From Stylophora pistillata (taxonomy: Eukaryota), in assembly GCF_002571385.2 (NCBI RefSeq), contig NW_019217918.1:124817-188816 (forward strand): DNA of 64,000 bases, in the 5' to 3' direction. Under the pieces are notes generated by a model. That model was not told the DNA's origin, made no database searches, and saw only the letters and a program-made list of their open reading frames with translations. This document shows positions 1-64,000 of this stretch, one piece after another. The position numbers and the translations under genes are program-made. Each line of letters begins with the position of its first letter. The stretch's first letter is position 1.

Positions 1-102
1 ATCTTTTGCCGCTTTTTGCTTTTCCATCGCCGAAATTGTCCAAGAATTACGAATGTAGTTCTTTTTTTTTTTCTTTTTATGCGCGGAATCAATGCGGGCA
101 AT

Positions 103-200
103 CCCGAGCGGGCAAGATGGGCCCATCTTGTCCGCTCGGGTAGCCAATCAGAATACAAGATTCGCTTCATCTTACCCACGGGCGCTGCTAGCGATGTAAT
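103..200. repeat. End of a non-autonomous DNA element with a 38-bp palindrome
   Basis: CCCGAGCGGGCAAGATGGG|CCCATCTTGTCCGCTCGGG (103-140, one mismatch), followed by TAGCCAATCAGAA...TTCGCTTCATCTT, a layout typical of anthozoan interspersed repeats. Confidence 0.6.
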
Positions 201-977
201 GACATGCCTTACCATAGAGTTAGCGAAAAAAAACAAAAAGTGGTTCACAAGCAATATACTAGGATGTCTATGACCTTTGACGTATTTTGACGTTTTCTTT
301 TGGACACAAGGTGTTGTGGAATTCAAAATAGGTTTTTGTTTTTAGTCAGTGAAGACATAGTTAATCGATTAACTATGGTGAAGAGAAAAGTAAAATGAGA
401 AAAAAGATATACTTTCATCGTAGCGCTCTAATGTTCTAAGATTTTTTTTGCAGTTAGGTCTTTCTTCATTTCGCAAAGAGCACTTTATTTTTCGGTTACT
501 TCTTTCTCACAGTCAAGAAGATCTTTTTTTTCGAGGCTTTTGGAGTGGTCTCGCAGTTATGTGCTCAGGCATGTTCTTTATTTTGTTAATCTGAAAAGAC
601 CCGGCCAAACAAATCCAACATTTTGAGTGAAATTTTGTCCAACTTTGTTGAATTGTGCTTGTTGCATGTTTCGCTTTCATGTTGCGTGATATTGGAGAAA
701 GGTTGATTGCCGTCATAGTTCGTCTTCAACATCATTTATGATGCGTGCACATGCTCATTAAGTATCTCTGTACCTCCGTTGGTTTTGCTACCCCTGGATT
801 TTGTAATATTTTGCACCCAAACTCTTGTTTCTTAGTGTGGCATTCAGTGTTTTGCACTGCATTGTTTGGTCCCCACACATTGCAATGTGGAGCATTGTCC
901 AACGATTTCGAGTTAGAAATTTTAAATGATGTCGGGGCCGTGTGACTAAGACTCAAGACGTCAATTCTTTTTTTCAG

Positions 978-1097
978 GTTCGGTGGGCGGATCTGGAGGA
1001 GAAGAAAGAGTTGGAACACAGAAGAAGGATCGGTTTTTGTATAGGTACCGACTGGAGCTTGTTAACGGATCCTCAAGCGGAAATTCCCCGTATGTAG
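978..1097 (+). CDS. YLPM1: Terminal (or near-terminal) coding exon of YLP motif-containing protein 1 (ZAP3)
   Basis: Strong acceptor TTCTTTTTTTCAG|GTT, then VRWADLEEKKELEHRRRIGFCIGTDWSLLTDPQAEIPRM*. This matches the YLPM1 C-terminus as I recall it (KKRVRWADLEEKK...AIGFVVGQTDWEKITD). Upstream exons not found in the window. Possible polyA signal AATAAA at ~1962. Confidence 0.85.
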   Translation, partial: VRWADLEEKKELEHRRRIGFCIGTDWSLLTDPQAEIPRM

Positions 1098-2475
1098 GGA
1101 TAGAGTATGGTGAGTTTAATAATCCTGAGCTGTATCTGTGGCCAGGAAGATTTGAGGAACGTTGGAAATCCAGCATTGGGTGCTTTTGCGCCTCGAGATC
1201 TTTTCGTGAATATTTCATGGGAATAATCTAATATCTGTTTTATTGGTATTGAGTGAAAAACATTACTGAAAAAGCTTTTACAACAGAGTAGAATGATAAA
1301 GTGCAACCGCCCTGCATCTTGCAATCAAATACATTACAAGAGACTTCGAAAATCTAAGGAAAAGCTCTGGTATTTTTCTTTGAGAAGTCGACTACAAAAA
1401 GTACGTATGCGGCCAGCAAAGTTTTACTTAATAGTGAACCGCATGAGAACAAGGCTGTTAGTAAGAGCCCAGAAATAGAACGTTAGCACTCTATCTAAAG
1501 GGGGATTTATCTTTCAAAAGCTTTTAGCGAGGCAGTGACGGTTTTTTGCGACCCGTTTAGGTACCTCTGGAGAATCGTCCAAGCGTGTGGAGCCCCAAAC
1601 AGGAGATCATGACAAGAAATCAGACAAAATTCGTTGGGACTTCTTCATTTAAGCTTGTGCCCCTTAAGATGAACCCTTTTGTACAATGTTTGTCATACTG
1701 CGGTTTTTTTTATATTCTAAGCTTTGAACTAGACTCGTGATTTCTATTAAAAGACTCCGAAATCCGCCGTCCCACAGGAAAAATGTTTTGATGGACAGCT
1801 CTTCGTGGCCAGAGGATTAATGGGCTGTTAGGGATTTGTTGAATAATTCTTAAGCCAAAAAAATTAAATCATTTTAAATCAGTTTAAAACCATGTTTTCC
1901 TACCAACAGAAAAAAGGTTAAGTAGTGTGTATAGTTGCTTGGAATGTTTCATAGATTTTCTAATAAATATAAGAAACGTTGTGTGGGTTTGTTGAATTAT
2001 ACAAGCAAAATGTTCCCTTACGTGGATTTTTCCTTCTTTGTTTCTCTTCCACATAGTGCAATTTCATCTCGGTACAAACAATTTCATCGTACAATTTCAT
2101 AGTGCAATTTCATCTCGGTTTCATGTCGGTACAAACAAAGACCGTAATTAATATTAATGAGAAGATGAAAAAATACCCCTATGCACCTGCTGTTTTTCTG
2201 CAAATACAGATTGAAAAAGCAGTCAAACTTCGTCTCTTGTACACATCAGTCGTAAAAAAAACATCCGCGACGAAATGTCCTTGAAACAATGGAGTGTAAA
2301 GACCAACTTGCATAAACCAATGCAGAAGTTTTAATTTCAAAATCAAAATTGATTGTACGTTTATCTTGGGTTTGATAATTAAAGCGGTTTGCTAACAGAT
2401 ACAATAAGAATTTGTGTCGTTTCTTCTGCATTTAACACCGGTTTTTTGTTTTGTTTTGTTTTGTTTTTTTTTAAC

Positions 2476-2799
2476 TCAAGGAAATTTTCCGGTGGATTTC
2501 GACGTGTTCTGTATCACGATAAGTAAATACTCGTGTTCGGGCGCCAGCATTATCTCGAATTTCTTTGTTCGTATCCGGAAAAACTGAATATCGTCAGTAG
2601 GGTCGGTCTCTCTTACTGTACTTTTAGCGATGGCTATTAGTGCGATGCAGTGTTGTACGTAATATGTCGTTTCTGTCGGGCCCAGAGTACTGTGAATCGC
2701 TTGGCCATCTTTGTCGACGATTACCACACCGACGACTTTTTTATGATCTTCGATGCGTTTCAGTACATCCTTAACATCGCTTATTCCACGTTCAGCCAT
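2476..2799 (-). CDS. DYNLRB: Dynein light chain roadblock-type (LC7) protein, 107 aa, intronless CDS
   Basis: MAERGISDVKDVLKRIEDHKKVVGVVIVDKDG...STVRETDPTDDIQFFRIRTKKFEIMLAPEHEYLLIVIQN carries the roadblock/LC7 signature (DP..D..F.RIRTKK.EIM.AP...Y.LIVIQN). ATG at 2799 in an ACAATGG context. Confidence 0.92.
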   Translation of the reverse strand: MAERGISDVKDVLKRIEDHKKVVGVVIVDKDGQAIHSTLGPTETTYYVQHCIALIAIAKSTVRETDPTDDIQFFRIRTKKFEIMLAPEHEYLLIVIQNTSKSTGKFP

Positions 2800-2818
2800 T
2801 GTTTTCACCCAACTTGAC

Positions 2819-2897
2819 CTGTTTGAATGTAAACAAGTGAAATTATAACTTTTTTTTTTCTTCAACAAAGGTTACCCGTTACCAGGATAGCACTTAC
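2819..2897 (-). promoter_or_regulatory. Putative 79-nt 5'UTR intron of the roadblock gene, containing an X-box-like (RFX) motif and a forkhead motif
   Basis: Minus-strand donor AAG|GTAAGT at 2897 and acceptor AAACAG|G at 2819. GTTACCAGGATAGC at 2878-2891 (X-box-like). TGTAAACA at 2828-2835. Confidence 0.5.
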
Positions 2898-3826
2898 CTT
2901 TGTTATCGAAAATTACTTTTTAAGATCCTTCGCGTTCGAACCGGTCGGGTTTGTTCGGTGCGCACTAATGCATGAATGAAGTTTCGCAATGCTCGAATTT
3001 CACCTTATTTTGAAATTGCTATCGTGAAATCCCGTGGTCAGAATCTTTACACAAAACAGGTTCACTCCGTGTGACGTACAGTATCTTATCTAGGGTGAAA
3101 TATATGCTTTTAACGCGAACAAGTCTGATTGGACTACTTCCATAAACCCTTAAGTTGAACGACGTTGAACAAGCTTTATAACAGTCCTTTATCGGTTATT
3201 CCCTCGAAATTTGCATTGGGTGTAATTTTGATCACGGCGTTTCCATGGTTTGAATATATTAGATTTGTTATGATCGAAGGTGTCAAACGATTTCTCTCAT
3301 TAGATTTCATAAAACACTTCGATCGAGATAATTGAATTGCATACCAGTGTTAACACACTCGTATGTGATTTTTTTTTTTTTTAAAAAAAATTGGAAATAT
3401 TTAACGAAATTTTCCAAGTTACTTCAAAGAATCATGTGCATGTATGTATTTTGTATGTTCTATGTTATGCAAATTGTGTCAATGTGATAGATACATCTTT
3501 GGGAATATTGAAAGACATTTGAATTATCAACCTGCCATGTTATTTTCCATTTTTACTAACTTCTGTTCCAAGACATTAAATGAGGAAGGTATCGCAGTTT
3601 GAACAAGTTATGACTAGCAAGTATCGTACGTGCAATTAAAATGGAGGAAAAAAGGTATGAAGCTTAGTAAACCAAAAGAAGAGCAAAGAATCTTGGTATT
3701 AAGATCAGAAATGAAATAGAAATTATCCCTAAAGCTGGAAGTACTTTAAACATGACAGCTCATTACATGATGACAAATGTGTTAACTTCGATAGTTAACA
3801 AGTTCTTGGATTGAAAACAGATCTCG

Positions 3827-4271
3827 GTGGTCATGTCGACGATCTACTTCTATGAAATCACCTGGTTTTATCCGGCGTTAATCACCATACTCGCCTATTA
3901 CACGGCAATAAATGCCGTAAAACGTTATTTGGACGGAGATAGTTACGTGGAAAAGATGAGCGCCTCCAATAGTTCAGGATTGGTTGTGTTCGACCACACG
4001 ATTATTGCGGGAAAGGTGATGATGACTGTTATATTATCATTATTAATCTCGATTACAAGGAGTTCCTTTAAGTGGGTTAAACGAACAGTTTAAAGCATCA
4101 TTCGTACGTAACGCTAAATAAGGAGCCAGGCGAAATTCCAGTGAGAAACGAGTCACAAAGGTCAGCAAAATGAGCCGACTAGAAATCGAAACATCAACGA
4201 TTAAAACCGAGGGTATGAGAGCGCGCGAAAACGTGAACGCGAGGAAAACCGCAGATGATGAAGTCGGGTAA
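3827..4271 (+). pseudogene. Possible decayed class A GPCR fragment (TM5, TM6-like, helix 8, C-tail)
   Basis: WFYPALITILAYY has the P5.50/Y5.58 spacing. KVMMTVILSLLIS is TM6-like. After a frameshift comes LNEQFKASF (helix-8-like, 4077-4103), then a stop-interrupted hydrophilic tail. No DRY or NPxxY seen. Confidence 0.35.
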
Positions 4272-6974
4272 TTCGGATTATTGTCGTGGATCATCGAAAC
4301 TAGTTCGCCGTAGAGCGAGCGTTCCGAAAACATACTCCAACCTCAGTGATTGAGTTAAAATAAGTAGAACTTAAGAAGAAATGCGTTATGTCATCACTCG
4401 TTTCACCGAGGAAAAAAGAGCAAAAATCCAAACAAAAGGAAAATACTATTTTGAGGCCAACCGTTTAACACCCAGAAGCACTTCCGCCAGCTGTTGGAAG
4501 ACAGCAATTGGTCAGCAAACCTTCCCAGAGTCATTATTAACGATGATTTATATGACACCTTTCTGGCACCAGGCGGACGACGTATTGTTTCGTCATCGAT
4601 GAGGCAGCTGCGGTTGATGAATGAATAACCAGCGTTACATCTCCCTCCCCTCCCCTCCCCTCCCCTCTTCTCCGTTCCCCTCCCAATCTCTACACGCACA
4701 TCGTATTGATTCGTCAGTCTTCGACTTTGGTAAGTATGTATGTGTCATTGAGAAAAACATTTGAAAATCATTCCAGATTTGTATACGCGCACGGCTCAAG
4801 CAGTTCAGTTTATAATGGCTGTTACGCCAGCAAAAACTGAGAAAATGGAGGTAAAATGTGAACACAGAAAAAGTACAGTGAAGAACATTTTTCACTTCTA
4901 CACACTCCTGTGAGTTCATGGAGGATAAAGTTTAAAGTAACGCGGATCCAAATTTGAATGAATAACAAGGTCGGATTGACTGCTGCGCCGAAAAAAAAAG
5001 AAGAGAAGAGCGGGTCGGCAGATTTCCGCATTCGTCTTCACCCTCTCCCTTCTCCTCTTGTCGTTTTCTGGTTTGTGTTTCTCGCTTTGCCTTCGCTTTC
5101 TTTGAGCAAAACGATTCTTACTTCGCCACTCCTAACGTCGATCAAACTGGAAAATGAAACTTTTATTCTGGATTTTGAAGAAAGAAAAGGCGATGAAAGA
5201 GGGAAATTTTTATGGTTGGCCATAGAACCCTCAGCAGTTTCATAACCGTGAATGCTCTCGGATTTTGCGCCTCCTGGTGTCTCAAACTTCGACACGGTTT
5301 ATGTATCGGCACAATGGAGAGGCGCTCTATATAGACTCAGTCATGCCCTCTTAGATGAGACAGTCTACCGCTTTACAGACCAAAAAGAAAGTTGCATGAA
5401 ATTTATTTCCGGTCACAGTTACCTTCGTTAGAGAAATGGAAACTTGCAGGCAATCTTTGAACCGACCTCCTCACCGCAAGTACGTAAGTGCGCCCGCTAG
5501 CCAACATTTGTTACCGCATGCTCAGTCCCGTCGGTTATGTAGGTGAGGAAGTGATCTTTGAGTTACCAACTAGGAGTACTGCTTCGACGTAATATCTTTC
5601 AAAAAGAACGAAAGAAGAAAATAGCCTCCATAATGAAACTATAACAATAGGCAAAGTTTGATATGCTGATATCAGTTATACGGCTTGGATGGCAGCCTTG
5701 GAGAGTATCTGTCTGAATTGATCACGACTTAAAGACAATGTACGGATATTCTAAGGAGTTACAACACGTCAGTCAGTCGTTCTTTCAAGGATTAAGGGCT
5801 AAAAACTATCATCAAAACAATAGCGAAAATACTCAAAGATCACTGTTTGTGACTCCTTGAAAAATGCACAATTCTACAAATTCCAATGCGTAATCGACCA
5901 CGCCCTGAAGTCTAAGCTAAAGGTTGTGTGTATCGCATTTTACAACGACGTTGTTTCATCCAATGATTGTGTGACGTCTCCAAAAAAAAAGAATTTGTCT
6001 TCAGACACACGTATTCGAACTTTCATCGCAAGAAGGTATTTCTTCTGAGTTTTACAAGGCCACTATTTCATTTGATTCGATCAATTCCTGATGTTGAGTA
6101 GATCAGTACTGTCTATGCTCACAGTCCCAGATTTTTTAAGTATTATTAAGTATTTTTAAGTATTATTGGAGTATTATCTTAGTAGTTTCCAAACTCCTGT
6201 TCTGCCGACTCTGGTATCAAGGTTTCATCTGAAAAAAAAAAAAAAAAAACGCTGATAATAGTCCCTGGTTTATTTGGGGTCTTTCGCAGATAATAGTTAA
6301 AAAAAAGTAACATTTTCTTTTTCTTCTGTTTTGTTCTGTCTGTGGAAAAAAAAAAAGGAAGGTATCGATTGCACTGAAAATGATCATTTTTCGTGTAGCG
6401 ATACCAGGTGCAATTGCAGACTAAGCAGAACGTACGCAAAAGGACAAATAAATTAAAATTGACTCTTCTTGTTAGGGACCATAAAAAAAATTGCTTGATT
6501 GAAGAATTTAAAAAAATACGCACAGACATCCTTACTGATGTACGAGTAGGAATGTTAAGTTGTCTTTCTAACAGCTTCTAGATGAAGCCTGCTTTGTTAG
6601 CCTCTCCACTCACGGTTCTTCTATAGCTGTTTCATCTGGCGATTGTGTCTCCTTTTCTTCTATGGGTGACACCTCGGCGCATGCCTCGTGACCTTTGCTT
6701 TAATCCCAGCCAACGAGCGATAGCCCGGTCACTTCTTTTGCCATTTTAATGTTATTATCATTATGATGATGATTATTGTTACTATTATTATCATTGCTTT
6801 TTTTTAGGCAAGTGGAGACAAACAATGGACTAACATGAGGGGCGAGACGCGGGCGACGCGATGGGTACGTGTATTCTAATTTCAGCGCTTATTTCCTCGT
6901 GTGCGCCTTTTGTTCGGGAAACCGATTCCTCCCTGTAAGGCTGTTGCCCACAGTTCCGCAATACATTCTGTTAA

Positions 6975-7087
6975 TCGAGTTTAACTCCGCCTAGATGTCT
7001 CGTAGCGGGAATATCTAGCCGGTCCCAAGCCCGGAAAAAGGAGGAGGGTAGGGTGTGGGGCCAACTGCCCCACCCCACAAAACTCGA
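6975..7087 (+). ncRNA. Twister self-cleaving ribozyme (P1-type permutation), RTE-retrotransposon 5'UTR-like
   Basis: L1 UAA 6982-6984 (predicted cleavage U6982/A6983). P2 CUCC 6985-88/GGAG 7040-43. GCC 6989-91. P3 hairpin 6991-7018. P4 CCGG/CCGG around loop UCCCAAGC 7023-30. GAGGG 7044-48. The core GCCGGUCCCAAGCCCGG and GAGGG match the well-characterised rice twister as I recall it. Confidence 0.9.
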
Positions 7088-7417
7088 CTTCACAACACTC
7101 AAGATAGAGACTTCTCACGCTGAACAAAAACGCGAGTTCTTTCGAGTTATTGAAGAACAAAAAGGTACCTTGTCGTAAATTATTAATTCTAGCAGTTGTA
7201 GGAACTCACTCGCAGCTTTTTTACCGGAACACCCGTCTTCATTCAATACTTTACAGTGGAACGATGGATTCTCCGCAAAGAAGGGAAAATGAAAATTGCT
7301 GTAGGGTATTTAAAATAAATAACAAACTGGTTGGTCAAGCCACTTAATGAATAACTAACCACAAATAAACAAGAAAAGACTGAAATTTAAGAAGAAAAGG
7401 ATAAGACAACGGATGTT

Positions 7418-7443
7418 AAGAAGAAGAAGAAGAAGAAGAAGAA
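7418..7443 (+). repeat. (AAG)n microsatellite = 3' tail of the minus-strand LINE
   Basis: About 8.5 AAG units next to TTTATT (minus-strand AATAAA). Confidence 0.85.
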
Positions 7444-7964
7444 TGGTTTATTCAATACATTAATAGCAGCATGGACTGAACTGTTAAGGTTTACAATGTA
7501 CAGAAGGGGAAATTTTTTAAATATAATTACAAAATTACTTGTATGCTTACAATAAGAATCCTACGACTACGACTACGAATATAAAATTTTAGAATTGGCT
7601 CGGTTGAATTGCTAAAAAAGAACTACATATTTGTTGACGAAAGTGTCACGACACCTATTGGTCTTACATGGCTTTACACGGTATGGTCTAGCATTCCTGA
7701 GGTCCTTAGTTGGTCTCTCGTTGAAAGGAATAAGAGGGTGCAGAACATCAAGGGGGTTATCTAAAATTTTGTTAAAAAGTTTTTTACATATTTCCGTCTT
7801 TCTTTGCTCTAACGTAACGAGGCCTGAACGTGCCAGGGCATCTGCACTTCGTAACTGAAAATTATCCCAAAAGCACGTTTCTGTATTCGTTCAAAACTTA
7901 AGGTAAGATATTGTGGAAGACTAAAATGAAAAACCTGGCAGCCATAAAGTAAAACAGATTGGAT

Positions 7965-8396
7965 CTAACCGCCTCCCGGTTAGCTCAATGGATAGAGCGC
8001 TGGACTGTCGTGCGGGAGGTCGAGGATTCGAGCCCCGGCCGGACCAACACTCAAGGTCTTAAAATAATTGAGAAGAATTTGCTACCTTTCTATAACATCA
8101 AGAAAAGGTTAGATATTCTAGTCTTCTCGGATAGGGACGAATAAATGGAGGTCCCGTCTCCTGCAGGGTTGGGGTAGGAGACGTTAATTTCCCACACACG
8201 AGGTTACTGTGTGATGGATGTCCTCCCCTGGGGTGGGATGGGTGGGAAGGTGAGATCGATAGACTGAAGCGGCTGTCAGAGGCGCCTGATATGCTGACGT
8301 CTGTTCTCAACCTTACACTGCACCCGTAATTCAGCCTCTGGGCTGCAAGTGGTCAGATATAAACTATATAACTAAACTATATAAACTATATAACTA
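7965..8396 (+). mobile_element. tRNA-derived SINE with a Deu/Nin-like central domain, inserted into the LINE
   Basis: A box TAGCTCAATGG and B box GGATTCGAGCCC in a tRNA-like head. Central GGATAGGGACGAATAAATGGAGGTCCCGTCTC...GACGTTAA. LINE-type 3' end TAATTCAGCCTCTGGGCTGCAAG plus an AT-rich repeat tail. 7-bp TSD ATTGGAT at 7958-7964 and 8397-8403. Confidence 0.9.
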
Positions 8397-10288
8397 ATTG
8401 GATGCAAGGAACATAGAACTGAACTAGTTCTTCAGGTGAAACTTTGGCATACTTCAGTTGCGCTAAAAGAAACAGGCGTTTGGAAGCTTTTTTTGTATGA
8501 ATTTTACAACCAGCGATTTCTACAAGTTCATAATTTGTCGGAGGCGTGCGAAGGTTTTCCTAAGCTCATTACATTTACTGGGGTGAAGTTGGAACTTGTT
8601 GTCAACAGACCATGTAGATACCTCTTCGAGGATGGACTGTGCATGACTAGACCCTTTTTTCTACACTATCTCGTAGACTGTAGTATCCCCGTTCGAGGTA
8701 TCTGCACTAAGATCGTTTAGCAGAACGAGGAACAGCCAAGGGCCCAGTTTGGTACCCTGAGAAACCCCTGCACGAACTGAGCGCCATTCGGAAAAGCAGT
8801 CGTGCCCTAGTTTGACTCTTTGCTGCCTTTTGGAGAGAAAGGATGCAATCCAATTCATGATGTAAGGATTAATATCATATTGCAAAAGCTTGGCCATCAA
8901 CAGACTATGACCTATCAAGTCGAACGCCTTCTTATAATCTAGAGTAAAGGCCCTTACACAGTTTCCAGTTCCATCAAGAGCGCGAGTCCAATTATGGAAC
9001 ATGCCAATCAAGGCATGCGTAGTAGAGGAACCCGGGATACATCCAAACTGGTCTGGGCAGAGCTTTTTCAGAACAGGCTTCACATGCTCTTGAACAGCAA
9101 AATGTTCTGCTATTTTCGATAAGGTAGGGGTAAGTGAAATAGGTGTAAGATCTTTCTCGATATCCTCTATGTTGTTAACTTTAGCAAGAGGAGTGACGTT
9201 AGCGTATTTCCAAATTTCAGGCATAGAGCCAGTAATGAAGGATGGATTCAACCGAACAAACTCGGGCTGAACAACTTCAAGAGCAGACTCACGTAATACC
9301 CAGTTTGGGATGTCATCTGGGCCACCTGCTATAGAGGGGGCCCACATGACACTGTTCAACTGAAATAGTTGGAGCCTCATAACCGGATGTGCTAACGTGA
9401 TAGTCATCAGGAATGGGCGAAAAGGCTTGTTGTGGACGTAGAAAGGCTTGATTGATGTCGTTTGCGAGGCGTTTAATATTGTCATCAGTAAAAGGGCTTG
9501 TCAATTAGTAGCTTGTTAGATAAGTCAGATGGTGTTTTCTCATGCCGCAAATGCGTCTGCAGTGTGCCCACCACTGAATTTCTTGTAATTAGGATCTGTA
9601 TCTTTAAACTCATGGACTTTCACTTGGTAATAAGTGGATTGCAGAGTTTTCGTTCTCTGTTCACCATGTTTCGATAGTAGTTGAAAAGCCGTTTGTTGCG
9701 ACTGTGATAGGCTGTTTGTCGCCGCGAGATAAGAGACTTAAGCCTAAGGGAGATCCATGGGGCATCATTTTGGTGGATTTTAACTCGCTTAGTTGGTAAA
9801 ATAGAATCTAGACCAATTTGGATCAGTTCACTAAGAACGGAATATTTATCTTGAACACTGTCCATGGTGTCAATTAAGGACCAATCGAGACCAGTTATAT
9901 ATCGACCAAAGGCCATTTTAGACTCAGAGTTAGAGACCCTTGTACCGATTACTCTTTTTGAAGGGACATTGGTCTTCAAACGGGCCTTGGGACGAAGACC
10001 AAAGGTGCAGTGATCGGATAAGCCAAAGGGTGGAAGATCAGCAGGTGCATTGTAGTAATCACTTAAATTGGTCATAATTTTGTCCAATATACGATTGCCC
10101 CTGATTGGAATTTTGACCACTTGGGAGAGATGGAACTGATTTGTTAACGAAGACACATCAGCTCTGTTGAAGTCACCAGCTAAAATTATACCTGCATTAG
10201 GAGCACTGCTCACTATTTTTAATAGGGAGTCATGTAGATTGGTCAACATGAGATTCTTTGATGTATACACACACACCACCGTGTTGCA

Positions 10289-10431
10289 TAGGTGGTTTGC
10301 ACGTTACGTCATGGCCGCCATGTTGGTGGACGTAAACAATGGACATCTCATTAGCTTCTTTTGTTCGTCCACCAGCATTTGTTCCTTTCACCAGTTACCT
10401 GTGTCTCTAGAGATTGGTTGCAAACCACCTA
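10289..10431. mobile_element. 143-bp MITE inserted in the LINE endonuclease domain
   Basis: 13-bp TIRs TAGGTGGTTTGCA / TGCAAACCACCTA. It separates RKDRSH from QHGGVCVY of the APE domain. Confidence 0.85.
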
Positions 10432-11372
10432 AATGAGATCTATCCTTACGTATCACACTGTAGCCGCTGATATTGATTACGCCGTCGTCAACTAAATTTT
10501 TAAGCGAAGTTTCGGTTCTACAAAATACATCAAATTTCTGATCACCAAGGAAATTTCGAATTTCGTCCATTTTTGGCGCCAGACTCATAACATTAGACAG
10601 AGAAAGGGACGGCATAAAGTTGGATCGAGCGAAGGTTATTTGTGTTGATGAACCTTTGTCTTGGACAATAGTAAGGTATGGCACGATGTGTTATTCTCAC
10701 GGGAACTGTTAAACGCCTTGGTTGATTGTTGTCACTTGATTACGAATAATTATTCAACTGAGAAAACATATCCTACAAGTCAAAATTATTTCTTCTAAAC
10801 GTGGCTGTAAAACTTGATCTTGATTATTTCCCTAATCCCTGCCCGCTTGCCTCGGTACTTGAATAACCCGTTCGAACAAAGTGCTGAGAGGATTGACCGG
10901 TAGTTCTTTCGCAAGGCTATCAGATCTTTTCTTGAGAACGGTAACTTTGGTGTTTGGCGGATATGTAAATGACTCGCAGTGGTACCATCCTGAGACAACT
11001 TGTCGATGTTACTAAAATTAGTTTGGTGTTCTGGAGCCAGACCGGGGCCAGGATTAGAAGGAATATCCATGTACACCGTGATGTCAATAGGTTGGTCTTG
11101 GCCAGGAACAATCAAGGAGACGAACCCGTGTTTGCTGGGCTTTCGAAACGGAATTCTTGTGGTGAAGAAACCTTGTTTGGCGATGTGAAAGCGGCTTGGA
11201 CGAAAAACAGGACTTATAAAATATATATTTACTTTCCTTGCATTGGCTGTTGCATCTTCAGGATATCTAGCGTGGATAACGGGAGCCGAAATGAGGCTCA
11301 AACTACACAAAGAATAAAAAAGATAGCAGAGCAAATTTTGTCGTAGCCGCCATGTTCAGCGCCAATCACGTG

Positions 11373-11592
11373 AATATTCCATTTTACAGTTGTGTGCTTG
11401 GTTGCCAAGCCTTTGAACGGGAGTGAGGCTAGAGATGACCTTGTTATGATACAAGCCTTGCTGCCTTTCATATGTAAATCAGTTTGTTATCATGCTAACT
11501 AGCTACAGGTCTCTATCACAACAGGGTCATCTTTAGCCTCACTCTGAATCAAAGGCTTGGACACTAAGTACACAACTGTAAAATGGCCTATT
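11373..11592. mobile_element. 220-bp palindromic MITE
   Basis: ~75-bp imperfect inverted arms (CCATTTTACAGTTGTGT...AGTGAGGCTAGAGATGACC / GGTCATCTTTAGCCTCACT...ACACAACTGTAAAATGG). Confidence 0.85.
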
Positions 11593-12018
11593 AACTAAAA
11601 GATGTTCAAACCCGAGAAAATTTTTAAGCTTGCACGAGCCACACAAATGGGGCGTAATACTTTAATATGCTTTGGGTGGAGAGGTTTCGTTCTTTTTAAC
11701 ATTGGTGAAATAAAATGCAAGTTAAAGTGAAATTACTGTAACATTGAACGCGCAATTTATTTCAATCAACTTGTCTCCAGTTACACATTCCGCTTCCTCT
11801 GCTTGCCTTGCCTTTCCTTCCCTGTTGCGGCACTTGAAAATGAAAATCGTAACAAAGTGGCAGAGTGCCAGGGAATCGTGCCTCACAATATAACGGTTCA
11901 CTGTCCTTTCCCTTTTTGGGCAAAGAAATACGTCATTCATTACTTCAGTAAAATAAGGTTAAGATAGGTAAGAGGAGCGACGTTAGGTGAAGAAATGAGT
12001 AATCAGACAAAAATTTTT

Positions 12019-12050
12019 TCACTTGGCTGCAGAAATTATCCCAGCAACAC
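12019..12050 (-). CDS. EIF3K: EIF3K coding exon 9 (terminal)
   Basis: TTTTTTTCCAG|GTGTTGCTGGGATAATTTCTGCAGCCAAGTGA = (S)VAGIISAAK*. Confidence 0.88.
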
Positions 12051-15000
12051 CTGGAAAAAAAATGACACTGAATTGAGTTGCTTAGAAGGAAGTACCAACC
12101 AAAACCAACCAACCGAGCAATTACTGGAAAGTGAAAATTTCCTAAAATTTCTAAAAGACTTAACGGTCCAAATAGATAGCAAAACAGAAGCAATTTTGGA
12201 GACTCTTTAAAACACTTACAACAAGTAATTGTCGTGAATATCCTTTGAGTTGCTTGAGTCCTTCTCTTTCGTTAGTTTTTACTAGACTAAAAGTACAGCA
12301 CGTACAGTGCTAATGAGTGTCGAAAAACCAGACCTCAACGAATCATAACAGCCAATCGCAACAAAGCAGTTTTCGCGAAGGCCCATTGCGCAACCCAAAA
12401 CGTTTCCAGTAAAGACTTCAAAAGCTTGAGGAAATAAGTCCAACTACCAAAGGAAACTTTGTTTTTTTTTTCTTTTCCCTGCAACTTTGTTGATGACACC
12501 CCCCCCCCTGATATATTTCATCCAGTTTCCCCGCTGCCCGTCCAGACACATCGACAGAGAAAGGTCTCGTGCGCAGGTAGCCCCGGGACGCAGACACCCT
12601 CGGGTTGTAAAAAGGTTCCCCTGGACAATAGATGGTTGTCTTATGAGAATGCTTTTCATGCACGGCCGTAAATTGCCGCTATAGTGTCACAGTGCCAGGC
12701 TTACAAGAAAGCGTGTGAACAAAGGAGCTGGTTACGGTCTCAAAATTCCCCATAACTGGACAGGAGTCATGACCGATTTTGATACGCGTTTTAGAAGGAC
12801 AATTAAAGAGCGTCTCAATGATATCTACTTCTAACAATGATGACAGGAAAGAACAGTTTTTATCGGAAATAACGTCTGAGGATGAAATCGAAATTTGAGG
12901 GTGCCCTATCTACAATGTTGCAGTATTTGGAAATCTGGCCACTAGCGTCAATAATTCAATATAACTCACTGTCTAAGTCGATTTTCTCTGCAATGTTCTT
13001 GGACTTAATGTGCGCCTCTTGGTTGCTCACAAATACTCTGCCATCTTCTTTAATTGTCCAGTTTTGAGCTTTTATCCACTCGTCCAACTCTTCTCCTGGA
13101 AATAACAAGGAGAAAATTCAAATGAGAGTCAGTGGTCTCACTTTGACTTTATACGGGTTTGGCAACCTGTGAAAGACCAACAACTTATGCAGGAAAAGAA
13201 GGAATGAGGTTAGACATGACGTTTATGGATAACGCGAAACAGCTACTTGATGTTTGACGTTTCCGTCTTCACTTCTTACACCTTAAGCTTCGCGTACTTA
13301 GCAAATTGCTTTTAAAGCAAAGAATAGTACCCAGCTCACGGCTTGGGGTTTTGATAACAGGGATCATGTGAAAATTTATCGGTTTTGACGGTTTTGTATA
13401 CGGTTTTCGGTTTTGCTCTAGTTTTTTCGCGGTTAATGATTACTTTTTTCCTGCGGTTTTGCGGTTTCCAATAGAGACGTGCACAAGCAAAAAGTGATTG
13501 CCTTGGAAGGTTGGGCCACATTTAGAGGAACGGTCAAGTCAAGGAGAGACAATACACAAAATTTATGAAATGTGATTAACAATTTAACTCTTAAAAGTGA
13601 TCGGCTTCTTGTTTCTTCTTACAGTAACAACTGTTAAATCAAACATCGAGACCATAAGAGTAAGGAAAATGATAAAATAAAAATATAAAAAATAAATAGA
13701 CAGTTTAACGTGGAGAAACAGTTAGCTAGAAGCTAGTTTACAGGTTTTCCACCAAACAACTCAAACAAATAATTCAAATTGAAAGTAACATTATTAAGAA
13801 TCCCAACTAGCCGAAGGCAAACCAGTTGGCTATATTACAAGCATGGCCGAGGATTCGAAACTCGGGGCTACCGTGAAACAAATCCGGGCAGAGGTCAGGG
13901 CGGGACTTGAACCCGGGAACGACGGATCACAAGTCCGACACGCTGACCACTCGACCATGCTGCCTTCACCCACCCGAGAAGCTCTTGATTGTCGAACATA
14001 TATTGCCAGTATCATTACCGTGGTAAATGTATAGAGAACAGTATGAGGAATATGGATACCAATCATGGGGTGTTAAGGGTTCATATGGCCTTCTCACTGA
14101 CATTTTCAGGATTGCAGCATTTATTTTCAAAAGATAATTTAAGCATACCAACCTTGAAGACCTCCAAGAAGTTCCGATATGTGGGTTTTATCGATGGTTT
14201 GGTATGTTATTCCTATGACGTAGCTTGCATCTGTATCAAATTTTTATCAAACTTTGATATGAGCTATACATGCAATACATGTAGATCAAACTATGATAAC
14301 TAGTATTCTTAATCTTATCATCATCAATAAGTTTATATGATGATCTGTTTCAAGTATCGATTGTTTGCCTTAACCAGAGTAGAAGCTGTTTGTGAAGTGT
14401 GGCTTTTAGTTTTGCATGTTGTTTTCCAATGGCAGCATTTAAAACCAAATTTTTCAGTACCAGTATATCTGAACACAATTTTCTGTAGTATCCGGTCAAT
14501 TCACCACCACAAAACTCGCCACCGCTCGAAGTCGAATCGCCACCGGTGGAGGTTCTGTTTCGTTTAACGTTCCTTTATTGAGACGCTGCACCTAACTTCT
14601 ATGTTCCTTTCCCTTTTCGCAATATACTACTACACATTACCTTTCATTTGATGTAAGTTTCACACGAGAGGCTACACGTAACGTTTAAGTCAAATCGCCA
14701 CCAGTGGCAACTTGACTTCGAATGGTGGCGAGTTTTGTGGTGGCGAGTATTGCGGTGGCGAGTATTGCGGTGGCGAGTATTGCGGTGGCGAGTATTGTGG
14801 TGGCGAGCTTGCTGTGGTTGCGAATTGACCGTAAACCTTTTCGAACAATTAGTTACTCTTACAAATCTCAAACCATGAAAACAAGTCATTCTTTTCGGCT
14901 ACTCCTCAACCCTTTAATTCCCTTGAGTGACCAAGCCTGGGTTTCTCCTTACAAATTAGTACAATATCAAGCAGAAAAGTGATGAGAATCAAGAGTAATG

Positions 15001-18000
15001 TAAATAAGAGGATCGTTAGTTGATCCAACACCAAATTCTCAGAACTTACAAAAATTGTATAGCAGCAGAGATCGACACTATCTTTTCAAATTACTAGCCA
15101 AGTGGCTAGTGACAACTTATAACGTTACAACAATTTCAGTTAGTTTACCAGCAAAACCGGCTAGTGGAAATCGAAAACCACTTGCCGCAACTGAATTTCT
15201 ACTAGTCTGTGGCTAGTTGGCTACTGTAAGTGTCGAGCCCTGTAGCAGACAGTAGGGAGAATTACAGTTGGGATAAATATTTGCAGTGGAAGGATTGACA
15301 ACAGAGATTAAAATTATATGGTTTCTGGAGCATACTTTTCCTCTGTGAAAATAAATCAGTTGAGGCTGTGATAGTAAAGTATCTTTCATAAATCAGGAAT
15401 TGCTCTGCAGGTGTAAGAATGATGTTTTGAGCAGCAGGCATACATGTCTGACATATGCCCGAGGTGTGAGATTAAGGTAGTTTACCTAAAGAGTGAATGT
15501 GGGAAGTTTCATGAAGTTCTTTAGCAAACTTGTGAAATTATGGGATCCTACACTTGCCATCCATCCAAAAGCGTTTTACCTGTGCTAACAAGTTCTCATT
15601 GCATTACTCACATTTTCTAATTGCATCATGAAATCCTACAATTCCATCAACAAGGGAAGTGTCCTCATTTAGATATTTCTGAAAATGAAATCATTCACAG
15701 GAGTGACTTTTGGTTTAGTTACAGTCAAACCTCAGTTATCTGGACCACAATTATCCAGACTTTTTCTCTGGTCCCAACTTTGTCATGAATATTTATTAGT
15801 CATTACCAAGATCCGTAGCCATATTCTTTTCAAAACCACAGCATTGAAAAGTGAAGTAAAGGCAAGTTTGTTTTGCTTTCAAAAAGCAAAAGCAGCACTT
15901 GCACATGTTTTAACTAATGAAGAACATTCGAATGAGGTTTGATTGGCTTGGAGTTGTTTTGTTGCTATATAAGATTTAACACCTTATTGGCTCATTGAGC
16001 ATGGTGTGCAGGATAAACTTAATTTATTTCTTATTTTTGCAATAAAAGATAAACAGTCTATAATTCTGCAAGAAAGGAGAAAAATATTTATCGCTTTCTT
16101 AATTTAATCATTTTTTTGTTCCTCATTAATTTTCATATTCTCAATTATCCGGACCCTCAATCATCCAGACTATTTCGTCCATTCCTAATGAGTCTGGATA
16201 ATTGAGGTTCGACTGTAATTAATAAGTAAATAATCAGGTTTCTCATTAAATGCCAGTCACTAACTAACAAAACAGCCACTTCAAGCACGATGCTTTACTT
16301 TAAACAAAGTGTCTAAGTTGTGAACAGTAAGTGTTAAAAAAAAGACAATGTAAGTATTGTTACAAAAAGTTTACTAACCTTCAGAAAATTTGTTATCACA
16401 TTCCATAGAATAATTTGCTTTACATTTTCTCTAATCTTAACGTTGCCAAATAAAGCCAAACTGCTTTGCATGCATGAAAATGAGCAAATTAGAATTAAAT
16501 CCTCTAAACCTCCAAATATTTTTTAAGAGAACTCCCCTCCCTCCTAAGGCCTTTTGCCTTTGTTTCAGAAATTAAAAGCCATCTAATTAATGCACAAAGT
16601 CATCAACTCCCTACACCACTGAAAACCATAAATAAATCAGTTTTTGCTTCCATATTGTAATAACTCTTCATAACAATTTATCAAATGTCATTTTATTAAA
16701 ATTTTCAACACAAAGATACAAACAAAGATAATTAAACAACTCTTACCCATGCCTCCAAAAAGTTACATGTTTCCAACAACTCGGCAAGTTTAATGACTCG
16801 TGCTATGGCTTGATCTTGTTGCTATTTTGTAGAGTTAAGGTAGTGTGTATATTATGTTGAAAGTTGCCAGAAAATATAATAAAGAGCATTTATCACTTTT
16901 TAGCCATAAACATTTCTAGTCCTAATCTCTGATCTCATTTTTGGTCATAACTGAAAATCACAGTCTTGTAAAGATGATCTTAACCACTAACCCCCAAGAT
17001 CTGATTGTTAATTCTCCACTTGAGCCACTACACATTTCCTTTTAAATTAGGTATGAGAATTTCTTGTTACCATATTTATTCATCTATAAGCCAAACTCAG
17101 CTATAAGCTAAGACCCTAAACTTCCGTCTGTTTTAATTGGGAAGGTTCTTAAAACATGTAAATTGAAAATACTCGGCTATAAGCTGAGACTATATTCAGA
17201 GAATTCCATTTTCAAACAAACTGATATGAATGTAAAAGTTTCAAAACAGAAAAGTGTTTCAATGCTGTATTGCTGTAAAAAATGGAAAACTTCATAAGCC
17301 TATTGCTTTGATGATTAAAATGAACAAAAGAAAAGCATCTCACTCAGAAAACACACATTTCCGCAGCATTCAATGAGTAAATTAAAACGTATTCAAATTT
17401 TATTGGTAGTTTATTTGAGAACAAAAGAAATCAATTGATCAATTTGATCCAAACAAGGATATAAAACAATGCAAAGGCAGTGCAAATATTCATCTGAGTT
17501 CAGAATCCTGTCTAAAGCTTTCAAAATAATTTGATATCAACAAAGTTGAAATGGTAAATTGGCCACCGTAACGGTGGCCAATTTACCATCTCAACTTTGT
17601 TGATATATTCAAGTTATTTCGTTACCCCCACCGACGCAGCGCCAAACAATTTCTTTAGAAACTATCAGCCTTCAAAGCTTTCAAAGTTGTCCTCATGCTT
17701 TCAAATTGTTCAAAGGTTGTCAATCATCATGCCTAAAGCTCGTCATTGTTCATAGGTAGATCAAGATAACAACTTCTATCTGACAAGTTTAAGTATTCTC
17801 ATGACATGTTTGCTGGATACTGTAACATTCAGATAGTATGGGGATAAGCTTAAGAGATTAACAACGTGCAAGATAATTGTTGTGGTTATCATGCTTAAAA
17901 CATCAAACTTTGTGGGAAAAGTGGCTGCTTTGTTGGTAGAACAAACATAACCTGGATGGATAGAAAGAAAGGAGGGAATCTTACTTATTTAGCCTGGGTC

Positions 18001-20381
18001 TTGAGTCTTACTGTGAAATTGAACAAACCATGAACTTCTTTAAAATATGTCAAAAGTGTTTGTTGCTTTAAGGACAGTTATGATTTGATGTTCTGTTTGG
18101 CTTTAGTGTTTTCACTATTTTGAGTTTTGTAGCAAACAGGATGTCTTTCTGGCTTTGAAAACCTGCAGTGAACAATTTCCAAGTTCTAATGAAATATTAG
18201 TTGTTTCCAAAGTAATGTGATGTAAGCTCATAGGACAAAAGATACATTGGCATCATCAATAAGACATCTGCACATAATGAAGTCAGCATTGGGCAACATC
18301 ATGAGGGCCTTCAATAGAATCTGCATGGTAACTGTTGTTTGATGATATGCAGGATTGAACTGGTACCTAAAAAGAAAAATTAAAAGTTGTTAACACCTGA
18401 CTTAAAACATTCCTAAGTGTTTACAATGTATAAGAAAAAAAAGAAAGGGGGGGAAGGTCTATCTATATTCTGTTATGAGGACAAAACAAGCAAAGTCAAT
18501 AAAGGATTCATTTTATAGCCAAAAATTATACATTAGGCTTACCACAATTGTTTGTATATATTATTTACAATACACTGTTACATCACTCAAGCTTACAAGT
18601 AGACACTGAGCATGTATGAGTACACTTACAACTTCAGAACTGCCAAATTTGCATCCAAATCATAAGCATTGTTGTAGACCTAATGAACAAATCAAAACAC
18701 ATATTAGTTCATGGTCATTTGATAATATGGAAATTTAAGCTATTTTCTCAAGAAGTGTAGGTTGTCACCATAGACCTAGCCTTCTGCAGGTCTCCTTTAG
18801 CTCAGTGCTCATATGTTTCACTCCAACTGGGAGCACCTGGAGTTCTTTTTCCTGGAGCATGCCTGTGTCATCACTGAATCACATCTTCTTTCAAGTGTAG
18901 GTTTATTTTGCAAAGAAAAGGGTTTGGTTATCTTGTCAGTAAGTTGATAAGATACAAAATTTTGTCCAACTTACAAAGTAAATCTAACTCCTTCGGAGGA
19001 GTTTCAACATACTTGCTGATACACCAAGTTTATCTTAAATCAAACTGTCACATTTAATAATTTCTGACTGATAATGGAATTCATTCTGATCTTGAAAATT
19101 GTGCTGTTATGGTTTAACATAAAAATTTTGTTGAATTTGATATTTTCATCTTTCCATACGCATCTTAATCTAAATTCTTTAAGATAAGTTAGTATGGAAA
19201 AAAATTCCATATGGAAAAAAGCTCCCGTGGAGTAGGCAGGGTATGATGGCAGGCTTTTAGCTCTATTTTGGAGGTGTAATCAATTGTTAACTTCTTGGAG
19301 CTGACTAGAGTGTGGTGCAACTGAAAAGTGATGAAATATGAAATGATCCAGTTTTATTTCCTGTTAATATTCTGTTGCTTAAAAAAAGACAAAATTACCA
19401 AAGTTTGTTTATAGCTAATATTGAGGTCAAGGCTGTGCTCTAAGAAAGATTGAAGGAAGCCCATTGCTCCGAAACTGTGAAATCCAGGATGCCCTGCATA
19501 TGCTTTTTATGAAAAAACTAAGATTTCTGAGTTGCCCAAGAGCAAAAGTAAGGTACCAGGGACCACTGAACACTGCTAGACAACAGTCCTAGAGTTTGTT
19601 GTAAACTGCACGAATTTATTTCCACTAACCTTAAAATATCAGCCATATACAAAATACAACCCACAAAATACAACCCACAAATTTTTCATGCTACAGGTTC
19701 CACATTTAATCTATGTACTTTTAGTTACTAGATGAAAGCACTTATAAATTAATTCAATTTAAAACTTAAGTATGGTGGTCAGAATTGACAAGTTTGTGAC
19801 CATAAGCCTTACTTGAAAATGAACATAGCCCTCCAAGTTTGTGAGATTTTCAGGGTTGTATCTGGGAAAAACAAACGAATACATATTTCTTCACAAGCTA
19901 TGTTCCAATATGAGAATCAAATTCTTCTTCAGAGTGACCTCTTCACTTCCACTAGGAGTGTTTTTCAATTTTTGATTCTCATATGTTAATTTTGTAACTA
20001 CAATCACTTCACTTTTGCCGGTCAAAGAACCGTTGTTTGGGTATCATTCATACACCAAATTTTGTCTCATCCTCAATCAGCAACCCCTGAAATTCCCTCT
20101 GAAAGTCTAGTTGTCAATCGACAAAATAAACAAACCGAGGAGTAAATTAGTCAATGGCAAAATCATACATAGAAATAGTTTCAGGGTTTAGAACTCACAC
20201 GTGGGCAGAGAAAAGATTGTCAGACGTCCAAAGTCGGTTTTTAAAACCGGGATCTTTCCACTGATGTCAAGGAACTTATATCTGGCCGTGTTTTTCAAAA
20301 TTAATGGCTAGTGTTTGACTGTACGTACCTATCTATTCCCTTCAAAAGTTGGGCCACCTTCTCTCTCATGTCTTCCGCCAT
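12019..20381 (-). CDS. EIF3K: Eukaryotic translation initiation factor 3 subunit K, 9 coding exons, 216 aa
   Basis: Exons 20381-20329, 19861-19813, 18679-18630, 18366-18246, 16821-16747, 15678-15612, 14230-14153, 13095-12970, 12050-12019 join in phase (651 nt) to give [24 protein letters not shown]...[18 protein letters not shown]...LLETC...VIGITYQ...[23 protein letters not shown]. All introns are GT-AG. PolyA signal at 11756-11761. Confidence 0.96.
12970..13095 (-). CDS. EIF3K: EIF3K coding exon 8
   Basis: (G)[41 protein letters not shown]; TTCCAG acceptor, GTGAGT donor. Confidence 0.93.
13700..13965 (-). mobile_element. tRNA-derived SINE (second family), intronic
   Basis: Minus-strand head GGCAGCATGGTCGAGTGGTCAGCG...GGGTTCAAGTCCC (A and B boxes); body ...CAACTGGTTTGCCTTCGGCTAGTTGGGATTCTTAA. 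Confidence 0.8.
14153..14230 (-). CDS. EIF3K: EIF3K coding exon 7
   Basis: (Y)[25 protein letters not shown]; ACAG acceptor, GTTGGT donor. Confidence 0.92.
14493..14831. mobile_element. Non-autonomous DNA element with TIRs and 15-bp subterminal tandem repeats
   Basis: TIR CGGTCAATTC / GAATTGACCG. Six GGTGGCGAG(TATTGC) units at 14724-14807, with inverted CTCGCCACC-type copies near the left end. Confidence 0.8.
14906..15299. mobile_element. Degenerate TTAACCC-type (piggyBac-like) MITE interrupted by a nested element
   Basis: AACCCTTTAATTCCC...TTTCTCCTTACAA... Related fragments at ~13584-13675 and ~16980-17066/17755-17861. Confidence 0.55.
15066..15242. mobile_element. 177-bp MITE (CAG...CTG termini) nested in another MITE
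   Basis: TIRs CAGAGATCGACACT / AGTGTCGAGCCCTG; flanking duplication TAGCAG at 15060-15065 and 15243-15248. Confidence 0.8.
15612..15678 (-). CDS. EIF3K: EIF3K coding exon 6
   Basis: [22 protein letters not shown]; TTTTCAG acceptor, GTGAGT donor. Confidence 0.92.
15722..16215. mobile_element. Tc1/mariner (pogo/Tigger-like) non-autonomous element
   Basis: TA|CAGTCAAACCTC...GAGGTTCGACTG|TA, with internal repeated TTATCC(G/A)GAC motifs. Confidence 0.85.
16747..16821 (-). CDS. EIF3K: EIF3K coding exon 5
   Basis: [25 protein letters not shown]; preceded by a U12 branch site CCTTAAC. Confidence 0.92.
16822..18245 (-). other. U12-type (minor spliceosome) GT-AG intron in EIF3K
   Basis: 5' splice site GTATCTTTT (consensus GTATCCTTT). 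Branch site CCTTAAC at 16840-16834, 12 nt from the 3' end. No polypyrimidine tract. Confidence 0.85.
17526..17673. mobile_element. Penelope-type terminal-repeat remnant forming a 73-bp palindrome
   Basis: Palindrome at 17534-17606 centred on GGCCACCGT-A-ACGGTGGCC, followed by CCCACCGACGCAGC...TTTCTTTAGAAAC. Flanking direct repeat AAAGCTTTCAAA at 17514-17525 and 17674-17685. Confidence 0.65.
18246..18366 (-). CDS. EIF3K: EIF3K coding exon 4
   Basis: [40 protein letters not shown]; U12-type donor GTATCTTTT. Confidence 0.93.
18630..18679 (-). CDS. EIF3K: EIF3K coding exon 3
   Basis: [16 protein letters not shown](L); TTAG acceptor, GTAAGT donor. Confidence 0.93.
19813..19861 (-). CDS. EIF3K: EIF3K coding exon 2
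   Basis: [16 protein letters not shown]; CCCAG acceptor, GTAAGG donor. Confidence 0.93.
20329..20381 (-). CDS. EIF3K: EIF3K coding exon 1
   Basis: [17 protein letters not shown](R); AAGATGGCG start context; donor AG|GTACGT. Confidence 0.93.
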
Positions 20382-21134
20382 CTTGAATAGATGATGAATT
20401 ATTAACAAATGGTAATCCTGGGTTCTAGCAGCCTCTCTTTCATCCTCATTAAAACTCGTGTAACGCGCGGGAATCCACGCGCTTATGTAAAAGTCGAGGA
20501 GACTCTGAGGTTATTTTCTATATAAAAACATGAACAAGTGGGAATGAGTAGGGAGATCAATAAATAGACTTGTTAGAACACGTCATCACAATCATGAATC
20601 AAACCCGAAGCCTACAGCTGAGTATCCAAGATTTTCGTGCCAAAACTTGAAAAAACGCGGCTGCCCAACGCGGTTACCACTCGGTTTGCCCGCCACTTTA
20701 TCACTTCGACAATAAATACTGTGATAGTTGACTTCCATACTTTATTGGAGAGAGTCACAGGTAGCCCAAGCTCTGTCACAGGCTCTTTCACGGTGAATAA
20801 TTAAAGAGTTTGTATAGTGGTTTAGTTGGACTTGCTTTTGAGCTCCGTAAATGTAAAGTTGTGTGAATTAATCAAAGAAATAAAGTCTTACCTTCGTAGA
20901 GAGTAGTCTGTGTTGTTCTCCTCACGATTTGAGGCAGTTTTGATCTGTTTTAGCTTGACGTCCTAAATCCCCGTGCACAAAATACGGGAAGGTTGGAAAC
21001 TTCTGTTGACACATGCTTGCCAAAATCGATCGAAAACAACACTTAAATACTTTCCCTCAAGTCAAAACTTGGCAGCACAAAAGCCAAACAGTTGCCCTTT
21101 AGGTTCACCGAAAAAAATTAGTTAATCTCGGCAA

Positions 21135-21339
21135 GGGACGTTAAAGAACCCACATCACGAGATTACGGGGATGTGGTCTGGCCTGTTTACTGGGAATGTG
21201 GGGAGGGGGCATCTGTAAAATTTCTCCTATTAATTGTAAACTGCCGCCGGCAGTCTGGAAATGTCCCCCGCACAGTGTTGCAAAGCGCATTAGAGCATTT
21301 ACATGGAAATGCACTATAGCAATCAATCTATATTATTAT
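21135..21339 (+). mobile_element. 5'-truncated SINE (Nin/Deu-domain end plus L2-like tail)
   Basis: GGGACGTTAAAGAACCCAC... then TGTTGCAAAGCGC...CTATA...TATTATTA. Similar to 52992-53143. Confidence 0.65.
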
Positions 21340-21343
21340 ATTC

Positions 21344-21366
21344 AACAATTATTCCACGAGCGCGCT

Positions 21367-21404
<38 letters not shown>

Positions 21405-21459
21405 CGCTGAGTTGGCTATAATCATCTCATATCCAACAAGAGCGAGTGGAATAATTGTT
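21344..21459. repeat. Long hairpin head of a non-autonomous DNA element
   Basis: AACAATTATTCCAC...GGATATGAGATGAT...AGCCAAC / GTTGGCT...ATCATCTCATATCC...GTGGAATAATTGTT. Runs into the assembly gap. Confidence 0.75.
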
Positions 21460-21469
21460 TTATTAAAAA

Positions 21470-21634
21470 NNNNNNNNNNNNNNNNNNNNNNNNNNNNNNN
21501 NNNNNNNNNNNNNNNNNNNNNNNNNNNNNNNNNNNNNNNNNNNNNNNNNNNNNNNNNNNNNNNNNNNNNNNNNNNNNNNNNNNNNNNNNNNNNNNNNNNN
21601 NNNNNNNNNNNNNNNNNNNNNNNNNNNNNNNNNN
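21470..21634. other. Assembly gap (165 N)
   Basis: Run of N. Confidence 1.
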
Positions 21635-21728
21635 TTACGCTTACGTAGCTTTCTGTGCGCGCCAAATTCTAATCGTTGCTTTGTAGTAAAGTCTTTCGCA
21701 ATATGGCCAAGTTGCAGAGAACGTTAAG

Positions 21729-22075
21729 TACGTGGACGACCTCCAGCAAGCGCTTAAAGAAAGCTTAGCTGTGTTTTCGGTTAGCTAATTAAAATCTGAA
21801 CAAAAACTAATCATCGAGAACATCGTGGAAAGGAGATATGTTTTCGGACAGTTACCGAAGGGGTTTGGAAAAAGTTTAATCTTTCAACTGTCGTGTAGAG
21901 TGTTCAAATTCTTGAGCTCGAAAGGCCACGGATTCTCTTCTAGTCCCTGGGTCATTGTCATTTCACCTCTTTTGTCGATTGTCGCAGACCAAGTTAAATA
22001 CGTTTGATCATTGGAAATCAATGCTGCTTTCATTGGGGAAAACAAAACCAACTGGACCAAGAAATATTGGATGGA
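21729..22075 (+). pseudogene. RecQ-like SF2 helicase N-terminal fragment, probably from an AcademH-type DNA transposon
   Basis: One intronless frame: LKSEQ (motif 0), QLPKGFGKSLIFQ (motif I), VIVISPLLSIVADQV (motif Ia). In-frame stops at 21786 and 22005; truncated before the DEAH motif. Confidence 0.7.
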
Positions 22076-22327
22076 AAGGTCGGGTTTCCTTTATTGTAAA
22101 TGTCAGCTTAATACAGGGTTATCTATCCATATCTAATAAACAAAAGTTTCCACGTTTAGCTTTTCTTTTTTTTCAAGCGAAGATCACATTAGATTTTGGC
22201 CGGGCGTGCACAAAAAGTTGCGTAAGCGCCAGTTGCTCGACATTACCAGCGTGGCCCGTGCGACGAAATAGCTTCACGGGATTGGAAAAGTTTCAGTCAC
22301 AGCAAATTATAAAGGACACTTCACTCT

Positions 22328-22478
22328 GATTGGGCAGAAAAACACAAATATTTTCTGGCACCAATCAGATGCCAGAACGACTGCGACCGTTTGGAACTAG
22401 TCTTGTAAGACAATGTCCCCAGGGGCTCTTCTGCCCTTAACTTGAAATCGACTCACAGCCCCTGGGTCTCCGAGGATG
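22328..22478. repeat. MITE-end fragment
   Basis: GATTGGGCAGAAAAA...CACCAATCAGA...CCCCAGGGGCTC...GCCCCTGGGTCTCCGAGGATG terminus. Confidence 0.5.
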
Positions 22479-22597
22479 CGACTTGACTAGATCGTCGATA
22501 CTGTCCATCTTCACTGTTTTCAATCATAGTTAGTAGCTACTAACTATTTTTCAATGGATTTTTACAAATATCCTCTTACCCGGGGTTTTGGTATTCG

Positions 22598-22679
22598 GTT
22601 TTATCAACTGAGTTGATAAATTGGCCACCGTGCAAAAGACTTGATAGGTGACGTTTTGAGCGTTAGCCTTTCGTCAGAT
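22598..22679 (-). mobile_element. Penelope-like element remnant with a degenerate minimal hammerhead ribozyme
   Basis: Minus strand CTGACGA-AAGGCTAACGCTC-AAAAC (GAAA mutated to AAAA at 22657), next to ACGGTGGCCAATTTATCAACTCAGTTGATAAAACC. Confidence 0.65.
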
Positions 22680-23423
22680 GGAAGAACTATTGGCACTTTC
22701 AAAGCCCAAGGGAATGGAATAAGGTCTCGAAAACGCCACGGCCGAAAACAAATTTTATTCGCGTAAACATGCACATATGTACGACCTATTTTAGCACCTG
22801 GCTGACCAAATTCCGAAGACGAAATCTGATTGTTAAACAAAAACCAACGGTTAACGATCAATTGTACCTATATGGAGACTGTGCTTTTCCTAGAAACAAA
22901 AAGTTTCGGTACAGTATGTAATATAATTAATCTCTAGTTGTTGCTTCAGCAGGACTATTACCCACTTTTTGTTCTGTTAATCTATAGTGATTTCTCCAAA
23001 AAAATAACTGCAGCACAATTCTGAATACACGCCTCAGGTTTACCCAAAGTTTGCAGGAGTTCTTGGTTGTCAGGGACGCTTCCCTTTTTGTCTCTACCCT
23101 CTGTCTCTTAAAAAACAGCCGCAAATTTCTTTTGAGGCTTTGACTAACTCGATCCGGTTTGTCTTGTAAATGTTGGCAAACCTGTGCGAGTTATACTTCT
23201 ACATTATTGACTGATAAAGCGGTATTCTACATTACACTATTCTAGATAAAACTGTATATTCAGTATTCCGACTGAATAAAGGATACATGCAATCTGTAAA
23301 TAAAATGAATATAAATTATACAAATCAAATGAACAATTTAAATAAGATATATATGCGAATAGTTTAATAAACTAAAACCAATCACCTATTCAATAACATG
23401 GTCACGTTGTGCGGTCTTAAATT

Positions 23424-23805
23424 AACAAATGGTAAACACCACAGCGTACACTATTGAGTTATGGATGCACGCGGGAGGTTGCTAAGCACGAACGAAGCGT
23501 AAGAGTCGCTCTCGGCTATCGCCTCGAGCGACTCTAGCTTCTTGAGTGCTTAGCAAACCTCCCAAGTGCATCCATAACTCAATAGTGTACGCTGAGGTGT
23601 TTACCATTTGTTTTATAACATAACATTGATACATTGTAGCTAAAGAGTTCCCTTTTATTTAACAAATCTTACATGACCAGAAAAAACAAGCGCGCGCGGA
23701 AAAATAGTCTTTGCATTTGCTCACGTCTGCAGCGTACACCCACGGGCAGATGGGGGACGCTAAATTGACCTATCAGAGCGCGCGCTTCACTTTGGTTATG
23801 TTATA
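23424..23805. mobile_element. Non-autonomous element with a ~190-bp terminal hairpin and short inverted subterminal repeats
   Basis: Near-perfect hairpin at 23424-23612, then TTATAACATAAC ... GTTATGTTATAA inverted pair. Confidence 0.75.
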
Positions 23806-23922
23806 ATAAAATATATTTTCGTCTTTTTTCTATGAAATATCGAAAATAAGAAAAAAGNGCTTACTATCCTGAAATGAGCACATAATATGACTAGCATTTC
23901 AGACTACGTGCCTATCGGTACA

Positions 23923-24640
23923 TTTAATTTAATTTTAATTTAATTTAATTTAATTTAATTTATTCCATTTCACTGCAATTACATGGGAAAATAAAACAAA
24001 AGAACACACAATAATAACAAATTAGGTTACATAACAAGGCAGTGGGGAAGACTAGAAGGGAACTGACGAACCATACGTGCTAGTCAACCCATTATGAAGA
24101 AAATATACGGATATATAAAAAACTTAATCAAGGTATGTAACTGGCTAGCTGCTAACTACCTAACTGAGTAATCTAACTAACTTACTAACTAACAACCTTA
24201 CTAACTAAGTGCTGGTTTAGCCCAGGTGGTACATGGGTGCTCAGGGTCGAAAACCCTATCGTTATAAAAATTAGTGCATAGTCTCTTAAAAGAAGAAACA
24301 CTACAGCTAGCCGTCCTCAACGCATCAGGCAGATTGTTCCATAGATACGGAATCCTATTAAAAAATGTTCCCTTAAAAAGTTCCGTCCTGAATCTATTAA
24401 TTCTTAGTTTATTACTTGCATGCGATCTTAATCTCTCATCTGAACAAAATTGAAAATACGACTTAAGTGAAGAGTTAAAATGCCCGCACTTCAGTTTATA
24501 AAAAGTTGAAAGATCCTTGACTTCTCTGCGGTAAACCAGTGGTAGCAGGTTGAGACGTTTTAGGCGTTCATTATAGCTAAAATCGGGTAACATAAGCCGA
24601 GTCGCACGTCGTTGCACCCCTTCTATTCTATTATTATAGA
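23923..24640 (-). mobile_element. 5'-truncated CR1-group LINE 3' fragment
   Basis: IEGVQRRATR...YNERLKRLNLLPLVYRR...FFNRIPYLWNNLP (post-RT domain), then a 3'UTR, AATAAA and a (TTAAA)n tail at 23923-23962. Confidence 0.88.
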
Positions 24641-26149
24641 TGACGTTAAAATGTGGTGAGAACAAAAGAAATGCACACTATGTGCAGTCGGGTTTGTCGC
24701 GGATGCTCCCTGATTTAGTGACTAAATTATTAGCCCTAGATTTTTATCACCTGATAATTTAGGAGGGCGATGACTTGGCAGTCATTAATATCTAGGTTCC
24801 TTGTAACAGGGGCTTTGATACATTGTGTTGTTCTGTTTATGTCAAGGTAGATAATAATCTCTAGAGGTTTCAATCAGCTCTAGGAAGAATGACACCTGTC
24901 AAAGTCCTCGAGAGTTTCTCTCGAATCTCCAGTGGTGCTGTCTGGAATATTTTTTGTTCAATCTGCGCTCGACCAAGATCTCATCATAAACATCCAGGAG
25001 GCCGGGATCAACAACACGCACGGCTTCAGCGTTCAAAGTTGCAGTTCACTGATCATCATTTGTGTTGCAATAGATTTTCTTAGGTAGTCTCCTTCAAAAG
25101 GGGAAAAATGCCTATGAATATCATATTTTATCTTTTCCAATAATAATGTATGTGAAGTCATGACACCCACTGCAGTTTGAGATCCCAGAGAGTAACCCAA
25201 AATTTCGGAAACTATCCTCAAATATGCCAAGAATTCGACTACTGCTGCTGCCATTTTGTTCCTTGCTTAGCAACCTGCGCGTTACCTGTGACATGACGAA
25301 ATTTCAATCCTCTATATATCATCTTTTAGCAATCTTTTGGAAAAACTTAGAGGCATCACAGAGGGTATCCTTTACTCGGAAAATGACTCTCATTTAGGCA
25401 CCTGCTGCTTATGTCTTCTCATTTATTCATCTTTCTTTCCCTCTTATCCATTTAGCCCCGGGTAATACAGAGCCCAGCACAATATGACCTGTTGATCCAC
25501 GTTGGGCAAAACGTTTCCTTTTGAGTCTGTATGGCTTGTGTTCAAGCTACCTAGTTGTCCCGGTGATACCAATCACACAAGGCTATTTACGTATCTGAAT
25601 TTCCCTTCCTCTTCTCTTCCCTTTCTCTATGCCAAAGACCTCATATCAATTTTTGGGAAAATAATCTTTCCTCCAAGTGGATTAAGGCTCGCTCCCTTCC
25701 TTTTCATTAAAGGGAATGGCATTTAAGGGACCACTTTTCACTGAGCGAGTCCAATTGTTCTGATTTTAGCATGACTTGAGTTCATGTTGATAATGATCGA
25801 AATACCATGTAATTTAATTTTACTAACCTATAGGAGGAAAAGTACACAGAGACAATTTGATTAGAAGATTGAATGATCAACGTTTTCATAACTTGTTTTC
25901 GAATAGGCAAGTCTTTTCGAAAGTATTTGATCTATGGCGGTACTATGAAAACAATGTTGTCTCTTTTCTATCTTTTACCTCTCAAATTCCTGGCCGTGTC
26001 TCTCCTAGTCTCAGCATCCTTATTCCCTCCTCCTCTCTATATTTACTCGTTTCTCTCTTTCTGCCGTGTAACGTTCCTCTCATTTCCTTTCATTAGCAGG
26101 TCATACATTGTATACAATTATAAGAAAAATTGTTACAGCTGTCCTGTTG

Positions 26150-26282
26150 ACTAAGTGGAAGGCATAGGTGGGAAAATATTTGGCTCAAGGTTAGCACGTG
26201 GTCCATGCGTCATGACTGAGAGCCAAATATTTTCCTGTCTGTCTTGAGCCAACTCAGTCAATAAGTATTTTATCATATGAGC
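26150..26282. repeat. Hairpin-type repeat fragment
   Basis: Inverted arms GGAAAATATTTGGCTC (26171-26186) / GAGCCAAATATTTTCC (26220-26235), followed by AACTCAGTCAATAAG. Confidence 0.6.
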
Positions 26283-26890
26283 GTCTGTTTTTCTTCTTTC
26301 AGCTTCGCCTCTTATGGCCAAGAGTCGCGGGGCCACGCCATCGCATTCGGCCCTCATAAGGAGATTTTTGTCTGATGTTTTTTTTTTTTATTTTTTATTT
26401 ATAAAAGCGCACCTAGGGCCACTTGGGTCTTCTGATGAAAAGCAAAATAATAAGTAGTAGTGATGAGCAAGTTTTACTGACTGTAATGGTAAAGACTGTT
26501 TGTAGTGTTTTTTTTTTTTTTTTTTCACACACACACATACTTATCTTGGCGGCAAAATATCTCTCCCTCGTAACTGCACTTGATGGAGAGGTTCCTGTTC
26601 TCAATATGTAACTGAGTAATAGTGATGAGCAAGTATTACAGGCAGTGAAAAGTGTGAGTGTTTTTCGCGCATCCTCTCAAATATTTTGGGGAAAATTCAC
26701 GTCCTTGTAGGTATTTTGCAAAATGTTCCATACGGACACCTCTGGAAAAGTGTATCGGTCATCTGCTGGACGTTTTTCTTTTCTATAATAAAACTGCACC
26801 TCCAATGAAATCTGAAAAAAAGAACAACACAGAAGCTTAAGTTTTTTGCAAAACTCTATGAAACTGAATTAAATTGATACTTAGAATTTT

Positions 26891-27194
26891 AGGGCGGCTC
26901 AAAGCAGCTAGCTGGGCTTCTGTGCTATAAATACCATCCATTATCCTGCGTTAATTTACAACAAATTTTTAGTTTCAAGAAATTTCCAGTTCATGTTTCG
27001 AAGTATATCTTCAACCCACAGTTACCATAGTAACAGCTTTATAGGTGAAAACACCCTCAATTTTTCTTCATTTGCTTTAATGGCAAAAATTGGTTAGGGA
27101 GCCATATTTTTTATTAATTAAAAAAGATAAGACTAACTTTAAACCCATCATAAATTTTACACAATATTCCGACCAGAAACTGCAGAGCCACCTT
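26891..27194. mobile_element. Degenerate Kolobok-like MITE carrying a perfect X-box
   Basis: Ends TT-AGGGCGGCTC ... GAGCCACCTT-A; internal GTTACCATAGTAAC at 27021-27034. Confidence 0.5.
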
Positions 27195-30100
27195 ACCTGT
27201 TCTGCAAGTTTGCCATAAGCAGCTACAGGGGCTGATAAAGAGATTATCAACTGTTTATAATCGCTTGGGGCTGATAAAATTAATCAACTACGCCAGACCA
27301 TTTCTCTAAAAAAAAAAAAACAATAGCAACTTTGTGCGACTGAAAATGGGGAAGTGGGTGACATAGTGCTCAACTAATATTTCAACCTCATGGACTCCTG
27401 GAGTACTAAGAAAGCAAAAACTAAAACTCAAGGAGATGCACACAATGGATGAAGAAAAGGTGGAAGGCATTCTCTAAGGGTCGCCATGAAAATCTACAGT
27501 GTTGGAGAGCAGAACGGAAATCCAAATACAACAATTGGAATTTAATTTTCCATGTATCATTTTTTTTTTTTGGGGGGGGGGGGAAACAATAATTTGCTTT
27601 CTAAGTTGGAATATGTGTCTATGAAAAAAAAAGCTAGCGGTATGAACAAATCATTCAGGCAATTCACTTATCAATATAAATGGGATTTATTAGGTCTTCC
27701 CAAAGATGTGCAATAGAACTAAAAGCTAAGTAAACAAAAGATAGAACCCTTGCCGCATACTGTACCAAATGAAAACCGCGACAAAAGCAATTAGGGAAGT
27801 TGATGCCAACTGCTTCAATATGACAATCTCTTTTAAATTAATACTATATCATATTCCAAAGAAATGGGTTTTTAAATTCTCATCTCGTAGGCCGGTAATA
27901 GTTGTCAGCTGAAGTAAACGCGGCCTTTTTGTGCAATCACTTTATAGCATGGACAAAGCTGGATAAACGGATCAAAACAAACTACTTGGCTGAAATGCTT
28001 GGTTTTTATGAAGAAAGAATACCAGTATTTTAAACAACCTCTAGTTTCATTTTAGCCGAGATTCATAAAAACAGAGTTATTTGCCTTGTGACCAAATCAA
28101 CCAAAAAACTATCACTTATTTCAATTTTTTCTCATAAGTGAACATATGCATTTCTTGAATATACGGCAAGGTAACGTCCTATAAAATTAAATGCGAAACG
28201 TAACAAACATATTCCTGTATTCCTTTGTTCTCTTAAACTTTTATTCCACTTTTCTCCTAAAAATTTCCTACTGTCTTTTTTGAAATTTCTTTTGAACAAC
28301 ATCTGATTTTAACAGTGACAATTTCCTTGTTCATTTGTCAGGTGTGCCGCAAAGCTTTCTTCAAACATTTCACAAGCCTTGTTTGTTCCATTAGAGCCGA
28401 AAGTTAGCAAAATCTTGCATTGTTCAAAGTGTCTATTTTACAAAAAACCGGTTATGAGGTGTCACTCAAACCATGTTCAAACTACACAACTCCATTCAAA
28501 GCATTCACGACTGAAAAAAAATTTAATCTTTTAATAAAGGCATATTTTATCATGTTGTGAAGCTGAATACACCGAAATTGGAAGAACTGTGGCATTGTAA
28601 AGTTATCCAAAGAAAACACTGATGGCAGCAAGGAGTAAATTTGCAGAGAGGTGCTAACGGGAAAATTTGAAACATATACATCCATTGTTTCGCGTTCGAA
28701 ATAAAATTTGCGCGGTTGCGTACAAACTTTGATTGGAGAAAAAAAATAAAGAAAACGGATTTTTAACATTAAACTGAAGTAGATTTTCCAAAACCCAAAC
28801 TCCGCTTAACAAAAGGATTTAGAAATATCTGTACTAAAATATGGAGATCTACTGAAAATATAGTTTAAAAGCGATGAAGTATGGGATGAACTAATTGCTA
28901 ATTTCAGGTCGAGAGAGATAACAGTATAAGTTTCTGATCAGGATTTGAAAGGAGTAAAGTAAATTGAAGACTTCCCATGTATTACTCAAACCAGCCCTAA
29001 ACTTCAATATAGGCACGAAACGGACATATTTTATACCAGGCTACTTACAGGGCCGATATACTACCCTTTTGAGGTGATTATTTCCCTGGAACTAAGCAGA
29101 AGGCGTTTTAAAAATCCTTCAAATATGGCAACAGTGATGATGTTTTTGGAACTGACACAGTTTAAATGAGCAGGGAAAGCTAAGTCAAGGGTTTTCGTGC
29201 CGTGTTGTTCTAAGATTGTGTGAATGAAACATAATGATTACTTTACACTTGTTGACATTCGCAAAACGAATACAATCCTACTTAAAATTATTCTCTCAAG
29301 GAGGAAGAACACCTTACATCGTTAAATTCGAAAGAAAAGGGGCTTAAAACGTCGATGCATTCCTTAATTTATATTAGCAATTGTTTTCCATAATTTGAAA
29401 CTTACTTTCGAGTTTGTAAACGTTTGTAGGACAATATTTCGGGAGAGTGTTTGTCCTGGAAGTCTTGCATGGCCCAATATTTGTAATTCCACTCAAATGT
29501 TGGCTATGCTATCACTTTGTGAATACTCTAAGGATTACTTGATGATTTAAACGCTGCTTTCTTTAGCGTCACGATCATTCTCGCGTGAAAGCACCCTCAG
29601 AGTTGATGTAACATGTTCCTCCCGAGATACCTTGGTATTTTTACCATTATGCTGATTAAGGTGCACAGTGTTTTCTCTTGTCCAAATCACTTAAAAAGAT
29701 TTTTTTTTCTCATAACAAAGCAATCCTGAGCGCAGCTCTCGCTAGGAGCTAAAACAGTACAGTAAATTCAACAAGAACCACCACAATATCAGAAGATAAT
29801 ATGATCCTAGTGTATTGGAGAAGCGTTTTGCTTCTGTTATAAAATATTCTCACTAGTGGATATTGTATCTAAAACTGTCGAAAACAATTACCGAAGGAAA
29901 ACGAATGTAAACGAAGTTAAGGTAGATCTAAGACAAAGACTACTAAAATCTCTGTTCTATCGAATGTTAAGTTTTTATTTTGGACAAACATGTAAGGCCG
30001 AGATTGTGTTGATAACTGGCGGAAGAGAAAATTGCATTAGTCCAATGAAGCTCAACTGTGAAGTTCTTTGCGATCAAAATAGTCACAGTAAAACTCCTGT

Positions 30101-33100
30101 CAACCGCCTCGGGCATATATACTTTTCACTTGTACTGAAGTTGAGTGATGCATTAGAATCAGCCTAAAAAATTTAAGTTTCTGTAAGTTACCTCGACAAC
30201 AGCATCACATAACTCGAGTTCGAATGTGGTCTTTTCTTTCAGGAAAATACTAAATCTTGAACGATTCGCGTTACCCGAGAGTCCGTGTCAGCCAAGGTTT
30301 CTGTTCAAAAATTATTCTCTCTTAACAAACAAATTCATTATTCGGCTATTTTATCTGCACTAAACTGTAAATCCGGACATATATTTAACTCGCCAACAGC
30401 AAACCAAACCAGCCCAGTTCTAAGTCAACAGAATTCAAAATTTATAAGTTTATTTTCCTAACTTGTTTGAATTCGTTTTTCGTGTACATCGAGAGAAACC
30501 AAACAATTACAATAAACTATTGCGCGATACACACTGCAAAAATGGCAGACTTTGGCGTCGTTGACACAACAATCTTCCCCAGGCTGCAGCAAGAAGGATA
30601 ATTAGAATTCACGGCTACCTTATCAACGGAGACCCAAGTTTGGAATTTTGTTCACTTTTATTAAAGTACACTGGCAAAATTGCCTGTCAAGAATTTTGAA
30701 ACGCCTACGAAATATTCCGCAAACGGCAATAACGATGTCTTTGTTTTAGATGATGGGCGCTAAAGCGAAAACTGTTTTGCTGTTCAATTAGACAGCATGA
30801 TTACAATCAATATTAAAACCGAAGCGAGAAATTCTTTTTTTAAGGAAGATTGGAAAGAGTCGATGATAAACATTATTTCTTTGAGTAATAACAGGCTCTG
30901 AGACAAAAGGTTTGAATAAGTGTCAACCCCTGAACAAACGAGACGATTGATCGGGGAAGGTGTGTAAACCAAAGTCGGACCCTACTTTTAATTGCAACGA
31001 ATCACTTTTATGCAAAAACCGATGAGGTTTGCCTATGACGAACATAGGGTCAGATTTAATCCTAAGAAGCGACAGTTTGACTGTCAATTTTTCCCACGCA
31101 AAAAAAAAAAATCAATTTACCTCTAAACAAACAAACGGCTAAAACAAAGGCCTTTTTCACAGCGTCCTTCTTCATAAAAAACCGAAGCAAAGCCTCCCAT
31201 GTAAAATAAGGTGATACTTTTCCCCATTCGTGAACGCCGATGTGTAATGCTAGAGTTGAACGCGCTTAAAAAGTTAAGGTTTATATCGCACAATTTCAAC
31301 AACTAATATTCGAGAACAAATATTTTTGCGTAGTGTTTGTGTTCAATATGTCTGTGTACAGCAAAATCCTATTTTAGAGGGGTAATACATGGTACATGTT
31401 TGCTTCCGAACAAACCGCTCCCAAATATTTTGACTACCATTTTGTTCTCGTGTGTGTTTCAAAATTCGTGCGTGCAGTTACTTCTCCCGCACATGGGAAC
31501 ATTATCCAACCAACATGTCAAGGTACGGAAATTGGGAAAGCCCTCCTCGAAGCTTCTGATTATGCAAAAATGTACCACTCTAATGAATAAAGAATTAGGC
31601 CTGAAAGAACTGTTCATAAATTCAACGGATTTTCCGATAAAGGCTTGACAACATGTGTCATTCAACCTTTAATGTGTTTACCAAGAAAATATAGATTTTG
31701 TTCCACGCAATGGTCAAGATTTGTTCTAATAGCGCAAAATTGAAACTTAGTGCTGAAAGTACGACACCGTGGTTTTAGGTGTCAAGTACTTCACGAGAAG
31801 AAATTTAATCAATAATAAAAGAGTTGCATGTCCAAGGTTGTGGAAAATTCTTCCGTAACTGATCTCCCCATTGTTCTTATTGTGTTATTATGTCGGAAAT
31901 TGTTAAGTCATTACAGAAAAGTTCGACCGAGTTATAGGAAAAAAATCATCAAGCCCCGTAATTGCAGCGAAATTTGCTTTTTACACAATTTCAAGAGTTT
32001 CTTGGTCAGTCATGTTTAAAAGGTCGTTTACACGAAGACAAACGAAGTAAAATTTCTTGCATCGCTTCGAAACGACCACCACCAGAAAGAATTCTTGAGC
32101 CTGAATGTTTTTGCAAGAAGAGCTGAATTAAATGGGGAAGAAATAATTAAATAAATAAAAATTTGCGGTAAGATCGCCACAATGAAGTGAAATCTTCAAC
32201 GTTGCAGTACATAATCACGTTTTCTGTTTGTACCGACAAGGACGCCATTGCAAATTAATTGACCGAAAGCGCCTATTGTGTGGCGAATTTACCAGTGATC
32301 AGAGCATTACCGCGAATATTAGCCTCCGATTCAAAAGCTTTTCAAAGAGCATAATAGGACAATTTTGTAATTAAAATCGGTCTAACACTTCCACCTAACA
32401 AATGCAATAAAAGCTTCCTGGTTTCAAGAGACGAAGTAAAGTGGAGTTCCTCCCGGGTTAAATTCCACGGACCTCTGTTGAATAAACGTTCCACTATTCT
32501 CTGGCAAAGGTCGTCCAAACTGATCTTAAAACAAAGATAGGAATGTGAAAACAATAAAGACACAAAGAGCGACCAACGTTTGTGAGATGAATTGTGGTTT
32601 ATTACAATTTTATTGCTTCAACTATTTCTATAGAACGATGGGATTAGCAATGTGAAGGCAATTTTGTAAAACAAAAGAGACTAGCACGTGAAAAACAAAA
32701 GAGACTCTTTTAGATCCAAGCAGAGGCTTAGCGTTCTTTCTTGTCTTTTGTGAACGTGGGAACTAGGAGATCTAGTTTCGGCTTGCTCTAACTACTAGGA
32801 AATTGAAACCTTTCGTGTTCGTTTTTACGAAGAACAACAAATTAGTCAAAAACTTCCTAGCGAATAGAATATCATCTCTATTCTAGCAACCGAAATTTTC
32901 AATTTCTTTGGCAATCTCGTGCAAGAAAACTGATTTGTGGGCGTAATTACTTTTAAGAGACACATACTATAGTTAAAACAAAGTAGTAGAGTTGAAAGCT
33001 TTTATTTTACTAAGTTCCAAAGAAGTCGTTTACATTTAACAGATAAGCCGAAATGTTTATCAGTATAACAAAAGAAAACCTTTTAGGGGCTTCTTGTGGA

Positions 33101-36100
33101 ACAATAGCGAGCCACGTAAAAAGGCGGGAAGCTGAGGATCAGTTTGCACACTTCCATCTTATGTGGATAGGTTTCTGCGGAGATATAAAAATTCAAACGA
33201 TTATGGTTGTTCCTGAAGTATTTTATCTATCTTTGTACAAATTTGAATAAGGTCTCACTGTCGTAACCACTTGACGCATCCCGTTAAAAGGACACGAAGG
33301 AAAGATTCAGCGATTTTGGCCGTTGAAAAGATTGTGAAAAATCTGAAGAACTGGACAGAAAAATACATGCACTGGTCGCTCAAGGTTGTCTCTGAGATTT
33401 CACGAGCCTCACTCATTTCTTCAACGAATATTGGACTTTACGTCTTGTTGATAAATTTACATTTGAAAAAATGAGCAACCACAACTATCAAATGACACTT
33501 GCACTTTTTACTCAGTACTTCCAGTCGAATTAAGATAATATTTTCCTTGATGGATATTCATAAAACTTAGTTTTAATACTGTCATTTGAAACTGTTGTTC
33601 TTCCGTTGTAAGGGTATAGCTTATTTTCCTTAAAATTGGGCTCATGACGCATATTAAAATGTTTAAACTATTTTAATTGTGTTCGGAAATTGGTTTTTCC
33701 CACGAGAAGGAGATTTGGCAATTGATGTCTACCGGTACAGCAGTTCTAATGACGAGGGAAATCAATAGAGCACTTTTCACTGACACCAAAGACAGATCTA
33801 ACTTTTGTTTTTTCGGGTTTAAGCAACGATTTATTCTGTCTTGTTCTTCGTGGGTTTACATCAATTCTGGAGAAATTCTTTTGCAAATATAAAATTCTAG
33901 CCACGCAGGCGAATTGGCAACAATTCCATTCCGGGTACGTTGAAACAACCTTAAAGAGCTTATCTATTTCGTTCTAAACTGATTAATGAAGGTAGTCTAG
34001 ATATACAAGGCAAGTGAAAATATCAGGTCCCAGAATCTTATCTAGTGCTGGTATTAAAGTAATACACTTGGAAAATGGCAGCCATTAAATTCGGGACAGG
34101 TGTTAGTTAGTTGAATGAAAACCATAAATGAACATCTCCCTGATAGCACCTCAGCAAATAAACCTTATAATTGAAAATACAATTAGAAAGAACGAATTTT
34201 TCATCACTCTCTACCAAACATACAAATTAAAAACGCCAGTTTTAGAAAAATATCATGTGTACATAGATATATTGATTCTGAAGGTTAATGAAAATGAATT
34301 ATCAGACTCACAAGAGGCGGTTTGGTCCTCCAAGGAAAAAAATTCAACAGATTTTTTTTGAATTTTATGAAAACTCCTCGCCTCCTAGAAATATATATAT
34401 ATATATATTTCTTTTTTAGGCTTAAATATTCCACAGTTTAAAATTCTGACTCTCAAGTTGTTACGTTAATCTTTTCCTTCCCTTGGCAATGTCCCCGTTT
34501 AATTTTAAAAATTGTCATTGTGAGCACAAACATTTTAGCCTTTTTTAGATTATGCAGCAATTTTGGTCTGACTTACATTAGAATTTAAAATTTGGTGTAT
34601 TATATCTGGCTCTGGGTCAGTTTAGTTATCCTCAGAGATCCATGGAATTTTCAAAACCCTCTCGAAAATCACAGAAGAAACTTGCGTTGACCCAACTAAC
34701 TTGAACTTGCAGAACTAAACCAGTTTTTGCTTCTTCGCTCATTCGGTTTACCTAATTTTTAGTATATATCAATGTTTATTAACTTATTTTACACTCAAAC
34801 ATCTACACATCGACACAAGATATATTGTTACTCGAATACACATACAAAGCAAACTCAGACAAACGTGGCAAACTTTTAGAGATGACTCTCTCATTAAACA
34901 AGGTGCATCTTCATCTCTAACTCTGGAGATTATTTCTAGTTTCTGAAAGCTGGCAATTCGTTGAATTTGATAACTTGTTTGCTTGTCAGTTTTCTTAACA
35001 GACCTTACTTTGTTGCTTTTTATTGCGAACATAACTGCCCTGAGAACAAACAAAATAACCAAATCTTTGCATTTCAGTGTGTTGAAAACTATTTCCAAAA
35101 TGCTGTCATCGTTTTCATCTTTCCGACGTATAGGAAGGTCTTCCCTCAGTTTTGGAAGCCGTACTTTTTGCTCTTGCTTTCTACAAGAGTTGTGTGAGTC
35201 ACCACGAAGTGATCAGATAGAGAGCAGCATAGAATTACAAGAATTTTAACATATACGCTTAGCAGGTCATTTCTAGGGGACAATAAATAGCAAAAGATGA
35301 ATGGAAATGCTTAACTTCATATAAGCTCAGCTAACTTTATCATTGAAGTTTCTTAAGAAAATACACAGAACAAATTTAAAGTTACTAGGAATGAAAAAAA
35401 TTAGTTTCTATGGTGCCCTTGATGCTGATGCTGCCTCGTCAAAAGCTGTCAAGGAAGTCATGTTCAATTTTTCTAAGACATCTGTTGTTTCGTTTGGCTC
35501 ATGTAGTATTTTGTGGTACGTCTCTATGACTGTTGTCTTAATACTCTGCCAGTCACTCTACAGGAAGATATGAATAAAATTCGCGTTCGCTTAGAAAGAC
35601 CAAAAAACACTTGAACAGACCCAAAACATGTCATTGATGCTTTTGCATCTTACTTTCTGCGATGAAGAAAGTTCTACCTTAACTTCAAGCATTGTTGTCT
35701 TTTCGGAAATTATCGGAACTCTGCTACCCCCATAGAATTATCTCCCACGACCCACAAAAAAAAAGACTGAAAATATCATGATGCTGATCACACTTGTAAA
35801 GCGAGAAAATATTTTCCTTACCATTTATCGAAAGGAGATTTGAGTCAACTGTTTTACATTTCAGTATTTGTATACGAAAGGTTAACTCGACAGAAAACAA
35901 CTGAGTTTAAAGTACTTTATACTCTCGCACAAACGATTTATTTAGTTTTTTCATCTGTTCAGGTTACAGAGGATTTTTTCTTTGTACAGAGACTTCTACT
36001 ATGACTTATCCAAACCTCGCCAAAACTTTGCCGAGAAACTAAGGAATTTGCTTCGCAAAAAATATATTTCAAGAAAATGTGTTCTTGCTATGGTGAGAAA

Positions 36101-39100
36101 ATTTGATTTTTGTCGTCGTCCATGCATTTCAACAGTTACAGTATAATTGTAAACAAGGCGAGTCGATTTGGCTGGAATGGGTAAAAGCAAACGTTGATAA
36201 GGTTTTCTGGGAAGCTGTAGACTCAAAATCATAGCAAACAGTCAGAAAACCTGCAAAATTTTCTTGAGACTCTAGCTGTATGTCCCCAACAAATACTTAA
36301 GGTCGACACCGGTTATTAGCTTGAAAGAGGATAATCTTTCATTGATGCAATGTCCTAAGTCTTAATCAAACTAGGTTATTTCATCTCAGAAAGCTTACTC
36401 AAGGATTTTTCAGTTGAAAATCTTTGTTTTAGAGGCTCACTAGCTAAAGAAGCTTTCTTAAGCTTCAGGAAAACCTTCCAAAAACTTAAAAAACCGCCTA
36501 TATGATTTTATTTCGTTTTTTTCTAAGTGACGAATAGATCGATATCCTGCCGTAAGGATTGTAGTGTTCTGCATGATGCAATAAGATTCTTACTTCCAAA
36601 GATATGTTTCTACTTAATTATACATTCTCGGTTTTTTTCTATTCATTACCCATGACCTGATACAGCTCGGCAAAGCTCCTTAGGCTCTTAAAACCTGGAA
36701 TGAAATAAATGGATTGTATCACTTTAAATAAAATGAAGAGCAAGAAAGAAATAAGTGCCAGAGCAACACAAAAAGAATGAAAAGCATTTTCGTCTCGCAA
36801 GAAGATTACGGACCAATTTGGTCCGGCTCTTTCTTCGTGGACTGATTTTGGAGTTTCTCTCACCTCTGTAATATCTATGTTGCCAGGCAAGTTTTTATCC
36901 TTTTAAAACCTCTGCAAACACATGTTAAATGGACGATGAAGCTAAGCCAATTTTTCAAACATGCTATACCGCAAAAAATTGGATTTTTCTGGTGTTCTAA
37001 GACTTCTTGAAGTAAGATTTCAGAGTGGTTACTTAAAAGAATTACTCGCAGTTCTAAGGTGCAAAAATGGGCTATTTCAACTCAGGCGGAATTTACAACG
37101 AGCACAGCAATAACAGAGGGTTAGAAACATATCTTTTTAAATACACTAAGTAAACATGTCATCCTCGTGGGTAAGCCCTTCTTTTGGAAGACAAAAAATA
37201 TATTTGGTGACAAAAACTATTTCAAAGCTCAATTTTTGATCCTTTGAGAGAAACTGCTTGCAATTTATTGCTCTCGAAAATAAAACTTCCAGGAATACGT
37301 TTCAGTAAAAACGTTTTCGAGTGAAAAGGAAATTGCAATTTTACGGCGACAGCTGGCAAAACAATTTAATTCTTCCAAGACAGATCTTCCAAGATCATAA
37401 TGTTTTACAAAATTAAAACTCAAAAGTTTTCATCGTTAAGTCAACTTCACCCGAGGGGCAAGAATCGCATTACCCAATGCTGGATTATTTTCCATAAAAT
37501 TAAAAAAGGAAACTTTTCAACCCGACTTACAGAAATGTGAATTTCCATTCAAAAACTGCAACGCCCTAAATTGAAACTCATGTGCTCCTATGATTACCTT
37601 AGTATAATCTGCCCCCTAAAAGCCATCGACCAACGTTTTTAGTTTCAAAACATTTTTGCCAAAAGTTTTTCGAATTTATTCCAATTCTCTTTCTTGGTGA
37701 AGTTTGTTTGGTCTCATCTATAACGCTGTCATCGTTAGTAATTGTATTCATGTCTTCGGACTTGCCCAGTAATCAAACAGACATGTTCGCCATGTTTATT
37801 TGTTTGCTGTAAGTTCTGGCAGATAAATAATTACTGCTCTTCTCTAGGAGCCTGAAATGACGTTTTCAAAACATCGCTAAGAAAAATACTTCTAGGCTAG
37901 AAATGTAAGTTTTTTTGCGAGAGAAACAAATCTGGATTGGTGCTTGGCGAACAAATCATTCGGTCATCACAACTGGTACAAGAACATTAGTATTCAGTTA
38001 CGAATAAGTAGATTTTATGGCACATTCGACCATAACTTGTGTTAATGCTCTGAACTTTTCGAGATAACTTATGTTTAGTCTCACTGTGGTATGCCAGACG
38101 CCCTATTTTTAAGACAACATAATGAAGCTGCCGAGCTTTAACCTAGTAAAGACGAAAAATCAGCCTAGAGGCTGATTCTTATAAGCAATCAGTTGATGTA
38201 ACATGACAAATCCTGTTAGTAGCAAGACAAAACTGAAAATATTCTGGTATGAAAACACTTTCTAGAGAAACGGAGAGCCGGGCACTAAAATTATCTTTGC
38301 GAAGAAGACTAAACATTTACGGAAGGCCACATGTAGGTCGCTTTTGAATAACATTGAACCTAATTCGATTACTAGTTCTTTCATCGGTGTGAGAGGCTGC
38401 AAAACCCCATTTTCTCTAAAGCTCTAACTGAGGAATTTGGAGCCAAAGAAACATTTTTAATACACTTGAGTTAATAGGATTAAGCTCTACTAACTTTCGT
38501 AGCAAGCTTTGGACTGAACATGATAAAAATCGAGATACCGTTTGCCATACCTTGAAGTTCTTTTGTCCGCCTTCTGTCCACGTGCGCTACTAGAAACCAT
38601 TACTGAAGAATATCATTTTCAAAGCTTCTCAAGTTTTTCGTGGTGCATCAACGAGAATTCTATCTCATTCAGTCGCTAAACCACAAAGGAAAGCAAAAAC
38701 ATAATCAGTCTCTCTGTGGAGTGGCTAAAAAGACCTAGCTGGCGTTCACTTGGCTCTAGTTCTACTTCTAAGGGTTCAAAGCAGCAATTGAAACTAACTC
38801 GTAAAAAGCGAATCATACATCTTCTGATACCGTTTAGATTTCAAAACATCGACAGGGAGCTTGTTGACCAGTGACAGCCAAGTCTTAGCTTCTGGAGAAC
38901 ATTTATAGTAAAGTTTAACAGGGTTGTGTACTTAACAATATTTTCCCTAAGCCAGCAGTTAACTATATAACATGCAAATATTTAACTCATCAAGTTGAAT
39001 CACTGATTCGCAAAGTTTGTCCTGCTGTAAACTTTTATACTTGGTTAGAATTTTAAATGTTTTTCCCCTATTGAACCACTTATTGAAAACCGTTCGCCAG

Positions 39101-42100
39101 TAAACTACACCAGAAATATTCACTTGAGATATCGAGGTAAAAGAGGTCTTAATTTCAATAAAGCTCGACGCAACTTCACTGGATGTTCGCCATAGTTCGA
39201 GCATGTTATTTTGTGAAAGGGCAAAATTTGTCCATGTTTACGTTGGCGACGAGAAAATCCAGGGTATTGTTATCAGAAATATTTTGTGATAACTCAAGGA
39301 CCTTGCTGACAGCGGTAGAGTGTTTAATCCACCGCACCTCTCTCGCTTTCCCCTCCCCAACTAATGTCGCCATTTCCTCAGCTCGTTTTCGAAACTTCCT
39401 TCCTGAGGTCTAATCTCGTTGAATCGAAAAAGTCACTCACGAGTTCAAACAACACATGCTTTAGAAAAAGCTTTCAGTTTTCAGGCACGCCTATTATTTC
39501 AGGTTTGTAAGTTAAACACGCCTTTGACCTCAAAGAAAATATATTTTCAGGCGAAGGGAAGCCATAAGGTTTTTCTTTGGACAACTATGGGTGGTCGGCG
39601 TGTTTGCTCACTAAAACGATTGATAATCATTCACTCTCATTCTACTCGAGTCGGACGCGTGTCTCGAATATCGTTTAAGAAAATATCGACTGAGTTTCAA
39701 GTTTCTTTTATTGAGAAGGGTTTTGAATAAATACTACAAAGGCTTAAATTGCAGAACCGGATGAATTTACATTCAATCTCGGGGCTGACCTCAAAACATC
39801 TTGGTGCCATCTTCAGAAGTAATCTGTCTTAGTCTATCGTTGATGAAAGCAATCATCTTCTCATGTCAATTCCTCAGTTTGCACACAATTCGTGTTGTAA
39901 ATAAATTAGAGCAGGCACGGGCTTAGATAAGATCAAAAAGGAAATTTGGGTTGACTGCGTTCGAGTAACAACAGCCGAAGTACCTGCCCGCTTTTTGGGA
40001 GGCACGCGCTAGTCAGCTTTATCAGTGAGCAGCTTTGCAGATGTTCTCTCTGAATGCGATACTTTTATTTTTCTCTTAAGTGACTAAGGCAGATATTGAA
40101 TTATGACACAACTCTGAATGAGAACGCGGCCAGAATAAATTGCGCTCTTATCGGTTGAACCTTTTGGCAGAGACAAAACTCATGAAATTCAAGATGAACC
40201 ATAAAAAGCCACTTAACAAGCGAAAAGATTTTCCGCGTCCCGCTTCATTGTAAGGCTTAATTTTTGCATTTCTAGCCCAAATGAAAACTATTGAAAACCA
40301 CTTGTAAACTAAAGAAAGGGTAAAGTGAGTGAATTTAAAGAAATCTGGTCACGAAACCCTTAAATTAGTGAAGTAACCAGAAGCCCTGTTGGATCAGTTA
40401 TTATCCAACGTTAATAATAGAGCGAGTGCGTTTGACTCTTCGAATCTTCGTGTGCGATAGAGGAGCAATTTGTTACAAACTTTTGCTCTTTTCTTCACCT
40501 AGAATCACGTTCTTCATTGATTACAACTTAAGGAAAATTGCTTTATTCGCGTTTTCCAGGTTTAGCAAAGAAAACATAAACAAAGCTAGTCAATATAGTT
40601 TACTCCTACGTCTACCCCAATTTCCCCGGCCATCACAGCTTGCAAGGTTGATTGGACATGAAAAACATGGTATTCCTCCGTCTTCAAGCATGAAATATCT
40701 TGTCTAAGTTGTAAATGATCACTTCCATAACCCGTGTCCCCAAATACGAACAGAACAAAGGAACATTGTTTCCGAATAAACACTAAACCTTCGCTGCTAC
40801 CTGACATCTTCAAATTCGATTGAATTCCTTTAAAACTAAGAACAAAATGCCGCCAGTTCGAACCGGATTGTGTCATAGCTTGATTAAAAGATTTCGGAGC
40901 CTTTGATATTCCTCTGTGGGATAAATTGAATAAAATTAATCGCAAGGCTAAACTCTCTTCTAATTGTCTCTTATAGTAGGGTCCCTAACTCAAACGCCTT
41001 AGGCCAATTGTTATATATAATTCCACGTAAACCTTGATCTGTACACTTCAAAATCTTCTCGTTTCGTTTAGAAATGATGGCCGGTTAGAACAATCGTTCA
41101 GAAGCATCTTCCGGCTTTCCTAAATCGCTCATTTTGCCGACTTAAGGTGATAAACATATTAAACTTTTAATGATGCCATGATTTTCTTTTCTCGTTTTGT
41201 CTTCAACTGACACTGGCCATAAAACGACGCAGTTATATTCCTTTCAATATGATCTTGAGTAGCGAAACTGAATGCAGTATCTTTACCACACTGTTCCCGT
41301 TTGTAATAAGTTCAAGTGATAAACGTACCTTAACAGATGTGTGATATGTGGGAGCACTCCAGACGACTTAACCTAGAATTATAATCAGGCTATAGGCTAT
41401 AGGACGTTTATGTATCACTTCAGGGAGCAGCGTGCGGTGAACAACGCTCAGAGCACGGAGCTTCACGCCGTGTTCACGCGGAATTGACATTCATTCGCGG
41501 CGAACAACTGTCACCTCATTACGACTTGGTGTGCTAAGGCGAATCAGGAACAATTTGAATTCGAAAAATCCCTGTCCTGATGACCTTACGTCGTTTGTCA
41601 AACGCAAATTTTCCTTTAGTAAGTTTTAATCGGCTTACGTGACGAAATAGAGCTGCTTCGTGGACTGCACAAAGCGCTCACTTGGTAAGGAAACTACTCA
41701 AACAAAGTCCCTGAAATTGATGAAAAGTTTGCACTAGAGTAAGACATAAAATAGTGTCCGAAAGACAGGACAAAAGATAAATACGATAACCATGTCGTGA
41801 GTTACCAAAAACTGTGACCGAGGTGATCGCCGCCGATCGATCCGTTTCATTGCTCCAACGAGAGGCCCGCTTATTCCCACGGAAACTTCGCTTGAGTTAG
41901 TTTAGCGAAGATGTATGCGAATAAAAGCAAAATGTCTTTACCGTACCTTAAACAATCCCTCGTTGCTCAAACTTCAACCCTGGCTAGTATACACCAAAGC
42001 TTTAGACCTAACTTCCCATTCTATTCGTAGGAACAGAAGGTTTCGACAGCGGTCAACATCATCAGCGCCTTAGCTATCAATCGAATTCAATGTATTTTTT

Positions 42101-42957
42101 GAGCTAATAATGCATGCCTGACTGTGTATACAGGTTGGTGTTTAAACTAACAACCCAGTCGAGTTTGGGCAGTTAAGAACCCTTTCAAGAAATTTGATCT
42201 CCTGAAAGAGGACTTCTTCAAACACAAGTTCCAAAGTTTGCGAAAGATTGGCGTGTTGATTGTTCGAATCATTCAAGAACTAGTATGTTTAGAATGCTTT
42301 CCCGCTGATTTGAGGCAAGTTTGTGCTATGGTTCTCAATCTTTCATCACGTCATTCAGCGCTAAGACACTATAGGCTTTTTCTCCCAGCAAAGAAAAGCT
42401 GTTTTTAGATATTACTGTTGTTCAAAGAAACATCGACATGAGAAAAGGTTATTGGGCCGAAAATTAGAGAAAAGGATGGCAGATGATCCTAAGGAAAAAA
42501 CTCAAAGGGACCGCTAGCGACCGGCGAACTGTTTTAACATCTTTACTACACGTTCTATCCTGGAAAAAGTCTCTCAAATTCGATTACTGCGTGTAAAGTG
42601 GTTTTCACACATCGTAATGTTGCCGCCACAATTTTCTGTTTGCAGCCGGGCCACATGCTAGGGTACCCTTGCGGTGGGCGCGCAAGGATTATTCCTCACT
42701 TCGCGCGCGACACATGTCAAGGCTGATCGCCGCGCTCTAAATGTTATAACTCGGTTTGCCAAGTATTTGTCAAAACTGTTACGGGAAATGTCGAACCATT
42801 GATTACTTTTAATTAAAAAAGCTGGCATTTGGAAGGCTGTTAGCTTTCGCTGCCAGCCGATAAATAATTAATTTGACTTCGCTTCTCAACAACCTCAACT
42901 TACTGCAACGGCGACATAGAAAACAATAAAGACGTCAAGAAAACTCTTCGTTAAAAA

Positions 42958-42963
42958 TTTATT
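42958..42963 (-). promoter_or_regulatory. Candidate FoxA polyadenylation signal
   Basis: AATAAA on the minus strand ~640 nt after the stop codon. Confidence 0.4.
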
Positions 42964-43598
42964 TCGTTGAACCAACAACTGCTATTTGAGCAAGACTGTA
43001 AATTTACAAAACCTCTCCCTGCTTGTATAAATAATGGTAAACACAGTGTTAAATACACAGTAGACATACGAACGGCTAACCACAAGAGCAGTCTGTACCG
43101 AATAACTCGGTAGTTTGGAGAATTTCTGGCTAATCTTTGCCCCTGCAGCAAAAAAACACTAAACAATAACGTACTGAGTTTGCAACAAATGCTCTTAATT
43201 TTGAATTGCCCCAAACATAACTTAAACGATCACGTCTTCCGATTAATTCAGTTTCAAAATATTTTGATTTATACATTTACTTTCGTCAAAATACTCTATA
43301 ATCACAGTGAGTACGACGACTGAATGAAATGGTACAAGCTATATCACACTTCTTATAATATTCTTTAACTCTCATATAATTCTCCTATATTTGCGTTAAC
43401 GTTTGGGTCTTCTTTTGATAGTGAAAAACGCCTACTTGACATATAATCAACAAAATCACCTTCGAATTTAAGTATTAATTCGTATACACTGGCAAACTGT
43501 ATCATAGCAGATAACTCAATTTACAAGGCAGCTTCCCGAGCGCCTGGAATAGTACATAATTTAAGCGTCCAACATCCCGGAATAGTTTATGAATCAGT

Positions 43599-44486
43599 TT
43601 ATGAAATGTTTGAAAATCCTGCTATTCCCGCGCAACTGGAAGGTGTAAACACACAGCCTTGGTAATACGGACTGGGCTCAGTTGTTATAGGGTTAGTGTC
43701 GTAGGGTTTTGGTAGTCCTAGAGAAGACATGGATGAAGACATTCCTGCTGGGTGATACGGGCTAAAGTGCATTGGATCGAAGCCTCTGAGGTCGGCTTCG
43801 TGGTCGGAGGCGATGATGTTCTTGATGGCGAATGGATGATTAAATGATTTGTTCATAGACATTGACCCCATTGCTCCCATTCCCATAGCTCCCATGGCGC
43901 CCATTGCGCTCATTGCACTGTAAGGAGACGGTGCAAGAAAGCTGGGTGCTCCTAAACTCTTTGGTCCTTGGACTTTTTGATGATGCATCGAAGACACAAC
44001 CGGGCTCAACAACCCTGGCTTAGGGAGGTCATTCAGGCTTGGCTTTTTATCCGCCTTGAAGCGTTTTTGTCTGCGTAGATAGCAGCCGTTCTCGAACATG
44101 TTTCCACAGTCGGGATGCAGTGTCCAGTAGCTTCCTTTACCAGGCCTGTCCGGCGATCGAGGCACTTTCACGAAGCAGTCGTTGAAGGAGAGGCTGTGTC
44201 GTATGGAGTTCTGCCACCGCTGCTGGTTTTGTCTGTAAAACGGAAACAGATCCATGATAAACTGATAAATTTCGCTGAGCGTTAGCATCTTGTTCGGCGA
44301 TTGTTGGATGGCCATTGTTATCAGCGAAATGTAAGAGTAAGGTGGTTTAGCGTGAGTGTAACTTCGACGGTAAACTTTCTCTTTCGCCTGCTTGCTCTTG
44401 CTGTCGTCCAAAGGGTGGCCTTGTGCTTGCGGGTTTCCGACTCCCATAGCGGCTGCAGGATTGCCGGGATTCATTGCTTCCATCAT
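43599..44486 (-). CDS. FoxA: Forkhead box A transcription factor (HNF3/fork head), 295 aa, single coding exon
   Basis: [105 protein letters not shown] is a FoxA-class forkhead domain. Also an eh1-like [11 protein letters not shown] and a C-terminal YYQG motif. Confidence 0.98.
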
Positions 44487-47400
44487 GATGTAGCCTGTTC
44501 TCTATTTTATCAGCACGTCGACTGTGTTTAAAAAAAATTGTTTGATGACTGAACGTAGCTTTCGTACCGTCCTGTCACGTCCTTCTACCACGGAGACCAG
44601 CGTAGATTACTCTTTTTTCCTAGTAATAAGAAGTTTTATTTTTAGTGACAGTTCGTAAACAGGCTTAACGTGACATGTCTGTAAGCCCCTCCCAAGCTAT
44701 TGTTCCATGGGAAAGCCCTTTGGAGCCTTGCTACGTTTATTGACATAGGGGCCTTTGCGACCACCCGTGGGGAGACATTTTATTAAAAGTTGTGGGGTCC
44801 ATTATCGCTTGTCCATCACGAAGGCTTACAAACAAATTGCCGTTTCATAATTCATGAGCAAATACAATTATTTCGATAGGACACTTTATGGTTCGGTCCT
44901 ATCTCGTATCCTTAATGTCAACACTACACAAAGATCACCGTTCGCACAGGATAAACTAAACATTAATGGCAAAAGATCTAAAGGTGCTGATATCTTTGAA
45001 AGAACAGGAAGGAGGGTTAGATTGGAGCGGTAAAAGCCCTCCGTCATCACACAACACCTTAAAAGCTATGCAATTTAGCGTTTGAGTGCTCAAATTATTC
45101 ACGTCAAAAACTGACCGCACGAACAACCGGGGTCGCTTAACATTCTTGTAGAGCCTAGCTGTAACCTAGGTCCTGCCAGACTGCTATTGGCCTCCGCAAT
45201 TAGCATAACAACTGCAAACATAAATTCCACAAACAAAAGCAATTACCACTGGAAACTATCTTGGCGCAAAGCTTTTTTTTACTTCTTAGGCACCGGCCTT
45301 TTTAAATGTAAAGACTAAAAGCCTAGTGAGAGAAAGACCTTGCTCTCGGCTTTAAAGTGCAATTGCTCTAGAAACACCTGTTCTAGCATTATTGCGAGGA
45401 TATCTTTTGGTCGTTGTATCATCGATTTAAATTATTCTAAGCCTCTGGCTGCGTGCTTTGTTTCTAGTTTACTAGACTCATTAAGATCGGTCCGGGAGAA
45501 ACGCGAGCTAAATAACACACAAAAACACGGCTTTCATTTAATAACTTTTGCTAAACTGCTGTCAAACTCGAGCGATGGCTGAATTGTCTGAATCGATCAT
45601 TCACGGCTATTTCGCTAAGAAAGTCACATTGGTTTGTTCACAGCAAATATTTTTGCTAAGGGTATTCTTTATTTCTTTGCTTGTGACATTTGCACGCTCA
45701 AAAACGGAGCGATAAAATCTGTAAGTTTTTTTATGGCGCGTGGGACGAAAGAAATGTAGAATTTTTAGAATCCAATTTCTCATTTCCGGAAACTGAGGCA
45801 ATTAATTAACAAATTTGGGTTGCGTCAATCATTCCACAAAAGCCATTTCCAGGTGCCTTATCAGACAGCTGTAGATCTACAGTGATTATAATGGTAAGAA
45901 TTTCAAATGACCTTCATATTGCAAGCCGCCCATTTTGAATAGATGTGTCAAGCTTTCACAACTTCCAAATTTCACCCGGCAGGAGTGAAACTTGGCCAAA
46001 ACTTTCTCATAACTTAGAACTTGGCTTGCGACCGAGATTATCTTCATGAAATGAGCAATCGAACAAGATGAATTATTGACCGACCAACTTAACACTGCTA
46101 ACCCTTGCAAACAGACATTATTTGGTTGTTTCCGACCCTTAGTGTTTAAGGATCCTATTTCTAAATGTTTGCATGCTTGGTTCTCGATCAAAATGCGAGC
46201 ATTAAGGAACTTAAATTCAGGCAGAGAGACCTCACAACCTTTAGTTCTCTGAAGGCGTAGTTTCTATTATGCTCAATCCAACCTGTTTGCTTAGCGCCGG
46301 CAACACTATCTGTGCGTCGAAATGGCTTGTGTTGTATAGTGTTTGCCGCAATTTAGTTTTTATTACCCTATCTGGATGTGAAAAAGCGTCTTTGTTTTGT
46401 CTACAGAAGATTTACTAAGCGTTAATCGCGCCACGATGCAAGCAATAAACTTTGTTAGAGAGTGGAAACCGAATGTTGTCACTAAAGGATTATGAAAGAC
46501 TTTAGAATTGCAATTCCTTTAATACCAGGGAATCTAAAGGAAGCGTTAAACGCACTGTACTACTTAGTTATCTGGGCTTTTCAAACATCACGGAATCTCG
46601 TTTAATCGGCCCTGCTGTGAACTACCGCAATTTTTCCTATTAAGTAGAGCCGTTATTTAGGTCGAACCCTTAGAATGTAAAAGACACCTCAATTATGCAC
46701 GCTTTTCTTTGCAATCGGCTTTCTTTAGAAATTCTAAGTGATAGTTACAATCCTGACAATATGAAGAAATAAAAGGCGCCTAAGGTTTTAAAGACCTTTA
46801 TTGGTGATTAAGAAATTTTTATCATCCTTCTTTCCTTGACTAGTTTTGTCCCTACATTAGGAGGGAATCGAATTTTGTGGTTAAATTTAATTTAACTGAC
46901 ACACCTGTCGTGGAGAGCCGTATGTTATAACCTTGCTTATGTTGGTTTTGCGCTAATCTCACTAAACTCTTATTCTTCATTCAATAACTAAAGGAAGCAC
47001 TCGACAGCCGACTAGCCATTGATGTGCACCACTAATTGCAATCATTTCGCTCTCAATTGTCCAAGTTTTTTGCGGAGTGTTCATTAATTTTTGCGCCCTT
47101 CAATTTCAATACGTTTGTTTCGACGGAAAATATCATAGTCTTTCGCGTGGACTAATGTGAGCTATAGTGGTGCCTCTTAATAATTCTTACTTCTAATTTC
47201 CTGCGAGAGAAGATGCGACATTTCATTTTTCTAATAAGGAACAAAGCTGTCAATTTTGGAAAGTGTTCCTTCTGTTTTGAAAATGAGCTTAAATTTTAAT
47301 ATGTCTTGTGTTACTTTTCAAAGGTAAACAAACCACGTTTGCAGATCGATCATCCGCAGTGTTTTATTATTTTTATGCCAGTGAAAATTCTTTTTAGAGT

Positions 47401-48930
47401 TTTTCCAGATTATCACGTGCATAACTCTTAAAGCAACCTCGAGACATCCCTACACTAAATGAAAAAAAAAATGGTTTTAAAATACGTGAGTCAAAGCGGA
47501 AAGTTTGAACAAGCGCCTATAAAAAATGTTTGTTGAACTTTGTGTACCAAAAGAAACGATTTTGCCCATCAAGTAAATGTTACGGAGCCTGTTAAGGCTA
47601 ACGTTGTGTTCTCTGAACAGTCTATATGTACTGGACACCGTAAGGCCCTAAACATAGACCACTGTCCGAATTGTTCCGTAGTTTATTTTGGGTGACGTGA
47701 ACATCGTAAATTTAGATGTTTGACATGCTTTAAGCACCCAGGAAAAGCAGTTATGCACGAAATCCTGTGAAAGCTAGTGTAATTCAAATCTACAGACGTG
47801 CTGACAGGTAAATTCGCTCTTTAAACAGCGGTTTCTAAATATTTGAGAAATGCGAAAAGCAGCCTTACTCAGTCCGTAAAAAAAGGCAGAAATACGCTCT
47901 GTTAACATAACAGAACAGGAGAGTACTGCCTAGCCATGATACGTTCAAATGAAATATAAACATTTTGAGTTCACTCGCCTTTACTAAGAACTGTATTTGT
48001 GATTTGCGATGTTCCTCTACGGCTTCGGACGTAAATAGCATCATCTCTATCGGCTTTTGATCTTCAGTTTCGATGACAAAAAGTTAAGATAGCTGTTTGC
48101 CCTTGGGCGCTTAATTATCAAACACTTATCTACTTATTTCGGTTTAAATCACCCCCCAAAAATTTCACATCATACAGTTTCAACGGCTTAACTTTCAATA
48201 CGTAAGCCACAAATCAACGATTTCAACATTTTTTGGCGGGAAATGGAACGTGACAATGATTTTTGGCGGGCTCACTGAAGTTTAACTGTTCAATAGTTAG
48301 CTTTCTTTAACCAACAGCCATATCAAATCTGCAAACACAACTCAACAAAACAGTCCAAATATTGGAACGGGCGTAAAAAACTACCGAACACAACAAGTCA
48401 CGAAGAATTGCTTCCTTAAACATTACAAATATATCTACCAAACGAAAAACGTATTTTTTTGTGGAAAAAACCCAGTGATTTGTTTATTTTAAGAACTGTA
48501 GTTTATCCATTGACAGAAAACAACCCATCTTCCTTGTTCTTCATTGGATTGAACCGAGTTTTAAGCAGCTCGGAGACTTTTTAACGCTACTCACGTCTCA
48601 CGTTGGAAATTCAAAAAGTTTTAGCTGAGTCAAGATTTACTTTGAGTCGTGTCCTTGTTTCTGACTGTTCAAATTTTAACGGTTGTAGTCTCATAAACAT
48701 TCAACAACCAAGAGAATTCTTGTTTACTTTGTCGTTTGTCAGCCCACAAGCTTCTATCGAAATTGCCTCCGGTAAGAACATTTATCACAATTCGGTTTGA
48801 CCGTTGGTCTTTACTCCCAATCTTCCTTGAAGGAAATATAGCAATTTTTGGAAAATTCTCTTCGTCAAAAGGATTCAAATAACAAAAATATAATAAAGAT
48901 ACATTAAAAAATTCCTCAAACTTAGCTTAC

Positions 48931-49090
48931 CTTTGTAAAACTCGAGTTGGCTTCGCAGATCAGTATGTTAATGAAACGAGTTGTTTCTCTTTTGAAAGTC
49001 TTGTTGATGGGAACTGACGGGAATTCTTAACTGCCTTGAAAGTTGTTTAATTACAACTGAGTTTGGGTGTTAGAGACGTCTCTCTTTATA
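48931..49090 (-). promoter_or_regulatory. TATA+Inr core promoter and ATG-less first exon (possible distal FoxA 5' exon)
   Basis: TATAAAG at 49090-49084. Inr TCAGTT with A at 49058 (32 nt spacing). Donor AAG|GTAAGC at 48930. CCAAT at ~49183-49187. Confidence 0.55.
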
Positions 49091-52000
49091 GAGCAGCTCT
49101 TTGTGTATTATGCAGACTTCCTATTTTCTCCGCCAATTAAAATTCACAAGCGCTCTGAGTAAACTTTCTAAGCTCAACAGCGATTGGTTGATAAAAATCG
49201 TATTTTCATGCTAAACATTTCACTTTTCTTGACACTCTGTAAATGTTTGGTTTGTGTCGTCTCTTTTATCCATTGTTTTTTCTCTCAGATTTAGCAGTTT
49301 GGTCGTTTTCCTGACAATGTTTGGCTGTGTCTCTTTGTCATTTATTTGTCACGTAATAATTTTCTCTTTGTCGGCAAAATATTTTTGCTTCAATGAAACA
49401 GTGACATATTTGCGCCCCAAACATATTCAAGTATACTAACAAAGAAAACCGACATCGAATGTTTTCTTCAGATTGCCTAAATGGAGGTTTCTTTCGCTGT
49501 CATTCACTTTACTTCCTACCCGTAGTTTAAAAAAGTTTTCCACAAAATCCTAAATTTTTACTCTATTAAAACTCCACTGAGTGTGAAATCCTAGAAAAAC
49601 TTTTAATTTTAACTCAGCTTAACTTATTTCACGAAATCGTTCTTTCCTATTTCGTTTTAAATGCGTAATATAACGAGTTAGAATTGTGTGACGGTGGTTT
49701 TGTTAAACAAACAGATTTATTAACCGTAGTGGTAGTTTGGGATACGGTGTGACCTTGATACTATTTCATTATTCTTTTCATAAAATCTTTTATGTGTGGT
49801 TACCAAGATGAGGTGAAAGTAAAATGGCTTTTAATGAGTCTCAAGGCACAGGTGAATAGGCGACTAAAAGAACCTTAAATATTCTACTGTGTACTTGGGA
49901 AAAATGAGAATATAAGTAAAATTTGGTTAAGGAAAGTCCGTTCCGATTTTAAGCCGATACAACGTGTCTGTTTGTTTGCACAAATCAGAGTCTTTTTTGA
50001 CGACTTGAGTGACAACTCGACAAACGGGTGAGAGACATGTCGAAATGAACCTCAAAAATTTTCATTATCGCAGATTTCATCAATTTATCTCGCAACTTTT
50101 CCTAACCGTTGCTCTTAGAGATATTTTTGTCTCCAAGTTCATTCTCTTTTTTTTAATTAACTAACAAAGCGAGGAGAATTTTCACGCCAAGGCGTGTTAA
50201 CTGCCTAAAATTTACCTAAAGTGAAACACAATTTTGTTTCATTTACGTATAAATCTTACTAGCCTGTTGGTAATTTTACCAGTTAGGTAAAATTATTAAT
50301 TATATGAGGTCGTGAAAGCAATATATTTTGTTATTGACAGCTTCGTAAAGAACCAGGAACCCAAATCATTTGGAGTTTAGTTTTTAGCGAGCATTTAATG
50401 AAAACTCGGTGAAGACTTTTTTCAATCAATGACCGTCTAGCTCGTGCTTCTAAGGCGTGCTGTGTTATCTCTATTCGCCGCGTGGCGAGACAAAAACGCG
50501 TGTTCGGCATTAATCGTCTTTAACACCTGCTAAGAACAGCTTAGCGATAACCTTGCCTTGAAGAGATACAAGTTATAACTAATTACTACTTTGCATGAAG
50601 CGACGTCGCTGAACAGGAAAACATCTTGGTAAGAATACGTTGAGTCAACGCAACAAAGATGTCGCTAAAACTTAAGAATCTTTTTCCTCCCACCGAGTTG
50701 AGCAAGCATTGACTCTTTAACAAAACATTGTGCCAGCCTGGAAAATTTTAGCCGAGATAGATTAAACTCAGCAGCTTTGTTTCTCACACCGTTTTACATT
50801 TTTTTACGTTTTTGTTATTAGTGCCTCAGCCAAGTCATTATCATTCCTCCTTGTTCGTCTCAAACAAAGGCGTGTTTACACAGCCTTTCACTTGAAAAGA
50901 CGCTCGGCGGCTAATACTTTCGCAGTCGCCTGTAGTAACGACCTTTTCTGACTCAGTAACATGAGAATTTGCTTGAAAAGAACAGCTTGTACCTTAGCAC
51001 GCGTAATATTGCCTCTAACGCAGTTGTGAAGCTCGTGAAAATAAATAAGTCTTTTACATTTTAAATTATAAAGCCTAATCGGCTCTATACTGTTAGGCGA
51101 AAAATTTAAAGAAAACTTAAGTTTATAAAAAGCATGGCAGAAGAGGAAATAAGGTAACACCTAGTCAAGCTAATTTTAGCGGTCTTGAATAACTGCTGCA
51201 CAATTTTGATCAAATTTTCCACGTGTAGGTGGGTAACCCTGTTAAGAATAATGTGAGAGGAATGATTTCAAGTCACGTTTTAAGCAAGAAGAAAGGAACA
51301 GCTACAGAAAGGAAAAATGTTCGATAAACTAGTTCCTTTGTACCTTAATCTAAGTTTAATACATGAAGTCACTAATACGGTAGTAATTTCACCGGGATTT
51401 AAAGACTTCGGTGTTACTTGTTGGAAAAAAAAAACTGAAGGAGTTTACGGACATTCCCTCTCAAAACAACAAGAACGAATGAGTAGGCGGTATTGAAAAT
51501 GCCAAGATAAAATGACAAATCTACCATAAGTTCAACCTGTAATTCGTGAGACCTTTTAAAATAAGGGAGCCGTAAGTCATGTTCCTCTCCACACGTTTAA
51601 ATTACGTGACAGAGAAATCGATCTCCAACTTGAAATTCAGCATTCAAAAACGCACTTCTTTCTTAACCAAATAGAGAGGATTTCAGCAGGTGTAAAATTC
51701 ATTTGAATCCTACGTACGCACTCAATCTAGAAACATGAACTTCGGTAACCTTGCTCCTTCAAGGCACATTTAATATTCCGAACAATTTCGAGATGAATCA
51801 GTGACTGAACATGAACCCAATTTTTTAATATTCTACAGAAAGTTTACAGAATCTATATAAATAGCCTTGCAAACACAACATAAATTGCCAAACGTTTACC
51901 TATTCTTTCAGATATAGAAAACAGGAGTGTATTTTCGTTATTCTTTGACAAACAGGAAGAAACAATATCAGTTGAAACAGAGAAAAAAATATAGAAAGGA

Positions 52001-52991
52001 CCCTTACTCCGAAGTTGGCATCACATTTAAGACCCAATAAAAACGAAGCACTTTTAACACAGGAGGAAAGATAATTTTGGGGTTTCAGTTAATATGAAGA
52101 TTCTTTGATCTTCAGACGACCGTGATTAGCTGTTTCCTTAGCTTTCTTCGCAAAGCTTACCTAATTAAAGTTTAATTGTGCTTAAATTACGCCAACATCA
52201 AAACTGTATCAAGCTTCTCATTATTGTTCGAAAAAAAAAGTGTTGCTTGGCAAGTGCCTCACTTTTCCTAATTTTTTTTCGGCGAAAGTGAATCGTTACA
52301 GTTTGGTCTGCTTTTGGAAATGTGTAGCTATAAGGCTCACTGGTCATCATAAGGTTTCCAAACATTTTCACCATGAACGCAGTGGCATCTTCGACGAACT
52401 GAATAGATCAGTCACACATCACTAGATATTGTGGAGAAACATACAATCTTGGCAAGAAGGATAATGATCTTTGGCAAATGTTGATATTTGAAATAACCAA
52501 TTAATCATGTGAGTACACTGAACTAAAGCCACAGGTCTTCGTTTTCTGTCAAAGGAAGCCTTTTGCAAGAATACTTTCGCAAATGTTTATTCCAAAGTCA
52601 CAGAACTCATTATCGCTGGAGATCTAAAAATTAGCCAAAATTAAGGGTCATCGACATCCGCTCTCGCCGAACAAAAATGTTTTAAATCTTGTTAAATAAT
52701 CTCTGTACTTAAATGGAGAGTAAAGATAACAGAATTTTCGCTAAAATAGCTCAAATAAGGTCTTTAACATCTTATATCGCGGCTTCTTATGTTCTTTTAA
52801 GTGGACAACGAAAGAAAATAAATCCAAATGAAGGCAATTAAAAAACAACATACATTACTTTGTGACAAAAAACGGAAAAGACTCAACATATTAGGTTTGA
52901 ACTCCAGCTACAGGATCACCATGGTTCACATCACAGAAATCAGAAAAATGCTCTCGAGTTAAACAAGAAAACTGAACTAAATGGTTTAACC

Positions 52992-53143
52992 TTTAATTGA
53001 TTGTAAACTGCATAGCAGTCTGGTAAAGTTCCCTGCACAGTGTTGTAAAGCGCCATGAGCTCAGGATATGACCGCTATATAAATAAAAGTTATTATTATC
53101 ATTATTATTATTATTATTGTTATTATTATTGTTGTTATTATTA
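52992..53143 (+). mobile_element. SINE/L2 3'-end fragment with (TTA)n tail
   Basis: TTGTAAACTGC...GCAGTCTGG...GCACAGTGTTGTAAAGCGC...CGCTATATAAATAAA plus (TTA)n. Homologous to 21230-21339. Confidence 0.7.
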
Positions 53144-54099
53144 ACGTAATCATGCTACAGCCGCATCTCAAACTATGACGGTCTATGCCTGACTTTTAGC
53201 CAAAACAAAAATTAACATTTTAAACTTCAACTCTTTATTGAGAGAATTTTCTAATCGCCCAAAAATCTAGCTAACTGAGATTGAGTGCATTGAATTTCAG
53301 AATACATAAACACCTTTGAGCACAAATTAGGACTGTATCCCAATATTTTCATTTTCCAAACTCAAAGATCAATTAAGATCACACGGTCTGTATGGACTAA
53401 CAACAGTGGCGTACTTGCTTCAAAACTGAAAATTCTCTAAACACACGAAGAGAAAATTTTTCTTGAGGGGATTTGCAAAAATTCTGCTATATTTATAATA
53501 TTTCACCCAGCTATTGATCTATTAAAAAAAAGAGCAAGGTCGTGATTTCCAACTGCATAATTTTCCCACACTCAAGGCCCTGTACCGAGCTTAGAAACCT
53601 TAGTCACAAAGAAGCTACCGCAGCAGGATTTCAAACAGTCTCGACTAACATTCCCTTAAGTTAGGCAAAAGATTGCTTGAATCTTTTCGTAATTCCGTTC
53701 GCTTTTTATTTGCAATATCTAGCAAATCTGAATTATACACAGAGAGAATAGCCAACGAGTACATCTATTTGTACGAGAATCCAAAGTAAGGAGCTGTTAA
53801 AATCAGAGAGGAATTCATCCAGAGGATGTGCAATAGCCAAGAGAATTAAAACTTATAATCTCTTGAAACAGATAGCTCACTCAAGAAAGAAAAATTTGAG
53901 AATTTTAACTTTGATCAAAGTTTACCTTAAGTAAATAAATACTAAAGAACTTTGTATTTTGACCTCTTCGCTATCTTTTTCATTTAACAGTTTATTAATT
54001 TCTGGAAAATCAATTCCCTTGTAGTTTAAATAGCAAACACAATTCTCAGTAGTTACTCGACAATTAACATGCAAACAATAATGTGGTAAATAGATCAAC

Positions 54100-54255
54100 T
54101 GTAATTAAATTTGACTAGTGTAACTGTATTGTTATATATGTATTGTAAGTAGTGTAAGTTAATGTAGTTTAAACATGGTGTAAAAAGTAATTATAGTGTA
54201 AGTACATGTGTAAGTGTAATAAACAATGCTGTATTAAAAAAAAAAAAAAAAAAAA
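54100..54255 (+). mobile_element. Retroposed 3' end with AATAAA and a poly(A) tail (LINE 3'UTR-like)
   Basis: TGTAAG-rich tract, then AATAAA, then ~20 A. Confidence 0.5.
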
Positions 54256-54334
54256 TAGTATTTTGTTTGGCACCGCTCCAAAGCAAAGCTCCCGAGAGTA
54301 TTTTAAACAATACATCACACCCCTAAGAGTGTTN

Positions 54335-54488
54335 CCCCTAACCCTGCAGGAGACGGGACCTCCATTTATTCGTCCCTATCCGAGAAGACTAGAATATCTA
54401 ACCATTTCTTGATGTTATAGAAAGGCAGCATATTCTTCTCAATTATTTTAAGACCCTGAGTGTTGGTCCGGCCGGGGCCGGACCAACA
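54335..54488 (-). mobile_element. Internal fragment of the same SINE family as 7965-8396
   Basis: Reverse complement of ~8035-8175 with few mismatches; ends in the palindrome TGTTGGTCCGGCC-GG-GGCCGGACCAACA. Confidence 0.88.
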
Positions 54489-57400
54489 AAGAGATTTGAT
54501 TTTGGTGCTGCATCAGATAAAACTTTTCTCCACAGTTTAATGTTTATTGGTTTTACCCCTGGCCCCGTGTTATAAAGGGGTGTATTATGCATGTATACAT
54601 GTACCATGTCACCCTCAAAATGTATTGCTCTGCTCAACAAAACTGTGAACACTGCACATTAAATTACTGGGACATGGTGGACAAACTATCAAACCTTGGC
54701 GAGGTCATGTCATAGTAGTCTTTTACTACAACCTCGAGACCCAAATAAGTTAAAACGATTAGATATCCACATTTCAGTTTTGTTATTGAAGAAGAATATA
54801 GCTGCATGATGGCAATAAAAAGCCATTATTCGGAGCAGTTCTTTGTGGAATATTTAGAATGAGATCCAAACTGAAATGACTCTAAAAAACTCAAGCAAGA
54901 TTGATGCGCTTCCAACATAATAGAAAAACATGTGTGACATGTTTCGATGTATCATGAGTGAGACTGCACATCATTCTGCCGATGCTGTTTCGTGTCGAAG
55001 AAGACAACTTTAAAAAGGTGTCAGACTCAAAATTATCTTAAGTCTTGCTCGAGATTTAAGTTTAGGGCTATGGCAAGTATGGGGCTATTGCAAGTTTGGG
55101 GCTATTGCAATCACATATTACCGGTTTCCCTACATTGACATCTTCACACACTTCTCTAAACAATGCCAAACAGTAACCCTTGCGGACTTGAAAAACCCTC
55201 CAAAATAAGGTTCATTCAGCAAGAATATAGAGCCTAAATCAGGACCGTAAACTCTGAGAGTCCTTTTAAACATGAATACCGAAAACGCATAAGAAATGGA
55301 CAATAATTAGTCATGGAATAACACCAATTTATCACCGACAATAAGCAACAACTTCTGCTATAGGGATGGGGTGGTCATCAGGTCCACTCTCTGTGAGGTA
55401 ACTTTGCTGATTTGCCTCGATGCGCGAATTTGTGTTCATTGCTTCATGCGCCTTAAGTAAACACATGAGCTAGTCTTCGCTTAAATCAGTGAGTATTCTC
55501 AAATATCTAAATTGTCAACTTGTCGAACCATAAAACAAATATTTGGCTTTCAGATTTTATGCTCTCGTGGTTCAATTGGAAACTATGGAACGTTTGATTT
55601 GAAAAGCGACAAAGACGTAGCAACCATTGATACATTTATGGCCATGCGAGTTAAAAAGCGAATTCGAGTGATCAAGGAGCAAGGCATTTTGGTCTCTCAT
55701 TTAGTAAATCGCCAAATATTTATGTTTTCATTTCTAAACTGTAGGGTAAACAAAGACGTATCTACGATAATTCAAGCATTACCGGTTCAAAATAATGTTC
55801 GCGATCTAAGATGGAAACAAACTTCCACTAACCTCAAAAATTAAAGTGAGTCCGAGCTTTGCCTTTGTGTCGTTTTCTGAAAATCGTTCACTGAACTATA
55901 GATAGTTTGTAAAATCGCTCATTAGCTAAGTGTGAGCGCCGCACCAACTCTTGAGGGCTATTTGCTCTTTTGTTCGGGGAAAGTCAACAAACATTAAGCC
56001 TATTAAGTCCTTCCGTCACGGTCGAGATCTTCACAAAGTGTTTCTTCTCGACGAGTTTTCAGATTCACATGACAAGTTCTGAGCAGAACTGATGTTCACT
56101 AATTACGTCTTTACGGCCAAGCCATGAAAACTGACACACAGCTTTAATTTCTTTTTCCCCCGTCATTCTAGCCTCAATGGATTGGGCGGAGAAACAAAAC
56201 AAAAGATAGGCGATTTTAATCACTGTTGAATATTTAAAACTTCACCAGTAACCTGTCAGGACTTTCAAAGACCCCATCTGTCCGGATAATGACAATTTTT
56301 CGAGCTTTCGGTGAACCATTCTTTCTCTTGGCGCACGAGATGACTAGCGGGTAGAAAACTGGTCATAGATTGTGAAAGAAGATAACAAACTCGGTAAAGC
56401 AGGTGACAACTCAATCGCAGCAAAGCTCAGTTAAACATGTGAAATGGTACTTCATTCGCAGGTTTTTACTTTCATTGTTCCCTTTATAGCTTTTTGAAAA
56501 TGAAAAGGAAACATCGGGTGCGAAAATTCTATTGCTACCATATCGTAACCTCAAGCGACAGCTCTAAACCACATCAGTGAAGCAGATTTTCTCAGACAAA
56601 CTTACTTCATAAACAGTGCATTGAACCCTCAATAAAACGTCCCGTGTCTTTCCTGTGTTTTTAGTGGGAAAAAGATCTATTTCTAGAGTTGAAAATAAAC
56701 ATGTAAACTAACTCTGCCAAAGTCAATAAAATCTGAATGATAACACGAGTAAACAGTGAGCTGTCGAAAACAGTGGGGAAAAAATAAATATTGGGCTGAC
56801 TTGAACAGCACTCTTGCAAAGTAAACACTCTGCGTGTAATTAGTCCTGATAAAAAAAAAAATGGAATATATCGGGTGAGTTATCCTGTACACAACTACAT
56901 CGGGGTAATACAATTAATTTCTACAGTCCGTAATTTTTCTTTGTTTTTGTAACATTTCAACCCAAGACAAAGGTTTTTTGTGGGATGTACTCATCTTTTA
57001 CACCAAACCCCCAAAGCGAATATCATTTCCTACCATGCAGTTTCTTTGGCGCAATTTGTTTGCGATCACCCAACCGGCATGCACCCATTTATTTACGAAA
57101 ATGCAAGACTTTTCAAACATGTCAAGCAAATATTTTTTTCTTGAGCAATATGCTAAATATGAATATTTGGACTTATTTCAAAAGAAATTTTTCATTTTTA
57201 TCCTTAATTCAATATACTTAGTGAAGGAAGTTTATATAACTTTCACGACGCAAACCCCCAGGGAAAACTTAACTGCCAACTTAACTTTTCAAGGTCATCG
57301 AGTAAATTTTCAACAACAGAATAAACAGTTGTTCAAGAACACAAAATGCTGCTTTTCAATCTGGCGTTTCCATATAGCAGTTTGGAACATTCATTAAATT

Positions 57401-58023
57401 TCCATTCTGGACATAAACGAAAAACTCGTGGATAAAAAGAGAGCGGCTCGTAACATTAAACGCGCAGACGTTTCGCCAAATGACCGAGAAATATCCCACG
57501 AGACTACCTGCAGCACCGGCATCTGCACGCGCTACTACCCGGTTGACGAGATTGCTTCAACTAGTTCCACCTGCTGCCAAAATTTGTCTTTTGTGTTTGC
57601 CTTCTTTCAACTTACCTAAAGAACAGATGATTTGTGCTTTAAACCCAACCTGCTGTCAGATCGTGTTTCTTGGGGCTGCTGTGTATCAAAACGTGTTTTA
57701 AGATGCGTCGCACAAAAATGTCCCTCAACCAAGTCACGAGGAAGATTTTCCTACAGACAAATCGATGAATGAGATGCTTGTTAGCTTAACGTATCCGACA
57801 CATTGAAGACTCACCTCATTAAGAAAAATCTCTTCACTGCTTTTGAATCATCAAATAAGTCGTCAGCAGAACGTGACTGGTGCATGAATATTGCGAAACA
57901 ACAGCACCCTTGATTAACCCAGACATATGTTGAAACAAAAAACAATTACGATATGCGGAGGTCGGAAATGTTCAAATATTTGTCTATATTGATTTTTTAA
58001 TATTCCTATGCCTATGAACATTA

Positions 58024-58255
58024 TCTTTATTGCCGCTTTGCGGCAATAAAGAGAGGGGAGGGGAATAAAGGGAGGGGAAGGAAAAGTATTTTTTCCTTCC
58101 CCTCCCTCTCCCCCGTTGCCCATTTTTCCACTTAACACCAACACCCTCAGCAAATATTTCCTCGCCCCAATCCTCCACAGTTACCAAATCTAAGGTGGCG
58201 GCCTAATACGAAAATGTGCACTCGTGCGCCCAAAATACGCCGGCACTGCAGGCTA
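58024..58255. mobile_element. Non-autonomous DNA element fragment with a TAGCCTGCAG-type end
   Basis: Perfect hairpin TCTTTATTGCCGC-TTT-GCGGCAATAAAGA (58024-58052), purine and pyrimidine tracts, terminal GCACTGCAGGCTA. Confidence 0.55.
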
Positions 58256-61200
58256 CAGCTATATCTAAGATATCGGTAAACAGTGAATTATTTGTCGCAC
58301 GAACACCATTTGTTTAGCTTTCGTAAACCACGAGAGTGTTAATAGATCTTGTTTCAACACAGACGCTCTGCTCAAAGATACGTTATTTAGCCTTTTCTTT
58401 CCTTTAAATGAGGCTTGTCTTTCCAAGTAAACAAAGTTAATTTTTGGTGTAATCTTCCTGTACATACAACTCCCACGTAATTACATAGCAATTTCAAATA
58501 AATGACCCCTTGAGCAACGGTCTAAAAACAGCTAAATAATCAAAATGATTTAAACCGGCTCACGTATGATAATTTTTATGTGAGAAACCCTTAAAATAAC
58601 CAACATCCCGCAATTTTAAGGTAAAATGCATGTATCATTTTATATTTGTGTAGGAGTCTTCTTTCTCGAAAACAGACTTCCGAAAACAAACACGATTTTC
58701 ACAATTCTTTTCCAACGAGAGACCTTAGCATTTAGGTGAAATCTTTCCTCGGTCGCTTTAAGTTTATATTCAAATTCACTGAAAATATGAGATTTTAGCG
58801 AACGGCATAAACGATTCAACGGAGTATTGATACTCTCATCAAGGAAACTTTTAGTCAGCAGATTGGAAATTTCCAATCGGTCCGGCGCAGTGAATAGTAC
58901 GACGAAACATTAAGAGAAACGGTCATTTCAATGTGGGTATTCCATATTGTTGAAGCAAGCAAACACAATGAAATTGGGAAAATGGGAGAAGAAGACTTTA
59001 TTTTATTGCCATATGTTCACCAGTTATCATCTGGGCGTCCTTTTCCGATCGCAAGGACAATACCTTGCATTCTAAGCAATAACGAAAAACGTCAGGGAAA
59101 ATAAATCAGTGATTATCTTGAAGAGTGTCTTGTTTAAGTGTTTCGCAGCCTCGAGGTAAGCACAAAACGGTTAAGACATCCAAGTTTTACGCTTAAATTC
59201 AAACCATTAAATGCCATTTTCATCCATATTCCTTGGACTGTTTTGAATAGGCAATATAACAGTATATGATGTAATGTAGTCCCCCGGTCTATGAGTAACA
59301 ATGTTTGACCAATCTTGTCTCTTATTTATTTATTTACTAAATATTTATTTATCGGTCGTGACCTGCATCATATTTACTTTAACTTGCAAGTATTTCATTT
59401 GCAGTAAACAGACACAAGATCAGGAATAGAGAAGTGATTCAATCATATAAAACAATTAAGAAAGAACAAAGCTCCTTGGGGAGGAACAGAAATCCCATCA
59501 AATTAAAATTGATGATATCAATACGAACAAGAAAACAACCATGTAGTTAAAAATTAGAATTCTTGACTAAATTAGCCTTTCCCCACAATTTTGTGGGTGC
59601 TTTTCACACGATTTAGCCCTATGCCTTCCTATTCAACAATTTTCCTTGTAAAAATGCTAAATTGGCGCTTCAAAATTTTCCGCGACAATGTGCAACTCCC
59701 GAAATCGTGAAATCAACGTGTCACTAACGTTTTATGTATTCACTGGATTCCCATTGGTGTTTTTTTTTTCTTCTTTTAAAGAGATGTTAAAATACGAACA
59801 TCGATTCAAACGTTTATCCTGTTTAAGACACAAGAACATTCTTGGAAAATCGCCATCGCACAGGTCGTCGGTTTCTCAAGAAGTTAAAGTTAGAAAAATT
59901 ATTTATTTGTTCCGGCAAATGAATGAGGCTGCTTTTACCAGTAAAAAGTGTTTGTTATCAATTATTTTGCTCTAGGAGTGTTACTACCAGTATTATGTTA
60001 ACAGTTTACAGTAATATTTAATGGTAAAGACAGAAAAATACCACATGCCTCACTGTACAGTATAGTACTTTGAGCAAATTTATTTCTTTAGGCAAATGAT
60101 AGCTCTTCCATAGATAAATTATTCCATTGTGTCTGTATTTTGTTGAAAACTCAAGAAATCTATGTCTCGTTCATTTCATAATGCATTCCTTTAGAAAGTC
60201 AATTATGTCCACCGTTAAAGTAATTGCCATAAGACTGATTCACTTCCATACTGTCTGTTAAGTCTTAAAATTGCCACGTTTTTAATATACCGTAGTCTCG
60301 AAACGAAAACAACCCAAAACTAAGCAGACATCAAATTGTATTCATTTCGTGGGTAATTAAAACCAGAAATTTGACCGAGATCCCAGCAGTTTTCTCCACT
60401 CACAACTGACCGAGTCATTGTGTTTAAGAATATGAAGAAGTGGAAACTATTACTTTAACGTAAAACAGATAAAAACAATATCCTGTGTTTTGAATACACT
60501 TCACGGGAATAATTTGAATCTAATTGTTTGCCTTTCTATAAAAATTCTTGTCAGTTTCTCTTCCTGCGGGTACCTAATAATCCTTTCTGCCCTTTTTAAT
60601 TTTGAAAACAAAGGCAGTTTAAACTGCCCTATACAGTGTTTTTTCCTTCTTTAATAATCCATTACCGATTCCATTTCCTTCATGAATTATACTAACAATT
60701 AGCCAAGGTTTGCGAGAGAGACTTATGGTGCGGCGCTCTTTGGTTCCAAATATTAATTATAGAAAACAAACGAAACGTTTTACAAAGTCCACAAGTCATT
60801 TTTCTCTCCTGCGGCTACTAAAAATCAATTTGACAAGTTTTCCAGCATTAATTCCAACACGATTTGACCGCTGAGGCAAGACTAATTATTAAAAGGTCAA
60901 TCTGGTAACAAGAGAAAAACTCCATGTATTTTCGGTGCCGATAGATGTCTTCAGTTAATTTGACAAATGGCGCCAAAATATCGAGCGGCGATCGGTAAAG
61001 AAAGTCATCCTTGTGAAGAAATTCATGATCACGAAATATAACAACTTAAGACAAAATCTTATATTTTAATTGTGACCCTTTACAATTTCTTGTGCCTTTA
61101 ACTTTGAATTGAAATACGAAGCACCGAAGCTAAGCTGTCCATTTTTTCCATTTTAATCTCCTATGAATTTGAAAACCATTCTTGAAAAAGAAAAAAAACC

Positions 61201-64000
61201 TACTCCACCAGTTATGTATGTAGGCGTCACATTGTCCGAAAGAAACTGCGGCCTCACCTGTTTTGAGGGTCCAATTTCTTGAAAGATAATAGGAAGAAGG
61301 AAATTTTTCAATGTATTTTTTCATAATTACAAGGGAAATACTGGGGTGGTTAACTAATTACACGCCATAATTAGGTGGATCTCGGAACTCAGGTTTTTCC
61401 TTATCTTTACATTACGGCAGCTTCAAGGAAGTCGGCTCATTTAATGCAATATTTATTCAATCGAAGCTAGAATTTCAAACTTTGATTAAATACGGGGCTA
61501 TTCTCTTGTTAGTTTTAGAAACAATAAAACAACAAAGCAGTTCTGGGATATGTATATGATTTGCTTTCGATTACCTGAAATATAAAACTGGACCAACTCA
61601 ACTCATCATTTGGTTCTCCAACAGAAAAAGGTTTCATTTGTGTTAAATGCTCTACGAAATTCTTTTTTTTTTTTTTACGTTAAAAGTTGGGTCGTTATTT
61701 ACTTTTCCTCAAGTGCTCTTCAGTTCAAAAAGATCAGAATTCCAAATTTGGTCCTCTGAAAACGTTTACATCGATGTATGAATACGTGTTCCTATTACAG
61801 AAATTGACAAAACCAATTTTAGCAAAAAGATCACGCGAATAGTATTTTCAAAGGATAAAACCGAAACTCCTGGATCAAAAATAATTTTTTACGAGACTGC
61901 TTATTTCATGGAGCTCTCAGCTTGCTTTTAACTCAGTTTCCGAGAGGGTAAAGTATTAATTCATCTCACTTAGTAAGATCTCATGTGTGAAATGTCTAAA
62001 TTGCATTACGAAGCGTGGGGATTGAATTTCACAAAACACTCCCATTCCACAAACGGAAGGATGAATTAAACGCAACTGAGTACAAGATGACAACTGCACG
62101 ACCATACTAAACTACAATAGAAATTTGAACGTATTTACTTTTCTCGGTACGTATGAGTGAGTGATAACCGGTTCATTAATGTAAAATAAATATAACGTCG
62201 ATGAAGATAGTCTAAATGCACGTACCGGCGATAGATTTTAAAATTCAGCAGTATACAATATTAAAGCATTGAGCCATTATGTCATATGACAGCTTTTTGC
62301 CGCTTCGTTCTGTCAATTCGTAGACACCGTATGTTCGGTTGAAAAGCGAAATTTAAATACGTAGAAGTTTTAAGAAACAGATAGGTCTTTGAGCTATCGG
62401 ATTACGCCTACACATTTGCCAGATGCATTCGATATCCCAAGTTTCGAAAAACTTCATATTTTTGCTTTTCACCACGTTTTACATTCGAAAGCTTTGTTGT
62501 AAATTTGATCGCCTAATATATCAAGTAACTTCTTTATGAAGACCTATATGAAAGCGCGATAATCTTTTGTCATAGATGTCTTCCCTTTTCGTTTATATAT
62601 TGAATCATTGGGAACTTAAGTAGAAATTTGAGTTTACGATAATGGTCTGAACTTATCTCTTGACGATGTATCTCCTGCACTTATCCCAAAGATATGCCTT
62701 TCGCTGGAATATCGCGTAACATTGAGAAGTTTCGAACTTTTCAAGCGCGTCGCGCGGTGACTTCCATGTTCATCAAATGAATCACTTTGCTAACATAACA
62801 AATATTTTCGCGGAGAACATTTATACAAAAACAATGAAACTGCAAACATGTCAAAAATCGGGCACATCGGGTAAAGGGTAAATATGGAGTCGAGTAAAAG
62901 CCAAGAAAGATCAATATTTGTTGTACACTACTCGGATGATATTTTATGTAGCCTGAGCAAAGTAAACAAGTACGATGCATCTCACCTCTTAAACCATCAA
63001 GGTTGACAAACAATTTTAACAGCTCAGAAATATTTGATCTTCACGCCACGGAACCTGAAAAGGAGAGCAAAACTGTGAACTAAAAACGAGTTTCATAGAA
63101 AATTGAAAGAAATTTTCACCCACCGTACAAATCATCAAACTTCTGCCTATGACACTCACGCAACTCGAGAGAATGCAAGTGGTCTATTTCCTTATTTGCA
63201 TTACGTATTTACAAAGCATTTTCGCGGGGATTTGTGGGAACGAACCTGAATTGTGGGAAAGAAGTTCAAGATTAGAGAACATAGAGCCATTTAACCGCGT
63301 AATACTCTTTCCTCGAGATTTCTAAACATCTGTAGCATTTAAGAAAGGAAAGGCGAACAAAAAAATTCTTACACCGAGATTAAGTATTTCTAATGAAGGA
63401 GAAACAAGCAGACAAGAATATAAACGGGACGTACCAAAATTTGTGACCGTTTCAGTTTATTTCACTCAGGAGTTAGGGTTTTTAGGGCAGGTCATGGAGA
63501 AGGAAATAAGAAAAGAAACATCAAACTCTAGTGATCTCCTTGTCGCTTCTCAAGAGTAATACAAGTGCCGGTCTATTCCTGGAGAGGCTTCAGCTGTAAA
63601 TTAAATATCTGCATAAACATAAAGCAATTCCGACAAGTCAAGGATATTGCGCGGTAAGAAATACCCAAAGAAAGTGGCGTACTAAATTTTTGATATAAGT
63701 GAAAAGCAATCGAGTGCCACTCACTACATCTACAAGAACACTCGTCCTCAGAAATTCTGAACATTATCAAAACACACTTTCAATTCAATGAACGAACGCT
63801 ATGAGAGTAATTTTAGCCCATTTTAAAAGCTTTAATCGAAGTGTTTAAGAAGGCAATTTGTACTGGAAGTTCTTTTTCTATTTACCTTTTAATAAAGGCG
63901 CTAAGTACAGTCTGTAAAACATGGCTGAAAACAAACTCATCGGTTAGTTAACCACACCCTGGGTAAACATGACAACTTCAACACTATTGGTTAGAATTTA

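What the first reader, a model, noticed from the sequence alone, without database searches (positions are those of the whole stretch)
6975..7087. Stand-alone, apparently intact twister ribozyme with a rearranged P1 (three-way junction)
Seen in sequence: every core element of a twister can be placed. L1 U6982-A6983-A6984; P2 CUCC/GGAG; T2 pseudoknot G6989-C6990 with G7029-C7030; a 12-bp P3; P4 CCGG/CCGG; L4 UCCCAAGC; general-base G7044; T1 pseudoknot GGG 7046-48 with CCC 7024-26. The local P1 pairs poorly. However, UCGAGUU (6975-81) is perfectly complementary to AACUCGA (7081-87) once the hairpin GUGGGGC/GCCCCAC (7055-7073) is looped out. Established: twisters occur in Nematostella and in the 5'UTRs of RTE-clade retrotransposons such as Schistosoma Perere-3, where I recall a similar hairpin following GGAGGAGGG. 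Inference: no RTE ORF follows here, so this may be a non-autonomous twister-bearing retroelement (retrozyme-like) or an exapted cleavage element, and the long-range P1 may act as a folding switch.
Basis: partly seen in the sequence, partly recalled or inferred. Interest (0 to 1): 0.85.

Follow-up and report, generated by a model that had tools for sequence, protein, structure and literature searches.

The report
Conserved single-copy twister ribozyme in corals
A complete twister self-cleaving RNA sits as a single copy between two housekeeping genes of a stony coral, is kept at the same spot in at least three other coral lineages while the DNA around it has decayed, and probably still cuts its transcript, so it looks like a transposon part taken over by the host.

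Summary
Window 6975-7087 (+) carries every twister element. Rfam twister-P1 scores 64.5 bits (E 1e-14), just under the 67.2 cut-off because the local P1 does not pair.

The hairpin after GGAGGAGGG is a general feature. 50 of 53 distinct related sequences have it, including leaders of RTE-like retrotransposons in metagenome contigs and about 45 twisters inside tyrosine-recombinase-like repeats of this genome. The scan had already noted those repeats on other DNA (s1-791398, s1-791422).

The window copy belongs to neither group. Its flanks are unique and no RTE or recombinase gene is nearby. It lies between a Roadblock/LC7 dynein light-chain gene and EIF3K, in the same order as in contigs from three other coral lineages. 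The 113-nt module is 71-78% identical to those contigs; the flanks are 20-33% (chance level).

PolyA RNA-seq depth jumps from about 0-3 to 50 at 6995, 12 nt past the predicted cut, but the strand was not calibrated.

Verdict: a host-retained twister of RTE-leader origin with a three-way-junction P1, not a retrozyme-like element. Its function is unknown.

The parts
6975..6981 (+). 5' strand of the long-range P1 (UCGAGUU)
   Evidence: Pairs with 7081-7087. Present in the MFE and centroid folds. Compensatory changes against orthologs, which have UUGUAUU with AAUACGA or AAUAUGA.
6982..6984 (+). L1 UAA; predicted scissile bond between U6982 and A6983
   Evidence: Aligned to the UAA of the Rfam twister-P1 consensus. 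Invariant in the four orthologs.
6985..6990 (+). P2 5' strand (6985-6988) and T2 5' strand (6989-6990)
   Evidence: P2 is 100% paired and T2 98-100% paired across relatives.
6991..7018 (+). P3 stem-loop (optional twister stem, 12 bp with a bulge)
   Evidence: Fold. Length and sequence vary among orthologs but the helix is kept; 3 of 6 counted pairs are compensatory.
7019..7034 (+). P4 with loop L4 (UCCCAAGC), which holds the 5' strand of T1 (7024-7026) and the 3' strand of T2 (7029-7030)
   Evidence: Rfam alignment. Invariant in orthologs.
7035..7048 (+). L2 3' strand (AAAAA), P2 3' strand (7040-7043), G7044-A7045, T1 3' strand GGG (7046-7048)
   Evidence: Rfam alignment. T1 is 98.7-100% paired across relatives.
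7051..7076 (+). Hairpin inserted between T1 and the 3' strand of P1 (10 bp with bulged U7054, loop CAACU)
   Evidence: Fold. A hairpin of at least 6 bp starting within 5 nt (mostly 2 nt) after the T1 GGG occurs in 50 of 53 distinct related sequences, median z -2.4. 8 of 10 pairs are compensatory in alignment A1.
7081..7087 (+). 3' strand of the long-range P1 (AACUCGA)
   Evidence: As for 6975-6981. Homology to all relatives ends at 7082-7090.
6995..7420 (+). Region covered at about 50x in polyA RNA-seq contigs; taken as the 3' cleavage product (strand inferred, not calibrated)
   Evidence: The X3 contig covers 6995 to beyond 7420 at depth 49.6 and starts directly after an adapter, while upstream depth is 0-2.8. 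The five X23 reads all have the first mate on the minus strand. Unique in the genome.
7419..7443 (-). Purine-rich microsatellite that is the 3' tail of a minus-strand non-LTR element, not the end of a twister-led unit
   Evidence: Other copies of the same element also end in such a repeat and diverge beyond it.
7422..11350 (-). Minus-strand non-LTR retrotransposon inserted between the twister and EIF3K; it carries a 404-bp high-copy repeat at 7966-8369
   Evidence: RVT_1 at 8661-9485 and endonuclease at 9620-10279. Repeat structure. The 5' limit is approximate.
2476..2868 (-). Roadblock/LC7 dynein light-chain gene, upstream syntenic anchor
   Evidence: Pfam PF03259, E 2e-17. 89% identical to a Pocillopora meandrina protein. 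Collinear with L088 832-1205.
11980..19863 (-). EIF3K exons, downstream syntenic anchor; the last coding exon ends with a stop at 12019-12021 and a candidate polyA signal lies near 11755-11760
   Evidence: Eight exon-sized blocks match the spliced contig L104. The L104 ORF is CSN8_PSD8_EIF3K, E 2e-33. Sequence read. The window's exons were not joined.

Best explanation
This is a structurally complete type-P1 twister ribozyme. Its P1 is interrupted: the strand just 5' of the cleavage site pairs with a strand that lies after an extra hairpin, which gives a three-way junction.

The module (twister plus hairpin plus A-rich tract) is the same one that leads RTE-like non-LTR retrotransposons. Here it is a single-copy, host-retained remnant in the spacer between a Roadblock/LC7 gene and the 3' end of EIF3K, and it points towards EIF3K.

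Most likely a plus-strand transcript of that spacer cuts itself between U6982 and A6983. The downstream piece, with the folded ribozyme and hairpin at its 5'-hydroxyl end, persists as a short polyadenylated non-coding RNA. In the ancestral arrangement that RNA was antisense to the EIF3K 3' region.

Shown: the sequence and structure, covariation, single-copy status, synteny, the conservation island, and an RNA-depth step 12 nt from the predicted cut. Inferred: self-cleavage itself, the strand of the RNA, origin from an RTE leader, and any effect on EIF3K or on transcription across the spacer.
For: - Rfam twister-P1 64.5 bits, E 1e-14, full model. The orthologs score 63.6-68.1, and one passes the cut-off.
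- The 3WJ is in the MFE and centroid folds, z -3.65.
- On seven P3-bearing relatives the whole structure is 91.6% paired, against 36-52% when partners are slid. P1 is 83% paired, with 3 of 7 pairs changed on both sides.
- The hairpin is present in 50 of 53 distinct sequences.
- RTE link: 16 contigs have an APE+RT(+DUF6451) ORF directly after the module.
- Single copy: the flanks are unique, only three intact P3-bearing twisters exist in the genome, and no RTE or recombinase genes lie around it.
- Synteny: Roadblock, then twister, then EIF3K, collinear with L088/L094/L100 and L062/L082.
- Island: the module is 71-78% identical to orthologs and the flanks 20-33%. Between L088 and L062 the figures are 84% and 59-63%.
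- RNA: depth 0-2.8 upstream and 49.6 from 6995, with the contig starting at an adapter. All five stranded reads (not independent fragments) have the orientation expected for plus-strand RNA in the common library type.
- The EIF3K polyA signal lies 4.7 kb away, before the inserted LINE.
Against: - No cleavage assay was done.
- The strand of the RNA-seq signal rests on five reads and on an assumed library type. It could not be calibrated on a known gene.
- The depth step is at 6995, not 6983.
- A random-primed run has a contig across the cut site, 6798-7109, which is either uncleaved RNA or DNA.
- The metagenome search required an exact twister core, so lineages that lost the ribozyme could not be seen.
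- The taxa of the orthologous contigs are inferred only from protein identity.
- G.U versus A.C counts do not settle which strand is structured.
- In RTE-linked copies the long-range P1 is mostly absent, so P1 may be dispensable.
Confidence: 0.6

Rival explanations
1. Neutral relic. An old RTE 5' end, or a fragment of one, that happens still to be intact. It has no host role, and the RNA step has another cause.
For: The module is homologous to RTE leaders. Other solitary copies in this genome are decaying: the copy at C1:639387 has lost UAA.
Against: A retrotransposed RTE copy would not keep only its first 105 nt, and no RTE ORF is detectable even at protein level. The P1 5' strand lies outside the RTE RNA yet covaries. 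The module is kept in four lineages whose flanks are at chance identity.
Confidence: 0.12
2. The hairpin, not a long-range helix, closes the ribozyme. It stacks under T1 as a built-in substitute for P1, and the 7-bp complementarity in the window is incidental or auxiliary.
For: In RTE-linked copies the nucleotides 5' of the cut come from the insertion site, often with no U at -1, and show no helix beyond the cross-control (own mean 3.8 bp, control 3.1). Yet the hairpin is nearly universal. Published work reports truncated twisters without P1 that still cleave (PMC8501958, section 17; PMC7761336).
Against: Seven Watson-Crick pairs next to U-1 have a 0.5% random expectation. Two pairs are changed on both sides and one on one side between the window and its orthologs, at aligned positions. 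The helix is present in both the MFE and centroid folds.
Confidence: 0.25
3. The conserved island and the RNA signal belong to the minus strand, for example a 3'-end or downstream element of EIF3K transcripts. The twister shape would then be an inherited by-product.
For: The spliced EIF3K contig L104 runs on through about 985 nt after the stop codon to the twister core. In L088 and L062 an AATAAA on the minus strand abuts the P1 3' strand. G.U counts (8) hardly exceed A.C counts (6).
Against: The invariant positions are exactly the twister's catalytic and pseudoknot nucleotides. The window species has its EIF3K polyA signal at about 11755 and a 4-kb LINE in between, yet it keeps the module. 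There is no TTTATT near 6995 and no T-run between the adapter and 6995. L104 is chimeric at the core.
Confidence: 0.08
4. A non-autonomous, twister-bearing retroelement (retrozyme-like or SINE-like).
For: Several metagenome contigs carry the module without an RTE ORF in the sequence available.
Against: The flanks are unique in a 398-Mb assembly. There are no tandem units. The microsatellite at 7419-7443 belongs to the neighbouring LINE. The contigs 'without ORF' that are closest to the window are orthologous single-copy loci.
Confidence: 0.03

Closest known systems
Type-P1 twister ribozyme (Rfam RF03160; Roth et al. 2014, not readable here)
   Same: All conserved core nucleotides, P2, P4, optional P3, and pseudoknots T1 and T2. 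The full-length model match has E 1e-14.
   Different: The four local P1 pairs of the model are not formed. A covarying hairpin separates T1 from the real P1 3' strand, so the score falls 2.7 bits short of the curated cut-off. Whether this hairpin was drawn in the original consensus could not be checked.
T-variant twisters at the 5' end of Perere-3 / RTE retrotransposons (Liu et al. 2021, PMC8501958; remark in PMC7761336)
   Same: The same module. The published '3' P1' UUGG is the start of the hairpin seen here. Metagenome contigs show the module 6-330 nt upstream of about 1030-aa APE+RT ORFs, with copies that begin at the cut site or are 5'-truncated.
   Different: The window copy is single-copy, has no ORF, has an element-independent and covarying P1 5' strand, and sits at a syntenic host locus.
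Host-conserved self-cleaving ribozymes of animals: the CPEB3 HDV-like ribozyme and the intronic hammerheads of amniotes (from my own knowledge, not checked here)
   Same: A small ribozyme kept at one orthologous, non-repeated locus across species.
   Different: A different ribozyme class. It is intergenic and convergent with a gene rather than intronic. I found no report of a syntenically conserved twister in the held library.
Twisters inside tyrosine-recombinase-like repeats of the same genome
   Same: The same core, the same UUGG-hairpin, and an A-rich strand after it that can pair with the U-rich strand before the cut.
   Different: Those lack P3 and are about 45 copies in roughly 4.2-kb units, often tandem. 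They lie in the sense orientation, 320-480 nt after the last ORF of the unit.

Membership tests
twister-P1 (Rfam RF03160) | Covariance-model score at or above the curated gathering score (67.2 bits) | tested here: not met
   64.5 bits, E 1e-14. The shortfall is explained by the unpaired local P1. Ortholog L055 reaches 68.1 bits.
twister-P1 (Rfam RF03160) | Conserved core nucleotides (UAA in L1, GCC, L4 UCCCAAGC, AAA, GAGGG) | tested here: met
   All upper-case consensus positions match except one U-to-A change in L2, which scores positively in the alignment. These positions are invariant in the four orthologs.
twister-P1 (Rfam RF03160) | Helices P2 and P4 and the two pseudoknots T1 and T2 | tested here: met
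   All pairs are formed in the window. They are 98-100% paired in 25 and in 7 relatives.
twister-P1 (Rfam RF03160) | P1 helix closing the ribozyme next to the cleavage site | tested here: inconclusive
   The local P1 is not formed. A 7-bp P1 forms with a strand 32 nt further on, with covariation. It is absent in most RTE-linked relatives.
twister-P1 (Rfam RF03160) | Site-specific self-cleavage at the U-A step | not testable with these tools
   The only evidence is indirect: an RNA-seq depth step 12 nt downstream of the site.
RTE / Perere-3 5' twister (T-variant) | Lies directly upstream of an APE+RT ORF of the element, in sense | tested here: not met
   tblastn of five RTE ORFs against the whole window finds only a distant RT on the opposite strand.
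RTE / Perere-3 5' twister (T-variant) | Multi-copy, with element homology starting at the cut site and unrelated upstream flanks | tested here: not met
   Single copy. Among orthologs the conserved block starts 7 nt before the cut.
Retrozyme-like circular-RNA element | Repeated or tandem units bounded by ribozymes, with target-site duplications | tested here: not met
   One ribozyme, unique flanks, and no repeat of 7088-7418.

The most novel reading that the evidence does not exclude
This would be the first twister ribozyme with a conserved host, non-transposon role in animals. The reading is that an RTE-leader module was exapted in an ancestor of several scleractinian lineages. It is kept at the boundary of the EIF3K transcription unit, where self-cleavage either creates a stable 5'-OH antisense non-coding RNA or cuts plus-strand transcripts before they run head-on into EIF3K. 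The hairpin-interrupted P1 would be the native architecture of the whole RTE-type twister lineage, and the published 'UUGG P1' would be a misreading of that hairpin.
Probability: 0.4. Interest if true: 0.75.

Novelty: new variant of a known kind. Interest (0 to 1): 0.62.

Why it matters
Twisters are abundant, but the only function shown so far is 5' processing of one schistosome retrotransposon family.

A single-copy twister kept at one orthologous locus across coral lineages, with flanks at chance identity, gives a case where host-level selection on a twister can be tested directly. The possible tests are a cleavage assay, 5'-OH RNA mapping, and comparative covariation.

The work also revises the anatomy of RTE-type twisters. 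What has been read as a weak 4-nt P1 strand is the start of a conserved hairpin. A true P1, where present, forms with a strand beyond it. This explains why curated models score these ribozymes below threshold.

Tried and rejected
- **Rfam threshold.** At the gathering threshold Rfam finds nothing in the window. The hit appears only with the E-value threshold.
- **Repeated element.** I looked for copies of the flanks in the genome. Only a low-complexity AT-rich tract (6746-6805), the LINE and a 404-bp repeat match elsewhere.
- **Transposon genes near the window.** I looked for traces of tyrosine-recombinase-element genes and RTE genes. None were found, even at E 20.
- **Other solitary copies.** I checked C54, C182 and C1 for a shared context. 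One abuts a convergent beta-helix ORF, the others have no ORFs, and none shows synteny in the contigs at hand.
- **RNAalifold on 36 hairpin regions.** It returned only three pairs, because stem registers differ between subfamilies. I replaced it with per-sequence folding.
- **Anchored-helix statistic in the recombinase-repeat subfamilies.** It is confounded by U-rich and A-rich composition (cross-control reaches 5 bp or more in 48%), so I do not count those subfamilies as strong P1 evidence.
- **G.U versus A.C counts.** They do not decide the strand.
- **Recombinase-like ORF.** Sequence search against solved structures gave nothing, and Pfam gave nothing. Only motif reading and a language-model look-alike (0.92) point to a tyrosine recombinase.
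- **Sources not available.** Roth et al. 2014 is not held, and the Perere-3 paper has no supplements held.
- **Suspect contigs.** L077 and L104 are probably assembly chimeras joined through the identical twister core. I used them with that caveat.
- **Exons.** The window's EIF3K exons were compared block by block and were not joined.

Full report
**1. Observation**

The stretch 6975-7087 contains every twister element at the coordinates given.
- Rfam's twister-P1 model matches 6978-7052 end to end at 64.5 bits, E 1e-14.
- This is 2.7 bits under the curated cut-off, so the default scan shows nothing.
- The deficit comes from the model's four local P1 pairs, which are not formed.
That alternative is 6975-6981 pairing with 7081-7087 around a looped-out hairpin, which extends to ten pairs with a bulged U7054. 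The z-score is -3.65.
- A random 5' strand gives such an anchored 7-bp helix in 0.5% of trials.

**2. Twisters in this genome**

The assembly is 398 Mb in 5513 contigs. Run labels and earlier notes call it a coral. Its Roadblock protein is 89% identical to one from Pocillopora meandrina.

The genome holds about 50 twisters.
- About 45 lack P3 (29 by exact pattern). They sit in roughly 4.2-kb units, often tandem. Each unit has four ORFs in the same sense as the twister, and the ribozyme lies 320-480 nt after the last ORF.
- One of those ORFs reads like a tyrosine recombinase. It has no Pfam or PDB match, and only a language-model look-alike supports the reading.
- Only three intact P3-bearing twisters exist: the window copy, C54 and C182.
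- C182 and C2470 have an ordinary local P1 and no hairpin.

**3. The hairpin**

In all the other copies the letters after GGAGGAGGG are UUGG followed by a stem-loop whose sequence changes while pairing is kept.
- On 25 genomic copies the named structure is 86.5% paired, against 36-56% when partners are slid. In the hairpin, 8 of 10 pairs are changed on both sides.
- A scan of metagenome contigs for the core plus UUGG gave 60 contigs.
- Of 53 distinct sequences from both sources, 50 fold into a hairpin of at least 6 bp that starts within 5 nt (mostly 2 nt) after T1. The median z is -2.4.

**4. Link to RTE elements**

- In 16 of those contigs an ORF follows directly in sense. Where complete it is about 1030 aa and has APE endonuclease, RVT_1 and DUF6451 domains.
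- Copies of one family share sequence only from the A after the cut site, or are 5'-truncated, and their upstream flanks are unrelated. One contig starts exactly at that A.
- This matches the published role of twister variants at the 5' end of Perere-3, where the 3' P1 is given as UUGG (PMC8501958). It also matches a remark on RTE elements in PMC7761336.
I could not check schistosome sequences themselves.
- In these RTE copies the long-range P1 is generally absent (own mean 3.8 bp, cross-control 3.1).

**5. The window copy is not such an element**

- Homology to every relative is confined to 6980-7090.
- The flanks are unique in the genome.
- No RTE or recombinase-element protein is detectable on either side.
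- Downstream, at 7419-7443, begins the tail of a minus-strand non-LTR element. Other copies of that element end in the same kind of microsatellite.

**6. Synteny**

The closest relatives share a P3 of the form CUAGA...UCUAG. They are contigs L088/L094/L100/L070, L062/L082/L098/L099 and L055/L061.
- These are collinear with one another over several kb on both sides of the twister, at 59-87% identity.
- They are also collinear with the window. The shared blocks are the Roadblock/LC7 gene and small blocks near it, then the twister, then the last exon of EIF3K.
- Contig L104 is a spliced EIF3K sequence. It maps to eight exon-sized blocks of the window on the minus strand.
- The L088 Roadblock protein is only 78% identical to Pocillopora's and 75% to Porites's. 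These contigs therefore come from other coral lineages.
- The conservation profile is as follows.

| Comparison | Module 6975-7087 | Flanks, 400 nt each side |
|---|---|---|
| Window vs L088, L062, L055 | 71-78% | 20-33% (chance level for a forced alignment) |
| L088 vs L062 | 84% | 59-63% |

- All catalytic and pseudoknot positions are invariant. P3 varies in length.
- Between the window and its orthologs, two P1 pairs change on both sides and one on one side (UCGAGUU with AACUCGA against UUGUAUU with AAUACGA).
- The orthologs score 63.6-68.1 bits with Rfam.
- Caveat: the search pattern demanded an intact core, so lineages that lost the ribozyme were invisible.

**7. RNA**

Public runs of the same organism hold part of the stretch. 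Reads and contigs from four runs were laid on it.
- A polyA library has depth 0-2.8 upstream and 49.6 from 6995 to beyond 7420. The contig begins directly after an adapter, with no T-run.
- The five raw reads of a 2026 stranded-type run all lie between 6964 and 7420 with the first mate on the minus strand. In the usual library type this means plus-strand RNA.
- A random-primed run has a low-depth contig across the cut site.
- The EIF3K polyA signal of this species lies near 11755, before the inserted LINE. The signal at 6995-7420 is therefore unlikely to be the EIF3K 3' UTR.
- A step 12 nt from the predicted cut is what a 5' end at A6983 would give after the usual loss of terminal nucleotides in library making. 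That last point is my inference.
- The strand was not calibrated and the read numbers are tiny.

**8. Reading**

The best-supported account is a host-retained twister of RTE-leader origin with a hairpin-interrupted P1. It cleaves a plus-strand spacer transcript that runs towards EIF3K. Its biological role is open; candidates are a stable antisense RNA, or protection of EIF3K from convergent transcription. I found no paper on a syntenically conserved twister, or on twisters in recombinase-type elements, in the held library.

**9. Known versus new**

The ribozyme class and its RTE link are known. Three things appear to be new:
- the three-way-junction anatomy, supported by covariation;
- the general hairpin after T1;
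- the single-copy, syntenic, conserved locus.

Earlier notes of this scan had already seen the recombinase-repeat twisters on other pieces of this genome. I confirmed their gene order and the ribozyme position.

Noticed in passing
G000 contigs C1651, C483, C1445, C476, C737, C1202 (loci L037-L040, L044-L046): About 45 P3-less twisters lie in roughly 4.2-kb units, often tandem. The gene order is 226-aa ORF, 314-aa ORF, 445-aa tyrosine-recombinase-like ORF, 134-aa ORF, then the twister, all in one sense. Some array-first copies have the twister ahead of the first ORF with a different shared upstream flank and a CTTGAG direct repeat on both sides. A self-cleaving ribozyme in what looks like a Crypton-like DNA element is unexplained, and I found no paper on it.
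   Followed up: partly
L063:1-50 (metagenome contig): This contig, which carries a full RTE-like ORF, begins exactly at the A after the twister cut site. That is what an RNA-derived contig of a cleaved transcript, or a full-length insertion, would look like.
   Followed up: no
L077 and L104 (metagenome contigs): Both look like assembly chimeras joined through the 31-nt identical twister core. L077 has the upstream of the L055 locus followed by the RTE of L111. L104 has the flank of an RTE copy followed by a spliced EIF3K sequence.
   Followed up: partly
L088 and L062, just 3' of the P1 3' strand: A TTTATT on the twister strand (AATAAA on the EIF3K strand) directly abuts the module in two orthologs but not in the window. 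EIF3K mRNAs of those species may therefore end inside the antisense of the ribozyme.
   Followed up: no
window 7966-8369: A 404-bp repeat with more than 40 copies at 95-99% identity, inserted in the minus-strand LINE. Its first bases resemble a tRNA arm, but ARAGORN calls no tRNA.
   Followed up: partly
G000:C1:639387-639465 (L012/L041): A solitary P3-bearing twister with the hairpin, but with UAA changed to ACA at the cut site. It is a dead copy and a useful contrast to the intact window copy.
   Followed up: partly
window 2476-2868 (-): This Roadblock/LC7 gene evolves fast for its family: 89% identity to Pocillopora and 68-78% to other corals. It may be a lineage-specific paralog.
   Followed up: no
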